From Selaginella moellendorffii (Eukaryota; Plantae; Lycopodiophyta), in the NCBI RefSeq assembly GCF_000143415.4, contig NW_003314267.1, positions 2,521,839 through 2,585,838 on the forward strand: a DNA stretch of 64,000 nt, written 5' to 3'. Shown in pieces: positions 1 to 64,000 of this stretch. The notes beneath the pieces are model-generated. The model was not told where the DNA came from. It did no database searches and saw nothing but the letters and a program-made list of their open reading frames with translations. The translations under genes were made by a program, and so were the position numbers. The number at the start of each line of letters is the position of its first letter. Position 1 is the first letter of the stretch.

Positions 1-857
1 GAGACGATAGCGGTCGGTTTGTGAAGCTTTTCGTCTTTTTCTTTCGGTTAGTTATCACATATAGTTTTGGATGCAGTTGTAAATTGTATACAGTGCCATC
101 CTCATGATTGCTTGGTGGCAACGAGCGGCATTGACAACACTATTAAGGTGGCTTTGTTCTCCTTTTCATTTGAGAGCCAACTGAATGAGTTTTTATGCAG
201 CTCTGGTCACCCAGTTCTAATACTGAAGCTCGGCGTGCCAAAGGAGCCGACTCTGACGCTCTTCGCATCATGGCCGACAACCAACAACAGATGCGCCGCC
301 ATCGTGAGATTGGATTGTAAGTCCCTGGCTCTCTCCATTCTTTAGCGATTTGCTTTCTTGTGTGTTTTTTCGTCCTTGGGCCCAACTTAACTTTGGTTCC
401 AGCTCACTCGTTTCATGCATTACTAACAAGAACTGAGTGCCTCGGTCGTTTGTTTCGCTCCTCGCTGTTTTTTTCTTAACATTTTTGGATCGATTGGCTT
501 GAACAGCTTGCTGATTACTCAATGGTGGAGTGCCAGGCGGTTCGAATTTATGCCAGAGAATGGACACCTCGGTGGTGCTGAAACCGGATCTAATCCCCCG
601 ACTGAGTGCTGGGATTCATTCCATCCTTGCCTCTCTTTTTTTCTTGTTCTTGTGCTCTGGTTATGGTGGTCTTTCTCGTCGTTTTGGTTTCTTCCTTTCT
701 TTTTCTTTCATCGATGTCCTTACGTTCTTTCATTGTGTACTAACTCGTGCTTGTGTGTTGTGTATTTGTCTTCTTTTGGAACAGGCCAATAGAACTTCTC
801 CAGCGGATTAGAGGAGTAGAAGCCGCTGTTCATCCGTTCGAGTGTACACAAAGCTAG
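1..857 (+). CDS. 3' end of WD40/DWD protein, ASG2/WDTC1-like (partial; exons <1-12, 77-147, 201-316, 785-857)
   Basis: Spliced translation ..DDS/VVNCIQCHPHDCLVATSGIDNTIK/LWSP..MADNQQQMRRHREIGL/PIELLQRIRGVEAAVHPFECTQS*. The last WD40 blade is typical of the DCAF8/WDTC1 family, and the protein ends in a CaaX-like CTQS. Introns are GT-AG. Confidence 0.8.
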
Positions 858-1371
858 TGACAAGAAAGAGCTAGAGGTTTGTTCGATTGATCTTTCTTCT
901 TACCTTGGTTTTCTCTCCTCCAAGTTTTCTAGTTCTTTCTCAGCACAGTGCTTGCAGCTAGGCAAAAAACGAGATTTGTAAATAAACGGGCAAGTTAAAA
1001 TGGCGCGAGTTTTTTCTTCCTGGAATGGAAACAAATATTTCCTAAATAGAATGGATGGATGGATGTGAATGAATGGACGGCTGGGATGTATGGGTGTAAT
1101 GGACGGATGAGATGGATGTGGAGCCGCTGACGTCATCAACTTAGGGCACACGTATGTATGCCGCCTCGTGGGAGGCATGGCACATGCGATGGTCACATGG
1201 CCATTGAATTTGCGCCATGGTCCATGCCATGCCCATAGATGAATGGATGGATACATTCATAACGAGCTTCTCTCTGCGAGGAGCGTTTGAAAAAATAGTA
1301 TCGTGGGCGCCTTCTCTTCTCTAGGTCTTGGCGAATCCGAGCGCTGAGAGAATTACCTCGCCGCGCGCCCC

Positions 1372-2573
1372 ATGGATTTAGGATCGCGGCAGCATTTCCA
1401 GACGCAGCCGCCAGCGTCGTCGTCGTCGCCACCGCCACAGCCGCCGCCAGCGGAGGAGCAGCAGCACCATGGATTGGTGGACATGGAATCGATCTGGACG
1501 GAGGATTCAGCTGCCATGGCTGCTGCTGCTGCCGATGCCGCGGGCGTCGTCGTCGACGATGCGTTCCAGATGCCTCATTTCCTGCTCCCTCCTCCCAATC
1601 TCCCTCACAATTTCGCGCAAAGCTGCCTCGCCAATCCCGCGCAGGTGATGACCGAGGAGCAGCTTGAGACGCTGCGGCGCCAGATTTCGGTCTACGCCAC
1701 GATCTGCCAGCAGCTCGTGGAGATGCACAAGGCAACGATCTCACACCAGCACACATACAATGGTAAGAACTCTCTCCCTTCTCTCTTCCCTCTCGATCAT
1801 ATTCTTTCTCGGTCGCGGAAATCTCGCTAGATAATTTGAAACATTCGCCGCGTGTGCTCCTGATCAGGCTTGCTTCTCGGCCACCAATCTCCTGCCATCC
1901 AGGACTCGTCTCCAATGCTCCTGGGAATCCACCACAAGCCAACGTCGCGGCAAAGATGGACACCATCGCAGAACCAGCTGAGGATCCTCGAGAGGCTCTT
2001 CAAGCAGGGCAATGGGACGCCAAACCGGCAAAGGATCAAGGAGATCACGAGCGAGCTGAGCCAGCACGGCCAAATCTCCGAGACCAATGTCTACAACTGG
2101 TTCCAGAACCGGAAGGCTCGAGCAAAGAGGAAGCAACGACACAACAATGCGACCCCCTCCACGACCACCACCTCCTCGCAGCACAAGGACGCCGAATCGG
2201 AAGTGGAGACCGATGGAGATCACTCGCCGGAAGAAAAGAGGAGCAAAGTAAGCTCGTCCACGCCGCAGCAGCAGCTCCAGATGGATCAAAGCAACACCAC
2301 CACCGAAGCGATTGGTAAGTTTTCATCGATCGTTTTTCTCGGTTCCCAGGCACTCTCTGATTTTTTTCGTTTGATTCTCCAGGAACTCGCTACGCGGTCG
2401 TCATGCTCAATGGAAAGGCCTGGAAAGTAAAACCAGGGAGAATCAACGTAAGGAGTAACTTTGGAGACAATGCCGTGCTGCTAGATCCGAGAGGTCATGT
2501 GGTGGCCACGAGCGAGCAAGGCTTGACTTTAGATCCTCTACAACCTGGTGGAAGCTACACGGTTGCTGTGTGA
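1372..2573 (+). CDS. WOX: WUSCHEL-related homeobox transcription factor, WOX13-type (exons 1372-1762, 1868-2314, 2383-2573)
   Basis: WOX13 N-terminal motif [28 protein letters not shown], homeodomain [23 protein letters not shown], and an in-frame third exon after a GT-AG intron. Confidence 0.93.
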
Positions 2574-2966
2574 ATAAATTACAACAAAGAACCATAAACA
2601 AGAGCATTGATGTTTGATCTCATGGCTTTGCCAACTTTTCACGTCTTGGGTGTTCTTCGACTTGCATTAACTTCGTGGTATTTAATGGAACAGCGCATGC
2701 ATGCAGAGTCTTCGCGGGATCCGACAGCAAACGATCAAGCAAAGTCCAACTTCATGCTTACGTGTCCAAAATTCTCTTTGTTCCCGCAAGTCAAAGCTCT
2801 ACTTTTCTTTAGTTCTTGTTCTGCCTTGTCCAGGTGTTCATAGATCTCCTCACTGGTTAAATTGATTTCCAATGTTTTGTCACTGGTGAGATCCTAGAGA
2901 GGAGGAACAAAAACCTCGCGGCTGACTGATTCTCAAAAATTTTAAAGCAAATCCACCGGTTTGCAT

Positions 2967-4590
2967 TTACAAACCAATGATTCTCTGGAATTTCTGTATC
3001 TGATTTAAGAATATCCAAGTCATCTGCAAGTAGCAAGGCCAATTAAACACTAGAAAAAAGAAGGAAACAAAGATTGTATCTGTACCATAACGTGAGGAGC
3101 AATCCGAATGCAGTATGTCCCAAAGCCAGTGTAGAACTTCAAAGGCCCATAAGTTTTCAGCGTCTTGACAGCGCAGTCAACTGAGCCCGAGTACGGGTAT
3201 TTGCCGTCCGGGCCGGGCTGCATCTTTTGGATTTGAGTCTTGACGTAATCGAAAGGGAGGCTGCATGCCGACGCAAAGAAGCCCGACACAGCACTGGCAC
3301 CTGCGAGACACACGATATGTCTTCGATTAGCTCACGAAGTTCAAAGAGAGAGCACCGCAGCAGACAAGCAAGGGGACAAGTATTTAAGCTTACCAGCTTG
3401 AAGAGCAAGAAAAACCAGCCACACAAAGAGGAGGAGGAGCTCTCAAGTCTGAAGAGAGAAACGAGAAAGAACGAAACTGAAGCTTACACAGAACCACAAA
3501 AGCGAAAGAAAGTATAGATAGGAAGAAATGAGCTCATCGACGGAATACAAAGAAGGAACTTGTAGAAAGAGGAAACTTTGACGCAAAACTACAAAGAAAA
3601 AACTAGAGAGCTTACCAACAACAGTTTGGACCTCGGAGAAATTGAGCGTGTCCTTGAAGAACTCCACGGACTGATCGTAAGACGCCAGCATTCCCATGTT
3701 GAGAGCCATGGCACGAACAACAGTCGGGCCAGCTCCCTTCCACAGTGCCAAAACTCCCTCGTCGTGAGCGATTCGAGAGAGAGCGTGCAGCGCATGCTGG
3801 TAATTCCTTCGCTGATTTGGGGGCAGCACGGCATCGGCTTGCATGCGAATGAGTGCCAAGTCTGCGGGACTTCCAACGGAGGCACCGATCGCTCCCGCAG
3901 TGAGACCGCAAAAGGCCTTTTGGTAGAGCGGGAGCGGCTTTCCATCGTTGGCTTGAGTGGCTTTCGCGGTCAGCAGCCTTCACACGCAGAGAGCAAAGCC
4001 AAGTCTGAAGTCAAGGAGACAAATAAAATAGAGGTTTTAGAGTAAACAATTCTCGATTTGTACCTGAAAGATCCGAGACGAGCGGTGGTGTAAGTTGCTT
4101 GACGCAGCAATCCAGCAGTGAGACCCTGGAACAAAGAAAAGAATAAAATTGGAGCTTCAGCCAAGAGAAAAACGTCTAAGGACTGCATGGAAGAAAATTA
4201 GAAGAAGGAAGGCTTCATAGAAGAAAACATAGAACTTCAAACAATCGAGAGAAAAAATTCGATGACACTCCTCGAAATGAAAATGCCGGAGCTCGAGTGC
4301 AAGGATGGAAATATGGAGTACCTTGTACAGAGAGAAGAATCCCTCGTTCTTGATCACTTGTTTGGCGACCTGGAACGCTCCTCCTTGCCCTAGCTGGATC
4401 CGGACCTGGCACACCGCAAAATCCAGTCGAATCGAAATATTTCGGGACGGATATGCGATCTGCGCACCTTGATCATGTCAATGGGCTGGATCACAGCCGT
4501 AGCGCACATCCCCGCGGTGCCGCCATTCACAAAGGGCTTGATCACACTCCATACCGTCGGACACCTCTTCACCTTGTCGTCCACGGCCAT
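2967..4590 (-). CDS. DTC: Mitochondrial dicarboxylate/tricarboxylate carrier (multi-exon; alternative upstream ATG at 4608)
   Basis: Carrier signatures PFVNGG..IQPIDMIKVRIQLGQG, GLLRQATYTTARLG, ALIRMQAD, SLPFDYVKTQIQKM, RIAPHVM/MTWIFLNQIQKFQRIIGL*. Confidence 0.93.
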
Positions 4591-4889
4591 GGTCGATGTC
4601 ACGGCCATTCTTCGTCGAATGCGCCGGAGAATCGCCGCAACATGGACTAGCACAAGCGCGGCGCATTCCTCGTCGGCGCCCCCATTCCATGGGACGGTTT
4701 AAATTGCCCTAGAAAAATACCGTTAAACTGCTACGTGGCAAGAACGAGCCACTAGCTGCCTTCCACGTGTAAACCATCGCCAGTTATGCGTGTCCACATG
4801 GCAAGTTTTAGTTTTAGGGTTCCTCGGCGTCGTCCATGAAGGAACGCTCGGACGATGCGGTAGGGAAGATCGAGAATCGATCGCACAGC

Positions 4890-5473
4890 ATGGTGATGGA
4901 ATGGCAGAGCGCGGCGGTGGCCGGATCGGGAGGAGGAGGGGGTGCATTGAATATGGGGAGGGCGGCAGCGCTCCAAAACTACAATCTGGAGCTGGTTCAT
5001 CGTAGGTGAAATCGATGTTTTTTGATCGATCGGCTGTGTTCTTGGTCTCTTGTTCTTCTTCTCCAGGGATCGAGGAGCTGAGGGAGAAGCGCGATGAGAT
5101 CAAGAGGATAATGCAGCTGGAGGAGGAGGAGAAGGCGGTGATCCAGAAGGATCTGGCGGCTCTCAGCAAGCGCCTAGCGGAACTGGAGGATAGCCTCTCC
5201 CGGAAGTACGCCTACTCGAGCGAGTATGACAAGACTATCCGCGAGGTGGAATCCGCTTACGCGAAGGTATGTCACGCTCGATTCGAATTCGTCTCTCTTT
5301 CCTCGTCCTTCGAACAACTCCATACCGATCGATCAATCTCAATCACAAATCTCCATTGAACTTGATCACAAATTGTCCATATCTCGCAGATTTTGGAGAG
5401 CTCCAAGGCTCTACTTCACGTCCTCAAGACAGAGCCCATGAATCCTTCCATGGATCTTCTCAAGAAGCCCTGA
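4890..5473 (+). CDS. SSNA1: SSNA1/NA14/DIP13 family coiled-coil centriole/microtubule protein (exons 4890 or 4953-5001, 5067-5266, 5390-5473)
   Basis: Spliced product ..AALQNYNLELVHRIEELREKRDEI..LSKRLAELEDSLSRK..EYDKTIREVESAYAKILESSKALLHVLK matches the DIP13/SSNA1 pattern (LQNxNxEL..IEDLREKR..YDK.I.E.E.AY.KILESSQTLL). Confidence 0.9.
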
Positions 5474-5646
5474 TTTGAGGAGGACTTGTAAGAAATTCAA
5501 ATCTGCTTTGGCGCTATTTCTTGATCACCAAGTAATTTCGATTAGAAGCTCTGTAAGGATGTATACTTAACATTTTCTAAGGATGTTTGACTGTCCTTGA
5601 TTAATTATTAAACTAATTAATCTTAGTCCATATAAACTACATAGGC

Positions 5647-6762
5647 ATGGCCGCGACGAGTTTCATCGAGATGCGGTGGCGCCTATGGACGTTATCAATG
5701 ATTTGTTAGAGGTTTGGCTGATTGTTCACAGGATGCGGGTTGCTCTGGTTTGGTATGGTAAGAAGACGGGGAAGACTACCGATGAGATAATGCTCTTAGG
5801 ATGCAAACCGCACTCGAGTTGCCGGCTGACAGCATTGGGATCTCATAACATATGAGCGTATCCTCACTAAGACTGGCAGTGCTCCAGCTATGACGAAGGC
5901 TTTTACTTATGATCCTCTCGAAAGTTGTTTGGCCCCAGAAAACCAGCTCAAAGTTGACGCATCTTGATAAAGCGGTTGTTACTGATTACCTGAGGTGTTT
6001 ATTGGTGAAAGTCGAGGGAGGCTTTTCTTTTGGCCAGGCTTGGGAGCTACAACTGGTTCATGGCGTTTATGGCGATGGCGGAAGCAGTTGTTCTCCTGGA
6101 GCACAACACTAAAAACACAAAAAACAATAAAGGCTGAAACAAATAAGAGAGGATGCCAATCTTTAAATTGCCATATAATTTTATTTTCTTTGCCTTTCCC
6201 AATCTAACTCGTCTATATAATTACCCTCAAAATAATAAAATTCTTTTTCATCTTAAATCTTTTTAGACACAGCTTATGGTAGTTTTTATTTACTGTAGAG
6301 TTTCTGATCCAAATCATACTCATCAAACATGACCTCCAAGTGGATTCCTTCTGCTTTTCATCCACATCGTCCAGAATCTTCAATGTCGTCAACATCCAAG
6401 CCTTACTTAGATCAATCGCCATCTCCCCAAATGGAATGGAGAGCATTTCCTGTCGTCCATCATGAACACTCTCCACAACATTGTATCAATGGGTAACGTT
6501 TGATTGAAACTGGCACGAAGTCCAAGTCGTCAGACTGAGCTAGTGTTGCAATTCGTGGCTCCCAAGTCATTGTCTTGTAATCCAAGAAGGACCCGAGAAA
6601 CGTTTTGGCAGCTCGTTTTCTATTCCATCACACATCTCCATCTCCCAGCCAAAATTCTTCTTGGGCAAACCATACAACACTCTCTCAGTATAATAATCAT
6701 TGTCGTTGCTACTGAGGTTGCAGAGCATTGCACGCCACAGCTTGGAGATGCTATATCTGTAG
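5647..6762. pseudogene. Rearranged pseudogene copy of the orphan ORF at 31076-32173 (5' half on +, 3' half on -)
   Basis: 5647-6104 (+) aligns by eye to 31076-31597, with deletions and frameshifts. About 6250-6762 (-) aligns to 31620-32160 (SIPFGEMAIDLSKAWML vs SIPFGKMVVDLSGAWML). Confidence 0.85.
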
Positions 6763-9168
6763 GAAGTACAATACTTTCTTCTTTTAGCATGTTGATCTTG
6801 TTCTCAATGTATTATTAAGTTAAATGTTCCTTATTTTCCCCAAAATTATATAGATTTTTTAGAGTGTGTATATCATAGAGAATTTTGTTTGTATGTTATT
6901 GGTGGAATCTTTGATCATTTTTTATGTTAAGTAAGGATTAAATTACTTTTGCAAAAGTTTAAAATTGATTATATTTCCTATATGATAATGAATTTTTGTT
7001 TTATTGTTGTTGTTAAAGAGGAGAGTTTTCAGAGTTTCTTTTTTATTTTCACATTGCAAGTGTTGAGTTTGATGTTAAGGAGGTTGAACTTCTGGACTAT
7101 TTCATTTTGGTAGAAGTATTTTGTAATAAGATATTCTTGATTATCCAAATTTTTTACTTAAGTAGAGTCTTTTATAACATAAGTTCCTTTGTTATCCAAA
7201 TATCTTTTGCTTTTTCAATTTTTGGCTTAATAGCTACTGAAAATTCCTTTTCTATGTTTTCTTTTTTTATGTTGTTTTTTCATCAATTTTTCTTTACTTT
7301 CTCCTTGTTCATATAATGCATGTGGTTTTTACGTTTTATCCTATGATAATTTACTATAGGATAACCATGAAGTAAAACCTAAACTCTTTATGTGCCACAT
7401 GTTATATACCATGTGTTATATGCCACATGTTTAAAAACAATAAAGTAAAACTTGAGTTTCATGGCCTTGGGCCACTAAATGAAAGAACAAAGTTAAACTC
7501 CTAAACTTATAGCCAAAGAATGAAGGAATTAGAGTATGGAGCAACTCTTGAGTGTTCAACCCAAGGAGCGAAGGGACAAAAACAAAGAATGATGTAAGAA
7601 CAATTTTAGAGCTTTTAACATCCCAATGCTAAAACTAATATGTAAAATAAAACTAAACAGAGTCTAATGCTATTTTAGCATACTGGTGGTTTCACACAAG
7701 GATATGGGTACTCTACTAATTAGTATAGTATGGAACTTGGGTTTAGACTCAGATCGAATGTAGAACAAGGATAGGCACATAAGCAAGAGCTAAACTAAAC
7801 CTTGAGGAATGCATGCTTTGAGCTTTTACCCTTAGTGTCAAGAGTTAGTCTCTAACACAATTATGAAAATTATTAAATATGGAATGGCACTAGATTACAA
7901 ACTTGAAAGCAACACTATTATGTTCAAGAAAATTTCTACATCCAACTAGCAAATCTAAACACTTTCTATAAATAGTCAATAATACCAAATAGAACTAACA
8001 CAAAGAGCATGATAGCGAGAGTGTTTTGGTAGATATAATAAACTATCATTTAATGAGTATTGAAAGACCAATCTCAATATCTTATCAAGCCAGTGCATGA
8101 CAAAGTAAAAAAGAACTAACAAACTGAACTAAATATATTTAGCTAAATGGACATTTAGGAATTCCTTCCTTATGCTTGTTCGACTAAGTATAGATGCTAA
8201 ATCAAGTTTATTAACACTTGAACAAGAAGGATTAATAAAGGGTTCAATAATATTAACCTTGTGGCACAAAGGAAAGAATATTCAAAAGGACTCACTGTCA
8301 AGTAATTTTCAATATAATCACATTCATGATAGTTATTTAGATGCTTTAAATTTTTTATTTTTTTTTAAGGTAGAGAGCTATAGATAGGAATTCAGCTCTA
8401 AAGATGGAGTGAAAATATGTGATAATAGTATAGAGTCATGATAAATAACATCTATTTTAAGATGCCCCAAAAATGGAGTGAGGATGAGTGATAATGGTAT
8501 ACAACTAGGATTTTAGGGTGAGGACAAGTATAACAAGACCAATGAAATGTTTGGCCCAAACAAAATGAAGTTAAGTAAATAACATATATAGCAAGTTGAA
8601 ACAAATTTATGCTTTAAAATGGGATATTAAAGATATAAAGGACAAATAAAATAAGCATGACTTCTTATATGTTATGTTAGATGATGATGAAAGTTCTTAG
8701 TCTGAGTTAATGCAAGTCTTTAAAGTTGCTTAGAAGGAAAATGTAAAGATAGGGTTTATCATTTATTGCAGTGTGTTTAGTGGATTGCAAGTGGCTTAAG
8801 CATTTACTAATTGTTGACAAGGTTGTAGCCAATTTATCAAGATGTTATAAATATTGATTGATGATTATGGTTTACAATAGAAACCATGGAAAAAATAGAA
8901 CCAGAAACCATGGATAAGCATAAGTAAAAATATACAAAATCCTGATGAATAAGCTATAACTTCATGTGATATTTAATTCTCTCAAACACTATTGTAAAAC
9001 TACATAATATAGTTATTAAGATTATCCATATCAATTATGGACAGTACTAGAAATCATGAAATAGAATACATTACTTTTTTAGTATAAATAGTGTTGTGGC
9101 TTATAATGGCCTTAATATAGTGATACATTTTAAAATATAATATAAAAAATAGTCTAGAAATTTAATAG

Positions 9169-12100
9169 TGTGAGTGCATAGAATATAGAAAGGGAATATA
9201 GAAAATGTGCATATCAATTAGCCAAAAACCCTAGCTTATATATAAGAGCGAGTGGTTCATATTGAAACCAATTTGACAGCTACCAAAATCCCACTACACT
9301 AATATATCATAGCCATACACTTAGACCTTATATCATAAGACTATCAGGGTTCTTTTGTAGATGGGCTGGGATCTGGAGGAATGTTATGAGGAGGCATCAA
9401 CGGATCTGTATGTGGTATTAATTGTTCCTGATCCTGTTGTACAAAGCATTTCAACTTGTGCATATATATAATTTCTAGAGGATTAGTTTGTTAAACATCA
9501 TGCTAAACCTCATAAACTTATGGTCCAACTTGCTACAACACTCAATACGGTCCTTTCTACTAAGCAAGGAGCCCCCTAGATAAATCATATACCATAAGAT
9601 GGGAAAAACAGATTAACACAATCATCCATTTTGTACTTTGTAAGTGGAAGATGATAGGAGTTGTAACACCATTATTATCCCATTTGTGTGCGGCCTAAGT
9701 GTTTGGCAAACTCCATTCGAACAAGTGGAAGAATACTCATCAAATACTGATCCCACAACCTAGCATCAGCAGCTTGTGGCAATTGCGAAGGTAAACCTAG
9801 CTCCATTGGTAATATTGGATCATGACTATATAAGAGTTTTGTTTAGTGAAAGACCAACAAAACTCTACACCCCTGTGACATATGCGGGGACTATATATGA
9901 GATGGCAAATAACCATCCTAATCCAAATACTGAAAATTCACGTACTTCGCAATCATTCCTTTGAATGTTTGAACAAGTTGTTCCACCAAACTATCTGATT
10001 GTGGATAATAAGCACTTATGAAAGTGTAGCGTATCCCCAACTAAGACATCAAAACATGAAATACCTCAATCATAAATGTGAGATTATTATCCGAAAGAAT
10101 CCGCTCTAGACAAGAATGTTGGAACACCACTCGATTGAGGAGGAAGTATCTAACAGTAGTTGCAGAGGCACTAGCAAGAGTACTAACTTCCACCCAATGA
10201 ATCAAATAATTATAAGCAACAATAACATATTTGTTGTCAAAAGTCGATTGTGGAAAAGGTTCCATAAAATCAAATGCCACAAACTCAAATGGACAGGAAA
10301 TTGCAATTGACTCCAACCATTTTTCTGCAGCACAAGGGGGAATATTACGAATTTGGCACCAAACGCAACTGCGCACATACTAGATAACATCATACCGGCT
10401 AATAAAAAGACTTGTGTAGCTTCTTAGTCATACGATGATATCCCATACTCACCTAGAACAAGAGAATCATGGTAAGCATGGAAAAACTATGGAATAAAAA
10501 CGGAAGGCACCATTAGCCATAAATGATTTTCAAAATTCGTCCCTACAAAATAAAGAAGGCCATCTTTAAGGCAATATTGAGAATGTAAATGCCGGAATGG
10601 CAAGTTATTAGCAAGTGATGTAGGATTCTTAAACCCATCTCGAGGCCTTCAAATCCATGGCTTAATTTTTTGAGACTGTGAACCTCATCAAAAGAAGGTA
10701 TATCTTACTCTACACCTTGTGGATATTAAACATTAAGTACAATAATTGTCGACGGCACAGAATCCTTGTTTAGAAAATCCACAGATGCTAAAACAATAGA
10801 CTCGTAAAAAACATGAGAAGAAAGTGAAGAAGGAAAAGGAGCTCAAGAAAGAGCATTAGTATCAATCATAGAACTCTCTAAGCGATGAACAAAATCATAT
10901 ATCTGAAGTTTCAAAGCCCACTGAGTAGTATGACCAACCAGGTTCTTCTGCTTTAATAATAAAGTAACGATACCATAATCATTTTTTAATAACGTTTGAG
11001 AACTATGTAGATATGTATAAAGTTTCAACTACTGCTAAACACTCCTTCTCCATCATGGAGTAGTTCACCTCCATTGATTGTAACATATGGCTTATATATG
11101 CAATAAGATGGCACTGGCCAGACACACTTGGGCTCTCTTCCATCAACACTCCTCCAAGACTAATATCAGAAGCATTCATGCACAAAATAAAAGGTTAAGT
11201 GTAGTTAGGATATGCCAAAATTGAAAAAATCATCAATAGATTTTTTAGATCCATGAACACCAACTCACAATCTAGAGACTAGATGAAAGATGACGTTAAT
11301 GACTTCAACAACACTCACAACGGTGCAGTGTGATCAGAAAGATGATCAACAAAACAACTAAGATACTGCACTTTGCCCAGGAAGCATTGCATATCATTCA
11401 CACACTTTGGAGTAGGGAACCTTAGGATAGCCACAAGTTTATTAGGATCAACTTGCAAACCCTCACAAAAAAACAATACCCAAGATAAGTCGTGTTCTTG
11501 GACCCAAACACGTGTTTTGATCACTTCAGCTTTAAACGAATGTCCCATAATCAATCCAACACTTTACAAATATCACAGACATGTTCCTTCCATGTCCCCT
11601 CCAAATGGATTAAGACATCATTAATGAAGTCAGCAGTCACCTCCGGCATATTGTAAAGAACCTCATTCATCATCTGCTGAAAAGTTGCTTGAGTATTGTT
11701 CAAACCAAACAGCATCACCAAGAACTTGTATAAACTAAACTATATACAAAAATCAATCTTAGAAATATCTTTTTCAGCCATCAATACTTGTCAGTACCTA
11801 GAAGCAAGATCTAGCTTGGTGAACCAACAACTTCTCCCTAGACAATCCAAAAGATTAGCAATATAAGGAAAAGGGTATATATTTGAGATTGTCACTTCGT
11901 TTAATGGACAATAGTCGATGTAAAAATGAATGCTCCCATCAAACTTCATCACAAGGTGAGGTTTACATGCCTAAGGACTCTGCAACTTTTGAATAACACC
12001 TTTTTCCAATATCCCCTTGACGTTTGGATGTAAAATCTTGATCTCTTTGGGTGATCGACAACAAACAGAAACCTTGATAGGATGAGCATCCTCAGTTGGA

Positions 12101-14080
12101 ATTGGATGACATGTGGCAATCTTGGCCCCAGATGATAAGTCATATTCAAAAAGATCAGCATACTCCTTAATGAGCCAGTTAACCCTTGCAACACAAAGAC
12201 TGTCGGAGGGATTGGAAAAGGGAAGAGTGGAACAAGATGGAAACATAGGAGGAAGTAGTAGGGAGATAAAAATAATGGAAGCAAAGGTAAAAATATAGAG
12301 ATGAAGTACAAAAGTGAGAGGAATGGATGAAATATAAGGAAATATGAGATAAGGGGCAGAAGCCTCAAAGTCACACTTCGCATGATTGTGCTGCAACCAA
12401 TCCATACCAAGGATGAGGTCAAAAGTTGACATCACTTGCAATGACTATAACCCAAGCACGAGATTGCCCACATGCACAACTAAGTCCACTTCATCCCATG
12501 CACATGCATGTGTACGATCATTGCCATAAAAAACTCTACCACACAACACAAGTGTAGATAGCAATGTGTGGCAATAGGTCGAGCAATAGAAGATAAATTT
12601 GAATCTATATCAACCAACATGGAGAGAATAATAAGAAACCTCTTGTTATAAAAATGAACTTGGAAAGTAAACACTGAATGAACTAGTGCCGAGTAAACCC
12701 TTTGATAATACTCTTGAAAGAAAGATGGAAAGGTCACTAACTTATTCATGCAAGGTCCCTCTGTTACTTGTGTGATTCCTCGTTTCCCAGATACATCTCG
12801 GTATCCAGACCCTCCACTACAGCAACACTAATAGAACGTTGTTAACACCAAGGTCTCCACCTAGGAAATGGAGGCTACTAATCTGGAAAATGCTGACAAC
12901 GCTGATAAGTGTGACCAACTTCATCATATACTTAGCAATGAACATCACGGCCACGACCACATCCTCTCCCTTGTTTTTAGGCTCGGATAGTAGTAGCATC
13001 AACTTTCATTGGAACAAGACCATCACCCATAGAAAGTGGAACTGAAGGATGTGTAGCAAAAAGTGGAAGAGGTGACATCTCATAACGTTGTATCAAGCGA
13101 AGAACATCATCAAGGGTGGCTAGAGCAAGTGTATACATAAGTCTGACAAGATCTTGATGAAGTGTTAACCACAACATTCCTAACTTGATCCACTCTGATA
13201 TATTTGGCTTCGCACGAAGCAAGAGGCTTTAGAAATGAACACCAAATTGCATCACCAACTCAAATGTCCCTTAACAAAGACAATGCAGTTATTGGAAGAT
13301 GTCATCAGAATTTTCGGCATGTCAGAATGTGTGTTTGAAGACATCCGGGAGAACACTATAATCCCTACGAGTGGTTGCACTCAAACCATTGTACCACTAC
13401 AGTGTCATCCTTTAAAGACATGTGGGAAACTCATGCAAATATCAAGCATCATCCTAAAAATGATATATGGCAATCACTGTGAAGTGATCAAACCAATAGT
13501 ACATATTATCCCCAAGATTCCCACAAAAGAATTTTGGCCGAATGCAAGGATTGGCATCAAGAGCAAGAGGAGTTATACCACATGTTGTGAATATCATTAT
13601 CAACTGAGTTTGGTTGTTTAATTGCAAGCACATAGCATCAAGCAATTGTACCAACTACTGCTCTAGAGTTAAAGGAGAAAGAAACTACTACTTTGCCATG
13701 AAGATGAATGAAAAAGAAAGAGTTAAAGAAAAAAAATGAAAAAAAACTAGAAGGAAAGGGAGATTTAGATAATGCAAAAGCTAAATCCTAGAAAGAACAA
13801 AAGAAAGGAAATGGAAAAAGCTAGATTTAGATGTAGATCTAAACTAAAATTCCAAATCTAAGCACTCTTTAAAGACAATCCAAAGTGCCCCTCATCTCCA
13901 CCAATGTGAATGCATACAATATGGAAAGGGAATATAGAAAATATGTATATCAATTAACCCAAAAATCCTAATTTATATACAAGAGTGAGTGGTCCAGATT
14001 GAAACCAATCCGACAACTACCAAAATCCCATTGCACTAATATTAGTATATGGCATCATAGCTGTACACTTGGACCTCACA
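9169..14080 (-). mobile_element. Degenerate Ty3/gypsy LTR retrotransposon with short LTRs (Selgy-like non-chromovirus)
   Basis: LTRs at 9169-9332 and 13905-14080, 4-bp TSD ATAG, and a PBS at about 13888-13903. Fragmented gag, protease (FDLILGMDWL), RT, RNaseH (DAS..LGGVL..EKECLAVV) and integrase (CVWCQ..PFEFVAFDFMEPFP) in gypsy order. Confidence 0.92.
13888..13903 (-). promoter_or_regulatory. Primer binding site complementary to tRNA-Ala 3' end
   Basis: TGGTGGAGATGAGGGG immediately after the 5' LTR. It pairs with the tRNA-Ala end ..CCCCGCATCTCCACCA (from memory) with one mismatch. Confidence 0.8.
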
Positions 14081-15442
14081 ATAGAAAATAAAATTTAAGA
14101 TGATTTCTTAATAGAATATTTATTGTTGATATATCTAATATTATCAAATTTTATCTTTTCAATTTGATAGATATATCTGAAATGAAAAATACATTAGATT
14201 TAATCTCATTTTATAAGTAGCACTTCTAAGAAAACTTTAGTGGGATTAGGGTTTAGGGTATCTCTTTAGTAGCTAAAAAATAACTTTGCCAAGCTTCTAA
14301 TATCATAGCTCCTAAACTAAAGTTGAGCAAGCTTTAGTGCTATGGTTGTAAGAGCTATGGCCAGGTTATGGCTGCTATGCCATGATCAGGCTCAATGTTG
14401 TGAATGCGATTGCAAGTATTAAAAATTACTTGTCATTAAATACTTTTAAATGTTATTTTTTTACTATCATGATAGCAAGAGGTCGGTATTTCTAGATCCT
14501 TTATCAGTCTCCACTCAACCTAATTGAGAAATTGGTTATTACATGTGGATTTGGCTAAAAGAGTATAAAAATGAAATTTCTAAATGCTATTAGTCAAGCA
14601 TATTTGATCTAGTTAAAGAAATTCATTAATTGATTTGCACTTGCTAGTGTTAGGACCTTTGTGATATTAAGTTTGATCCCTCAATACTTGCTAAATGATA
14701 GTTTATATTATTTGCCAAAACACCCTTGCTATTATACCCTATTTTTTTAGTTTTATTGGTTATTTATGCAAAATCTCTAGATTTGCTAATTAGAATGTAG
14801 AGATTGTCCTAAATATATTAGGCTTATAGTACCTATATCTTCGTATTACGCCACTAATATGTTTAAATAATACTAGATTTTATTTGGCTCTATTTTGCAT
14901 ATTAATCTTGATATTTGGATGTTGGATGCTCTAAATTGTTCTAATGTCATTCCATGCTCCTGTCCCTTCATTCGTTAAGCTGAATGCTCAAAAGTTATTC
15001 TATACTTTGGTTGTTTCAATCTTTGGCTATATGCTTAGAAGTTTGGCTCCATTCTTTCGTTTAGTGGCACAAAGCCTTGAAATTTATATTCCTTTGCATT
15101 GCCTTTGGATATGTGGCCAAAGGTTTACATGTAGTTATCTTATAATAAATCACTATAAAATAAAGGGTGAAAACAAGTTGCCAAATTTAGCACTATCCAC
15201 TAAGAAAGCTACTAGGGAAGAAAATGAGATTGTGCTAGATCAACATTCCATTTGACAACTTACCAACTTACCAATGCAAGTGAAAGCCTCATCTTTTTTA
15301 ACTAGTATGTATTGTAAGAGGATCCACAACATATTTATTAGAATTGGCATTTCAATTGAGTTGAGTAGTATGTTTTCTTTCTCATTGCCTCTTAATTGTA
15401 AAAGCCACCACCATCACCAAGATTGCCACCACTAAGCCTACT

Positions 15443-16493
15443 TGTAAGCCACAAATTTTTCCTTTCCAATTTGCCAACTTACCTCATCTATCCGACCAAC
15501 ACTGTCTTGGCTTTGAGCTAAATTCCCTCGCCAAGGTTCTCACCTATTGTACCAGCTCCTACTTAATTCTACTTGGTTTTAACTACTCACTACATGAGCA
15601 ATGGAGCATTAGCCATCCATCCACGGATTCCCAAATCTCTCCCAATCCCCCTCCCCGGGTTAGATTGAACTTAAAGTTTGGCTACACTCCCTGCAAGCAC
15701 AAGCAGCCAAACACACCAAACCTCCAGGTTCCTAACATCCCTTAGTACAACAAAACTTGATCATGGGACCCTTTAAATCCCAAGCCTTGAGTGCAACACT
15801 TGCTTCAGGATGTTAGGGCAAAACACCATGGCCTGATGGTCTGGTAGTGAGGCACCACTCCATATGAGTCGAGAGCATTACAGTCGGTTTCCCTTCCGGG
15901 AGTGGAAGCTACTCTTGAGCACTTCCTTGGCTGGCCCCTCTAGCACCACCTGAGTCCATGCTCACTCCCACCCAAGGCCCCTCAGTCCCAATTTCAACCT
16001 CAAGTCAGTTTGGAAGCACCACTAGAGATTTCCTTCAAAACTAGTTCCTAAACCTCACTATCTCTATTATACTTTTGGAACCCCCTACAGCCAGCCCCCC
16101 CCCCCGGGAGACACACGCTTTGGGCTTCCACCCCTTGACCTGTATTAGTACTTGGACTCGGTCTCGGACTCGATCTCGGACCCGACTTCAGACTCGGTCT
16201 TGGACTCGATCTAAGACTCTACCTCGGACTCGATCTCAAACTCGACCTCGGACTCAACCTTGGACTCGGTCTCGAACCCGATCTCAGATCTCGAACTCTA
16301 TCTTGAACTCGGTCTCAAACTCGGTCTTGGAGTCGGCCTCAGATTGGATCCCAGACTTTATTTCGAACTCGGTTTCAGAGTCAGTCTTGGACTTGATCTA
16401 GGATTCGGTCCCATTCGATAAACTCTTTATCATTTCAATCGTGCTTTTGGGGATCCTTTAGCCTACGACACCTTAGGGAGTTAGTTCCTTACA
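15443..16493 (-). mobile_element. Solo LTR (about 1.05 kb) related to the long LTR at 55708-57284
   Basis: TGTAAG...CTTACA termini and a 5-bp TSD CTACT (15438-15442, 16494-16498). Internal GACTCG/GTCTCG repeats and a GCCCAAAGC..TCCAAAAGTATA motif are shared with 56290-56350. Confidence 0.8.
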
Positions 16494-16692
16494 CTACTCC
16501 AATTCTCTGCAATATTATGATTTCTTGAGGATTAAAGATACAATGAAGTGGTTATAAACTATAACTATAAATAATGGTAGTAAATAAGACATTGTCAAGG
16601 ATGCTAATAAGAAGAGGAGGTTGCCCATCTTCCTATCCATCTTAGAACCTTGAAAATAAGCATTTAAGTGTAGATGGTATAAAAGATGATAG

Positions 16693-17735
16693 TGTAAACA
16701 ATTAAAAAGAATGATTTAAGAGATGATTCATTAGAGTTTAAATATAATGGCTTAAATATAAAGAGAAAGGGCCCATAAATAAAAGTGCATTCTTTTTTTG
16801 AATTAGTTAAGGGTTTTAGGATATTTGAGGTTAAACATCCTTGAGTTTGAGTAGTAGTAAGCTAGGTAACTTCATAGGAAGTCTAAATTTATGAGCTTAC
16901 ATTTTTCAAATTAAAAATAATATTTAATAATAATATAATAAATTTAATTTTTCTCAAAAATAACTTACTAAAAATTTAAATAATCAAAAGGAATAGCTAA
17001 AGAAACAATCCATAAAAATTTATATAGAGAAAAAAAGCCTATAAATAAAAGTGCACCCCCCCTTTTTAATTAGTTAAAGGTCTTAGAATACTTAAAGTTA
17101 AATGTCTTTAGTACTAGGTATGAAGTTTAAACTTAAGAGTTTATATTTGGGATATTTCAAGTTAAACATCTTTGGGTTTAAATAATACTAAGTTGGGTGA
17201 CCACCTAAGAGATTCAAACTTAAAAAGTTTATATTTGGGATCTTTAAAGTTATATGTCCTTGGGTTTAAATAGTACTAAATTGGGTGATTTTTTAGGAAA
17301 TCCAAATTTAAAAAACTTACCCAAAGGGTAGAGTATTAAGAGATTGGGGTTGTCAAAAGAATTATAACTCTTAATTTCTATTTAGAAAGGCATGAATTTG
17401 TAAGGAAATATGATGGATTATAAATAACTAAAGGGAATGTCCTAGGAGGTTAAATTTAAAAAACTTATATTTTATAAGGTATTAAAAGAGTGGGGTTGTC
17501 AAAAGAAATGCAACTCTTAACTTCTTTTCACAAGAGTGTGAACTTGTAAGGAAATATGATAAATTATAAGTAATTAAAGAGAATGACTTAAAAGATAATT
17601 TATAAAAGTTTAAATATAAAGAGAAAGGGCCTATAAATAAAAATACACCTCCTTTTCCAAATAGTTAAGGGTTTTAGGATATTTTGATTTGAGAAGTACA
17701 GAGTTGGATGACCTCTTGGAAGTCCAAACTAATGT
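16693..17735 (+). mobile_element. Degenerate tandem array of Cassandra-like TRIM LTRs and short internal domains
   Basis: Several AT-shifted copies of the 195-bp LTR at 54691-54885: 16693-16901, about 16975-17145, 3'-half duplicates at 17146-17320, and about 17565-17735. Two copies of a short internal segment (GGGGTTGTCAAAAGAA..TTGTAAGGAAATATGAT). Confidence 0.75.
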
Positions 17736-19069
17736 ACCAATAAAAAAAAGTTTTGCAAATGAGGAAAAAAACACTAAAAACCTAAGAATAATAAAGACCG
17801 GGAAATAACAAAAGAAATGGGAAAAAGTAAAAGGCAAAGAGGAAAGATTAAATGGCAGATTGAAGGATTATCTATAACTTATATTCATGGCAAAGCAACA
17901 TACTCTTTCTTTAACTATAAAGTAGCAATTGTTACACTTACTAGATGCTATATGGTTGCAACTTACTAATTAGACTAAGTTAATAATAGTATTCATAACA
18001 TATAATGTAGTTCCTCTTGGTCTTACTACCAATCTTTAGATGGTAAATTCAAGGATAAACATATACCCCATGAAATTTTTATTTATCTTCAAAGTTATCC
18101 TTAAACTTTAAATTCTTTATTAGTAAAAATCTATTCAAACTTGTAAACATCGTTTTCCTATAAGATCCAAGAACTAAATTGCACAGCTCATTTTCATCAT
18201 AGAATAACATACTCCTTGAGCAATAATTGGTGTAGTTGCTTAATGCTATGTAGTTGTAATTAATTAATAATACTTAGTTGATTTTGGCATTCATAGCATA
18301 TAGTGTAGCTCTTTCTGCTTTTGCTACCAATACTTTAGATGGCAAATTGAAGGATGGACACCTACCTCATGAAATCTTTAATTTGTCTCTAAAGTTATCT
18401 TCAAATAATCAAATTTTTTGTTAATGGGAATCCACTCAAGCTTGTGAATATTGTCTTCCTATAAGCTTAATCTTTAAATACTCTCCAAGAATTGAATTGC
18501 ATTATCTGTGCTTCTCCAATTGACATTATATTAACAGAAGATGGTAAAACACTAAGAATAGAAGTCATGTAATTATACCTCACATAAGTTGAAAATGGAA
18601 ACACACCGAGAAGCATTAATAAGATCATACCTCACATTATCAAAAAATCAATCTAAAGAGGATATAGTAGTAGAAATAACATTGCCATATGACAATAATG
18701 ACATCCATTATAACCTTAAATGATATACCCTTCAATCAATGATGACATAACATGGTGGAAGAAGGGAATGCAATGAAAATTAAAGGAAAAATACAATATT
18801 AAATCTAGTGAAAGAGAATACAAATCTAAATCTAAAAGAGAACAAAAGAATAAGAACAAAAACACAATCCTAAACACTAAGCAAATCACTAATATAAGAC
18901 TTTGCCTTCCAAAGATAATTTGCATTGCCCCTCAACTCAAATGTGAATATTCAGGATATGGGAATAAGTATGTTAAGGTGTAGACCCCTGCTTATATACA
19001 TGAATGAATGGATTAAATTCAATTCAATAGATCATCCATATACTATACTATTATAATTAGTATATTATG

Positions 19070-19120
19070 CGCTCTCTCTCTCTCTCTCTCTCTCCCCCCC
19101 CCCCCCCCCCCCCCACCCCC
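19070..19120. repeat. (CT)n microsatellite followed by poly-C
   Basis: Directly visible. Confidence 0.95.
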
Positions 19121-19686
19121 TTATTTATTAAAATATTATAAATTCATAAAAATCAAATATGCTGCACAGCACAGTAAATTATTTAAGTTATTTGTAATCA
19201 ATTTTTAATAACTTAGAACTAGTAAACCTATTTACAAAAATTATTTATTTAATTTTAAGATAGAATTTTCAAGCTTTAGTGTGAGAGAAAAACAATTAGT
19301 GACTTGCTCTAGAGAAGACAAGAGCACCATCATCAAGTTAATGACATTTGTTCTATTAGTTTACAGAGAAAACTCAAAAGATTGCCTGGCAAATTGATGA
19401 AGTGAAATCTGGTAAGTGTAAGTTAACTGTGGAAGAAGAGTACCTGGACAATAGGTATTTAGAGGTATAGATTGTCATTCTACTTGTATACAATATATAG
19501 TGATTCATTAGTGCATACCAGGTGGAACCTTTAAGCATTTTGTTGATACTATTATTGGTGTACTTTTTATAAAAGCTATTTTCAAGAGTATATATGGCAC
19601 TAAAGGTAAAATAAATATTTATTATTTTTAAACTAATATAAAAATTTATATTGGAAGAAGCGTTTCATATTTTTTTGTCACCCATG

Positions 19687-20853
19687 TTAAGTCACACAAT
19701 AAGGATAGTGCCTTCTTTCATCAAATAAACTAGCTACAGTAGCTTCCATTTCACTTGCTGCTTTCACAGCTTCGGCTACTTCGGGTGACTTGTCAAATTT
19801 GAGGTGTGTATTCAATATAAACAGAGCTTCTCTTGGCAATACTTCCGCTGTTAGTCTCTCCGCCAGCTTGAGACACGTCTCCTTATCAGCTTTCTCTAGG
19901 TTGCACCATGCCTCGAATAGCAACGTCACTCCAATATTACACTGCATATCTAGCACACTTCGTAGAGATTCAGGCAAAGGGTAGGAACCTTTGCCTGCTA
20001 GCTCAAACAACATAACAGCCTCGGCATCCATTGGAATCATCTGGGATATGATATAATCGTTTAACTTGAGCAGACCAGCCTTCAAGCCAGATGCTAAAGG
20101 CTCTTTTTTTGCTGAAATATCCCTGCTACAAGTAAATAGTAGTGCTTCAGTTGGATCCACAATCACTTTAGCATGCATGGCTTCTCTTATGATAGAGAAT
20201 ACAACTTCATCACCTGTGGCTGCATCCAAAGCTGATTGATATGCTCGTTCTGGTTCAACCATCTCAAGCAACAAATGGAGAGTTTCTCTCCAGCCATATC
20301 TGTCAACTTTGCAACCGCATGTGCTGATCAATAGTTCTGGATCCACCATACCATTTAATGTGAATGCCTCCTTGCAAATCAACTGCTTAATAAGCATGGA
20401 ATTGTCCAGGTTATTATCCAGGACAACTTGGCTGAACTCTTGTTTTGCCACTAACATTGGGTGTTCCCGAATCATGTCAAAGAAGAGACTTTGCATATAA
20501 CTGCTGTACATCTTCCCCAGATTGCACTTTGATAGCAAGGTAAGCACGTTCAAAAGGACCTTGGGTCCACATTTGTAACCTTTCTTCCTCGTGATGTCCA
20601 TCTTTTCAATGAGCTGTTCAAGTGACAAGTCGAAGATGTCATAGGGATAACTAAGCACCTCTTCAAACGTGTCTTGATCACAAGTCTCATCCAGAGTGTC
20701 CAGAGCTTGCAATGGCAATTTTTCTTTGAGGAACCTCCTTGCCATCCTATTATGCCCCCTGCCCGTGCGCTTGAAAAACGTCCATGCACTCGAGAACGTT
20801 GCCCTATCAATGATTGCATCAATTACCTCGTCTGGGAAGAGATGATGTTCCAT
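19687..20853 (-). CDS. Intronless orphan protein (388 aa from first ATG), possible F-box-like N-terminus
   Basis: Long open frame with N-terminal LFPDEVIDAII resembling an F-box start. A degenerate paralog lies at 34092-34803. Confidence 0.65.
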   Translation of the reverse strand: MEHHLFPDEVIDAIIDRATFSSAWTFFKRTGRGHNRMARRFLKEKLPLQALDTLDETCDQDTFEEVLSYPYDIFDLSLEQLIEKMDITRKKGYKCGPKVLLNVLTLLSKCNLGKMYSSYMQSLFFDMIREHPMLVAKQEFSQVVLDNNLDNSMLIKQLICKEAFTLNGMVDPELLISTCGCKVDRYGWRETLHLLLEMVEPERAYQSALDAATGDEVVFSIIREAMHAKVIVDPTEALLFTCSRDISAKKEPLASGLKAGLLKLNDYIISQMIPMDAEAVMLFELAGKGSYPLPESLRSVLDMQCNIGVTLLFEAWCNLEKADKETCLKLAERLTAEVLPREALFILNTHLKFDKSPEVAEAVKAASEMEATVASLFDERRHYPYCVT

Positions 20854-21169
20854 GGCAAGCCCATCACAAAACTCTCTACTCAACTATGCAGTGTTCACTG
20901 TCACATACAAAACCAGATCTCCCTTTCCCTGCATCTTCTTTGCTGAACCAGCCCTTCTTGCTAAACCCTTCTTGCTAAATACCCTTCTTAGCTTCCTCTC
21001 ATGATCTCTTTGTTTGTTCTTTAGAAACTTGGGAACATCTCTTACTGGGCTGGAGCGGAAGAGAAGGACGAGAGAGTGCTTGTTCCGGACCTTGGTTCGC
21101 TGACAAGTATCCATGACAGGTAAGCTTGCGCATAAGTTCTTCGTGAAAAAAGATGTGTTCTTGCTGCTC

Positions 21170-22410
21170 CAGCTTCGTCCGGACGACACTTCCCCATCAG
21201 CGGTGATGAGATTCTCGGCCTCTTTCAACCGCCCAGCTCTTCCAAGAAGATCCACGGCGCAAGCGCGGCGGCCTTCTTGCCCAGGACGCCTCCATCGCTC
21301 CCACGCAACCCAGCGCCTCCTCCGTCCAGGAATCCAGATTGCCGGCGCGCAGAGAGAATGCTCAAGAAGGTGATAGCGTTTGAATCGACGCCTTCTTGCT
21401 GCATCCGGCGGAAGAGAGCGAGGGATTCTTCGCCGCGGCCGTGGTGGGCGCACGATTCTATCATGGAGCTCCACGAGATCACGTCCCTGTGCTGGCCGCT
21501 GCGAAATATTCCCAATGCAGTGGTCTCCAGGAGGCCAGATCGATCTTCTCGAGAAGCGTTCTTGATCTCCAAGAAGGATGAAAAGCCCGATCCAACAATC
21601 CTGGAGTGGATTTCCCGGACGCTACTCAAGGAATCAGAGCAGGCATTCACGATCGCGACGAATGTGACTCTGTCTGGCTTCACACCTTCCAAATCCATCC
21701 TGCACAAGAGCTGGAACGCCTCCTCCTCGCGGCGTCGTCCAGGAAACGGCATCTGGACGCTTCATCTCGAAGAGCCGGAGCGCAGCACCGATTCTGCTAC
21801 CCTGCGCTAGCGCCGCGATCGTCGCGTTCCCAAGATAAGTTCACGTCCGATTCTCACGTGCTGGAAGACGCTACAGGCTTCTTGAATTTTCCCGCTCTTT
21901 GCAAGCATCTCGGGCGAGGATCTCATTCTCTCGATCCAGACGCCGATCGCCGTGCACGCGCCAATCGCTGTGCTGAAGCTAAATCCATCCGGCCTCACTC
22001 CCATCTGATGCATCCTCCAGAAAAAATCTCCAAGCCCCTTCTCCCCTCCCCATTCCAAGAACACACAGCCATGAGCGAATTCCACACATCGCTGTCGATC
22101 TCCTGCTCTTGGCACGAGAGCGATCTCGCCTCGTCAATCCAGCCTCATCGGCCATACGCATGGATCAGCGCCGCGAAGCAATCCATGGCCTCGTCGAAAT
22201 GCCCGTGGCGGGCAAATGCCGCGATGGCGCTGTTCTTGGCGGCTATGGCGGCCAAGCACGACACCATCCTCGAGGCTGCCGCATCTGGCGTACATTTCCA
22301 GTAGGAGATTGGCGATGAATGTGTTGGTGGTGTGGCCATCGTGATCTATTAGGGCGTGGAGCTTCCTGCCATCGCCAAGGCTTCACTAGGCAGCCATAGC
22401 CATAGATCCA
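21170..22410 (-). pseudogene. PPR pseudogene, deleted inverted copy of 32319-33989
   Basis: Near-identical blocks (AIAAFARHGHFDEAMDCF, MDLEGVKPDRVTFVA, SGQHRDVISWSSMIESC) separated by many deletions. Confidence 0.9.
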
Positions 22411-22492
22411 GCAGGTGAAAATTTATAGAAGCTCAATATCTTTCTTTAGCTATAGGTTAGTATATAGTTTTTCAACGGTTGCCTTGTCGACA

Positions 22493-24601
22493 ATGGCGGA
22501 TGCGGCAGTGGTCGGAATCGTCACTTTTGGGGAAGGCCGAGTTGCGTACAAGACCCTGAAGTCGGCAGAATTCAAGTGTGAAGATTTGGTGAAGCCCGAT
22601 GCTGTGACGGTAATCCCCTATCCTGGCATAGGTCCAGTAGGTTTGCGACCAGGAGGGGAGATCAAGTTCATTGGCAGGGAAGCAGTGAGGAAACTATTGG
22701 AGATGCATGAAGTGGGAGCGCCAATCTACGTGACCGGAGCCAAAGGCATTGGCAAGAGCTGCACACTGCGTGCGATAGCTGCCGCTCTCATTAACCAGAG
22801 CGAGGAGAACGAGAAGATCATCTGCATTTGGGACATGAAATGGGCGCTCTACAATCACATGGAAGCTCTGCGGAACGCGCTGTTATTTGCGTACTGTGAG
22901 GACGAGGCAGCGTGCAGGACGATTTCGCAGCTGACTTCTGTACAGGAGGTGTGTAATTTCCTTTCCGACAGGCGGCACCGCAGCGGGGAAGTTTTCTATT
23001 TCGTCATCGATCGTGCAGAGTCGCTTGATAGAGTGCGATCAAACGGCGAAGAAATGGAACACAGGAATCAAATGAAAGCACTGTTGTGTAGAGTTGTCAG
23101 GCTTGGACGTTGTTGCATATATGGTGTCTCTCCAGCTGCAACAGACATTGGTGACCGCTCCCTGCAGCAAAGCCAGTACCACATGTCGTTGGGGTTTAAA
23201 GATGTAAGTTCTGCTTGTGTTTCACAGTTTCTGTGGTTCTCTAAACTTTTGTGTATGTAGGCCTCTTATAAAGCCTTCATGGATCAGTCCGTCCTTGGCA
23301 GCCTCTGTCCCGAGTGGAAAGAAGAAGTTGATATCTACGGGGGCAACCATCCGCTCTTCCTTTCCACTCTGGACGAAGCATGCAAAAACTACGCTGCTCG
23401 TATCAATCCGCAACCGACGAAGAAAAGAAAATTGGGTGGCTTTCCGGATGCGGTGAAACCTCCAGATAATTCAGAGACCCTTGAGTGTCTCCGAGACCGA
23501 GAGGACTGGGATGCGGTTCTGCAGCTGTTCATGTGTTCAAGTTCTTTGTCAACCATTGCCAGTGACTGTGCAAGCGTGGTGCGTCGGTGCGGTTTAAGCG
23601 GAGTTTATAACTTGAGCCAAATGATGCAAGCGGATAGGAGATATGTGCTACTGGACAGCCAGCGGCACGTGAAGGACTACTGCACTCCGTATGTCAAGAG
23701 GTTGCACATCGAAGGTTTCAGGGAAGCCGAGCGAGGCAGTTTCAATGGTGGTGCATGGGTTCCATATTGCGACTATCTGCTGAGGAATCCCACGGGTATC
23801 AACTGGAACGAGATGGGCTGGCTATGTGAACATTTGTTCTCGGACGCGCTCACGCACTGTGGTGGTATGGTTGTAGACGACATCCATATCCAAGGCAACA
23901 TCAGAGTCTTGCCATTTTCTTCTCCTCCGAACTATGCAGCTTGGATTGGCGACATTCAGAACAAGGTGGTGGATGGAATTTTCTTCCTTCCATTCCAGTG
24001 GAACTTGCATGCTATTGACGGGGCTCTTGGGTTCAGGGATTCACAAGGCAGGCTGCATTTCTTTGCTCTACAGGCTACAACGAATGACAAATCCCACAGG
24101 CGCAGTGTTGGGGAGTTCATGAATCTTGGAGTGGTGGAGAAATGGATAGCTTTTGAGGAGAAGTCATCGGCATGGGAGCCCAAGGACGACTGGACGTTGC
24201 ATTTTACATTTGTCTGCTTGAACCAGTCCGCCCCAGTCTCCGTGGATCCAGTGATTAAGCGTCTTCCAAGTGGGAAATACTACGGCATGGCTGGACACAC
24301 AGTTCATACAGTCACGTTTCAGGATGCTTTTCGCCACACCTTCCAAGACAGCCTCGGGGAAAAGCTCGAGCAACTCACAAGGATGCGAGAGCCTTTGGCA
24401 CTCGCCACAGGAGGAGCAGTAGCAACCACTGTATCAGTTCCTAAGTCACTCTTGGAGGAAATCCTTGACTATTCAACAAGGGAGAAGTTGGAGACAATTG
24501 CGAAGGATTACGGGATGGATCCAGCGGTTCACAAAAAATTGAAGAAGGCTGAATTCATTGAAATACTTGCACCCTTTCTACATGACAAGGTTAAAATATG
24601 A
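22493..24601 (+). CDS. Crinkler/RHS-type P-loop NTPase + restriction-endonuclease-fold protein with C-terminal HEH/Rho-N-like motif (exons 22493-23203, 23261-24601; about 683 aa)
   Basis: Walker A GAKGIGKS, Walker B YFVIDRAE, GGNHPLF, and nuclease-like FFLPFQWNLHAIDG..FFALQATTNDKSH. C-terminal REKLETIAKDYGM..KKLKKAEFIEIL. One 57-nt GT-AG intron joins the two ORFs in frame. Confidence 0.75.
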
Positions 24602-24654
24602 TAACATGTACCAGCCGTACATCATTTAGTACGAAAGTAACAATCAACACAATC

Positions 24655-25015
24655 GACCATGTCAGACGGAAGTAACAGGCAAAGATCATCGAGGCATTGG
24701 CCTTGAGTCGTATGGCCAAGAAGTGATTGTTCACGTCTCGGCAGAGGAGCTGTGCATCTGGTAGAGTAGTGTCCCTCGAGTATATTACCACACCCAGAGC
24801 CCCTCCCTTGCGGATCCTCTTCCTTGTGCCACGTAACCTTGGTATTGTGGCAGTCCATGGTGATCCGTTTCCCATGTTTCTGCTATACATATCACGTCGT
24901 GCATCTGATACATAAAAAAACCGAGACCGGAGTGAGTCGGGAATTCTGTTGCATTCCAGAACAAGATGCTTAGACGCGGTCGTTCCATGCTAGCAGTGAG
25001 CCCTGGAGAGTCCAT
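24655..25015 (-). mobile_element. LINE (non-LTR retrotransposon) ORF2 AP-endonuclease fragment, frameshifted and truncated
   Basis: LSILFWNA..DVICIAETW..GG.LGVVIYSR..MIFACYF, the typical start of an APE domain. Confidence 0.7.
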
Positions 25016-25452
25016 TATGGTGTCCCATAATCATTGAGCGAGAGATGGGACAGAATTTTAAGTGATTTCTGATAGAACAAAGAACAAGGAGAAAGTCCAC
25101 AAATGCAACACGCTCTAACTCTAAGCATCTTGTTCCATGTTTTCGCCGCCTAGCGCCTATTGGGACCTTCCTTGCTGCTTGAGAGTTGTGTCGTGGCGTT
25201 TTTGGTGCCTCGCGAGATGGTGGCGGCCCTGATTGGTCATCTCCCTCGTCGGTGTAGTCTAGAGATGGGTGGTCGAGCAGATTGTAAGATGGGCAGGCTG
25301 GTTGGATTGTAAACACAATCTAATTTCTACAAGGACTGCATACCTTCTTCATAAATTTGGATGAAAGATCTTTATAATATTAAATACCAGGAAATTTTTA
25401 TTTAAAAAGAAAAACAGAACCAATGCTTATGGAATCCAATGCTCCCTTATGA

Positions 25453-26660
25453 TCACAGCTCTTTCTGTCCCATCACCACAGCATACTTGAAAATGCCATT
25501 CTTGAATCCTTTGTCCATGTAGAAGAAGTGATAAGCCAATGACAGACTTGTCCGCATATGCGCCCACCCTGGAAAGCAAGAAATAAAAACAAGAAACCAA
25601 AGTTGCGTAACAAGATCTTTATGTACCTGATGTCAGGAGCTTGAATGCACCTCCCAATGTAAAGAGCTGGCCCGTGAGCATTCCCCAGAATGGAAGCATG
25701 TGTCGAGTCCAATCTTCCACCTTTACTTCCTACAGATAAGATAATACATAAGATCAGCCATAGAGTCGAAAAACATTGAAGAAACCGAACTCTTACTTGC
25801 AAGCCCGCATTGCGTGCTAATGTTTCGTACTCAGAAGTGGCGCACCAGGGTGGAAAGAAGTAAGCAGCACAGATCTTATCCAAGAGCGCCTGCAGCCATA
25901 TGTTATGACAATCTTTTTAAGAGATCAAGAAATATCTAGGAACTTGGCTTACTTGCTCATGCTTCTTGAGTGAAGTTTCTCCAGGCTTCAGTTCTCTGTG
26001 GCACCAGCTCACAAGCACCACCCGACCTCCGGGCTTGGTCACGCGTGCCATCTCTTGCATAAGCTGCAATCGCGTGCGGGAATTTAAACAAACTCAGATG
26101 AAAAGATTATGAATTCTTCTACCTTGAGTTTGTCCTCAATGTGCACTGCGCATTCCATGCACCAGACGAGATCAAACTGGCCGTCTTCGAACGGTTGATT
26201 CAGTGCATTTGCTACTTGGAATGTCACCTGTTCTCAAGTGTTAGAAACCGCCCCAAACAACCGAGTGGAATCTACCTTGTCTGAAACTCCTTCCTCCCTC
26301 GCGATGGCTTTGGCTCTGGCGATCTCGTAATCGCTCAGTGCTATTCCTTTCACATTTGCCGAGTACTTCTTGAACAGATATCGAGAAGTTCCCCCAAAAC
26401 CGCAGCCCACGTCCAGTATGTCTCGAGGACGGCTTTGCTCATCATCTAGGAGATTGTAATAGAATAGAGAGGGATACCATGACCAAAAGCTTACTTGGTA
26501 CTCCGGCCCAAGAGAGGACCTCCTCGATCATTCGGACTTGTGCCACTCGAAAGTCCCCAGGCTTGCCCGCCTCAAAGTAGCCCGAGTGCATATGCTCGCC
26601 CCACACAGCCTCATACACCACGCATCCCTCGTCATAAAACTCTTCGATCTCGCCGGCCAT
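25453..26660 (-). CDS. Gamma-tocopherol methyltransferase-like SAM methyltransferase (multi-exon)
   Basis: IEEFYDE..VWGEHMHSGYF..AQVRMIEE, motif I ILDVGCGFGGTSRYL, FEDGQFDLVWCMEC, RVTKPGGRVVLVSWCHREL, DKICAAYFFPPW, and C-terminus GIFKYAVVMGQKEL*. Confidence 0.88.
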
Positions 26661-26706
26661 TGCAGGAACAGAGACGCTGGCGCTTACTGAACACCCGCTG
26701 CTCAGC

Positions 26707-27470
26707 TAGGACTTAAAATTCCTTCTTACTGAGAAATCATGAATATTATTGATGATTAAAGTGATCGAAGGAGGCAAGTCTCCTGCTGCCATGACCACAG
26801 CATACTTGAAAACGCCAGTCTTGAATCCTTTGTCCATGTACGAGAAGTGATATACCAAGGATATACTTGTACGAAGATGTGTCTATCTTGTTTACTTTTG
26901 CAAAAGTTTTCTCATGTCAAAATCTTCAACGCGCCTCCCAAGGTAAAGATTTCTGCAGTGAGAAGACCCAAAACAGAAGTATATAATGTGTCCAATCTTC
27001 CATTTATACCTCCTGGCACACAGTAAATTCTGAGATTACAGCACAAATTTGCATCGATTGCTATAATTTTGTATTTAAATGTCTGGCAAGAAGATATGCT
27101 ATCCTGATTCACTCTCTCTTCGCTTACCTGGCAGTGACGTGGCAGCGCTTTCATTTTGTTACTTGCACTTAGCAAAATCTTAATCAGCGCTCGCCCTAAA
27201 TGTTTTAGTGGCCAAATTTCATGAGATGTTCCTCCAAATCCACATTGGCCGGCTTTGCTCGTCGTCTAGATTCACACACATTGTAAAAGGGTGTGTCTCG
27301 GAGCGATCGAAATGCTTACCCGGTCCTCCTGCCCAGCTCCTCGAGCATTCGGATTTATGCCGCTGGAAAGTAGCGAGTGTTGCCAGCATCGAAGTAACCC
27401 GAATGCATATGCTCACCACATAGTTCATACACCACACATCCTTCATAAGCTCCTGAGTCTCCACAGCCAA
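26707..27470 (-). pseudogene. Tandem pseudogene copy of the gamma-TMT-like gene
   Basis: Frameshifted remnants of exon 1 (GEHMHSGYFDAG..IRMLEE), exon 2 (DDEQSRP) and the last exon (DKGFKTGVFKYAVVM). Confidence 0.85.
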
Positions 27471-27479
27471 AATATACCT

Positions 27480-28470
27480 AGGTAGTAAAAGAAACTTGCG
27501 TTGTTTAGAAATTCCCCAATGTTCTTGTTGGAGGTTCGTTTGCGTGGCTCCACTTCGTTGTAGTTCTCCCTGAAGTTCCAGACGCGTTTGACTGCGGTGG
27601 ACACATCTTCGTCGTTTGGAACGTTGAGGTTAGATAGTTTCATGGGGAAGAGGTTCCGCGAGTGGAGCTTGTATAGTTGCCACTCCGCACGTTACTCTCC
27701 GCCATTATCTCGCGAGTGGTGTCCGCATCCACCAGTTCCGTATCACCATCTTTGGATTGGGTGGACTCTTGGAGGCGAATTGGGAAGAAGTCTGCTTTGG
27801 TGCCATCCTTTAACTTTTCTCGACCCTTGTGAAACGAGCAGGTCACTTTCGTACCAGAAGCACACCAGAAATGTCCTGCCAGATGAATCTGGAATTTTTT
27901 GCAGTGAAATTGGGTGATTAGGAATTTGGCAAAGTCCTCTGAATCGATGTTTCCTGGGACGTCCACTTTGAGCAATAGTGCTCCCGGGTTCCTCCGGGGG
28001 AATGAATGAGTAGATCTGGGAAGCCTTGGAAGGCTCTACCTTGCAGCGGGACAGATCTAGGGGGACACGGCTGCTTCCAAAGGTTTTGCACCATTCTTCT
28101 CCAGTCATCGTGCTGGCAGCTTGTGCGAGCCAATTGGAGATCGTCATCACTGCCTCCTATCGACTCACCTTGGCCTTGTCGTCAGAACCTTGGTCGTGCA
28201 TGGTTGGCTGTGGAGGCGAGCGGAAATGGTGGTGTCGGCGTGGCGGCGGTGAACGCGAGGGAGTGGTGGCTCCTGGTATCAGCACGTCGTGAAGCAGTAT
28301 CAGTGGGGTGCCTCAGCCGATAGGGCAGGGATAGCCTCCCGTCCAGGCATCTCTTGGACGGGAGCGGGACGACGACACAGCAGAGTGAGGATGCCCTGGA
28401 TACTGATGATACTGTGAATTGCTGCGGGAATATTGTCTGGGATGAAAGAATGAGAGAAAGAGTCAACTCA
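27480..28470 (-). pseudogene. Frameshifted remnant of unknown gene (possibly TE ORF1)
   Basis: Chain of overlapping protein-like ORFs in different frames; no recognised motif. Confidence 0.3.
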
Positions 28471-28555
28471 GTCAATGAAAGTCAATAATACTTCTATTGA
28501 CATATCGACATGAGTTAAATTCATAAATTCAGCTATCCGGCTAATATCATGGATT

Positions 28556-30253
28556 ATGAGAAGGCTACCTCAAAGTTTGGATGGATCTGTGAGGCAGCTG
28601 CTGGAGCTCCAAGATCAACCACAGACTTGCTCGATCTACAGCTCCATCCTGCGGCAATGCATCGATTCACGGGCACCGCTGGGTGTCGGCAGGGTTGTGC
28701 ACGATCACATCGCCAGCCACGGGCTGGATCGGGGATGCTTTCTCGGGAATTTGCTGCTCCAGATGTATGCGGCTTGTGGTGGATCTGGCGCGGACGCCGA
28801 GTCAGTGCTGGCGAGACTTCTCGAGCCGGGTGTTTTCTCGTGGAACATGGTCATGGCAGCATATGCCAACAAGGGGCAACTGCAAGAGGCTCGGCGGATC
28901 TTTGAGCTCTCGCGGAGGAAGAATGTGGTGTCATGGACGATCGTCATGGCGGCGTTCTCTCAGAGTGGTCGGATCCGTGAGGCTGGGACGATGTTCCAGG
29001 CGATGCCGCAGCACAATCTCGTCTCCCGGACGGCGATGATCCGAGCTCTTGGCCAGAGAGGGGATTTTCGATCGGCTCGGAGACTGTTTGAGACGATGGA
29101 GGAGAGGAACTTGGTGTCCTGGAACACTGTAGTGGTGATCTACGCTCAGGTGGCGATGGTGGATGCTGCGATGGCCGTGCTAAGAAGAGCTCCCGGGTGG
29201 GATCTTATCTCCTGGACAACCATGCTCGCAGCCTTTGCCCAACGAGGAGATCTTTGTAAGGCGAGAGAGATCTTTCATTGGATGAAGCACCGGAGTGAGG
29301 CTCCCTGGAATGCGATGATCCAGGCGTACGCCGAGGCTGGCGAGATCGATCGCGCGAGTGAGATGTTTGAGGGGATTCCCATGCGAGACATCATCACCTC
29401 GACGACGATGGTGGACGCGTATGCTCAGCTCGGGGATCTTGCTGTTGCGCGAGCGATCTTCGACGAGATGCCCGAGAGGAATTCGGTGACTTGGTCGGTG
29501 TTGATCTCGGCCTACGGCAAGAACAACGGGAGAGAGTCGCTTCGTCTGTTCCTCCGGATGGATCTCGAGGGGTTTCGAGCCGAGGAGATGACCTACGTCG
29601 CGGTCCTGGATGCGTGCTCGAGCGCGGCCGCGGTTGCCGAGGGCAGGATCATCCACGAGAGCGTTTTGGATCGGGGGCTGAGCAGGGACTTGCGAATCGG
29701 GAGCGCTCTCGTCGATTTCTACGGCAAGTGTGGCCAGCTCGAGACCGCTCGGTTGATCTTCTCGGAGCTCCCGATCCAGGACGTGATACTCTGGACAGCG
29801 CTGATCACGTCGTATGCTCACAATGGCCATCTCCCGGAAGCTCTGGCGATCTTCCGCGAGATGCTGCTCGCCGGGATCCTCCCCGACTGCGTGACGATCG
29901 TGAGTGTTCTCTCGGCTTGCAGCCATGGCGGAGTGGAAGGCGATGGATGGATTCACGTCGTGCGAATGGCTTGGGACTACGATCTGGAGCTTTCGCTGGC
30001 TCACTACCTTTGCGTGATGGATCTTCTGGGACGATCGGGGAAGCTCGAGCTGCTGGAGGATCTGGTGACAAGCATGCCTTTCGAGCCGGATGTTGTGGCA
30101 TGGACGACTTTGCTCAGCGCTTGCAAGGAGATTGGAGACGAGAGACGCGCTGCTCGAGCTGCTCGAAAGCTCCGGGAGATGGATTCCAACGCCATGGCTC
30201 CGTATGCTCTGCTCTCCAACATGCACGCTGGTGTGGCGAACGCGGAGGATTGA
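28556..30253 (+). CDS. PLS-class PPR protein with E-type end, rich in short (S) motifs
   Basis: Repeated about 31-aa motifs (NVVSW..M..AY..G...AR..F..MP), then HYLCVMDLLGRSG..MPFEPDVVAWTTLLSAC..YALLSNMHA. No DYW domain. Confidence 0.92.
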   Translation: MRRLPQSLDGSVRQLLELQDQPQTCSIYSSILRQCIDSRAPLGVGRVVHDHIASHGLDRGCFLGNLLLQMYAACGGSGADAESVLARLLEPGVFSWNMVMAAYANKGQLQEARRIFELSRRKNVVSWTIVMAAFSQSGRIREAGTMFQAMPQHNLVSRTAMIRALGQRGDFRSARRLFETMEERNLVSWNTVVVIYAQVAMVDAAMAVLRRAPGWDLISWTTMLAAFAQRGDLCKAREIFHWMKHRSEAPWNAMIQAYAEAGEIDRASEMFEGIPMRDIITSTTMVDAYAQLGDLAVARAIFDEMPERNSVTWSVLISAYGKNNGRESLRLFLRMDLEGFRAEEMTYVAVLDACSSAAAVAEGRIIHESVLDRGLSRDLRIGSALVDFYGKCGQLETARLIFSELPIQDVILWTALITSYAHNGHLPEALAIFREMLLAGILPDCVTIVSVLSACSHGGVEGDGWIHVVRMAWDYDLELSLAHYLCVMDLLGRSGKLELLEDLVTSMPFEPDVVAWTTLLSACKEIGDERRAARAARKLREMDSNAMAPYALLSNMHAGVANAED

Positions 30254-30289
30254 TCGACCAAAGTTTTCTCGTTTGCTCGAAGCTACTCT

Positions 30290-30930
30290 TCAAACTATGC
30301 TTTCCAGCATGGATCCACGAGAGCGGCGACGGAGGGGCGGTCTTCGCAGAAGCGTAGAAACCTCACGACTTTTGCTCCGTTCTTGCTCTTGAAAACTTGC
30401 TTTGCGATGTAGTCGGATCCAATCTTCAAGCTTACACCCGGATTCCTGGACTAGCTTGAGGTGTTTGATCTCGTCCGCGAATACATCGCAACATACAGCA
30501 GAATCCGCCACCTCCGCCACTGCAGCTCGGACATGAGGCTTCAAATCTTTCACGCACGGCTTGACAACGAGGCCTGGCAAGCCACCACAGACTTTGAATC
30601 GAGCTCTCCTGTTCAATCCAAAACCCAGACCTCGGTTGCACTGCTCCAGTTCGTCCAGAGACCAAGCTTCCAAATGGCAGATTATACCAGTGTCCTTCGC
30701 GAAGCTATAGTACGCGTCTCGGTATGGAGGCGCCAGCTGAAGACTCCTGGGCTGCTTTCTCGATGATCCATCAGCCAGACTGTTCCCAGCTCGGGAAGCC
30801 GTAGCAATTGGCAATCCAAACTAGAGGGAGAAATCGAGATTACGAACGTCCATGGTGTCGCAAGAATAAGGTGGTCTACAGGATCAAGAGAGAACTGGTT
30901 CTACTACTTCGATGAAATCCTCCAGGAGCT
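30290..30930 (-). pseudogene. Crinkler/RHS-like NTPase gene remnant
   Basis: WSLDELEQC..RARFKVCGGLPGLV resembles the CRN/RHS W(S/T)xxE..GGxPR motif. Homologous to 34960-35632. Confidence 0.55.
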
Positions 30931-31075
30931 TCGTCGATTTCTTTCTAAGATCCCGACCTTAGCAGGAAATGTCCAAATTCTTAACTACCAAATTTGAACA
31001 AAGTCCATATATGGCTCAGAAGCTGTGTCTATAAAAATTTAAGGTGTAAAATCCTTACCTAGGGATTAAGTAAGC

Positions 31076-32173
31076 ATGGCCGCGATGAGTTTCCTCGATA
31101 TGCACACGTCGCCTATGCAGATTATCATTGATTTGCTAGAGGTTTTAGCTATGAGATTAACTCACAGGATGCGGGTTGCTCTGGTTTGGTATGGGAAAAA
31201 AACGGGGAAGACTACCGATGAGATTTGGAGTGGTCTTAGGATGCAAACCGCACTCGAATTGCCGGCTGACAGCCAAGATTGGGATCTCATAACATATGAG
31301 CGTATCCTCACCAAGATTGGCAGTGATCCAGCTATGGGGAAGACTTTTATTTATGATCCTCTCGAAAGCAACAGGGATTGTTTGGCCCCTCGCCTGGAAG
31401 ATCAGCCCAAAGTTGACGCATCTGATGAAGCTAGTTTTGTGGTTGTTGGTTCGACGGAGCCGCCCACTGTTGATTACCTGTGTTGTTTATCGGTGTATGA
31501 GAAGGCGAGGGATGCTTTTCTTTCGGCCAGGCTTGGGAGCTACAACTGGTTCATGGCGTTTATGGCGATGGCGGAAGCGGGTGTTCTCCTGGAGCACTTT
31601 AAGAATGCCCAGGATTCTTACGGATATAGCATCTCCAAGCTGCGGCGTGCAATGCTCTGGGAACTCAGTGAGGATGACGACGACGACGATGACGACAATA
31701 AACATCTGCTGTCTGGTTTCCTCAACAAGAACTTTGGCTGGGAGATGGAGATGTGTGATCATGGAATAGAAGATGAGCTGCCGTTCAAGCCAAGGTCTAG
31801 GGCTACCGCGGGTCCTTGTTGGAATTACAAGATGATGACTTGGGAACCACGGATTGCATCACCACAAGCTGACGACGACTTGCCACGTCCAATCGTTCTG
31901 CCGTATGTTCACCTTTGTTACAATGCAGTGGAGAGTGTTCTTGATCAACGAGAAGAATACATGCAAATGTTCTCCATTCCATTTGGGAAGATGGTGGTTG
32001 ACCTGAGCGGGGCTTGGATGCTGAAAACGTTGGACTTTCTGCAGGAGGATATGGAGAAGAAGCACGAGGAGCACAGGGAATCTTTAGAAAATATGGAGGA
32101 GTGGGTCATGTTTGATGATTATGATCGAGATCACATAAAAACTCTCCGTTCAAGGTTTAACAAAGGAGTTTAA
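31076..32173 (+). CDS. Intronless orphan protein (365 aa) with poly-Asp tract
   Basis: Long ATG-initiated ORF with a degenerate paralog at 5647-6762; no recognised domain. Confidence 0.7.
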   Translation: MAAMSFLDMHTSPMQIIIDLLEVLAMRLTHRMRVALVWYGKKTGKTTDEIWSGLRMQTALELPADSQDWDLITYERILTKIGSDPAMGKTFIYDPLESNRDCLAPRLEDQPKVDASDEASFVVVGSTEPPTVDYLCCLSVYEKARDAFLSARLGSYNWFMAFMAMAEAGVLLEHFKNAQDSYGYSISKLRRAMLWELSEDDDDDDDDNKHLLSGFLNKNFGWEMEMCDHGIEDELPFKPRSRATAGPCWNYKMMTWEPRIASPQADDDLPRPIVLPYVHLCYNAVESVLDQREEYMQMFSIPFGKMVVDLSGAWMLKTLDFLQEDMEKKHEEHRESLENMEEWVMFDDYDRDHIKTLRSRFNKGV

Positions 32174-32318
32174 TACACTGTTTTATTTTACTTTAAGTTT
32201 AATATATACTCATAAATAGGACTACGTAGATTTGTGTGAAGGCTCTGTATAAAATGGCAAAAAATGCGCAAAGCAGTTCTAATTAAATACCTTCTCAAAT
32301 CCCTTTTAGGGCAATGTC

Positions 32319-33989
32319 ATGCACGACGCCTTGATCTATGGCTATGGCTGCCTGGTGAAGCAGTGCCACAGCCTTGACGATGGCAGGAAGCTCCACGCCC
32401 TAATCGATCACGATGGCCACACCACCAACACATTCATCGCCAATCTCCTCGTGGAAATGTACGCCAGATGCGGCAGCCTCGAGGATGCGGTGTCGTGCTT
32501 CGCCGCCATAGCCGCCAAGAACATCTTCTCCTGGAACATCGCCATCGCGGCATTTGCCCGCCACGGGCATTTCGACGAGGCCATGGATTGCTTCCGGCGG
32601 ATGCAGTTCCAAGGGATCTTGCCGGACGATTTCACCCTCAGCTCGGTTCTAGGTCCGTGCTCGCAGATCAAGAACGCGGCGAGCGAGATCCGGGGGATTC
32701 ACGAAATATTTCTCCAGCGCGGCGGATGCGATGCAGTGGTGGCGGCAGCGCTGATCCATGCATATGGCCGATGCGGCCGGATTGACGAGGCGAGATCGCT
32801 CTTGTGCCAAGAGCAGGAGAGCGACAGCGATGTGTGGAATTCGCTCATGGCTGTGTGTTCTTGGAATGGGGAGGGGAGAAGGGGCTTGGAGATTTTCTGG
32901 AGGATGCATCAGATGGGAGTGAGGCCGGATGGATTTAGCTTCAGCACTGCGATTGGCGCGTGCACGGCGATCGGCGATTTCGCGCAGGGATGGAGCATTC
33001 TTGGCCAGATCCGTTGCCTGGAGCTGGATCGAGAGAATGAGATCCTCGCCGTGGCGCTGATCGAAATGCTTGCAAAGAGCGGGAAAATTCAAGAAGCCTG
33101 TAGCGTCTTCCAGCACGTGAGAATCCCAAGAACCCTAATCTTGTGGAACGCGACGATCGCGGCGCTAGCGCAGGGTAGAAGAATCGGTGCTGCGCTCCGG
33201 CTCTTCGAGATGATGCGCCGGGAGGGGGGTCTGGCTCCAGATGCCGTTTCCTGGACGACGCTCATCACGGCGCTGGAAGATCGCGAGGAGGAGGCGTTTC
33301 AGCTCTTGCGCAGGATGGATTTGGAAGGTGTGAAGCCAGACAGGGTCACATTCGTCGCGGTCGTGAATGCCTGCTCCAATTCCTTGAGTAGCGTCCGGGC
33401 AATCCACTCCAGGATTGTTGGATCGGGCTTTTCATCCTTCTTGGAGATCAAGAACGCTCTGCTCGCGAAATATTCTCAATGCGGTGGTCTCCAGGAGGCC
33501 AGGTCGATCTTCTCGAGCAGCGGCCAGCACAGGGACGTGATCTCATGGAGCTCCATGATAGAATCGTGCGCCCACCACGGCCGCGGCGAAGAATCCCTCG
33601 CTCTCTTCCGCCGGATGCAGCAAGAAGGCGTCGATCCAAACGCTATAACTTTCTTGAGCATTCTCTCTGCGTGCCGGCACTCTGGATTCCTGGACGAGGA
33701 GGCGCTGCGCTGCGTGGGAGCGATGGAGGCGGATTATGGGATCCAGCCAGGGCAAGAACACCGCGCTTGCGTCGTGGATCTTCTTGGAATAGCTGGGCGG
33801 TTGAAAGAGGCCGAGAATCTCATCACCGCTGATGATCGATCCCATGGGGAAGTGGCATGGACGAGCTTCCTGGGAGGTTGTCGCGTCCATCCGGACGAAG
33901 CTGGAGCGATCGAGAGAGCTCAAGAACAGGTCCAGCATTGCGAATCGTCGGGATTTCATATCCTACTTTCCAACGTCAAATCAGGATAA
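32319..33989 (+). CDS. PLS-class PPR protein with degenerate E-type end
   Basis: P-L-S triplets (NLLVEMYARCGSLEDA, DVISWSSMI, ITFLSILSACRHSG, CVVDLLG..). No DYW domain. Confidence 0.92.
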   Translation: MHDALIYGYGCLVKQCHSLDDGRKLHALIDHDGHTTNTFIANLLVEMYARCGSLEDAVSCFAAIAAKNIFSWNIAIAAFARHGHFDEAMDCFRRMQFQGILPDDFTLSSVLGPCSQIKNAASEIRGIHEIFLQRGGCDAVVAAALIHAYGRCGRIDEARSLLCQEQESDSDVWNSLMAVCSWNGEGRRGLEIFWRMHQMGVRPDGFSFSTAIGACTAIGDFAQGWSILGQIRCLELDRENEILAVALIEMLAKSGKIQEACSVFQHVRIPRTLILWNATIAALAQGRRIGAALRLFEMMRREGGLAPDAVSWTTLITALEDREEEAFQLLRRMDLEGVKPDRVTFVAVVNACSNSLSSVRAIHSRIVGSGFSSFLEIKNALLAKYSQCGGLQEARSIFSSSGQHRDVISWSSMIESCAHHGRGEESLALFRRMQQEGVDPNAITFLSILSACRHSGFLDEEALRCVGAMEADYGIQPGQEHRACVVDLLGIAGRLKEAENLITADDRSHGEVAWTSFLGGCRVHPDEAGAIERAQEQVQHCESSGFHILLSNVKSG

Positions 33990-34091
33990 AGTTGGCAGGT
34001 TCTAGGGTTTAGCAAGAAGAGGATGAGATCTGGTTTTGTATGTGACTGGTGAACACTGCAGAGTTGAGTAGAGATTTCTGTGAGACTTGCC

Positions 34092-34803
34092 ATGAAACAT
34101 TATTTCTTCCCAGACGAGGTAATTGATGAGACTTGCGATCAAAACACGTTTGAAGATGAGCTATCCCTATAACACGTTACACTTGTCACTTGAACAGCTA
34201 AAAGATGGACATCGTGAGGAAGAAAGTCTTGAAGATATGCTTAGTTATTCTTATAATATGATAGACTTAGTCATTTAAACAGCTCATGTGAGGAAGAAAG
34301 TCTTGGAAGATATGCTTAGTTATCCCTATAACATGATAAACTTAGTCATTTGAACAGCTCATTGAAAAGATTGGACATCGTGAGGAAGAAAGGTTACAAA
34401 TGTGTCTGTGAATGCCTTGCTATCGAAGGGCAATACGGGGAATGTGTACAGCAGTTATATTCAGTCTCTTCTGGTTTGGTTCTTTGCTGTCAATGGGGAC
34501 ACGACTTCAGACCGGATTATAAAGCCTTAGGAATTCTAAAGCAGCAATTCACCTGGACAATTCCATGTTAGATCCAGAACGGATCTAACTTTTGATCAGT
34601 GTAATATTAGAGTGATGTTGCTTTTCGAGGCGGAGGAAGCTGATAAGGAGATGTGTCTCAAGATGGAAGAGAAACTAATGGGAGAAGAATTTCCAAGAGA
34701 AGCTCTATTTATATTAAATACACACCTCAAATTGGACATGAAAGAAGCAAGTGAAATGAAAGCTATTGTAGCCAGGATGGATAGTTATGAACGAAGGTTT
34801 TAG
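34092..34803 (+). pseudogene. Deleted pseudogene of orphan ORF 19687-20853
   Basis: MKHYFFPDEVID.., RKKGYKC, and EEFPREALFILNTHLKLD match the intact copy. It has internal small tandem duplications and deletions. Confidence 0.85.
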
Positions 34804-34959
34804 TTTGAAATCAGGATTTAATTGTAATGTAGGTGATAGTGAACATTGCAGGTTGGATAGAGATCTCTGTGATGGGGTAGCCAAGTTCTGCATGACCCAG
34901 ATGATGTAATTGATGCGCAGTAACATTCAAGTGCACATGGACTTTACCTAAGATGTTTA

Positions 34960-35632
34960 GGATGAGGCTTGGGGTCAAGCCATAGTGTTTGTCTAGTTGC
35001 CACAGACTTTGAATCGAGCTCTCACTTCATCCCAAAGCTCGGTTGCACTGCTCCAGTTCCTCCAAAGACCAAGCTTCCAAATGGTTCGCGAAGCTATAGT
35101 ACGCGAAGCGCCAGCGGAAGACTCCTGCCTGGATGTGGTTGCTTTCTCAATGCTCCATCGACGATCAGCCAGACTTTTCTCATGTCCCATCTCGGCAAGC
35201 CCTCGTAGCAATTGGAAATCCAAACCAGAGGCTTCTCCAGCGAGAAATCGAAGTAGTAGAACCAGTTAACACCATCCGCTTTCTTGACCACCTTGTTCTT
35301 GCGCTATGCCTGCCGAAAGAGCCACCAATGCCCAAAGTAGGAGTTTCCCACCCCGGGAGTGGCAACAACATGGACGTTCCTTCACTCGGCAGTCTCAATG
35401 AAATCCTCCAGGAGCTCGTAATTTGGGTGAATCCACAGAGCTGTCTTCTCTCTCTCGCTGAAGAGCCCAGATGGAATTCGCAGCACCTTGGCCTGAGAGA
35501 GCTCCACGGCCTACTGGAAAATTGGGGAAGAAGCCATCCTCTGGGGTGCAAACGAAAGCACTGGACACCTCGAAGAACCCTAAACTTTTAGCGCGGGAAG
35601 TGAAGAACCCTAAACTTAAGAAAAAGATCCAT
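34960..35632 (-). pseudogene. Crinkler/RHS-like NTPase gene remnant
   Basis: Degenerate Walker A VVATPGVGNSYFGHWWL, Walker B-like VWLIVDG, and RARFKVCG. Contains stops and frameshifts; paralog of 30290-30930. Confidence 0.6.
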
Positions 35633-35782
35633 GTCAACGGTCAACCCAAGCATATTCGCATGTTGGTCTCTTTTCCTTTTCTTGGGCAAAGATCTCATCA
35701 CATTCCATTCTCCTCCGAGAGCTCAAGCGATTAGATCTCCGGGAGAGCGCGAGCGATCATCGCCTCGCGGCTCGCCGGCGCC

Positions 35783-36932
35783 ATGGTTGTTCCTCTCAGC
35801 AGCGGCGCCGGCAATTCCAGCAATGGATCCAGCGGCGGCGGCGCCTTGAAATTCTTGATCTACGGCCGCACTGGGTGGATCGGCGGCCTCCTGGGGAAGC
35901 TCTGCCGCGAGCAGGGCATCGATTTCGTGTATGGATCGGGCAGGCTCGAGGATAGGGCTGGATTGGAGGCCGACATTGCGGCGGCCAAGCCCTCGCATGT
36001 GATGAATGCCGCGGGCGTCACCGGCCGCCCCAACGTGGATTGGTGCGAGGATCACAGGGTGGAGACGATCCGCGCCAATGTCGTCGGCACGCTCAATCTC
36101 GCGGATGTGTGCCGCGGCCATGGCCTCTTGCTCGTGAATTTCGCCACTGGATGCATCTTCGAGTACGATGGAGGCCACCAGATCGACAGCGGCGTGGGAT
36201 TCACCGAGGAGGACGCCCCAAATTTCGTGGGATCCTTCTACTCCAAGACCAAAGCCATGGTGAGTGGAATTCTTTCTTTGGATCTTGCATTGCTGGCTGC
36301 CGCTAGGGTTTTCCATAGCATTCCATCCAGATCTAGCTCCCAGGCAACGAATCTTAGAGAAGTCCAACGGAAGAATCTATTGGGCTTCCACAAAATCTAG
36401 AATTTAGTGAAGCATTTTAAGCGATCATACTCGAGCATCCGTTTTCACGATCTATGATCTGACAATTCTTTCTTTTTTCCAGGTAGAGGAGCTCCTCAAG
36501 AACTACGAGAACGTCTGTACACTTCGCGTGCGAATGCCAATCTCCAGCGACCTCGCCAATCCTCGCAACTTCATCACCAAGATCACGCGCTACGAGAAAG
36601 TGGTGAACATCCCGAATTCCATGACGGTGCTGGACGAGCTGCTGCCAATCTCGATCGAGATGGCTAAGCGCAACCTCACGGGGATATGGAACTTCACCAA
36701 TCCAGGGGTGGTGAGCCACAACGAGATATTGGAGATGTATCGCCAGTACGTGGATCCGAGCTTCAAGTGGAAGAACTTTAGCCTCGAGGAGCAAGCCAAG
36801 GTGATTGTGGCGCCGAGGAGCAACAACGAGCTGGACACCAAGAAGTTGAGCTCCGAATTCCCGCAGCTGCTGGGCATCAAGGATTCGCTGGTCAAGTACG
36901 TCTTCGAGGTGAACAGCAAATCGAAGAAGTGA
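35783..36932 (+). CDS. NRS/ER: Bifunctional NDP-4-keto-6-deoxyglucose 3,5-epimerase/4-reductase (exons 35783-36259, 36483-36932)
   Basis: LKFLIYGRTGWIGGLLG, KPSHVMNAAGVTGRPNVDWCE, GSFYSKTKAM, LRVRMPISSDL..NFITKI. Confidence 0.95.
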
Positions 36933-37206
36933 TAGATCGCAAGATAAGATGGATCGATTGGAAGGATTTTAAGGCGTTACATTCATATCCATCATAGCTG
37001 GGAGAAAACTCTCAAGAACTCTGATCATGGATCTTTCTTTCCTGTTCAAGGCCTAAAGTTCTGGCTATGATTAAGTGTTTGGTTTGTGTGTGCAAAGTTA
37101 AAATTTTGAACGAAGGTACTTGCAACTTTTATAGTATGTATAGTTCGATTAAAGATGAACATGATGCCAACCTTTACACGGTATCTTTGATTACTAAGTT
37201 GGTATT

Positions 37207-38832
37207 CTATACAGATTTCTGGGAAGATTTTAATGTGGCTTTACTTGGAGATCTGTGCATGTTAGCCAAAAGAACATATGATGACGCTGCAGTGGGCTCG
37301 AGATCGACGGTCGAGATGGCAGCAGCGGTTCCATGCAAGTGACGCTTGTGGCTTCGGCAAGCACTCAACAGGCATCTCCACTGGAGAGCATTTGGCACGA
37401 AAGGCATGCTCGTGATCAAGTCCCAGGCATCTTCAATCGCGCCCTCCCTCCCCAGCAGATCGATCATGCAGCAGAAATGCTGCTTGATCGGCTCTGTGTG
37501 AAAATCCTCGCGCATCGACACAAAGCAGCGCTGCCCCGAGCTCATCGTTCCCCCGTTGCTGCACGAGATGAGAAGGGGTATGAAACAGATGGCGTCGGGA
37601 GAGATACCGGTCCACGACATTGACTGGAAGAGGTCAAAGGCACGGTCAAGATGCCCATTCTGGGCATATGCTGTGAGCATAGTTGAGGAGGATACCAAGT
37701 TCTCCTCCGGGATCCTATGGAACCTCCGTCGAGCAAAAGTCAACTCACCGCCGCCATCGGTCATAATGTCAACGCACAGGATCGAGTTCCACGAGACAAT
37801 GTCCCTCGCGGGCATTTGACTGAAGAGGTCAATGGCACGGTCAATGCGACCGGCCGCCACCCAAGCCGCCAGCATCGTGTTCCACGAGACGAGGTCGTGC
37901 TCGGGCATGTCCGAGAGGATATTCGCCGCCTCCTCCACACGCTCGTTCTGGGCATACGTTGATAGCATCGCATTCCAGCACACAAGGTTCCTCTCACGCA
38001 TCGTGTCAAAGCTGCATTTGGCATCCTCCAGATGCCCTCGTTGGGAATAGGCAGACATGATGCTGGTCCACGATGCCATGTCGTGCTCAGGCATTTCTTC
38101 GTATACAGACTTTGCAGCTTTGAGCTGATTTCTCAAAACGTGAACGAACAACATTGCATTGTACGCCACCAAGTTCCTTTCTAACATTGATACAAACAGT
38201 CGCTTTGATTCGATCAAATTCCCGGTTTGGGCAGTTGCGACGAGCATAGTAGTTGTAGACACTATATTCCACTCCGGCATCTCATTGTAAATCCAAACAC
38301 TGCAGTCCAGATTACGGATGTGAGCGTAGCCAGACAAGAGCGAATTCCAAGAAATCAAGTTTCGTTCTGGCATAGAATCAAATGTAGCCTTGGCACAATC
38401 CAAATGCCCGTTTTGGGCATAAGCAGAGATCATTGCATTCCATGAAACAATTGTCTTTTCCATAAGAGAATCAAAGATCCTTTTTGCATCCGAAAGCTTT
38501 TCATTGTGTGCATAGGCAGCCAGCATGGCATTCTGAGATTCCGAATTTTTACTTGGCATGGAAGCAAAAATACTCTCCGCCTCTTGCATTTGGCCATTTC
38601 TTGCATAGGCAGAGAGCATGAACACCCACGAGTGGGCGTCTTTTGTTGAAATACCATCAAAAACTTTACGAGCTTGGAGTGTGTCTCCACATTTACCATA
38701 CATCTCAATGAGCTTGTTGTGAAGGAAAACATCTGTGGGGTGAATTGCACTGCTGATGTGGGCGTGGATTTTCCTAGCTATTGTCACTGTCTTGCTAGAT
38801 TCAAGCCAAAGAATCCATTTGTTTCGATCCAT
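37207..38832 (-). CDS. PLS-class PPR protein, S-motif-rich, E-type end
   Basis: Tandem about 31-aa motifs, HFCCMIDLLGREG..MPFVPN..LLSAC..YVLLANMH. No DYW domain. Confidence 0.92.
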   Translation of the reverse strand: MDRNKWILWLESSKTVTIARKIHAHISSAIHPTDVFLHNKLIEMYGKCGDTLQARKVFDGISTKDAHSWVFMLSAYARNGQMQEAESIFASMPSKNSESQNAMLAAYAHNEKLSDAKRIFDSLMEKTIVSWNAMISAYAQNGHLDCAKATFDSMPERNLISWNSLLSGYAHIRNLDCSVWIYNEMPEWNIVSTTTMLVATAQTGNLIESKRLFVSMLERNLVAYNAMLFVHVLRNQLKAAKSVYEEMPEHDMASWTSIMSAYSQRGHLEDAKCSFDTMRERNLVCWNAMLSTYAQNERVEEAANILSDMPEHDLVSWNTMLAAWVAAGRIDRAIDLFSQMPARDIVSWNSILCVDIMTDGGGELTFARRRFHRIPEENLVSSSTMLTAYAQNGHLDRAFDLFQSMSWTGISPDAICFIPLLISCSNGGTMSSGQRCFVSMREDFHTEPIKQHFCCMIDLLGREGAIEDAWDLITSMPFVPNALQWRCLLSACRSHKRHLHGTAAAISTVDLEPTAASSYVLLANMHRSPSKATLKSSQKSV

Positions 38833-39574
38833 AAAAAATTTATTCCCACAGGTAATTATCTAAAACAACTATGATATATTTTTTTCCTTAAACTTTAAAA
38901 ATAATAAACTTTCAATTTCTTAAGTTTGATATAGTAAAATGAATTACAATTAGAAATATAAATTTGAGAATAAATTTTAAACCATGATATAATGTACCCG
39001 TCACTTACAGAAACATTTGCGTGGCTTACCTAGAGCGGGGTCAGGCGCAGCTAGCGCACATCTCCTCGTCAGGCCGTCGTCTTCATGATTTCTGCGCTTG
39101 CGGAACACAGGAGCAGTCCACCACAATGGTCCGGACCTCTGCGACCAAAAGAGTATCATTAACTGTACCGGAAGCAACTCAATACCTCGCAGAAGTTCAA
39201 AAAAGTTATCATTCTGTAGCTAGCAGGATGTCCGGGTCCAAGAGGCAAATGATCCGAAGTGATTGTATGTCGCGGGTGTCTGCAAGCCAGGAATGTCAAT
39301 AGAAGAAACAAACGAAAGAGCATATGTACTTACGCTTTGAGGGTAGTCCGTCGCCTGCCTCAATGAGTTCTGGTTGCAAGTCATTTCTTCCGTCTTGGAG
39401 GCCACTAGCAGCATTTGAGAAAGTGGTGCCAGCCTACCGTGCTTGGTGAAAGTAATGCGGCCTCCTAGATGGTGTAGCCCAGTGCAGAAGGATCTCCTTC
39501 GGCTGCGCAAGGCTAGAAATATCTTGTATGCAGTATTGTCATCTCCAAGAAAACTAAAAAGGGAAAAAGAAACT

Positions 39575-39865
39575 TACCGGAATCGTCTTGCATGTCTGTG
39601 TCTCATCCAAGCCAAAATATCTCGGTCCATGCGCTCGTCATGCCTCCGGCCACCACTTTCACACTCTGTTCTTGCTCGTTCGCTCGAACAGGAATTTGCA
39701 TCTTCGCGTCTTTTGGAGTAGCATGGCTTTATCCTGTGAGCGTCGGAGATTTCTTGCGAGCTCATCGAAGAAACTCTAGCTCGATTCTCGGGATCGATCT
39801 CCTGTTGCGACGGCGCCACATCCTTTTTGTGCGCGGCTGCGGCTTCCACCTCGAATCATCCATGG
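39575..39865 (-). pseudogene. Fragment of RPAP1/MINIYO-like gene
   Basis: QQEIDPENRARVSSMSSQEISDA resembles the RPAP1 N-terminal motif (IDxENxxxLxxMSxEEI). The rest of the gene is absent. Confidence 0.5.
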
Positions 39866-40263
39866 ATTTCCTTTGAAATCGCCGAACAGCATCTCTCCCG
39901 CCTTCCAGAGGGCCCCAATGCTGTCTCCAATCCAATGCAAATGGATCAAAATCTAAAACCTGCGGCCATACTCTCCCAATTTGGCCCCATTGCCACTGGA
40001 ATGGACATCACTGCTGTTAACCACAACGCACTCTTATACTTGTCATTGCTAAGAACAGAAAAGAAAAAAAACAAACTTTGAGACTATGACCTGTGGGCTG
40101 TGATACAAATCGTATGTTATCCTTTCTCTTTCGCTTCGAGCTCCTATTAACAGTTCTCCATTGCTTATTGCAATAGAAAATCAAGCGTTCCATTTAAAGT
40201 TCCTTGGTTTACTAAAAAGGTAAACCAAGCTCCACGAGAATTTCTTTTAAGAGGCTTTCCTTG

Positions 40264-41101
40264 TCACAAAGCTACAACATGCAAATCACCGTCATTCAAG
40301 AGCTGCTGCAACCTTGAGTTGAAGCTCCAATGTTTCAACACAGCTTCCATCAAGTCCCTCCCATCCTTTTCGTCCTGGAGCTTCCGGAACTTGATTGCTG
40401 CCAGTGCAGCTCCCTTCACCTTGTGGCCATGTTCTTCCGTTGCGCGAATAGCTCTCTCCAATTGTATCATCTAGAAAAAAAAAAACATTCCAAGCTTCAC
40501 TTCCTTTCTAACTAGGATATTAAAACTACCTTGTAAAGTAGCTTTGTGCTTTCATCCCACGTAGGCTTAGTTGGATGAACATACTTTGAGCCTTTCCTAC
40601 ATACTGGAAATCTCGTAACCTCTGCCACAAACACTCCTCTGCATAGATGTGTTAGTAACTAAAAGCTTTAATCAGAATATCTTACCCATTCACTTTAAAG
40701 CCAGCATAACAATCGATTTCAGCGTACCGCGGAGTCCTCTCTTTCTCTTCGGAATACAAACACAAGCTTACCATCTCCTCCAATTTCCGAATTGGAGTAT
40801 ATGATAGCCGCCTTGCAAAAGGCACTTCCAACGATGCACCGTACTTGTTTTCGACAAATGCTTTGAGGAGAGTTCGCGCCCCTAGCTCACAGACCATAGA
40901 GACGTCGAGCCGCAAGACGTATAGTTTATTAAGGATGCCCTTGACGTCATTTCTCAGCTCTTGTACGCCCGTTTTCAGTTCTTGTACTCCCGTTTTCAGC
41001 TCTTGTATGCCCTGTCTCATCTCCTTTACCAGCTCTTGCACGTCCTGTCTCATCTCCTTCATGCTCTTGTACATTTCCACCAACAAAGTTTCCTCGTCCA
41101 T
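40264..41101 (-). CDS. Coiled-coil + PD-(D/E)XK nuclease-like protein (3 exons: 41101-~40686, ~40638-40530, 40470-40264)
   Basis: Heptad repeats (QELKTGV)n. The spliced C-terminal part reads YAEIDCYAGFKVNGGVFVAEVTR..KLLYKMIQLERAI, and the GT-AG introns keep frame. Confidence 0.65.
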
Positions 41102-41633
41102 CGCTTTCTTATTGGGCAGAACAATTTTGGACGGTTCCCTGTAAAAACTAATAGTAAATTACAATGGCATATAGTAACGAAAAAACTTACTCTGATTGTT
41201 CGAAAACAGCATCCTCGAATTCTTCATGAGGATCAAATGGAGTAGTTTCGATTTCGCTACAAACAAATGATTAGACATTCAATCATATGTATCTACAAAA
41301 TTACTTACCAAGAACTTGCAGTGGGAGTTGGCTGTGTCACGCTGTACTGGCTGCTGTTCGTGAAAGGGAGTCCATCGGAGGCAAAGTGCGGCTTCAGCAT
41401 GGAAGCGGCCGGAGGACTCGAGGAGGAAGGAGTTCCTTCCGGTTCCTTCGACGACGAAGACATCCAGGAACCAACAAGGTGTCAAGGGAGAAATCGCAAG
41501 TGTGAAAGTTGCTTCACTCGAAGAAACCTAATTCTTAAACTTTAAATTACTCTATTCTATTAATATGTAGTTTTTTCATCTGAGTTTTCGCAATGTGATG
41601 TCAGTCGGTCAAAAGCCCTAGTTCAACTCTTTT

Positions 41634-42631
41634 ATGGGGGTTAGATCGGTGCTGGCAGGGTCCAGCGCGCTGGCTGTTGGAGCGGCGGTGGCATTGCTGC
41701 ATTCTCCAGCGTTCATAGGTCGCTTCTATTCGGTGAGATCGACTGATCCATCAAAGCGTGCGCGAGGATTGACAGTTTTTTCCTCTCTCAGCTCATCCTC
41801 CTCCAGGTTCTTCTCTTTAGCACCATTGTTTGCGATTGTCCGGTAAGAGTTTTTTTCTCTCTCTCTCTTTTTGACGTCTTGGATTTTCTTTCACTTGCTC
41901 TTCTCGTGTCAGGCTTGGCAAGCGCTCATTCGAGGCCTTCTCTGCATTCCTTTAGGTGAGTTTTGTGATTTCTTTTGCTGGTTTCTAGGACTGAATGGAT
42001 CTTCCACCCCAGGAGCTTCTGCCATTGCATTCTTCGCCATAACACTGGGTGCACCGTTTGGAAACGAGTCAGTGAAGAAAAAAGAATTAAAAACAGCAGT
42101 TTGTATTTGCTGGTTTCCTGCAGGTTTTTCTGGCCGACCTTCTATTGGAGCTTTTTCATGTCAACTTTGATGGTCTCTCGTGTTTTTTTGTTTGATTCCT
42201 CTAGTTTCTTATGCCGCTTTTGCAACGCAGATCGCTCCCGCTGGCATGGTTCTAGGCCCGTCATGGCGACGCTGGCAACAAGTTTTCGCGTTCACGAGGT
42301 TCAAGCTTCGTCGAATACTTCTCTCTTGTCAGCTTCTCAAGTAAAGTTTGCTCTCGACTTTGCAGGCCAAGCGGTTCTCTGGAGCTGCTAGTTTGCGTGC
42401 CCGCTCATGGTGCTGCTGTGGGAGCCTGGATTGGTGCCTGGCCAATGCCCCTGGACTGGGAACGCGAATGGCAGGTCCGATACATCCCTCTCTTTTTTCC
42501 ACTGTAGTTTTCTACTCGCTCTTTTTCAGCAATGGCCGATCTCATGCACTTATGGAGCAACCGGTGGCTACTTGCTGGGGTCGCTTGTGACATTCATCCT
42601 GTTCGTGCACAAGAGCGGGAAAAAAAAGTAA
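41634..42631 (+). CDS. PIG-F: GPI-anchor biosynthesis protein PIG-F/GPI11 (multi-exon; start uncertain)
   Basis: AITLGAP.., GAAVGAWIGAWPMPLDWEREWQ/QWPISCTYGATGGY. Confidence 0.88.
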
Positions 42632-43041
42632 ATCAAATCGAAAGAATGACGAACTTCAGAAAGGTTCGATCTATCTAGTGTTTTCCTAGATCACCACTTC
42701 CAGAACAAATTAGGATCTGGAACTATTTCTCAGGTTAGCTGTTTGCAGACGTATCCTTTGTTTCTGCAGGTAATTTTCCATTAAGCTGGAGGTCGGCTCT
42801 AGCTTTGAACATTTGTGGAGCATGAAACTCAACTCATGGACATGTTGGCAAGTTAAAAGTTTTTTGTGAGATCATTGGTTGCTTGGAGAGTTTTTCTTGG
42901 AGATTGCAAACTTCACAGCAATGCTGCTGTTGGAGTGGATGCAAAACTTACACAATGTGCTTTTGCGAAATCGTGATCACTTGTGTTTACGAAGAGCAAA
43001 ACTTTGAGATACTTCCGGGATGGGTTTTTGTTCAATTTCCT

Positions 43042-44088
43042 AGCTAGTGCGATACTTCCTCAGATTCCTGAGAGGCATGAAAAGATCAAGCAAGGAACAC
43101 CAAAACAAAACCAACTTACTTCGCCACTTCGTTCTTGTCGAAACTCATCCCCTTCCGCTCCACCAGGAACTTGTAAACCGTCCATCCATCTCCATCAACC
43201 TCGTCCCAGTAGCGAGTCACTCTAAACAGACCATCGTAGCGATAGCTCTTCTTCTTGAACCCAGACTCGATTCCCCGAATCACCCGGATTGGAACCTGGA
43301 AGAGAAAAGCGTTGGCGAGAGCAAGATTTCCCCGATCCAGGCTCTGGTCCTGGGCATAACACCCGGGCCGGGCGGTGTTTTGGTGATTGCCCCCAGCACC
43401 GTGGTAGACAAAGCGCTCGCCCGAGTCGTCGTCTTCGTAGCCACCAGAGAGAACGATGCTGTTTGCGACTGGCTCGCCCCACTTGTTGTCGTCGCCACCA
43501 ATCCACGAGATGCCGCCTTGGATGTGGCCGTGGAGCCCCACGATGCAAAGCTCAACGCGGAAGTGGAAGACGTCGCCAACTTCCACACCCGGGACGTGGC
43601 CAAAGTATTTTACACGGTTTAGCCACATACCCTGCAAAATAGATCATACACGAACTTATAAAGAGTTTCTAAAGGAAGACCCAAGATCCGATCTTTGAGA
43701 AGTCCAAGAACTCATAGGTTGAAATAAAGAGACAGAGCACAGAAGCAAAAGGAACAAAACCATCGAACCAAGAAACGAAAAGTCCCAAAAGCGAACCCAG
43801 CGAGAGAAGGAAAGAAAGTGGAGAGATGCTTGCCTGTTGACGCATGGCTTTGCCGGCGTTGAGGTCCGCACGGCCTGCCTTGTCCGCGGAGCGCAGCATC
43901 TCAAAATGTTGGAGAGCTCTGCGGACGGCAACTCGATCGACGCTGCAAGTCGAGGAGGAACTGGGCGAAGAAGGAGCTTCGGACGAGCAGCTGGTGCTCA
44001 GACTGATGCAAAGTTCGGCCTCCATTTTTCCATCGCCCCCCTCCATTTCTTGCTCCGCCTCCTCGCGATCATACAGCACAAGGGCCTA
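43042..44088 (-). CDS. Stand-alone SUVH-type SRA/YDG domain protein (5' exon(s) uncertain; stop at 43116, or about 43042 if spliced)
   Basis: RADLNAGKAM..GHVPGVEVGDVFHFRVELCIVGLH..GGI..ANSIVLSGGYEDD..YHGAGG..DQSLDRGNLAL..PIRVIRG..YRYDGLF. No pre-SET/SET follows. Confidence 0.8.
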
Positions 44089-44376
44089 CACAAAAAGAAG
44101 AAAAGGAGAAAAAAATGCCGGACACAAAAGCGCACTGTACCATTCCTCCTAGAACAGAACGCTAAAACCCTACTTGTTCGATTGTTGGTCAACTTGGTCA
44201 ACTCATTTCATAGTCGTTCCAAAGTCAAGATTGTTTCCAGGTAGTAAAGTTAAAAGTGATCTTTTGTCGGCCGGCTCAGAATTGTAAATCTCGTTATCAT
44301 GGTGGACTTACCAACATAGTTTGTAGTTTTGTGCTGGGAATAAAAAACACACTCTCCCCTCCATGATCAAAGAAGC

Positions 44377-44940
44377 ATGGACATGAGGATTTCTTCACTG
44401 ATCTTTCTGGCATTCCTGTTATGGATCTCTGTTGAGGTGATTTCATCTTACTCTGTTAGCAACACCATTTTGGTTCCAGGTAGACAGCAGTTTGGAGTCA
44501 CAACATGATGTGGATGAGCTCCTACCAGCTATCTACATACCACCAGTGAGTACCAAAATAATGCAAAAGAAGAAAAAAAACACACAATAAACTTGTTTTG
44601 TTTACCAGGTGGAAGTGACTTCATCCACCTCTACCCCTGCTCCAGGACCCTCCTCACCAGCACCAATTGGTAAAGTGTTTATAAAGCTTCCTTCACTTGG
44701 CTGTGCTGATGAGATGTCTCAATTTCCCTGTCCTGTGATCCACAACAAAACAAAACAGACTGTTCCAAAGAATGCAACAGGAGGTGCTCCAAAGCAGGCA
44801 GACCAAAGAGATGCCTCAAGTGCTGTAACATCTGCTGTGCAAAGTGCCACTGTGTTCCTCCTGGAACCTATGGCAACAGAGAGACATGCCCCTGCTATGC
44901 AACCATGACCAACCACAGGGGAGGCTTGAAATGTCCATAG
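44377..44940 (+). CDS. GASA: GASA/Snakin cysteine-rich secreted peptide (4 exons; not in ORF track)
   Basis: Signal peptide [20 protein letters not shown], a Pro-rich linker, and last exon [60 protein letters not shown]. Confidence 0.92.
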
Positions 44941-45141
44941 AGAATCAAAAAAGAGGTATAGTGGAGTTCCAGGGCTCAATCAACCACAAGTTCTAGACAA
45001 GCAACATAGAGATGGAGTTAGTGCAAGCCAAATAATGTATTCAGGAACCAAAAAAAATCAACAGTACCAAGGCAGGAAAGAGAGAGGTGTCTAACAGCTA
45101 GCTAGCAGCATAGAAAACGAAATTCGAACGTATTATTTTAC

Positions 45142-46169
45142 TCACGGCTTTTCGTCCTTTCCCTCGCCGGCACCTTCCTCCTGCAGCAAGGCAACAAAAG
45201 ATCTCGCTGAGTAAACAATGCCACGAGAAAAGAACCAAAAGAAACTCGGCAGTTACCTGCATGTCTGAGGTCCACAGCGTTAGATTATCGCGCAGCAGCT
45301 GCATAATCAGAGTACTATCCTTGTAAGATTCCTCTCCCAAAGTGTCCAGCTCGGCAATTGCCTCGTCAAATGCCTGGAAATGGATAAACAGTGAGTGAGG
45401 TGAGTGGAAAGAAAAAAAAACGCAACGAAACACGACACACCCACAGACCTGTTTGGCAAGAGTACAAGCACGATCCGGGGAATTTAAAATCTCGTAGTAA
45501 AAGACCGAAAAATTGAGAGCGAGTCCAAGTCGAATCGGGTGCGTAGGAGGCAGCTGCGCAAGAGCGATGTCCTGCAAAGCACAGCTTCGAGTGAGCAAAC
45601 CAAGAACTTTCGAAAACAAACGAAAAGAATCAATAAAAAAAAGGAAGCTTTGCAAAGGAAAAGAGAGCTCCACCACTCTGGCCTTTGCTTACCTGCGCGG
45701 ATTTGTACGCGAGGAGAGTGTTCTCGGCAGCCTCTTTCCTCTCGGCACCGGTCTTAAACTCGGCCAAGTATCGGTGATAGTCGCCCTTCATCTTCAAGTA
45801 GAAAACCTTGGACTCGCCACTCGCGGAAGAGGAGATGAGATGGCTATCCAGGAGCTTGAGAATGCTGTCGCAGATAGTGCTAAGCTCCGCCTCCACCTTA
45901 GCGCGGTACTCCTTGATCATGGACACATGATCCTCATTGCCTTTGCTCTCCTCCTTCTGCTCGATGGAGGAGATTATCCGCCAGGAAGCCCTGCGAGCGC
46001 CGATGACGTTCTTGTACGCCACCGACAGGAGATTGCGCTCCTCGACTGTGAGCTCCTCCACATCCACGGCCTTGACGACATTCTTCATGAACTCCACCAT
46101 TTCGTCGTAGCGCTCGGCCTGCTCGGCGAGCTTGGCCATGTAGACGCTCTCCTCCCGCGGGCTCGTCAT
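45142..46169 (-). CDS. GRF: 14-3-3 protein, non-epsilon-type 4-exon structure
   Basis: [89 protein letters not shown]. Confidence 0.97.
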
Positions 46170-46600
46170 TCCTGGATTGGACAGGGCGGGAGTGAGAGAG
46201 GATCTCGAGGGATTTGGGAGAGATTTCAAGCGCGCCGGCAAGCGGTCACAAGAAATTTCAGCGCCGAGAGGATAGATCCAATCCACGAGCACTCACCTGT
46301 TCCTCGCCGTGCGCGCTCCTCCTAGGGTTTGGGAGAGCGCAAAAGAGAGCTTTTCTCGTGGAGCTAGAGGCCGGCGGTTCGATTCTCCGGCACACTTAGA
46401 TTCTCTTTTAGTACGGACCTCTCGTACGAATATTTAGGGCTCTAGCAGAGCTTCTAGGGTTCTAGGCTCGCGATACGATCACGATCAGGCGATGGACGAT
46501 CAGGTTGCTGCGATTGGAGCTCTAAAATGTGATTAGGTTTCATCGTACCGGCATTCGTCGAGAGCTTTGAGCGAGTATTTCGGCTCGCTGGCAATGGATT

Positions 46601-49568
46601 ATGATGCGGCTCTGCGATCGGACTCGATCGTCGCTCAAGAATGTGAGGCATTTCTTCGTGCAATCCAGCAGGATTGATCGATCTTTAATCTTTGATGTAG
46701 TTCGTGAAGCAGCGAGCGGGAGCCGTGGAGAAGATTTCCAAATTGGAGGCATGGCTGTCGAGCGGCGTTCTTGCGGCTCTCAAGGCGTGCGGGAGCTTGA
46801 GGTACTTGGAAGCAGGCCAGAGAATCCATACTGACGCCCGTGAGAGCGCGGGGATCTTTGCAGATGCTTTCGTCGCGACCGCGGTGGTGGACATGTATGC
46901 TAAGTGTGGGAAAATGGCCGACGCTCGCAAGGTGTTCGATGAGATGCCGGCTCGAGACGTGGTGTCCTGGAACGCGCTACTGCTCGGTTACGCAGTGAAT
47001 GGCCAGGAGGATTTGGCTTTGGAGCTGCTCAGGGGAATGGAAAGAAGTGGCTGCTGTCCAAACGACCGGAGTTTCGTGGCTGGACTGATGGCCTGTGTCA
47101 ACTTGGCCGAGAAGGAAGTGGGACAGGAAGTTTGCGGCAAGGTCGTCAAGCTCGGATGCTTGGGGGAAGGGACGGAGCTCCATCACCGGGTTGCCAAGTA
47201 TGGCTACGAGTCCGACGAGTTCGTGGAGAACATCCTGATCAGTCTCTACGCCAAGTGTGGGAGCCTGGTGGATGCTCGAGCGGTGTTTGAGAAGATTCGA
47301 AGTCCCAACGTCGTGTCGTGGACAACTTTGATCATGGGATACGCGGAGACTGGTGACGGGAACTTGGCTTTGGAGATGTTCTCACAAATGGTTTCTCGGG
47401 GATGCGTACCAAACTCTCGGACTTTCGTCGCTGCGCTCAAGGCTTGTGCTACTTTGGCGTCTTCGGAGCCGGGCGAGCTGGTTGACGGCAGAGTTCTCAA
47501 GCTCGGAAGCTTAAGGAAGGGCTCAGCTATTCACTCTCAGGCTGCAAAACGTGGATTGGACAAGGATATCTTTGTGGCGAGCACTCTCGTCGATATGTAC
47601 TGCAAGGGCGGCAGCTTGGCCGATGCTACGTCGGTTTTCAGGGGAATGGCTCGCCGCGACGTCGTATGCTGGACCTCTCTCATACTCGGCTGTGCTGAAA
47701 ACGGGGAGGAGGAGCTGGCTCTAGAGATGTTTTACTCCATGCAGTCGGAGGGCTGTTCGCCGAATTCACGCACTTACGTTGCAGTCCTCGCAGCCTGTGC
47801 TGGGGTAGCACAGAAAGAAGAGGCGAAGCTCGTTGCCGGACAGTATTTGAAAGAGGTGACTCTAGAAGTTGGGAAGAAGATCCATCTGGACGCCACCAAG
47901 GGCGGTTTTCAAAGTGATACTTTCGTCGGCAACAGCTTAATTGGTATGTATGCAAAATGTGGAAGCCTGGCTGATGCTCACAAGGTTTTTGACAGGATGC
48001 CTGAGCGGGACGTGGTCTCTTGGACTGCTCTCATGCTGGGCTATGTGGAATGTGGCGAGGCCGAGGTGGCGTTTTCCTTGTTTGAGAGCATGGTCTCTGG
48101 AGGTTGCGTCCCCGATGGCAGAAGTTTCGTTGCGGCGTTGATGTCCTGTACAAGCTTGGCTGAGCAAGAAGAAGGTGACAAGCTTGCCAAAGTCAAGAGC
48201 GGGGCTTTGAAAAGAGGCATGGACATTCACTCGCTAGCCGCAAGGAACAGGTGGGACGCAGACATTTTTGTGGCTACGGCGCTGGTGGACATGTACGCGA
48301 ACTCCGGGAGCATGGACAATGCCCGGACAGTGTTTGAAAAAGTGCTTCATCGGGATGTGGTTTTGTGGAACTCGCTCATGCTGGGATACGTTCGTAATGG
48401 TGAAGCGGAGCTAGTTTTCGAGCTGTTTACCAAGATGAGAAGCCAGGGATGTCCGCCAGACTCGCAGAGCTTTGTTGCTGTTCTGACGGCATGCGGTAAT
48501 CTAGCTGAACGAGACGAAGGCAAGCACGTCAGTGGCAAAGTGGTGAAGGTGGAGTGCTTGGAAAAGGTTATGGCCGTGCACTCCGAAGCTGGTAAAACAG
48601 GAAAACTGGGCGATATGTTCGTGGCCAACACGTTGGTGGACGTGTACGCAAAATGCGGAAGCTTGCTGGATTGCCGAGCCGCATTTGACCGGATGCTTCA
48701 TCACGACGTGGTGTCCTGGAACGCTCTCATGTCAGCACTCGTTGAAAACAGCGAGGGACAGCTGGCTTTAGATCTCTTCACCAGCATGCAACAGCAAAGT
48801 GGTTTTCTTCCGGATTCTCGGACGCTAGTTGCGGCTCTTTCGGCCTGTGGTTGTGTGGTGGCACTGCAAACTGGAAAGCAAATTCAAGCTGACATCTGTA
48901 GGTGGGGACTAGAGGACAACGTTTTGGTGGCCAACTCGCTGGTCGATTTCTACGGCAGGTGCGGCAGGATCTCAGTCTCTCAACAGCTGTTTGAAGCAGT
49001 CACAGACCCGAGAAGTGTTTCGGCATGGACGTCTCTGATAGCGGGATACAGTCGTCAAGGGGACGCACAGAAGACGATTGAACTGTTTGAAGAAATGCAG
49101 AGACAAGGGATGAAAGGAGACAGAATCACGTATCTCTCAGTTCTAGCAGCTTGCAGTCATACTGGGCTTGTCGAGAAGGGAAAGACGTACTTCGAGGCAA
49201 TGCGAGCAGACCGGGACATCACTGTGGATGCCGTGCATTACGCCTGCATGGTGGATCTTCTGGGACGTGCCAATTATCTGGATGAGGCCATTGTGGTGCT
49301 GAAGAGCAATATACCATCGAACGTAGTAGCATGGACAGCGTTCCTGGGCGCGTGTGGAAAGTGGGGGAATCTAGAGCTGGGAAGGCTGGCTTTTGAAACG
49401 ATTGTGGGGCTGGACGAGAGAACTTACTCCGCTTATACGCTGATGGGAAATCTCTTTGCGAGCTTAGGAATGTGGGAGGAGCAAGCTCGGGTATTGGAGG
49501 AATGCAAGAGGATACAAACAGAGGCAGTTTTGCAAAAGATGATAAAGGTTTGCTCGTGTCAAGCATGA
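46601..49568 (+). CDS. Long PLS-E class PPR protein with expanded L motifs (probable exon 1 46601-46642, intron 46643-46700)
   Basis: 954-aa ORF of repeated P-L-S triplets with an E-type end. A short in-frame upstream exon supplies the ATG. Confidence 0.9.
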
Positions 49569-49663
49569 TCAACGACTCTGCCTTTCAAGATATGCTCTCA
49601 AGGTAGGTCTTGTAACACATTCATCGTGTTTTATGTTTTCCAGTTGTTGGCGCTCGAGGGTTC

Positions 49664-51838
49664 TTGTTTCTTCAGTGGGTCGTCACCAACCGCTATTCGG
49701 ATCCTTCGTATGGTTTGTGCTCTAAAGTTCACCTTATTTCATGGTCTCTAACTCACTGTTTGTTTTCCCTCAGTCTTCGAGAGCATGACATCGAACCCTC
49801 TTTCTCTGCTGCGTTGAAGTCGTGCACGGTCTTGAGAGATTGCGAGATCGGTAAGAGAATCCACTCCAATACAAATGCTGACAACACCGACGTCTTTCTC
49901 GCAACTGCCTTGGTGACCATGTACGCAAAATGCGGCAGCATGGCGAATGCCTGCATGGTTTTCGAGGGCATGCCTCACCGCGACGTGGTATCCTGGAACG
50001 CCTTGATGATGGGACACATCTCGAACGGACAGGCCGAGCTAGCTCTGGAGCAGTTTGCGCGAATGCAGACGTCCTGCCAGCCCAACGCAAGAAGTTTCGT
50101 GGCGGCACTTGCGGCGTGTGCTACAATGGCAGAAAAAGAAGACGGCCAAGGAAAGCAGACTTGGTTGGAGAAAGGGGTGTCTATCAGTTCCTCGGCAGCA
50201 GCGAGCAACTTGGTCTCCAACCTCTACGTGGCCAGCAGCCTGGTTGAACTGTACTCGAAATGCGGGGCGATGGTGGATGCTCGGAGGGTGTTTGATCGAA
50301 TAGAATCGCCTGACGTCGTGACATGGACTACGTTGATGGTCGGCTACGCAGACTCGGGTGACAGCGAGATGGCGCTTGTTTTGTTTCAAGCCATGCAGTC
50401 CCGAGGGGTGGCTCCAGATGCTCAGGCTTGTGTAGCTGCACTGAGGGCGTGCTCGAATCTGTCGGCGAGAGAAGATGGCAGGGAAGTTGATGGCAAGCTC
50501 GTGAAGATGGAGTACCTCGAGAGAGGCATGGCACTTCACTCGCTAGCGGCGAGAAATGGCTATCAGAAGGATATATTCGTGGCTAGCTCGTTGATCGACA
50601 TGTACTCCAAGTGTGGAAGCCTGGAAGACGCCTGGATGGCTTTCAGCAGGATGCTCCGGCACGACGTAGTGTCACTTACTGCTATGGTGCTGGGCTGCGA
50701 GATCAATGGCGAGCCAGAGCTAGCACTGGAGCTGTTCGAAAGAATGGTGGCTCGAGGACTCTCTCCGAACCTGAGAAGCTACGTCGCTGCGCTGATGGCC
50801 TGCGCGAGCTCGGCTGCCAAGAAACAAAGTGGAGGAGCAAAAGATGCTGGAAGAAGGAAAGAGTGCCTGGAAAAAGGCCGAGCTATCCATCTCCAATGCG
50901 TAAGCACTGGTTGTGACACAAACGTATTCGTTGCCAACACGCTCATCGACATGTATGCCAAGTGCGGCAGCCTGGAGGACGCCCGAGCGGTGTTTGACAG
51001 CATTCCAGACAGGAACGTGATATCCTGGAACGCTCTCCTGGCAGGATATGTGGAGAACGGCGAGAGTAGACTGGCACTGGAGCTCTTTAGTCGCATGGAG
51101 GCTGATCAAGCACAGGGATACGCGTTACTGGACGCTCGGACTCTCACAGCGGCTGTGAAAGCAAGTTCCATCCTCGTCGCTGTGGAATCTGGGAAGAGAG
51201 CTCACGGCATAGCCTGCAGGACAGGAGTGGAGGACGACACCGGGGTGGCAGTCTCTCTTGTTCACTTCTACGGCAAGTGTGGGATCACGGTAATAGCTCA
51301 GCAGCTTTTCGACTCTCTCAGTGGCTACAAGGACACTACGCTATGGAACGCACTGATGACAGGCTACAGCAACCAAGGCGACGCTGAGAGAGTCTTCTCA
51401 TCATTCGCGAGGATGAGAAACGAAGGCCTGCGAGGCGATGGTATCACGAGCCTGTTGCTCCTCGCGGCTTGCAGCCACGCCGGCCTGGTGGACAAGGGAC
51501 GAGAGATCTTTGAGAGCTTGCCGCTGGCGAGTAGAGCTCTGGGACACTACACTTGCATGGTGGACTTGCTGGGAAGATCGAACCAACTGGAGGCCGCGAT
51601 GGGATTGATCGCGTCTATGCCGTGGCAGCCGGATCTGGTGACTTGGATGACGCTGCTAGGCTCGTGCAAGAAGTGGAGCAACATGGAGGTGGCCAGAGTC
51701 GCGTTCCAGGAGCTGGTGAGAATCGATAGCCGGGAGGAGTCATCGTACTTGGTGATGGCCAACATCTACGCCAGCCATGGTCTGCTCGATGAGAGCTCCA
51801 AAGTTCTAGAGCTCAGGGACGAGTTGTTAGCACGGTGA
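49664..51838 (+). CDS. Tandem paralog PLS-E class PPR protein with expanded L motifs (5' end probably spliced, uncertain)
   Basis: 724-aa ORF, same motif architecture as the upstream PPR, HYTCMVDLLGRSN..SYLVMANIYA. Confidence 0.88.
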   Translation: MFLQWVVTNRYSDPSYGLCSKVHLISWSLTHCLFSLSLREHDIEPSFSAALKSCTVLRDCEIGKRIHSNTNADNTDVFLATALVTMYAKCGSMANACMVFEGMPHRDVVSWNALMMGHISNGQAELALEQFARMQTSCQPNARSFVAALAACATMAEKEDGQGKQTWLEKGVSISSSAAASNLVSNLYVASSLVELYSKCGAMVDARRVFDRIESPDVVTWTTLMVGYADSGDSEMALVLFQAMQSRGVAPDAQACVAALRACSNLSAREDGREVDGKLVKMEYLERGMALHSLAARNGYQKDIFVASSLIDMYSKCGSLEDAWMAFSRMLRHDVVSLTAMVLGCEINGEPELALELFERMVARGLSPNLRSYVAALMACASSAAKKQSGGAKDAGRRKECLEKGRAIHLQCVSTGCDTNVFVANTLIDMYAKCGSLEDARAVFDSIPDRNVISWNALLAGYVENGESRLALELFSRMEADQAQGYALLDARTLTAAVKASSILVAVESGKRAHGIACRTGVEDDTGVAVSLVHFYGKCGITVIAQQLFDSLSGYKDTTLWNALMTGYSNQGDAERVFSSFARMRNEGLRGDGITSLLLLAACSHAGLVDKGREIFESLPLASRALGHYTCMVDLLGRSNQLEAAMGLIASMPWQPDLVTWMTLLGSCKKWSNMEVARVAFQELVRIDSREESSYLVMANIYASHGLLDESSKVLELRDELLAR

Positions 51839-54690
51839 TACAGACGAAAAGAGATTAAGCACGGGAAATCTGATCGTAATGCCACCACCTTTCTGTAGCT
51901 AAGGTGGTAAAGCTTCTTAAGAAAGAGTTTGTAAGTTGAAGTTGTTTTATGTCTAGGGTGTGACTTGGAAATGTGTGGATATTCTTTAGGAATCATGGGA
52001 GGAGAATTTGCACTGGAGATATAGAAGAAATTTGCATGAGAACTAAAAGAGGGCAATTACAAAGAAGGCTTAGGCTATGATTCACAAAATGTTTTAACAA
52101 CATTTAAAAGTGTTTTTAGAATGATTTTAGTGAACAATGAAGATGCTACTGAGATTAATGAATTTTAGAGTGTTTTGAAGAGTTTTGATTGTAACTTACA
52201 GTCAGCTATTGGCAACAAGGTGAATTTTGTTAAATAATCCTTGTTTATTTCTTTTGTAACTCACTAAATTCTTGCTTAGACACATTGCAATGAAATTTAT
52301 ATGGCATACTGCCTCTTAGCCTCAGTTTTGGTAGAAACTCTATTGGATCGAAGTGGCCAAAGCATAATTGCAAACTTGTTTGGATTTTGCAAAATTAGGA
52401 ACAAAGTGCCATCTTTTTCTTGGCTGGGGAAAAGTTTTCAATGAGCAAAGTTTTCTGAATTTTACTGTGGGGAGACTAGTGGCTGGGAATTGTATGTGTT
52501 TGATTGATGTTAAAACATGCCTTTAACTATTTTAGAGTTTAGATAGTACAAGTTGAGGCCTTGCCACTAAAATAAAGGGTGGATTATCTAAGGTTAATCT
52601 CATTCATTGAGTTCTTGGATTTATAAGCGCATTTCAAGATGGGAATCCTTTTTGCACATTGTCATTCTAGAGCACACTAACAATGTAAGCCATTTGAAAT
52701 AAATTCACTTCTTTCTTTTGTTCTTCTATAACTACAGTATGTGGATGCTTAGAAACTTCACATTGAAGGTTGAAATTTCTATCTTGAAATAAAGGTAAAA
52801 AATGAGAAAGAACTCATTTATGTAAATAAGTTTATTTGATATTGTGAGTGCTTGGAATATGGAAAGGGAATACAGAAACTGTGTATATCAATTAGCCCCA
52901 AAACCCTAATTTATACATAGGAGTGAGTGGTCCGGATTGAAATCAATTGGACAGCTACCAAAATCCCACTATGCTAATATTAGTATACGGCATCCTTGGC
53001 ATACACCATCATTCCCTCCTCTTAGAATAATGGAAAACCATTAAGGTTCTCTTGTAGATGGGCCGGGATCTAAAGGAACATCAGAAGGAGGCATTAGCAG
53101 ATTTGTAAGTGGTATTAACTACTCTTGATCCCTTTGTATAAAGCGTTTCAACTGCTGCATATGCACAACCTCTGGAGGATTGGCCTCCTGGATGTCATGC
53201 CGAACCTCATAAACTTGTGGTCCCACTTGTCGCAACACCTGATATGGTCCTTTCCACTGAATAAGGAGCCCCTTAGATAAACCACATACTGTAAGATGGG
53301 GAAAACGAACTAACACTAAGTCATCCACTTTGTACTCCATAGGTGGGAGTTGTAGCACTGTTGTTGTCCCACTTATACACAACCTAAGTGTTTGGCAGAC
53401 TCTGCTCAAATAAGTGGAAGAATGTTTGTCAAATATTGATCCCACGACCTAGCATCGACAGCTTGTGGCAATTGCGAAGGTAAACCCAGTTCCATTAGTA
53501 ATATTGGATCATGACTATATAAGAGTTTATATGGTGAAGCACCAATAGAACTTGCACCCCTATGACATATGCATACCAAAGAGACAGAAAATAACCATCC
53601 CAATCCAAATGCTGAAAGTTCATATATTTCACGATCATCCCTTTGAACATTCGAATGAGCCATTCCACTAGTCTGTCTGATTGTGGATGATAAGAACTTA
53701 TAAAAGTGTGGCATATCCCCAACTGAGACGTCAAAACATGAAATGCCTCAGCTATAAATGCGGGACCATTATCCGAAAGAATCCACTCTAGACAAGAATG
53801 CTAGAACACCACTTAATTGAGGAGGAAGTATCCAATAGTAGTTGCAGAGGTGCTAGCAAGAGCACCAACTTCCACTCAACAAATCAAGTAGTCAAAAGCA
53901 ATAATAATATACTCATTGCCAACAATCGACCATGGAAAAGGTCTCATAAGATCAAATGCCACCAATTCAAACGGACGGGAAATTATAATTGACTCCAACT
54001 GTCCTTCCGTGGTACAAGGGGGAGTATTACAAGCTTGGCACCAAACACAACTACGCACATAACGGATAATATCACGTTGCATCTCTGGCCAATAGAAAGA
54101 CCTGCTAGTCACACGACGATGTCCCATATGCCCACCTCATAGTAGGCATGGAGAAACTATGGAATAAAGACAAAAGGCACCACCAGCCATAAATAATCAT
54201 TAGAATCCGTCCCCACAAAATAAAGAAGGCCATTTTCAAGGCGATATTGAGAATGTAAATGCCGGAAAGGCAAGTCATTAGCAAGTGATGTAGGATTCTC
54301 AAACCCATCTTGAAGACTTCAAATCCATGGCTCAATCTTTTGAGCCTCGCGAACCTCATCAAGAGAAGGTAGATTTTGCTCTGTGCCTTGTGGACACTAA
54401 ACATCAAGTACAACAACTATCGACGACACATAATCCTTGTCTAGAAAATCCACAGATGTTGGAACAACAATAATGAAGTAATGGTAGCATGGTCACCTTC
54501 AAGTAACGTCCAAGAACTATGTAAATATGCATGAAGTTTCTTGAAACCCCAGACTGTTGCTAAGCACTCCTTCTCTTTCATGGAGTAGTTCACCTACGTT
54601 AGTTGTAATGTAAAGCTTATATATGCAATGGGATGACGCTGACCAGGCACACTTGGGCTCTTTTGCATCAACACACCTCCAAGACCAATA

Positions 54691-54885
54691 TGTAAGCAAC
54701 CAAAGGGAACGACTCGAGAGACGATCCGTTGGGGTTCAAATATAGAGGGAAAGGGCCCATGAACAAGAGTGCACCCCCTTTTCCAATCGATTAAGGGTCT
54801 TGGGATATTTGGGGTTAAGCGTCCTTGGGTTTGAATAGTACTGGGCTGGGTGACCTCCTGGGAAGTCTAAACTCAGGAGCTTACA
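54691..54885 (+). mobile_element. Cassandra-like TRIM solo LTR containing 5S rRNA-derived Pol III promoter segment
   Basis: TGTAAGC...GCTTACA termini and a 5-bp TSD CAATA. 54814-54867 GTTAAGCGTCCTTGGGTTTGAATAGTACTGGGCTGGGTGACCTCCTGGGAAGTC matches the 5S rRNA A-box/IE/C-box region. Confidence 0.88.
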
Positions 54886-55707
54886 CAATATCAAAAGCAT
54901 CCACGCGCAAAATAAAATGTCATGTGGTCAGGATATGCCAAAATTGGAGGAGTTGTCAATACCTCTTTGAGATCTATAAATGCATACTCACAATCTGAAG
55001 ACCAAATGAAAGATGATGTTGATGACTTCAACAATGCTTGTAATGGTGCAGTGCAATCAAAAAGATGATCAATAAAACAACTGAGATACTACACCTTGCC
55101 CAAGAAGCACTACACATTATTCACACACTTCAGAGTAGGGAACTTTAGAACAACCACAAGCTTGTCAGGATCAACTTGCAAACCCTCATGACAAATATGG
55201 TACCCAAGATAAGTTGTGTCCTTGAACTCAAACACACACTTCGACCGCTTCAACTTTAAACCAACGTCTTGTAGTTGATCCAACACTTTACAAACATCAC
55301 AAACGTACTCCTCCCATGTCCCTTCCAAGTGGATCAAAACATCATCAATGAAGTTAGTAGTCACCTCCGGCATATCACAAAGAACCTCATCTATCATCTG
55401 CTAGAAAGTTGCTAAAGCATTATTCAAATCAAACAGCATCACCAAGAACTTGTACAAACCAAATAGTGTATAAAAAGCAGTCTTAGGAATATCTTCTTTG
55501 GCCATGGGTATTTGCCAATACCCAGAAGCAAGATCTAACTTGGTGAACTAATGACTTCACCCCACACGATCTAAGAGATTAGTAGTGTGAGGAAGAGGGT
55601 ACACATCTGAGATCGTCACTTCGTTTAATGGATGATAGTCGATGCAGAAATGAATACTCCTATCAAGCTTCATCACAAGATGAGGTTCACATGCCCAAGG
55701 ACTCCAC

Positions 55708-58700
55708 TGTGAGACACAAATCCCTAAGCCCCAAAGTGGAGCCAAAAGGGTGCCACGTGGTAGTGGCCGAAGCAAAAGCCAAATGAGCGTAACACGTTTG
55801 GACTAAAAGGCTCCGACTTGAAAGGTCGAGAGCGGGAGTGGAACTCCCAACAAAGTGCTCAAGGAACAAGCATAAAGCGAGCAATAAGCGAGGCTCCAAA
55901 AAGGGACCCAAGTTGGAGTCCGAGGTGGAGTTCGAGATGGAGTCCGAGATGGACCAAGATGGAGTCCAAGATGGAGTCCGAGATGGACCCGAGTTGGAGT
56001 CCGAGGTGGAGTCTGAGATGGACCCGAGATGGAGTCCGAGATGGACCCGAGATGGAGTCCGAGATGGACCGAGATGGAGTCCGAGATGGACATGAGATGG
56101 AATCCGAGAAGGACCCGAGATGGAGTCTGAGGTCAAGACTGAGACCGGGACCGAGACCGAGACTGAGACCGAGACTTGGACCGAGACTGGGACCGAGACC
56201 GAGACCGAGGCCGAGGTCGAGACCGAGCCCGAGCCCGAGTCCGAGTTCGAGTCCGAGTCCGAGTCCGAGTCTGAGTTCGAGTCTGAGAGGGTGAAAGCCC
56301 AAAGCATTTGTCTCCCAGACCTTGGGGGGTTTGGTGAGCTCCAAAAGTATAGTAAAGGGGAGGACTATAGTGGAGCCAATTTGGCCAGGAAAGGCCAGTT
56401 TGGCCCAGGAAGGCCAAACCCAGTGTTGGGTGATGAACTGACCACTAGGAAGTCCAAGACTAGAGTGAATACGGACCGACAAACGGGGTAGCTTGGTGAA
56501 GTGTTCAAGAGCCGGCTTTAGTTCCCCCGGGAGATCGACTGGCCAATGCTCCCAGTCCAAGTGTGGGTGGCACTACCTACTTGGATACCTGGTGTGGCTC
56601 AATGGAACCTCGCTCTAAGCCCATGGCTAGAGCATTTAAAGGCGGAAGGTGGGGAGAGTACCCACGGGGCTTGCGTAGGGCCATGGTATTCCGAAATGTT
56701 GTCCCGAAGTCCCAAATGGGGGAAAGGAGGAGGAGTAGTCCTCTAGTGTAGTGACTACGGATACGGTCACATGGTGAGGAAGTCCTAGAGGACAGTGGGA
56801 CTTAGTGGCCGGGCTTGTAAGCCTTGATCTAGTGGCAGTGTTGGTGAATATAGCCATGGACGGAAAAGGGACTTGGCAAGAACTGACAAAGGGATGTTGG
56901 GGAAGGCTATTCCCCATGTTTGTGGGCATCCTAAGGATGCTAAGGAGTGGATTTGGGATGACCACTCGTGGACGGACGGCCCAGTCTTGGAGAGACGGGA
57001 TTGTGATGCAAGTGGTATTGGACCACTAGTGCAGCAAAGGTGAATGGGTATGGCCTTAGCGTAACAGGCTGATCTGTCAGTGGTACCTTTGGGTGTCGGT
57101 CTTGGGATTGGACACGTGGAGCACTTGGACCAAGTGTAAGGGTTGAGTGGCATGGATGCCATTCTCGAGACTAGCAAGTCCCAAGTCCTGAATTGGACTT
57201 AAGGAGGTTGTGAATGAGACTCTGCCAAGTGGTCAGAGGTGTGGTTAAGTGACTAAAGTAGAATGGAAAATTTAGTCTTTTACAATTTGGTATTAGAGTT
57301 GTTCCTTAGTCTGATTTTATTGGTGTTGAAGTATATCACCGTTAGTGTTGGCATCGGAAGGTCCTAGGAATGGGCTTGTCCTTGAAGAGTAGCAAGTCGG
57401 GAAGACATGGCTCTCCACTATAGTTCATGTGTGAACTTGTAAGCAAGGTGGTGGATAGAAAAGGGCTAATGATGGAACGACTTTGGGATCTTGGGAACAG
57501 TGTAAGGCTTTCCTTATTGATTGAGGATGTGATCCAGATGAGCGTTTGATGCAGCAAACGGGCTAACATAGTTGTGGTAAACAACTATAGTTGGGATCAC
57601 GGGAAAGATGCAAACTCCAAAACAATAAAGGAGTCACAAGATTATCCTCATATAGTTGAGGTTGGTGCTCATGAATGTGAGACCAGAAGTAATAACCGCA
57701 AGAGGTCAAATATGGAAAAGGACACGAGTCCTTGAAATGGTAGCCGGAGCTACATCTAATAAATGCTGGAACAACCCAAAGAGTTGGGGGTGTACTCAGA
57801 GGATGAGTTGGTATTCTCATCACATGGAGAAGTGGTCCTAAGGGGCAAAAGGTTGCCCCAAGAAAATCATCAAGTGTCAGAGTAACACTTGCAAAGATGA
57901 TCCTTGTGATTAGGACCTGAATACAAGAAGTTGTATTCCAGTGAGTTAGCACCTCAAAGGTAGGATCTCACGGGTTGTCGAATTATAAAGTCCAAAAAGC
58001 TAGATGACACAAATAAGAGTCAAGGTATAATCTTAAGGGATTGGTTGAAGCATTTGGACTGAGGTGTACGGTGCCCTATGAGGTATGGGGAGGATCATAA
58101 GATCCAAGTATGAAAACAATAGGTATCTCATTGATGGCAGAACGTGCCATACTAAAGTTGTGGGAAAGATGTTCCCAGAAGAGAACAACTTTGGCCCAGA
58201 GTTGGGTGCAAACACTATGGTGCGGTGCTAACGGATAATTAGCATGAGGAACAGCCATATTGGTCTTGGCAAAGACTTAGACACTAATAAGTAGTGTTAT
58301 AAGGATAGGCTTGTGGGGCCAATGGTGTGGAGACACCAAATGTGCCAAGGTGTGATACCTTGAGGTTATGTTGGTGGGTTCATAAGAACACCTTGCCAAA
58401 GGGAATCCCAACGGAAATGGGAATGGCATAGCCTAAGCTAGAAGGCATGTGGTAGAGTGTGGTGACCAAAACAATGATGGAGGTGTGGAAGCACCAGCAA
58501 TGAGCTGTAGAACTTGACAACTATAAGGCCACTAAGCAAAGATGTAAAATAATTGGTTAAACTGGTAGAAGGTAGCTACCCAAGACTTCTTAATGGCATA
58601 AGGAAGTTAGATATACCCTTATAAGGGATAAATTGCTTATGTTGTAATATAGTAAGTCAATGTTGAAAAGGGGAATGCTCATTGTCAAAGAGGCCATCAT

Positions 58701-61700
58701 TGAGACACCTTAACACTCTAGAACACCTGGTGATGGTGTTTGATGTCGCGAGGGCAATAGATAAGGCCCAAGGGACTAAGTCCCTAGTGAATGATGGATA
58801 GAAGGTGCTATCTAAATGTCCAAAGTTGTAAAGACGGAAGAAGTCCGTCTATCCGAATCGGATAAAGCCAAAAATGGAATTTTGGCAAGGTTAGTGATGG
58901 GCATATAAAGGCCCATATGTAGCAACATTAATCCTGGTGTGTGGGATTATGGTGAGCATACCCAGATTGAGGAACCACTCCCTAGGCCGTTGGGTAGGTT
59001 CATCCCCAAGAATATTTGCTAAGGTAGATTGAGATAAGATATTCACCAGTAAGTTCTAAAGATGGTAAAAAGTGCAAAGCTATCCTCCTAGTTTAGTGGC
59101 GAATAACCAAAGGAAATATATGAGGCCAAAAGCAAGTAGTAAGGGGATAGAACCAAACCATAAGAATCAAAGAGCATAACCAAAGGTGGTTATGTCAGTT
59201 GGAAGTGGAGAATCAAGTGGGCGCTCGAGTATGTTGTTATTAACAACCGTGGTGTCATGAAGAGTCTAAAACATGGAATTGTCCATGCTAAACCATATGG
59301 CAATTGGAAAGCTTGCAAAAGGAGAGGCCTTAGCAAGCTAAGGGACAGAGTTCCTTCAAGTTCCCAAAGACGATTCTAGATAGCTTAGTACCTAGAAAGG
59401 CCAAGTGTAAATGGTTCCTAGAGCACACAAAATTAGAGTGGCACAACAGAAGCATGGTCTTGAAGTTGGCCATGAGGAGAGGCTATCAAGGTTGGGGAAG
59501 TAGTTCCCGAGTGTTCAAAGAGAAGGCTTTGAATGAAAGTCGATGATTAAGAACTTTCACGTTTATGCATGAACCATGTTACGGTGGCTGGATGACTTGC
59601 TAAGTGAGATTGGCAAGTCAAGGGGACAAATCCCCTAGTTGAAGGTGCTAACTTCAAAAGGGGTGGCCCATGGGGCCGAGCATGGAGGAGTCCATGCATG
59701 ATCCCAGGCTTGTCAAGTGAGAGGACTTGGCAATGCGGGGGAACTAGGTTCCTAAGTTGTGATCTATAGCGCACTTTAAGTATAAGTTGGTGCACCGGCG
59801 TGGGGAGTCATGCCAGGCATTTAGGGTGATGCCGTCCGTAGATGCATATACGAAGGTTGGGTTCGAGTCCCGACCCTCTAGTGCTTGGGTTTGAGTCAGG
59901 GCATGGTGATGGTTTGGAATATGAGGACACTCATATTTCGGTGGTCATAGACTCTCAATGAGGAGATTGGCTTGGGCACACCGCCAAGCGGGGGATGCCC
60001 TGGAGTCATGATGCACAGTTAGATTGCTTAGAGTGAAAGCTCGGCATATCTAACTTGAACACTTTAGTGCAAAGGGCACCAAGGACGTGGTGAATAAGAT
60101 GGGAACACCCAGTCTCAGTTGCTATGGGTCCCTGGCCGGAAGGGCTAGCTTGGGCCCACCACCAAGTGTGGGGGATGCCCCTGGGGTCATAGTCAACAAC
60201 TTAGAAGGGTCTGGAAGACCTAGTTCCTATTGGTAGACCTATTAAGGGGTCAAGATGAGATCACTAAGTGATCTTGTGGCTAAACAAGGACAAAGTCTTT
60301 GTTTGGGTTAAAGAATATGATTCCTAGTTCAAAGTGTTGATTTGAACTATTGATAATGGTGTGGCTTGGTCAAGGGGACCAAGTGGGAAGAACACCTAAA
60401 GAAAATGAGCTATGTCAATGCTATGGCATAGCAAGTCCGAGGAAAGTAGTCTCTATAAGAGATCCAAGGGAGGGTCTCAAAAGTTAGGCCGTGAATAGAG
60501 CCCACAGCAGAAAATGTTAAAGAGACATATTAGGGGTGAACACCCTCTAGACCTGGCAAAGCAAAGTGTTTGCTTGGAACTGAAAGGAAACCTCGAAAAT
60601 GGAGGTAGCAATTCTATGTTGCTGGGTGCAACAATCAAGGATAGGAGCAAAAGACTAGTGGCTAAGAAAAGAGCCATGGGAATCATGAGAAAGAATCCAA
60701 ATGGCAAAGTTAGGCCGAGAACACTAATGTGTTGGGTGCTAACGGATTGTGGGAAAGGCAATGTTTCCCCAAGGGTGGATTCCCAACCGCTCCGATTTGG
60801 CGAAAGTGGATGCTCCAAAGGGGGGAGTGGTAAGGTAGCCAAATAATAGGGCCGTAGGCAGCCCTAGCACCAATTATGATAACTGGAACTTAGTGCCAAA
60901 GGTGGCACGATATCGAAGAGAGGATGATGGTACCCTCAAGTAAAGCACTTCCTAGGATAGGGAAGTGGAGTTGCACCATGTGCAACGTAAGGTGTTGGAG
61001 ACACCTAGGAAATTGACTCTGAGAAGTCAAAAATTTAGGTCAATGGAATCTTAGACTACTCAAGAATGAGTAGTGGAATTGAGTTAGAGAGGGTGTTTCT
61101 AACGGGTTTCGCAAGAACTAAACCAATAAAAGGGAGCAAACCACCCCAAGTGGTCGAGTGAGTTTCTAGGTTGGAGAGACTATAATCCTTAGAGGATGGA
61201 CAAGGCATGGTGAGCCTTCGGGGTTAAACCATAGACAAATATTGGCTGGGTGCCAAGGATGGAAATGGTAATACCTGCGGGTGTTACTTTATAAAAGGGG
61301 ATGAGGACATCAAGCTTCGTCTATGGGTGGTGGAGTTGTGAGACACAAATCCCTAAGCCCCAAAGTGGAGCTGAAAGGGTGCCATGTGGTAGTGGCCGAA
61401 GCAAAAGCCAAATGAGTGTAACACGTTTGGATTAAAAGGCTCCAACTTGAAAGGTTGAGAGTGGGAGTGGAACTCCCGATAGAGTGCTCAAGGAACAAGC
61501 ATAAAGCGAGCAATAAGCGAGGCTCTAAAAAGGGACCCGAGTTGGAGTCCGAGGTGGAGTCCAAGATGGAGTCCGAGATGGACCGAGATGGAGTCCAAGA
61601 TGGAGTCCGAGATGGACCGAGATGGAGTCCAAGATGGAGTCCGAGATGGACCCGAGTAGGAGTCCGAGATGGACTCGAGTTGGAGTCCAAGGTGCAGTCC

Positions 61701-62009
61701 GAGATGGACCGAGATGGAGTTCGAGATGGACCTGAGATGGAGTCCGAGATGGACCTAAGATGGAGTCCGAGATGGACCGAGATGGAGTCCGAGATGGACC
61801 GAGACGGAGTGCGAGATGGAGTCTGAGATGGACCCGAGATGGAATCTGAGAAGGACCCGAGATGGAGTCTAAGGTCGAGACCGAAACTGGGATTGGGACC
61901 GAGACCGAGACCAAGACCGAGACCGAGACTGGGACCGAGACTGGGACCGGGACCGAGACCGAGGCCAAGGCCGAGACCGAGCCCGAGCCTGAGTCCGAGT
62001 CCGAGTTCG
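55708..62009 (+). mobile_element. Nested degenerate LTR retrotransposon with long (about 1.58 kb) repeat-containing LTR
   Basis: 5' LTR 55708-57284 (TG..CA), followed by TGGTATTAGAG (tRNA-iMet-like PBS). The 3' LTR starts at 61337 and is truncated at about 62009. The internal region has no long ORF. Confidence 0.8.
55905..56288 (+). repeat. GAGATGGAGTCC / GAGACC / GAGTCC tandem repeats inside LTR (second copy 61535-62009)
   Basis: Directly visible 12-mer and 6-mer arrays. Confidence 0.95.
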
Positions 62010-64000
62010 GAATAAAAGTAATGGAAGAAAAGGTAGAAGTAGAGGGACGAAGAAGTACAAAAGTGAGGAATGAATGAAATATAAGGAAGTATGAGACAAG
62101 GGGGAGAAGCCTCAAAGTCACACTTAGCATGATTGCACTGCAACCAATCCATACCAAGGATGAGGTCAAAAGCTTGGCTCGGCACCACCCACAATAATTG
62201 CAACTCAAGCTTGAGATTGCCCACACGCACAACTAGGTCCACCTCATCCCATGCACATACATGTGTACGGCCGTTGCCATAAAGAATGAAAACTGGTTCC
62301 ACCGCACGACGCAAGTGTAGACGGCAATGTGTGGCAACAAGTCAAGCAATAGAAAATAAACTCGAGCCTGTATCAACCATCACAGAGAGAATAATAGGAA
62401 ACCTCATGTTATAAAAATGTGTTTGGAAAGTAAACATTGGATGAACCGGTGCCAAGTGAACCCCTTGATGATACTCCCGAAAGAAAGATGAGAGGTCACT
62501 AACTTATTCGAGCAAGGTCCCTCCATTACTCACGTGACTCCTTATTTCCTGAATGCATCTCAGTGTCCAAACCTTCCACTGCAGCAGCACCAACAGGACG
62601 TTGTTGACGCCAAGGTCTCCACCCAAGAAATGGAGGTCGCCAATCTAGAAAACGCCCATAATGCCGATAAGTGTGACCAACTTCATCACATGCTCAACAG
62701 CGAACATCATAGCCATAACCACGTCCTCACCCTTGTCCTTGGACTCGAGCAATAGTAGCATCAGCCTCCATTGGAATAGGACCATCGCAAACAAAAAGTG
62801 GAGCTGAAGGACGGGCATTGAAAAGTGGAAGAGGCAACGTCTCATAACGTTGTGCTAAGCAAAGAACATGGTGAAGGGTGGCGAGAATAAGTGCATGCAC
62901 CAATCTGACAAGATCTTGATGAAGTGCTAGCCACAACATTCCTAGCTTGATCCGCTCCGACATATTTAACTCCGCACGAGGCAAAAGACTTCGGAAACGA
63001 ATGCCAAATTACATCACAGACTCAAATGGCCCTTGGTGAAGATGATGCAATTGTTAGAAGGCATCATCACAATCATTGGCATGTCTGAATGCACATTTGA
63101 AGACGTTTGGGAGAACACTCTAATCCCCATGAGTGGTTACGCTCAAATCATTGTACGATTGCAATGCTGTCCTTTGGAGACATATGGGAAACTCATGCAA
63201 ACGTCTAGCATCATCCCAAGAATGATATGTGGCAATCACCGTGAAGTGATCGAACCAATGGTACACATCATCCCCAGGATTCCCACGAAAGAACTCTGGT
63301 CGAACGTGAGGATTGGCACCAAGAGCAGGAGGATTTGTACCACATGCTGTGAATGCTGCCATCAATTGAGTTTTGTTGTTCAATTGCAAGCGCATAGCAT
63401 CAAGCAATTGTACCAACTGTTGCTCTAGAGTCAAAAGAAGAAACTGTTAATCTGCCATGAACATGAATGAAAAGGAAAGAACAAAAGAAGAGAAATGATA
63501 AAAAGCTAGAAGGAAATGGAGATCTAGACAATACAAAAAACTAGATCTAAATCAAAATTCTGAAAGGAAAGAATAAAAGAAAGGAAATGGAAAAAGCTAG
63601 ATCTAACCCAAAATCCTGAAAGGAAAGAATAAAAGAAAAGAAATGGAAAAAGCTAGATCTAGACAATGCAAAAGCTAGATCTAAACCAAAATCCTAAATC
63701 TAAGCACTCTTTAGGGACAATCAAAAGTGCCCCTCACCTCCACTAATGTGAGTGTTTAGAATATGGAAAAAGAATACAGAAAATGTGTATATCAATTAGC
63801 CCAAAAACCCTAGCTTATAGAAGCAAGTGGTCCGGATTGAAACTAATCTGACAGCTACCAAATTCCCACTATGCTAATATTAGTATATGGCATCCTTGGC
63901 GTACATTTGGCCCTCATAATATTAAACATTGATTATAAATTTTTTAGAAAAGTTTAAATAATTTGTTGTGCTTTGCAGCACATTTGATTTGCTTTGGATA

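What the first reader, a model, noticed from the sequence alone, without database searches (positions are those of the whole stretch)
1372..2573. Ancient-clade WOX13-type protein carrying an intermediate-clade (WOX8/9/11/12) C-terminal domain
Seen: exons 1-2 encode the WOX13 N-terminal motif and the ancient-type helix 3 NVYNWFQNR. Exon 3, absent from the ORF track, encodes [63 protein letters not shown]. Established: this resembles the C-terminal domain of intermediate-clade WOX proteins (VFIN...G..NVR..FG.D..L..S.G..V...E.G.....LQ.G..Y), which angiosperm WOX13 proteins lack. Inference: a mosaic or ancestral architecture, suggesting the domain predates the split of the intermediate clade or was exon-shuffled.
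Basis: partly seen in the sequence, partly recalled or inferred. Interest (0 to 1): 0.75.

Follow-up and report, generated by a model that had tools for sequence, protein, structure and literature searches.

The report
Selaginella WOX13 gene with ancestral C-domain
This is the known Selaginella moellendorffii WOX13-type stem-cell regulator gene, and its extra C-terminal domain, shared with WOX8/9/11/12, is an old inherited part of the family (already present in green algae), not a recent mosaic.

Summary
Window 1372-2573 (+) holds a three-exon WOX gene. It has the WOX13/T1 N-terminal motif, an ancient-type homeodomain (NVYNWFQNR) and a 62-residue third exon that is clearly homologous to the C-terminal domain (CTDW, or T2WOX motif) of WOX8/9/11/12. 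An HMM built only from angiosperm domains scores it at 65.5 bits, E 2.6e-13 scaled to 1.84 billion proteins.

It is not new. The exact 342-aa model is a public Selaginella moellendorffii protein (XP_002962413, UniProt name WOX8-1). Its S. kraussiana orthologue SkWOX13b (cDNA confirmed by RT-PCR) and fern CrWOX13a were described in 2023 (PMC9810776) as N-motif + ancient homeodomain + CTDW proteins, with the same "domain predates the intermediate clade" inference.

What I add:
- The same three-part architecture occurs in a chlorophyte (Pyramimonas), in Zygnematophyceae (Closterium, Mesotaenium), in Diphasiastrum, ferns and Ginkgo.
- Marchantia keeps an internally deleted remnant of the domain.
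- Homeodomain and CTDW trees give the same T1 | intermediate split, which argues against exon shuffling.
- A phase-1 intron precedes the domain in all six genes mapped.
- AlphaFold (pLDDT 94.7) predicts a compact ubiquitin-like beta-grasp fold.

So the architecture is ancestral and older than published.

The parts
1372..1762 (+). Exon 1: start codon and residues 1-130 plus the first base of codon 131. The donor is G|GTAAG, phase 1.
   Evidence: Exon-wise mapping of public protein P0121 onto the window.
1645..1743 (+). T1WOX / WOX13-MOG / NTDW N-terminal motif (residues 92-124, [33 protein letters not shown]).
   Evidence: 28/33 identical to SkWOX13B. Aligns collinearly with the Pyramimonas protein. 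Weak Pfam QLQ-like hit only.
1763..1867 (+). Intron 1 (105 nt, GT..AG, phase 1), between the N-motif and the homeodomain.
   Evidence: A phase-1 intron in the same relative place is present in the Marchantia, Diphasiastrum and Closterium T1 genes.
1868..2314 (+). Exon 2: homeodomain plus an acidic/Ser-Thr-rich linker.
1948..2130 (+). WOX homeodomain with the ancient-clade helix-3 signature NVYNWFQNR.
   Evidence: Pfam PF00046, 6e-16, residues 27-87 of the exon-2 translation. 97% identical to the SkWOX13B homeodomain and inside the T1 side of the tree.
2315..2382 (+). Intron 2 (68 nt, GT..AG, phase 1), immediately upstream of the C-terminal domain.
   Evidence: A phase-1 intron lies just upstream of the domain (-8 to +1 residues from its start in the five genes that keep that start; the Marchantia remnant lacks it) in Dendrobium WOX9, a Melastoma intermediate-clade gene, Closterium, Diphasiastrum and Marchantia.
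2383..2573 (+). [quoted passage not shown]
   Evidence: AlphaFold2 model with pLDDT 94.7.
2573..2578 (+). AATAAA hexamer overlapping the last base of the stop codon. It may be a polyadenylation signal.
   Evidence: Read directly from the sequence. Not tested.

Best explanation
The locus is the Selaginella moellendorffii orthologue of SkWOX13B, a T1 (ancient-clade, WOX13-type) WOX transcription factor. It keeps the ancestral three-part architecture of the family:
- an N-terminal helical motif (NTDW),
- a DNA-binding homeodomain,
- a compact C-terminal domain (CTDW) of about 60 residues, encoded by its own exon behind a phase-1 intron.

The CTDW was not borrowed from the intermediate clade. It was present in the WOX gene of the common ancestor of green plants.
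- It was kept together with the N-motif in chlorophyte and zygnematophyte algae, lycophytes, ferns and Ginkgo.
- WOX8/9/11/12 kept it and lost the N-motif.
- It is absent from the mosses examined and from angiosperm WOX13-type proteins.
- Marchantia keeps only an internally deleted remnant.

Inferred, not shown: the protein binds DNA through the homeodomain, and the CTDW, predicted to be a ubiquitin-like beta-grasp module, is a protein-protein interaction surface for partners or self-association. [quoted passage not shown]
For: Gene model and identity
- Exon-wise mapping shows that public protein P0121 is exactly the three window exons. P0121 is XP_002962413/XP_002965624, 'WUSCHEL-related homeobox 13', S. 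moellendorffii, UniProt name WOX8-1.
- The nearest relative is SkWOX13B: homeodomain 97% identical, exon 3 67% identical at E 2e-29. Its cDNA was confirmed by RT-PCR (PMC4742569).

Homology of exon 3 to the intermediate-clade domain
- Library-wide E values down to 5e-8 for intermediate-clade WOX proteins.
- An HMM built only from intermediate-clade domains gives 65.5 bits.
- The 56-sequence alignment is nearly gap-free, with invariant G27, G46 and Y58.

T1 membership
- NVYNWFQNR and the N-motif are present.
- The homeodomain tree splits intermediate clade from T1 at 100/95, with the window protein on the T1 side.

Vertical inheritance
- The CTDW tree gives the same split at 100/98. The window domain sits beside SkWOX13B, and the subgroups on the T1 side follow taxonomy.
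- The three-part architecture is found in Pyramimonas (one collinear alignment over all three parts, E 1e-32), Closterium, Mesotaenium, Diphasiastrum, Adiantum, Ceratopteris CrWOX13A and Ginkgo, and in an unnamed metagenomic eukaryote.
- A phase-1 intron precedes the domain in all six genes mapped.
- The corresponding Marchantia exon has the same intron phases but is 124 nt instead of 196-199 nt, and lacks 25 internal residues.

Fold
- AlphaFold2 gives pLDDT 94.7 and pTM 0.78, with beta-beta-alpha-beta...beta order.
- Foldseek and an independent all-against-all structural search both return almost only ubiquitin-like beta-grasp domains, at rmsd about 2.2 A over 53-59 of 62 residues.
Against: - No RNA evidence from S. 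moellendorffii itself was available here. Splicing of intron 2 rests on canonical sites, the public annotation, the conserved domain and the S. kraussiana cDNA.
- The trees are unrooted and built on only 64-65 columns, so the order of events (a single origin followed by losses) is the most economical reading, not a proven one.
- The algal records are transcriptome, draft-genome or metagenome predictions. The organism behind P0140, P0149, P0156 and L006 is not known.
- The intron upstream of the domain varies by up to about 9 residues in position. The intron after the domain is phase 2 in T1 genes but phase 0 in the two intermediate-clade genes.
- The structural matches are modest (Z 4.6-5.6, Foldseek E > 1e-3). 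The tool itself warns that such values can reflect only a common arrangement.
- No experiment on the function of the domain was found in the papers I could read.
Confidence: 0.85

Rival explanations
1. Mosaic by exon shuffling: a lycophyte T1 WOX gene captured the C-domain exon from an intermediate-clade WOX gene. This would be symmetric phase 1-1 style exon capture.
For: The domain is a discrete exon behind a phase-1 intron. Published work calls SkWOX13b 'chimeric'.
Against: The C-domain tree separates all T1-borne domains from all intermediate-clade domains at 100/98, congruent with the homeodomain tree. The same architecture exists in chlorophyte and zygnematophyte algae, where no intermediate-clade WOX is reported (for the literature). 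T1-borne domains share their own signature (GK.W.V) that the intermediate-clade domains lack.
Confidence: 0.04
2. Exon 3 is not part of the mature mRNA in S. moellendorffii. The real protein would then end in intron 2 by read-through to the stop at 2428-2430, and the downstream ORF would be a decaying relic.
For: No transcript data for this species were examined.
Against: The splice sites are canonical and the phase is correct. All nearly invariant residues of the domain are intact, and the AlphaFold model is very confident. The S. kraussiana orthologue cDNA contains the domain. The public annotation uses the exon on both haplotype copies.
Confidence: 0.04
3. The gene really belongs to the intermediate clade (hence its UniProt name WOX8-1), and its homeodomain only looks ancient.
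For: It carries the C-domain that the literature treats as the hallmark of the intermediate clade. The community gene name is WOX8-1.
Against: Helix 3 reads NVYNWFQNR, not NVFYWFQNR. The N-terminal T1 motif is present. The homeodomain lies on the T1 side of a 100/95 branch and is 97% identical to SkWOX13B.
Confidence: 0.02
4. The domain is a degenerate Ig-like/fn3-type beta-sandwich unit, as the multi-repeat Big_13, fn3 and PPC proteins among the search hits might suggest.
For: Sixteen long repeat proteins reached E <= 1e-3. Five were scanned: two hold Big_13, two fn3 and one PPC repeats.
Against: Where several stretches matched, the scores are sums of up to 10 weak matches of 24-41% identity, mostly to the last 30 residues (the L.PG.Y.V hairpin). 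The confident model contains a helix packed on a mixed sheet and matches beta-grasp domains over its full length, not sandwiches.
Confidence: 0.03

Closest known systems
SkWOX13b of Selaginella kraussiana (GenBank KR870327; Ge et al. 2016, PMC4742569; domain description in Wan et al. 2023, PMC9810776)
   Same: Same order of parts: N-motif, NVYNWFQNR homeodomain (97% identical) and C-domain (67% identical). It is the nearest sequence in both domain trees.
   Different: The window protein is longer at the N-terminus and in the linker (342 vs 291 aa) and stops right after the domain. SkWOX13b has 13 more residues.
CrWOX13A of Ceratopteris richardii, and the Ginkgo, Diphasiastrum and Adiantum T1 WOX proteins that carry the CTDW
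   Same: T1 homeodomain plus a T1-type C-domain, all on the same side of the domain trees. The N-motif is also seen in CrWOX13A, Ginkgo and Diphasiastrum.
   Different: 31-45% identity in the domain. Diphasiastrum has extra small 3' exons after a phase-2 intron that the window gene lacks. The N-motif was not detected in the short Adiantum model.
WOX8/9/11/12 (intermediate clade / T2WOX), e.g. Dendrobium WOX9
   Same: Homologous C-domain (50% identity, E 1e-14). It is also a separate exon preceded by a phase-1 intron.
   Different: The homeodomain signature is NVFYWFQNR and there is no N-terminal T1 motif. Their C-domains form their own group (V.F.V instead of GK.W.V). The intron after the domain is phase 0 rather than phase 2.
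Angiosperm WOX13/10/14, moss PpWOX13L and Marchantia MpWOX
   Same: Same N-motif and homeodomain type.
   Different: No C-domain in about 100 angiosperm and moss sequences. Marchantia keeps only a remnant lacking 25 internal residues.
Ubiquitin-like beta-grasp interaction domains (TDP-43 N-terminal domain, BAG1/BAT3 UBL, SUMO-like and RAWUL domains)
   Same: The predicted fold and size match. The top structural hits superpose at rmsd about 2.2 A over 53-59 of 62 residues.
   Different: No sequence similarity (5-18% identity). Z is only 4.6-5.6. No diglycine tail or conjugation features. Any relationship is in fold only and unproven.

Membership tests
T1WOX / ancient clade (WOX13 group) | Helix-3 signature NVYNWFQNR in the homeodomain | tested here: met
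   Present in the exon-2 translation and in P0121 at residue 204.
T1WOX / ancient clade (WOX13 group) | N-terminal T1WOX (WOX13-MOG, NTDW) motif upstream of the homeodomain | tested here: met
   28/33 identical to SkWOX13B. It aligns with the motif of the Pyramimonas protein.
T1WOX / ancient clade (WOX13 group) | The homeodomain groups with T1 proteins in a phylogeny | tested here: met
   The intermediate clade | T1 branch has support 100/95. The window protein is on the T1 side, sister to SkWOX13B at 99/94. The tree is unrooted and has no T3 sequences.
T1WOX / ancient clade (WOX13 group) | Conserved intron between the N-motif and the homeodomain (Deveaux 2008) | tested here: met
   A phase-1 intron at this place is present in the window gene and in the Marchantia, Diphasiastrum and Closterium genes.
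T2WOX / intermediate clade (WOX8/9/11/12) | Helix-3 signature NVFYWFQNR, and a homeodomain that groups with WOX8/9/11/12 | tested here: not met
   The signature is NVYNWFQNR, and the homeodomain lies on the other side of the 100/95 branch.
T2WOX / intermediate clade (WOX8/9/11/12) | C-terminal T2WOX motif (VFIN + LQxG) encoded by its own exon | tested here: met
   A homologous domain is present, but it is the T1 subtype. This feature therefore does not define the clade.
CTDW domain family (no Pfam model found) | About 60 residues with a near gap-free alignment and conserved V15, F26, G27, L32, G37, G46, T48, L52, G55, Y58 | tested here: met
   Alignment A1. No significant Pfam family for exon 3 (only weak Cupin_6/DUF807 hits below cut-off). 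Only the Homeodomain (plus a weak overlapping homeobox-like HTH_NDX hit in two) was found in four algal full-length proteins (P0125, P0136, P0140, P0192).
Ubiquitin-like beta-grasp fold | beta-beta-alpha-beta-beta...beta topology that superposes on solved beta-grasp domains | tested here: inconclusive
   The model is confident and the top hits are almost all beta-grasp domains. However Z is 4.6-5.6 and Foldseek E is at least 5e-3.

The most novel reading that the evidence does not exclude
The WOX gene of the last common ancestor of green plants already encoded N-motif + homeodomain + a beta-grasp C-domain. Under this reading the domain is a lost-and-kept ancestral module, not an innovation of vascular plants (as in Wan et al. 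2023) and not a seed-plant T2-specific motif (as in Wu et al. 2019). The intermediate clade would simply be a T1 derivative that dropped the N-motif. Marchantia, mosses and angiosperm WOX13 would be independent loss or decay lineages.
Probability: 0.7. Interest if true: 0.5.

Novelty: already known. Interest (0 to 1): 0.35.

Why it matters
The feature in the window is a published architecture in an annotated gene, so on its own it is ordinary.

The wider survey it prompted bears on a long-running uncertainty about how the three WOX superclades relate. Two accessible papers state that the C-domain is specific to seed-plant WOX8/9/11/12 (PMC6788696), or that it arose in the vascular-plant ancestor and is missing from algae and bryophytes (PMC9810776). 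Finding it, with the N-motif, in Pyramimonas, Closterium, Mesotaenium and Ginkgo, and as a remnant in Marchantia, moves its origin to the base of green plants. It also removes the need for any domain shuffling.

The beta-grasp prediction gives a concrete, testable idea for a domain whose biochemical role is undefined, although it sits in regulators of rooting and embryo patterning (WOX11, WOX9).

Tried and rejected
1. Word search with the C-domain of SkWOX13B returned only itself. It missed the public S. moellendorffii protein, which shares an 11-residue identical run, so a blank from that tool says nothing here.
2. Exact look-ups of three long window ORFs to identify the genome found nothing. 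The genome was identified instead through P0121.
3. Pfam on exon 3 gave only sub-threshold Cupin_6 and DUF807 hits, which I rejected as noise.
4. The long Big_13/fn3/PPC repeat proteins are summed weak matches, not relatives (see rivals).
5. The DNA for Ceratopteris CrWOX13A and for the P0155 contig could not be fetched, and Diphasiastrum isoform P0130 was not on record (isoform P0212 was used instead). The fern intron position is therefore untested.
6. Literature searches for a mapped function of the domain found no deletion or interaction mapping, only the statement that WOX9 acts as an activator and that the motifs may matter in embryogenesis.
7. I did not submit any self-joined spliced protein. 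The exons were searched separately by reference. Whole-protein comparisons used the public protein P0121 that the exon-3 search returned.

Full report
**What is in the window**

- Exon 1 is 1372-1762, with donor G|GTAAG.
- Intron 1 is 1763-1867.
- Exon 2 is 1868-2314.
- Intron 2 is 2315-2382 (GT..AG, 68 nt).
- Exon 3 is 2383-2573, ending in TGA. An AATAAA hexamer overlaps the stop.
- Both introns are phase 1.

Exon 3 translates to exactly the peptide quoted. Pfam finds a homeodomain in exon 2 (6e-16) and no significant family for exon 3. The exons were searched separately by reference.

**Identity of the gene**

A word search with exon 2 gave Selaginella kraussiana WOX13B as the best hit. The C-terminus of that protein carries the same domain: 67% identity to exon 3, E 2e-29. 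Its N-motif is 85% identical. [quoted passage not shown]

A word search with the SkWOX13B domain found only itself, and Pfam had no significant family for it. I therefore ran the exhaustive phmmer search with the 62 residues of exon 3. The top hit, P0121 (342 aa, 100% identical over residues 281-342), is XP_002962413/XP_002965624, 'WUSCHEL-related homeobox 13' of Selaginella moellendorffii, UniProt name WOX8-1. Walking P0121 along the window reproduces the three exons exactly.

So the window is S. moellendorffii, and the three-exon model is already public. The many PPR genes elsewhere in the window fit that genome.

**Is the similarity to WOX8/9/11/12 real?**

Yes.
- One search returned 92 proteins at E <= 1e-3 for a library of 1.84e9. 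Dozens carry NVFYWFQNR and end in TVFIN...LQHGASYYL. The best named one is Dendrobium WOX9.
- Against Dendrobium WOX9, the pairwise results are homeodomain 49% identity (E 1e-20) and C-domain 50% identity (E 1e-14).
- An HMM built only from 12 angiosperm intermediate-clade domains scores the window protein at 65.5 bits, E 2.6e-13 even when scaled to the whole library.
- A 56-sequence alignment is almost gap-free across the domain, with invariant G27, G46 and Y58.
- About 100 angiosperm and moss WOX13-type proteins show nothing.

**Which clade?**

The homeodomain tree (49 rows) separates intermediate-clade proteins from T1 proteins at 100/95. It puts the window protein on the T1 side, next to SkWOX13B at 99/94.

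**Mosaic or ancestral?**

The C-domain tree (32 rows) gives the same T1 | intermediate split at 100/98. The window domain sits beside SkWOX13B, and the subgroups on the T1 side follow taxonomy. The two domains have therefore travelled together. The window carries a T1-type copy of the domain, not an intermediate-clade one.

The exon-3 search also recovered T1 proteins with the domain from:
- Closterium sp. and Mesotaenium endlicherianum (Zygnematophyceae),
- Diphasiastrum complanatum,
- Adiantum and Ceratopteris (CrWOX13A),
- Ginkgo biloba,
- Pyramimonas, a chlorophyte, plus a second MMETSP transcript.

The Pyramimonas protein aligns with P0121 in one collinear stretch through the N-motif, homeodomain and C-domain (E 1e-32). 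A metagenomic eukaryote contig (L006) has the same three parts in order.

**Gene structure**

I mapped six genes onto their DNA. The intron just upstream of the domain is phase 1 in all of them: S. moellendorffii, Diphasiastrum, Closterium, Marchantia, Dendrobium WOX9 and a Melastoma intermediate-clade gene. In the five that keep the start of the domain it lies -8 to +1 residues from that start; the Marchantia remnant lacks the start. This matches the earlier remark that the VFIN/LQxG motifs are flanked by conserved introns (PMC2584047).

The intron after the domain is phase 2 in the three T1 genes that have one, and phase 0 in the two intermediate-clade genes. In S. moellendorffii the reading frame stops there.

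The corresponding Marchantia exon has the T1 phases but is 124 nt instead of 196-199 nt. Its product matches only the second half of the domain. Against a full-length metagenomic relative it shows a 25-residue internal gap (E 5e-10). MpWOX therefore holds a decayed remnant.

**Fold and likely role**

AlphaFold2 on the alignment gives pLDDT 94.7 and pTM 0.78, with strand-strand-helix-strand...strand order. Foldseek against the PDB and an independent all-against-all structural search both return almost only ubiquitin-like beta-grasp domains: the TDP-43 N-terminal domain, BAG1 and BAT3 UBL domains, ISG15, SUMO-like and RAWUL domains. These superpose at rmsd about 2.2 A over 53-59 of 62 residues, but with modest scores (Z 4.6-5.6, E >= 5e-3).

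I infer that the domain is a small protein-interaction module attached to a DNA-binding homeodomain. This step is inference. No mapped function was found in the papers I could read.

**Comparison with the literature**

- Wan et al. 2023 (PMC9810776) already describe SkWOX13b and CrWOX13a as NTDW + AC-HD + CTDW proteins. They infer that the CTDW first arose on ancient-clade proteins and later joined the intermediate homeodomain. The finding and its preferred interpretation are therefore known.
- The same paper states that algae (Ostreococcus, Spirogloea) and bryophytes have only NTDW + AC-HD, and dates the CTDW to the vascular-plant ancestor.
- Wu et al. 2019 (PMC6788696) call the motif T2-specific and restricted to seed plants.
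- My results disagree with both on distribution and push the origin to the base of green plants.
- I found no paper in the searchable library that says this. Subscription journals are not covered.

**Verdict**

- Of the two interpretations, 'ancestral' is supported and 'mosaic/exon-shuffled' is rejected.
- The feature itself is already known.
- The side results (algal and Ginkgo distribution, congruent domain trees, the phase-1 intron, the Marchantia remnant and the beta-grasp prediction) are modestly new and testable.

Noticed in passing
window 28556-30253, 32319-33989, 37207-38832 (-), 46704-49568, 49664-51838: Five long intron-less ORFs are all pentatricopeptide-repeat proteins, and three of them have an E motif. 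This dense PPR cluster fits Selaginella.
   Followed up: partly
window 3050-3426 (-): ORF pieces read ...FDYVKTQIQKMQPGPDGKYPYSGSVDCAVKTLKTYGPLKFYTGF.... From memory this looks like a mitochondrial carrier gene lying tail to tail with the WOX gene. Not tested.
   Followed up: no
L006:2341-5219 (JGI metagenome 3300060285): A contig from an unnamed eukaryote carries, in order, a T1 N-motif ORF, a homeodomain ORF (NIYNWFQNK) and a C-domain ORF. That C-domain scored highest of all against the HMM built only from intermediate-clade domains (66 bits).
   Followed up: partly
P0155 (JGI metagenome 3300059835) versus Marchantia P0006, residues 250-295: A 97-aa metagenomic fragment with a complete C-domain is similar to the Marchantia remnant (E 5e-10). 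This hints that some bryophyte-like organism still has the full domain. Its DNA could not be fetched.
   Followed up: partly
L001 and L005 (intermediate-clade genes) versus window, L002, L003, L004: The first intron, a short way upstream of the homeodomain, is phase 1 in both intermediate-clade genes and in all four T1 genes. Deveaux 2008 reported no intron conservation between the WOX groups. Whether this is one shared intron was not examined.
   Followed up: no
one search hit list (P0122-P0127, P0131, P0144, P0157, P0161, P0163, P0164, P0177, P0188, P0189, P0191, P0201): Long non-plant repeat proteins reach E <= 1e-3 against a 62-residue plant domain. The five scanned with Pfam hold Big_13, fn3 or PPC repeats. 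Where several stretches matched, the scores add up many weak matches to the L.PG.Y.V hairpin. This is a caution for short beta-rich queries.
   Followed up: partly
same genome, about 255 kb upstream of the window (earlier scan note): Earlier notes of this scan describe another Selaginella WOX13-type gene (the SkWOX13E counterpart) whose last exon carries a CACTA TnpA-like domain. That is a different C-terminal addition in the same family.
   Followed up: no
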